Shown in pieces: positions 1-64,000 of a DNA stretch of 64,000 nt. Source of the DNA: Octopus sinensis (taxonomy: Eukaryota); contig NC_043002.1 in NCBI RefSeq assembly GCF_006345805.1, positions 104,656,001 to 104,720,000 on the forward strand. Direction: 5' to 3'. The notes below the pieces were generated by a model that did not search any database, was not told the DNA's origin, and saw only the letters and a list, made by a program, of their open reading frames with translations. How positions within the stretch are numbered: position 1 is the stretch's first letter; each line of letters opens with the position of its first letter. The position numbers and the translations under genes were made by a program.

Positions 1-999
1 TTACCCGTTCTGGTTTTGAATTGATTGTTCTACCGTCCAGTTTCTTTCTCTTTTGAACAATATGATCCTTAAGTGTCGAAATTCTGTGCAAGTTTGGTCG
101 ACAGCTGATGATGGGGTGTATTTGTTTCGTCCGTATTGTGTTTCTTCTATTCAACAACGTTCTGTTCAACCACGTACCCGTGTCCTATCTTTGTACTACA
201 ATTCTTATCATATACTTGTGATAAGCATGCCAACAGATCAAAAGTTCTGCGGTTGACAACAGAAGGGTTCTTCTTCAGGTAAATACTAATTTAAAACTCG
301 CTGCTCCATTCAGGTCAAACGTAGAGGCGAAGGGACGAACCACTTGTAACCCTTATATTCCTGTTCATGTTAACTGAAAGTTTTCCGAAGTTCATGCATA
401 GCTGAGCGCAGTTTCAGCAAGTTTCTGTGTGGGACAAAAACATCTCTGATGTTCATATCACTACAAGGATGTTTTGGAAAAATTTTAAATACCCTACAGA
501 ACTTTCAAATACAAGATAGAAACAAAATGGTGCCGATTTATTTGAGTTTTAATTCATTTAACTAACTAGTAGATTCATTTGATTACTGTTAGTCTTTGAG
601 AGATTCCTGCCAAAGTACATACTGGAATTATAAACAAAGGAAGGTAAAGTCTTGTCACATTTACGCGTCGGATACAAAGTTGACATTACACATTATGGTA
701 TTACACCGTCAAAACATCACTCTTCATATATCAAATTCGTAAACAGTTATACAAGAAAATGTTTTTGAAACTTATGGTTCTCATATTTTCAATGATTCAC
801 GAGGTTTTAATAACAACCGAGACTAGTGAACCATTATTACCTCCTGGCTGCTACAAACCATGTTCTTGAACCACGAGATCTGATATCACAGCGAGTGTAA
901 TACTATACTTCGTTAACATATGGTTGTAACTTGCTTTACAAATTATAAATCACATATAAACACAATGCATGTTGTATATATGTATATATGTGTTGTAGT

Positions 1000-1044
<45 letters not shown>

Positions 1045-1096
1045 ATAATATATATAAATATACATATGTATATATATAAATATATATGAGGGGGAA

Positions 1097-1135
<39 letters not shown>

Positions 1136-1722
1136 GTATATATACATATCTGCAGGAACGCACACATATCTGCAATTGTGCGTGTGTTTGTGTGTGCGTA
1201 TGTATGTTTGCGCATATGTTTCTGTCTGTATGAATATAATCTTCGATCGAATGCACCACATCATCCTCCTCCGCTGCTGCTGCTGCTCTCTACGAACCAA
1301 CATCTGTTCATTAGAAGCAGCTGTACTCGAACATAAATTAACTTCCTCCATGTCTGTCAGTATATTTGTATATGTAAGGTCTAAACACGTGCCTATACAT
1401 ATTTACATCCATTCTTTAAAACTGTATACATTCGTCTCCAATACAGCTTTTTCCGATATCCCCTATTCAGTTTCATCTCCATCCGTTTTTTGCAGAAGTG
1501 ACTTTGTCCGACCATGGCCTCCACATAGACAAATCTTCTCCCAATGATTTTACTCCTTTTGCCCTCAGTTCTACTATGCCAGTTAATACCCTCTTATCAC
1601 TGTTCGCGTCCCCGATAAAGGTCACAACCTGAAAGGGAATGTTCTACGTTTTACCGAATACAAATGTGTTCTATTTTACGTTGTTTTCTGTAACGTGTAG
1701 AGTTAGCTATGATTGAGATATT

Positions 1723-2097
1723 TGGCATTCCTTCGGACGACGGGGGTTCCAGGTGATCCTGTCAATAGAACAGCCTTCTCGTGAAATTAGCGTGCAAGTG
1801 GCTGAGCACTCCACAGACACGTGTACCCTTAACATAATTCTCGGGGAGATTTAGCGTGACACGGAGTGTGACAAGGCTGGCCCTTTGAAATACAGATACA
1901 ACAGAAATAGTAAGAAAGAGTGAGAGAAAGTTGTGGTGAAAGAATACAGCAGGCTTCGCCAACACCCACTGCCGGTGCCTTGTGGAGCTTTAGATATTTT
2001 CGCTCAATAAATATTTACAACGCCCTGTCTGGGAATCGAAACTCCGATCCTACGACCGCGAGTCCGCTGCCCTAACCACTGGGTCATTGCGACTCCA
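1723..2097 (-). mobile_element. tRNA-derived SINE (octopus OR-like family B)
   Basis: Minus strand begins TGGAGTCGCAATGACCCAGTGGTTAGGGCAGCGGACTCGCGG...GTTTCGATTCC (A and B boxes); collinear with the copy at 51828-52209. Confidence 0.85.
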
Positions 2098-2159
2098 TGA
2101 TTCAAATAATTATACCCGTGTTTCCACTGGTGACACAATTTGGCTAAAGCTTGAGCATG

Positions 2160-2378
2160 CGTACTGGTTTAGCAGATCCGTTAGCATTTGGTGAAAATAA
2201 ACCTTGATTTATTAAATGACGTCCCTTTAGGCCCTGGGCCGAAATTAAGCGGAGGTCAACTTTGTCTTTGATCATTTTTTAGTCGGAAAATAAAGTACCA
2301 TTGAAGTTCTGACGTATATTGTATCGACTGTACTGTCCTTCGATATTTGCTGTTGTGTGTCTCGTTTAGAAATCAATA
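2160..2378 (+). mobile_element. Degenerate SINE, family A
   Basis: Decayed match to head (GCAGATCCGTTAGCA), central domain (GAGGTCAACTTTGTCTTTGATC...AAAGTACCA) and tail (TTTAGAAATCAAT). Confidence 0.55.
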
Positions 2379-3235
2379 CTAAAACGATGGCATTACGGAC
2401 ATTTTCCACGACAAATATCGAATTTCGTATTATCTTGTGAAATAACATAATTAGGTTATTCTATTTCAGGAACGAGGGAAAGAGAGAGAGAGAGGAGAGG
2501 GAGAGACAGACAGACAGGCAGAGAGAGAGAGAGTGAGAGATTGAAAGAGATCGCGAGACTGACAGACAGAAGGCTAGACAGACAGACTGAGAGACAGGCA
2601 CACAGACTGGCGGAGGGCCTGGCAGACAGCGAAATAAAGTGAGACTGAACAGTTTGGTTATTCTTTCAGTTGTAGAAGCTGTTATTCTGCATTATTCTCG
2701 GCAGCATTAAAATATTTCGAGAGAGGAAGAATGCCGTACATTGGAGAGTAGAGTGTGTGAGAAGCGACAATGAGTTTTGTATCAACTTATTTTGTACTTT
2801 TAGTTGTCCTGTTTTGTTTTGTTCTTGAGGAGCCTCAGCTCAAAGTTAGTACAGTATAGACAATCGCAGCTGAAACGGGTCACCGAATTTGACCAACCTG
2901 TTCTTCTTCGGACAATTTTTTCTAGCTTGTTCTAAGTCTAATGGGATTAAATATATCGCTACAATTTCGGGTAAGAAAGCAAATGTTTATAATCTTAGGC
3001 ATTATGTTGTTTTATTTTATTACGTTTAACCCAAGGTCGAATGAAATGGAGTAGACACATGGCTAATGGATTTCCAACTGTGACAATACTGACGTTATTG
3101 TTTTCCATTTGCTTACACATGAAAGTGTGTATGTACACGCACACACGCAAACGCGCAATTCCTAAAATCGTTCCAACATTGGATAAATTGTTTGTGAAAA
3201 TATTCCTAGTCCTCTACACTCTATGTCCAAATACT

Positions 3236-3650
3236 TATTTCTTTACTACTCTCAAGGGGCTAAACACAGAGGACAAACAAGGACAGACAAACGAATTAAG
3301 TCGATTCCATCGACCCCAGTGCGTAACTGGTACTTAAATTATCGAGACCCCGAAAGGATGAGAGGCAAAGTCGAACTCGGCGGAATTTGAACTTAGAACG
3401 TAGCGGCAGACGAAATATCTATTTATTTACTACCCACAAGGGGCTAAACACAGAGAGGACAAACAAGGATAGACAAACGGATTAAGCCGATTACATCGAC
3501 CACAGTGCATAACTGGTACTTAATTTATCGACCCTGAAAGGATGAAAGGCAAAGTCGGCCTCGGCGGAATTTGAACTCAGAACATAGCGGCAGACGAAAT
3601 GCCGCAAAGCATTTCGCCCGGCGTGCTAACTATTCTGCCAGCTCACCGCC
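3236..3650 (-). mobile_element. SINE family A, partial tandem dimer with TSD
   Basis: One full copy (GGCGGTGAGCTGGCAGAA...GAGTTCAAATTCCGCCGAGG...TTTAGCCCCTTGTGGGTAGTAAA) plus a 5'-truncated copy; flanked by TCTATGTC(C/A)AAATAC at 3220-3234 and 3653-3667. Confidence 0.9.
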
Positions 3651-3689
3651 CTTCTATGTCAAAATACCGTTAACATTAAAAATGCCTTT

Positions 3690-4356
3690 TTATCACTTTT
3701 GGATTGATAAATAGCGTACCAGTCCGAGGAAATATCAGTCCTCCACTGCTCTAGGGACCAGTTCTGTAGGTTTTATCCACTCTAAACGCTTTGCAACGTT
3801 TGTTTTTGAAAATAGTGGTTTCCTGATTGCTGCCCTTCCATGAAATCCGGCTTTGTGCAGCTCCCGGCGAAGAGTTTTTGTAGAAACTGGGTTCTCGAGG
3901 TGGCCATTAAGCTCTGCAGTAATGTTGGGAGCTGTACTTTTGTGATCCTTTCTAGCAATTCACGTAAGAGTCCGACGGTCCTTATCTGAATGTTTTGGTT
4001 TTCTTCCAGAGTTTGTTTCGACGAAGAGGTTTTTTCCCCTTTCTCAAAGGCTGTAATTATTTTTGAGGCAGTACTTCTTGATAGATTTCGGCTGTTTTCG
4101 TTACGCTAGCGCATGCCATTCGAGCACCAACAATCTCACCTCTTTGAAAGTCCGATAGATCTCTCATTTTAATGAATTTTAATAACCTTTTTCTGATGAT
4201 ATCTGAAAAGAAACGGCAACTTTAGCAAAACATATTAAACAAAATTAATAATAAATAAAAACACATAAAAATAAGCAAGCGTTTAACAGTTTTATAGATA
4301 TTTCAATATTATGATGGAATGATGCTAGGTGTTCCCATTATTTTGTCCAACCACTG
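3690..4356 (-). mobile_element. Tc1-like DNA transposon relic (5' TIR plus N-terminal transposase pseudogene)
   Basis: From ATG at 4167 the minus strand reads, across frameshifts, MRDLSDFQRGEIVGARMA...GRKPKHSDKDRR...ELNGHLENPVSTKTLRRELHKAGFHGRAAIRKPLFSKTNVAKRLEW...WSLEQW; terminus CAGTGGTTGGACAAAATAATGGGAACACC abuts TA at 4357. Confidence 0.9.
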
Positions 4357-4375
4357 TATATATATACATATATAT

Positions 4376-4463
<88 letters not shown>

Positions 4464-4480
4464 CTATGTATATATATGTA

Positions 4481-4689
4481 ACCTCGTGAGTACCGTTGGC
4501 GATTTTTTTCCTCTGTCTTCCCTTCTAGGGATCTTTCCTTCTCCTATGTTTCCGACGCAGAGCCCCGCTCGAAACGTTAAACCCTCCTTCTTCCCTTCTT
4601 TCCTGAGCGTCCAATAATACTATATTTGTTCCACGTCCTCGCGTTGTTGTGTTTTTTGTTTTTTTTGTTTTCTTGTTTGGATTAACTTT

Positions 4690-4690
<1 letters not shown>
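4481..4690 (+). mobile_element. Solo Penelope-type pLTR-like repeat with minimal hammerhead motif (4548-4582)
   Basis: Near-identical to 48361-48567; contains GTTT-CCGACGCA-GAGC-ccc-GCTC-GAAA-CG-TT-AAAC. Confidence 0.75.
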
Positions 4691-4752
<62 letters not shown>

Positions 4753-4761
4753 TATGTATAT

Positions 4762-4800
<39 letters not shown>

Positions 4801-4809
4801 CATGTACGT

Positions 4810-4920
4810 GAGGGCGCATGGCATAGCGATCAGGATGTTGGACTCACGATCGAGAGATCGCGGTTTCAAATCCTATACCGAATAGTGCGTTGTGTCCTTG
4901 AGCAAAACACTTTATCACTA
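4810..4920 (+). mobile_element. tRNA-derived SINE head with CORE-like start (truncated)
   Basis: TGGCATAGCGA A box, GTTTCAAATCC B box, then TGTGTCCTTGAGCAAAACACTTTA. Confidence 0.65.
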
Positions 4921-5014
4921 TAAACAAGTCACAGGTGCAGGTCATTTGGCAATAGTTTGAACGCGCATGCGTCGTATTCAAATCGGGAGTCATTCATACA
5001 CACATACAAGCACA

Positions 5015-5072
<58 letters not shown>

Positions 5073-6822
5073 TGCGTGTGCTTGTGTGTGTGTAAATATA
5101 AAATAAATGAAAACAAGGAACAAAATACAATAGAAGTATTTAATACTATTAAAAAATCAATTCGCCTTTAACTTCGCTTTCATTATTTCGTTAAATACAA
5201 TTAATTGCAAATACAGATATTGCGATCCAATAGAAGGGATTACGATACAGCTGTGGCTTCTGAGAAAAGGTATGTGTTTATCGCTATTACAAATTATTCC
5301 CCCTTTACATCTGTTCTTCAAATGTCTAACGTAGCTTCCATATTTGCTTAATAGATTATCTATTAACGTTTTTTTGATAAAGTGCTTTCTAATCTGATCG
5401 CCGCATCCTCTTAATGCTTGACAACAAATGATGGCAATTTAATTCGCATTCCATTTGTTAAATTACTATACAGCGTATAATTTATTTACTAGAATTAATT
5501 GTTTATCAAAACAACTTGAGTGACTTTAATCTAATGAAAAATAATCTTCAACTGTATTATCTTGATGGATATAAATTCGAGATATCGTTGAGATTCTCGG
5601 ATTGCTCTCTTTTGCTGAATCGCTAAACAATGAGTTTTGACGATTCTAACAGCTAAGATGAACAATGGGAGGGAGAGAAAAAGAGAGGCAATAAAAGATA
5701 GAAAGGAAGAAAGAGAGAGAGGGGGAGAACAATATCTGAATAACCAATAAGAAAAGTGGAAATGTGTTTGTAATTACTGGCCAATTGGCGACTTTGTGGC
5801 TACTTTTTGTATTTGAATATTCTATGGATATGAAGTCCTGTTTGGTGGGTCAGATGGTTGAGCAACCTTCTATATCCATTATTTGGCTCTTGTCTTTCTA
5901 CTCTAAATCTCATAGGGCCTCCTACACGATTTGCATGATATACAAATGGCAGAGAACACGATATTGCCTCTGTATTTGGCGTCTACTCGTGTCGCAGTTC
6001 AAAGCCAGCAGTTTTGAGAGAAGGTCACAACTCGATTACTTTGACCCTAGTACTTGTTTTTACTCCATGTAAAATGTAGTGTTTAACCGCGATTGATTTT
6101 GAACGCGAAATTCGGAAAAAAATCCGGTTAGGGATTTTGCCCGACGCGCGAACGATTCTGCCACCTGACGCCTTAAGAAATCTCTATATAACTTACAATC
6201 GTACCCGTTATGTTTTATATCCAATGCGATCGGGATCGATTGTGATTGCCACCCCTCCAGTAACTACAATAAAAGCACATATGTCATACACCATCCCCAC
6301 CTCCACACACAGCTGGCAGTTTTTGAGGAAATATTTATCGTTGAACACTTTAAACACTCTCGCTTTTCAAGATAGCATGGCTTTTATTTTGCTTTCTCAG
6401 AAAGTACCAATAGACCTGTTAATAGATTGTATACTCAGATCAAACTTTGTCAGAAGCTGCAAATATTTAACGCTTGCCCATTTTAATTTCGAATCTTAAT
6501 GGTTGGCATCAAAGATGCGATTCAAATATTACTTGGTGATTGGAGGCACATTTATTGACCGTTTGATCACATTGCATCCCTCGATTAACATAAATCCCAG
6601 TGACGGAATCTGACCAAATTTTATCGTAAATATATCTGTTCTTCTGTCAATATAACCGATCACTAAGGCTAAGATAATTTCACAGGATGGTAGCAACCTT
6701 TTAAAGTCTAAAATAAATTGGAACGTGTAATTCAGACTTCTTTTAGCGACCGCAGAAGGATGGAGGTTAGAATCAGTTTGGACGAAATTTGAACAATGAA
6801 CATGTGAAGTGTGAACATATGA

Positions 6823-6901
6823 AAGAGCGCGGGCTACAAGATTCCGAGTTCATTTCCAGGCAGTGACCTGAATAATAGTAATAATAATAGTAATCATAAC
6901 A

Positions 6902-6937
<36 letters not shown>

Positions 6938-7147
6938 GTAATAATAATAATAATAATAATAACATCGAAAAATTACCTTAGGAATAAAAAAAAAAGATCG
7001 AAATTTCCCCAAAACACCTGATGGAGGCTGGAGGGTATATCAGCTGAAACGTTGTTAAAACAAAAAAGATGAGGACAAATATCCGTCAAATGTAAATAAT
7101 GCAAATAATGTAAATAATGTACATAATACCTCATCTCTTAAATATAG
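6823..7147 (+). mobile_element. Solo pLTR of the Penelope family at 18179-20897
   Basis: 6960-7147 is reverse-complement homologous to 18192-18375; includes an (AAT)n tract and a degenerate hammerhead ACAC-CTGATGG-A-GGCTG...CAGCT-GAAA-CGTT-GT (7014-7056). Confidence 0.85.
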
Positions 7148-8217
7148 TAATATGAAATGTTCATTAAAATAATACTAACCGAAATCGAAATGTTACGAAA
7201 CAACCAGTGTGTTGGGTGATTTGGTACAATATACAAGACTTGTGCTAGTTCAATATGAATGTGAAAAAAGATACGTGTACATGGGTGTACACGCATGCAC
7301 GCAGACACACACCCATGTACAGAGAGAGAGAGAGAGAGATAGAGAGAGAGAAAGAGAGAGAGATAGAAAGAGAGAGAGAGAGAAATCAATATCGAAAGTG
7401 AGAGATGTGCCTCTTTTCTTTCTTTTCACATGTTTTACACAATTCCTCACCTTCCTCACAAAACCGATATTTTCTTCACCACCCTCTCCTACACCTCTTC
7501 ATCCTCTCTCTTTACTCTCTCTCTCTCTCTCTATCTCTCTCTGTCTTTCAATCTCATTCATTCCCCTATCTCTTCTCTCGCTTTTGTCTCCTATAGTTTC
7601 GAATCACATCACAGATCTCTTCCTCCTGCCGCTGCCTATTACTTACCGTCCCCCCACCCCAGTTTCCCATACCCCTTTTATATATTCCGCTATTTCGTTC
7701 CTCGCACTGTCTCGCCCTCTCACACTACCCCTCTTTTACATATCCCGCTCTGTCCACAACTATAAACTATATATAAATCAACCGTCTCTCTACCCACCAT
7801 TTCCCTACTTGCTCTCTCTCTCCATCTCTCTTCCTCTGTTCCCCTCTCTCTCTCTCAGCAGCCTCAATCTTTATTTAATTCTACGTTTTCAAATATTCGG
7901 ACCAACCCCTCTCCTGTCCTCTCTCTTTCAATCTAGTTCACGTCCTCTCTGTTAACTCTCTATGCCTACCCCATTATATATTCATCGTTTCTCACCCCGT
8001 TCTCTCCAGCTCTCCTTCTCATACATCGAAATACACAGTTATATATATAAATATCCTATCATTTACTATATATATATATATATATATATCAGTATATATA
8101 TATATATATAACCCCCTCCTCTTAATTTTATGAAACATAAAGTAAATGTCTCACCCACCCTCATACTTTACTCCCTATTGATCTTGCTCTTCTGAACTAT
8201 TCCTCCCTCTCTGTCTC

Positions 8218-8254
<37 letters not shown>

Positions 8255-8386
8255 TTCTCTCTTTCTCTGTTTACTGATTCCTTACCGTGTGCCAGTGAGT
8301 ATGTTTGTTAATGTACATATATGTACGTAGATATATATACATATATATATATATATGTATATATGCATGTATATATGTTTATATAT

Positions 8387-8451
<65 letters not shown>

Positions 8452-8537
8452 CTTATATATATATCTATATATGTATACATATATGTATTTATATATATGT
8501 ATATATATGTATATATATATACATATATATCTATCTA

Positions 8538-8573
<36 letters not shown>

Positions 8574-8584
8574 GGGAGACTTTC

Positions 8585-8615
<31 letters not shown>

Positions 8616-8748
8616 ATGTATGTATGCACCAGTGTATCACTCTGTATACCAAACTACATTCACTCCAACATGTGTAACTCTGCCACACACACACACACAA
8701 ACCCGCTTATCCACTTCCTCTCTTCCACTATAATTCCCTGTCCGTACA

Positions 8749-8810
<62 letters not shown>

Positions 8811-9496
8811 GCTTTCTTAACCGTCTCTTTCTCTCTGTCTCATTCCTTTCTGTCTATATCTGTCTTTCTATCCACTTATTTATCTGTCTGTCCGCCATTC
8901 ATATTCATAGTCTCTTTATACAGCAGTTTCTCAAGAATTAATAGAAATTAAGCAATGACTGAATGCGTCCATTGTTGTTTGAAAGTCAATATTATACGAG
9001 AAGGCAGATGCTAGCATTCAGATACAGCATACTTTTCGCAAACCATCATACCGCCCGCTCTTGCACAGAAGCAAATCAAGCAGAAAGCCGGTAATCTTAA
9101 TACGATCGCTTTCCTTAATCTTCTATCAAACCAGAATTCATTACTTTGATACACTGTCCCTATGAAGACGGGTCATTACCTCGTTTGGCTCGAACCGGAA
9201 GCCTACCTTCATCTTCCGGTGTATATCTGATAAGAGATTCCAGTTCAAATTAACGCCATTAGGAAATGAACGGGCTGGTTGCTAAATTTACTCAATTTTC
9301 CCAGACCATTGCATCGTCCCTCCTGAACGGTAAACAATATATGTGCGCACATGGGTGTGTGTATGTGTTTGTGAACATATATGTATGTATGTATTATGCA
9401 CAAAGAAAAGAACACGCACTCACACTCACACACACATATATATATATATATTATATATATATATACATACATATTGATATATATGTATATATATAT

Positions 9497-9579
<83 letters not shown>

Positions 9580-10035
9580 ATATTATATATTTATATATAC
9601 ATGCATACATAACGATATAAATGTATATATATATATGTGTGTGTGTATGTGTGTTTACATATATGTATGTGTGTGCGCGTATGAGTGTGTGTGTGTATAT
9701 AGAGTAAGTAAAAGAGAAATTCATATACATATTTATGTATATAGATACCAAGATCCTACCACAAGCACACACACACATACAAACTCAAACGTGTCACGTG
9801 CAGACATACAGGTGCTGATCGACAAACAAACAGATTGGTAAGTACATAGCAAGATAGATAGACAGACATACAGACGGACGTACGGACAAGCGGACATACG
9901 GAGGAACAGACAGACAGACGGATGGACAGATAAATAGATAGATAGATGGATAGGTGGATGGATGCATGGATGGACGGATGGGTAGGTCGTTAGATAGCTA
10001 GATAGATAGATAGATAGATAAATAGATAGACAGAC

Positions 10036-10080
<45 letters not shown>

Positions 10081-11312
10081 CATACATACATACATACATA
10101 CATACATACATACATACATACATACATACATACATACATACATACATAGATTCTGATATGTATATAGATATATATATATATATATATTGCTAATTCTCTC
10201 ATACGTTTGCATATTTATACTTGCACCACATGAAAAATTTGTATAGTTTTTTTATGTCCCGCAACTTATTGAGACTTGAAATAGATCCTTGAATCTGATA
10301 CAAGACAAGAACTCACACAAATGTTGTTGAATTGTTCCATGCTATATTTTAAGTCGATACACCAACCATGGCTATTAACCCAAGACTGTACAAGAAAATG
10401 CTCCTGCCTATAGCCTTTCCTTCTCTCGACACCTTCAAGGTTCCACGAGAATCTCAAACCGTCCACTGTTTTTCAATTGACCATTCTACTGGACACTTTT
10501 TTTTTATTTACTCATTAAGTTATCTATTTATTTACTTTTCAAATATGTGTGTGTCCCTACCTTTCTCTCTTTCACTCTCTCTCTCCCCCCTCTCTCTTTC
10601 TCTGTTTGTCTCTATGATTCTCCTCTCTATGTATCGACATATCAACATACCTATCTACCTTGCCTTTTTACTTCATACGTTTCGGTTGCTTTCTTTATCA
10701 GTCCGGTTCGCTACTGGGACGATTTTTCTTCTCCCTTCCATACAGATTGTGATTTTAAAAAACTAAAGGTTCATAAAAGGCCGTATCTCTGAACGAATAC
10801 CGCAGTAAATTTCTTTTCAGTTGTGCATTTACATCAAATATAACACATACAGTAGAACTGAAATTGTATATGAGGGATTTATATAACTTTTATCTTCCAA
10901 TTAATGACGATTTCAGTCTTTTCCTTCTATTTACATACATTTTATTTCAAAATCTTGCATCTCATTTCTATTTCTATCGCTCTTTTCATCCACTCGTCCT
11001 TAATTGTGGAGATCTCTTTGTCTCTTACTCTCTTTTTTTCACTCAGCTTGACTCTTCCTTCTACTCTTTCCTCCCACGATTCACCACGAGAAATGTCTTT
11101 TGTTCCAAACCGCAAATTCATTTTGTATTAACCGTCTTTGTAGTCATTCCGTTTATTTATCCATCTCCTGGATAATTTCTAAATGCATGACTCTTTAAAG
11201 TCCAATCTCTCCATTTCTACCACTCTATACCTGCTTAGCGGTGTGTGTGTGTGAGTGGGTATGTGTGTGTATATATGTGTATATATATATGTGCGTCTGT
11301 GTATATATAATA

Positions 11313-11447
<135 letters not shown>

Positions 11448-11461
11448 GTACATATACATTG

Positions 11462-11759
11462 TGGAGGCACATGGCCTAGTGGTTAGAGCAGCGGACTCAT
11501 AGTCGAGAGATCGCGGGTTTGAATCTCAGACCGGGCTATGTGTGTGTTTATGAGCGAAACACCTGAGCTCCACGCGGCTCCGGCAGAAGGTAATGGCGAA
11601 TTTCTCCTGACTCTTTCGCCACAACTTTCTCTCACTCTTTTCACCTGCATTTTGCAACTCACCTGCGACGGACCAGCGTCCCATCAAGGTTTGGAACCTA
11701 TATACCAAGGAAATCGAGAAACCGGCCCTATGAGCTAGGCATTGCTTGAGAACAAACAG
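11462..11759 (+). mobile_element. tRNA-derived SINE, family B head with a different (Meta-domain-like) 3' part
   Basis: A box TGGCCTAGTGG, B box GGTTTGAATCT; perfect 11-bp TSD CATATACATTG at 11451-11461 and 11760-11770. Confidence 0.9.
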
Positions 11760-12799
11760 CATATACATTGACACAGACATAGACAGATAGATAGATTTGT
11801 ATTCCCCCACACACATACATAACTATAAATCTATTTTCTACGTTTGATCTATCTTTATATTGCTTTCTCCATTCACTATTTTAATTTTATAACCAATTCT
11901 GTTTTTCTCTATTTATGTACCTTTCTTTCAATATAAACATCCTATATATTTCTATCGTATTTTCTCACGCATTTTTCTTTTAGTCTACTACTGACCATAG
12001 CAGTATCTACCGAAAACGCAAGACTCAGTTTGGTTGGAACCTAGCCTTAGCCTTCCACATGCTTAGACGAAATTTGTCGCCTCCTATGTATAAGAAAGAG
12101 TGAGTAAAAATACGTCTTATGATACAGAAGAGGTATTACATTAAAATAGAAATCTTTGTATCGTATTCGAGACAAATACAATGTTGAAAGGCAAAATTAC
12201 TGCAGTATTCTTCCAGCTATAACACATCTTATGAACCTGCTGTGTATAGAAAGAGAAATATACAACGAAGGAAGGTGGGGACATCGTCTCTACGGTGGTA
12301 AGAATTTACGCTTAGGTATGTAGATGCGTGAGAATACAATCAGTTCATAAAGCGCAAGTTGGCCAAAATGCATGTTGGGTTTTCGCTATCTGCAATTTTG
12401 TTCGCCCTCTAATATATGCTATGATTTTAAAAACGGCTCGTCGGAAAGGATCTTAACCTCTGGACAAATATCGCAGAAGATTATCTATAAATGATGTATC
12501 TATATTAAATATGTAGTAAAATTGCGTTTAATGGATGTATTAACCTTGTACTTTGTTTCAATCAAGGACAAACAGACATACATACACACACACATACATA
12601 TATATACACACACACATCAATGCGTGAGTATATGTCTGATGGTGAGGGGGAGACAACTACACCCAAATACATACATCCAGCAGTCTGTTTGTGTTCGAGG
12701 GAGAATTCGAACTCGCTGTCTATATACCTATTTGTCAACAGCGAAACATTATCTCCATGACAATGTATAGTGAATGCTTTACTTACGGACTCGAATAGG

Positions 12800-13177
12800 T
12801 ACTAAGTTCAAATGCCGCAGGGGTTACTTTTGCTTTCATTCTTACAAGCTCGATGGGATAAATACCAGATTAACACTGGGGTCGATGTGATCGACTCTCT
12901 CTCCTTGAAAATTTCAGGTTTTTGTGTCTGTTAGAAACGATTATGAATATTAATTAGAAGTCAGTTGGGAGAATCATTAGCAGACCAGATAAGGAGTGCC
13001 GGATGAAACGAGGATTCTCGAATGTTCTGAGTTCAAATCTACCCAGAGCCGACTTTGCAAGTCAACTTTTTGCAATCTATAATATAATAATTATCTGGAC
13101 CCTGGGATCCATGTGATTGAGTGGGCCTTCTCTCCACAGACTTCAGGTTTTCTGCCTATAGTAGATACGATTATTAT
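12800..13177 (+). mobile_element. Two degenerate family A SINEs in tandem
   Basis: AGTTCAAAT B box, TTTGC(T)TTTCAT central domain and GCCTATAGTAGA/TTAGAAACGATTAT tails, each seen twice. Confidence 0.6.

Positions 13178-64000: not shown

Follow-up and report, generated by a model that had tools for sequence, protein, structure and literature searches.

In this study we describe a retrotransposon family of Octopus sinensis whose pLTR opens with a tRNA-derived block. Most copies that extend as far as the block have their 5' edge set by it. Judging from its promoter boxes and from where copies begin, it is probably the Pol III promoter of a high-copy element of the Penelope/Poseidon type, setting the start of the RNA 13 nt before the A box. 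Three decayed copies of this one Penelope family lie in the window, by which we mean the whole analysed stretch of 64,000 nt.

Pol III promoters are a mark of non-coding SINEs, while autonomous retrotransposons are generally considered to depend on Pol II or on read-through from host genes. A coding element with a captured tRNA promoter would blur the line between SINEs and autonomous elements, and the family shows how the end of a PLE could yield SINE-like repeats, since its tens of thousands of short copies resemble tRNA SINEs and would receive that annotation. Its sharp 5' edge would reveal, from genomic DNA, the start of a PLE RNA, a position established for very few PLEs. Within this one family it also opens to direct test which type of promoter a PLE uses, how uncapped RNA is translated and what the minimal hammerhead does. 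Ohshima and Okada reportedly described, in 1994, three octopus families of tRNA-derived SINEs. In the literature that we surveyed, judged mostly by title or abstract, we found no PLE described as having a tRNA head or a Pol III promoter; the solo pLTR may be listed as a SINE in Repbase, in Dfam or by Ohshima and Okada (1994). The Penelope type itself is known, and a tRNA-derived block built into the pLTR is, as far as this literature goes, new for Penelope elements.

Copies in the window and layout of the family

Sequence comparison delimits copy 1 as a solo pLTR at 6823-7147 on the plus strand. It begins with a decayed tRNA-derived head (6823..6870) that has a mutated B box (6846-6857) and has lost the A box; a CATATG remnant at about 6816 may mark its start. 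Repeat analysis places an (AAT)n linker at 6871..6962, and a minimal type I hammerhead follows at 7013..7058, at a position inside the family's reading frame, with its core mutated (A9 to G), 2 nt lost from stem I and the predicted cut after 7053. The 3' part of the pLTR (7059..7147) contains 9-nt repeats and a PLE tail, the longer of the two 3' end classes. Copy 2, delimited in the same way, lies on the minus strand (18177-20914) and is almost full-length. Its 3' pLTR (18177..18404) comprises a microsatellite, a mutated hammerhead (18277-18321, with GAAG in place of GAAA) and the tail, and its head remnant (18413..18442) keeps an intact A box (18419-18429), the anticodon arm and the B box being deleted. 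The broken Penelope ORF of this copy (18466..20796, stop 18468-18466) covers an N-terminal region, the RT and the GIY-YIG endonuclease (EN) and matches RVT_1 at E 2.6e-6 and 27.7 bits, under the cut-off of 29.6; a truncated 5' pLTR (20797-20898) ends in a short fold-back that reaches 20914. Copy 3, again found by sequence comparison (22638-23038, plus strand), consists of the 3' end of the GIY-YIG endonuclease (22638..22940, stop 22938-22940) and a decayed palindrome with the tRNA-derived head (22964..23038; A box 22977-22987, B box 23012-23022), and no hammerhead follows its head. The three copies are 76-88% similar over their overlapping parts. A copy of a different common SINE-like repeat adjoins the 5' end of copy 3; copies of that repeat occupy 17760-17890 (minus strand), 22570-22640, 3229-3600, 14751-14790, 24485-24519 and 53454-53493. 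Directly after copy 3 lie decayed coding fragments (23150-24400, plus strand) that look LINE-like by eye, and a tandem repeat with a period of 392 nt (2.4 copies, 94% matches) is found at 39942-40882.

The motifs named in the preliminary description, namely the A boxes, the B-box-like elements (23012-23022 and 6846-6857) and the hammerhead-like motifs (7014-7056, and 18277-18321 on the minus strand), are all present where it had placed them, and its remark that no copy in the window is intact is borne out by the mutations in all three. It had put the A box right after the GIY-YIG stop; the order is right, the distance is not, as the A box begins 36 nt past the stop codon. The pLTR layout that it had pieced together from three mutated copies matches that of intact copies elsewhere. 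In 28 of 30 EN-anchored loci, four of which are near-identical duplicates, the endonuclease is succeeded by the head, and in 26 of 30 head-anchored loci a hammerhead comes after the head. The head is thus a fixed part of the family's pLTR and not a chance insertion, and a free SINE with the same head, from which it might have been captured, was found neither among the 30 head-anchored loci nor in the genome sample described below. Rfam failed to recognize the two elements on which the preliminary description was built: among 150 of 361 matches listed for the window there was no tRNA or hammerhead, only microsatellite-driven matches of miRNA type, and a well-preserved copy (L044) had neither match. 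The heads in the window received no score on a tRNA profile, and ARAGORN at a loose threshold returned noise.

We assign the family to the EN+ Penelope/Poseidon-type elements from its domains, motifs and layout. A single ORF encodes RT and, C-terminally, a GIY-YIG endonuclease with a CCHH motif (CxC within the GIY-YIG core plus two His), and related proteins carry PF00078 and PF26215. The Neptune-type CX2-5CxxC finger between RT and EN, as defined in PMC8557442, is absent here and present in a control family. Partial-tandem pLTRs, inverted 5'-truncated arms and an optional tail of 30-40 nt complete the picture. The order of the pLTR is ORF stop, 23 nt, a near-palindrome, the tRNA-derived block, (AAT)n, ATG, an in-frame hammerhead and the two-ended tail; AAT-type repeats dominate the linker in 89 copies, and copies are 92-95% identical to the family majority. 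All of 20 loci checked, out of 60 protein matches in this genome, belonged to the same family, so that no sister family was seen among them.

The hammerhead is part of the coding sequence. In L163 a natural frame of 391 codons opens at a Met that precedes the hammerhead and continues across the ribozyme, and in three relatives (P0006, P0019 and P0030, about 49-63% identical) the N-terminal peptide TPDDG...KRCV/KRRV matches the hammerhead core in frame. Because these relatives keep the matching peptide, the in-frame hammerhead is old, and ribozyme and protein share sequence across distant hosts. Identity to relatives over the C-terminal part is 52-68%; we found no solved structure for P0006.

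Among described elements, PAc of Anolis carolinensis (PMC11167929) is similar in its single ORF with RT and C-terminal GIY-YIG, in its pLTRs, in a hammerhead that overlaps the ORF start, in copy ends that do not lie at the ribozyme cut, and in two RT start sites that produce an optional tail of 30-40 nt. Unlike PAc as described there, the octopus pLTR opens with an A/B-box block and a microsatellite, with 5' ends piled up at this place, and its hammerhead core lies entirely downstream of the ATG.

The tRNA-derived head and the 5' edge of copies

By alignment, the head is tRNA-derived. Compared with the genome's own tRNA genes (a set taken from 30 of 46 matches and covering six amino acids) it scores 59.5, while shuffled sequences score 32.4 +/- 3.8 and none of 300 reaches 59.5; within this partial set the top isotypes are Arg-TCT (59.5) and Ala-TGC (56.5). 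On the tRNA profile it scores 17.1 bits, and again 0 of 300 shuffles score as high. The cloverleaf arms are all broken (5/7, 3/4, 3/4 and 3/5 pairs), and minimum free energy (MFE) folding does not single out the head (z +1.25). Nonetheless the boxes were kept: in the family majority both the A and the B box are intact, as the preliminary description had supposed, match the consensus and stand 34 nt apart. In a type 2 (tRNA-type) Pol III promoter the boxes are 30-45 nt apart and transcription starts about 10-20 nt upstream of the A box.

The family is abundant. In a grid of 120 evenly spaced 10-kb stretches over the nine largest contigs of the 2.72-Gb genome, 20 stretches contained it, with about 21 insertions, of which 3 held at least 100 nt of ORF; extrapolation gives about 48,000 insertions. 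Exact 20-mers occur 896 times just upstream of the head, 4,938 times inside it and 7,780 times before the hammerhead (controls 0), which after calibration by exact-match rates of 40/62, 29/92 and 40/120 corresponds to about 1,400, 15,700 and 23,300 arms. As the grid and the 20-mer estimates differ about twofold, we state the total as 20,000-50,000. Across the head start the counts drop 5.5-fold (raw) or about 11-fold (calibrated), and an exact 24-mer of the head start itself occurs 439 times (control 0).

This step reflects copy 5' ends, our DNA proxy for the RNA start, that pile up 13 nt ahead of the A box, at the palindrome. No part of the element precedes the palindrome in 22 of 30 pattern loci and in 12 of 14 head-bearing grid insertions. 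Among 23 copies from loci picked independently of the head start, 9 have their first base no more than 3 nt away from it, 10 start 4-9 nt inside and 4 are linked to EN. Some ORF-bearing copies (L141, L148 and L132) likewise begin at the palindrome; among the loci listed, L123 and L130 have the endonuclease upstream and are true partial tandems. The likely reason why most head-bearing copies start 13 nt upstream of the A box is that Pol III initiates the element's RNA at this point, so that the step would mark the RNA 5' end. cDNAs that reach this end would fold back, or pair with one another, via the small palindrome and so generate head-to-head insertions.

The same palindrome raises the question of whether the step could be a joining artefact, in which longer cDNAs pair or fold back on themselves at this spot and the head plays no part as a promoter. 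Palindromic junctions are indeed common (centres AC in 27 and GT in 13), microhomology jumps are frequent in the family, and the hairpin at the step, the most stable local one and the strongest in 230 nt (-5.4 to -7.1 kcal/mol), could be a hotspot of joining. However, a hairpin that stalled the RT would leave ends at the hairpin's 3' foot (about +10), whereas most ends include the whole palindrome, and many copies start at the palindrome opposite plain flank or a hammerhead fragment instead of a mirror arm. Moreover, an 8-nt palindrome just past the ribozyme cut stops only 13 of 248 arms, while of the arms extending as far as the head start most go no further. We therefore consider an artefact very unlikely.

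A minor class of copies (L002-L060 and the grid) starts at +6 to +9, at or just past the equivalent of tRNA +1; microhomology trimming or tRNA-like processing could lie behind it. As the main source of 5' ends, RNase P-like trimming at tRNA +1 is not supported, since all 43 of 43 palindromic junctions keep the 2-nt centre upstream of +1.

Candidate polymerases, terminators and transcripts

A head-initiated RNA could also be made by Pol II, if an internal promoter coincided in part with what would then be a mere vestige of a tRNA. This would explain the 5' step equally well and would solve the problem of translation, and other PLEs offer parallels. The promoter of Drosophila virilis Penelope lies within the pLTR, has no TATA box, is linked to an intron and, in partial tandems, drives the ORF downstream of it (PMC2377424), a layout like that proposed for the octopus element; the promoter of the Chlamys-3 PLE is intron-linked and H3K4me3-marked (PMC8557442). 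By inference, intron linkage in both points to Pol II. Unlike D. virilis Penelope, whose upstream copy is described as variably truncated, the octopus family has a fixed 5' edge and a candidate promoter of tRNA type, and no intron was found in it: precise intron loss was seen in 0 of 202 copies and no GT..AG joint among the RNA-seq read matches listed. A Pol II promoter would also leave unaccounted for the perfect A and B boxes, kept at canonical spacing although the stems have decayed, the start 13 nt before the A box and the lack of T4 runs in the majority ORF. We regard Pol II as an unlikely alternative.

A type 2 Pol III unit has no T4+ terminator inside its transcribed stretch. The majority ORF contains no T4 run in 2,361 nt, and no G4 run either. 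Twenty decayed copies hold 10 T4 runs against 68.6 expected from composition (O/E 0.15), a count over copies of one family that are not independent of each other, while 78 PLE loci from metagenome contigs gave an O/E of 1.72, with 2 of 47 long ones as low as the family. Statistically the absence is weak, with P 0.12-0.25 under Markov models and P 0.15 or 0.039 in codon shuffles on a segment of 429 codons. T4 depletion is also not specific to the family with the tRNA head, a point in favour of Pol II: decayed copies of a headless Neptune-like family, our control from the same genome, are T4-poor as well (12 runs in 18.0 kb, O/E about 0.34). The 3' region of this control is T4-rich in 15 of 17 segments (12 loci), compared with 9 of 38 decayed pLTRs of the tRNA-head family. 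The Neptune-like PLE family at L341-L352 has no A/B boxes, and a third, younger PLE family (G000:C29:2287375 and similar loci), 58-60% identical to the Neptune-like one, has open frames of up to 1,044 aa.

Returning to Pol III, RNA made from the head could run through the T4-free pLTR and ORF. It is possible, and we propose it tentatively, that the family is an autonomous protein-coding retrotransposon whose entire 2.7-kb RNA is made by Pol III from a captured tRNA promoter, the ORF being kept free of TTTT. Pol III RNA, being uncapped, serves poorly as mRNA; the protein might come from some copies that Pol II reads through.

In three RNA-seq runs (organism B), 6,102-8,254 reads from 11.5-12.9 million records fell on a solo copy. 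They were equally distributed over both strands, 82-84% of them ran into unrelated flanks, a single locus accounted for 342 reads, and neither starts nor ends piled up on the solo copy. A second read comparison gave a similar picture. This pattern looks like passive read-through, and it neither supports nor refutes a Pol III transcript. Sequencing runs labelled as five organisms contain the stretch, with no RNA run among those listed. Logan contigs of organisms C, D and E have the endonuclease, head and hammerhead parts, and no piece among those listed bridges endonuclease and head by 31 letters on both sides.

Solo copies, the hammerhead and related elements

Solos make up most of the family (18 of 21 grid insertions), and the preliminary description had proposed that they could be Pol III-transcribed, self-cleaving, SINE-like RNAs mobilised by the RT of the PLE. 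Mobilisation by PLE machinery is supported by two 3' ends that lie 35-40 nt apart and by inverted arms. In 149 units that are not joined to an ORF start, 74 3' ends fall at reference positions 135-159 and 62 at 175-186, which corresponds to the two-site tail of PAc (PMC11167929). The remainder of the proposal, self-cleaving solos that lead a life of their own, is not supported. Solos contain both sides of the predicted cut (reference position 92), and the cut itself had to be rejected as a copy end, since 1 of 149 3' ends lies near it and 1 of 83 truncated 5' ends exactly at it; the latter set was obtained after dropping the anchor arms of L001-L030 and merging duplicates by flank. A mild excess of truncated arms (13 of 83) begins 0-6 nt past the cut, and many of these are internal deletions. 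As copy ends avoid the cut site, cleavage does not define copies.

The hammerhead of the family, as distinct from the copies in the window, is of the minimal type I, with a conserved core, stems I and II and a palindromic stem III without a loop, so that a monomer cannot form the core; MFE folding does not single out the monomer (z -0.77). The full core is kept in 57 of 216 distinct copies. The minimal hammerheads of metazoan PLEs share the CUGANGA core, an extra nucleotide before G10.1, a stem I of 5 bp, the missing loop of stem III, palindromic 15.2-16.2, a fold that only dimers reach, and the fact that truncated copies mostly contain just one such motif (Cervera and de la Pena 2014, PMC4209133); the sections of that survey consulted mention no tRNA head, and the octopus motif is a predicted ribozyme.

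If solos were masters of a separate lineage that borrows PLE enzymes, their excess over ORF-bearing insertions would follow naturally, and each solo does carry a candidate promoter, a hammerhead, with a full core in part of the copies, and the RT start sites. The alpha repeats of Schistosoma, SM-alpha and Sj-alpha, likewise join a Pol III-type promoter and a hammerhead in one SINE-like repeat (PMC6765202). However, a comparison of 96 solo with 59 ORF-linked units at six common variant sites shows no difference (Fisher p 0.13-0.83), and three nested haplotypes are shared by the two groups, so that no solo-specific subfamily exists at these sites. The avoidance of the cut site and the loop-less stem III of the monomer speak against such masters too, and PAc requires ORF RNA downstream of its priming sites, not cleavage (PMC11167929). 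A separate lineage of solo masters is therefore very unlikely. Two classes considered for the solos were rejected on the same observations: a separate non-autonomous lineage of tRNA-derived SINEs, as variants are common to solos and ORF-linked copies and the head is built into a coding element, and a non-LTR retrozyme or SM-alpha type, as copies are dispersed or inverted and no ribozyme-cut unit occurs in non-coding tandems. SM-alpha is described as non-coding, in tandem repeats, with a canonical hammerhead that cleaves (PMC6765202); unlike it, the octopus block resides in an autonomous protein-coding element, with copies probably made from uncleaved RNA. The resemblance to tRNA-derived SINEs is in the A/B-box head, the decayed stems, the simple repeat and tens of thousands of short copies that start at the head; unlike theirs, the body is a PLE pLTR, and insertions leave PLE tails and inversions.

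In the simplest reading, solos come from the same masters as ORF-linked copies and are primed at the first pLTR/ORF junction of a head-initiated RNA. In vitro, the RT of PAc starts internally on uncleaved RNA and needs the ORF RNA downstream (PMC11167929). By analogy, the octopus RT would prime at two internal sites of an uncleaved RNA; priming at the first pLTR/ORF junction would give a solo pLTR, and priming at the last an ORF-bearing copy. Short RNAs from the 3' pLTR of a master may be a further source of solos.

A second case of a tRNA-like block might exist outside octopus. A first metagenome scan found nothing. A screen of 25 metagenome PLE loci with an endonuclease end and at least 250 nt downstream found the A/B-box pattern in one (0.1 expected): L355, a contig from another sample with an intact tandem PLE (unit 1500-4291, 2,791 nt, 901-codon frame) whose protein is 42% identical to the relative P0007. 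Its block, within 1500-1760, lies between the ORF stop and an in-frame hammerhead, with an AAT-rich stretch after it. On the tRNA profile the block reaches 5.1 bits, a score matched by 1 of 300 shuffles; 35 other 3' regions gave no score at all, and among 12 control regions the highest value was -2.7. Allowing for 36 tests, the tRNA-like nature of the block is only suggestive. The contig has just two T4 runs, both within 350 nt downstream of the block, and Rfam found no tRNA or hammerhead match on it. It is possible that L355 represents an independent promoter capture, and tRNA promoters may thus have been captured more than once among Penelope elements. As to distribution among hosts, a further relative, P0009, is 52-61% identical to the octopus family and clusters with proteins of the barnacle Amphibalanus amphitrite; from this clustering, horizontal transfer between marine animals is possible.
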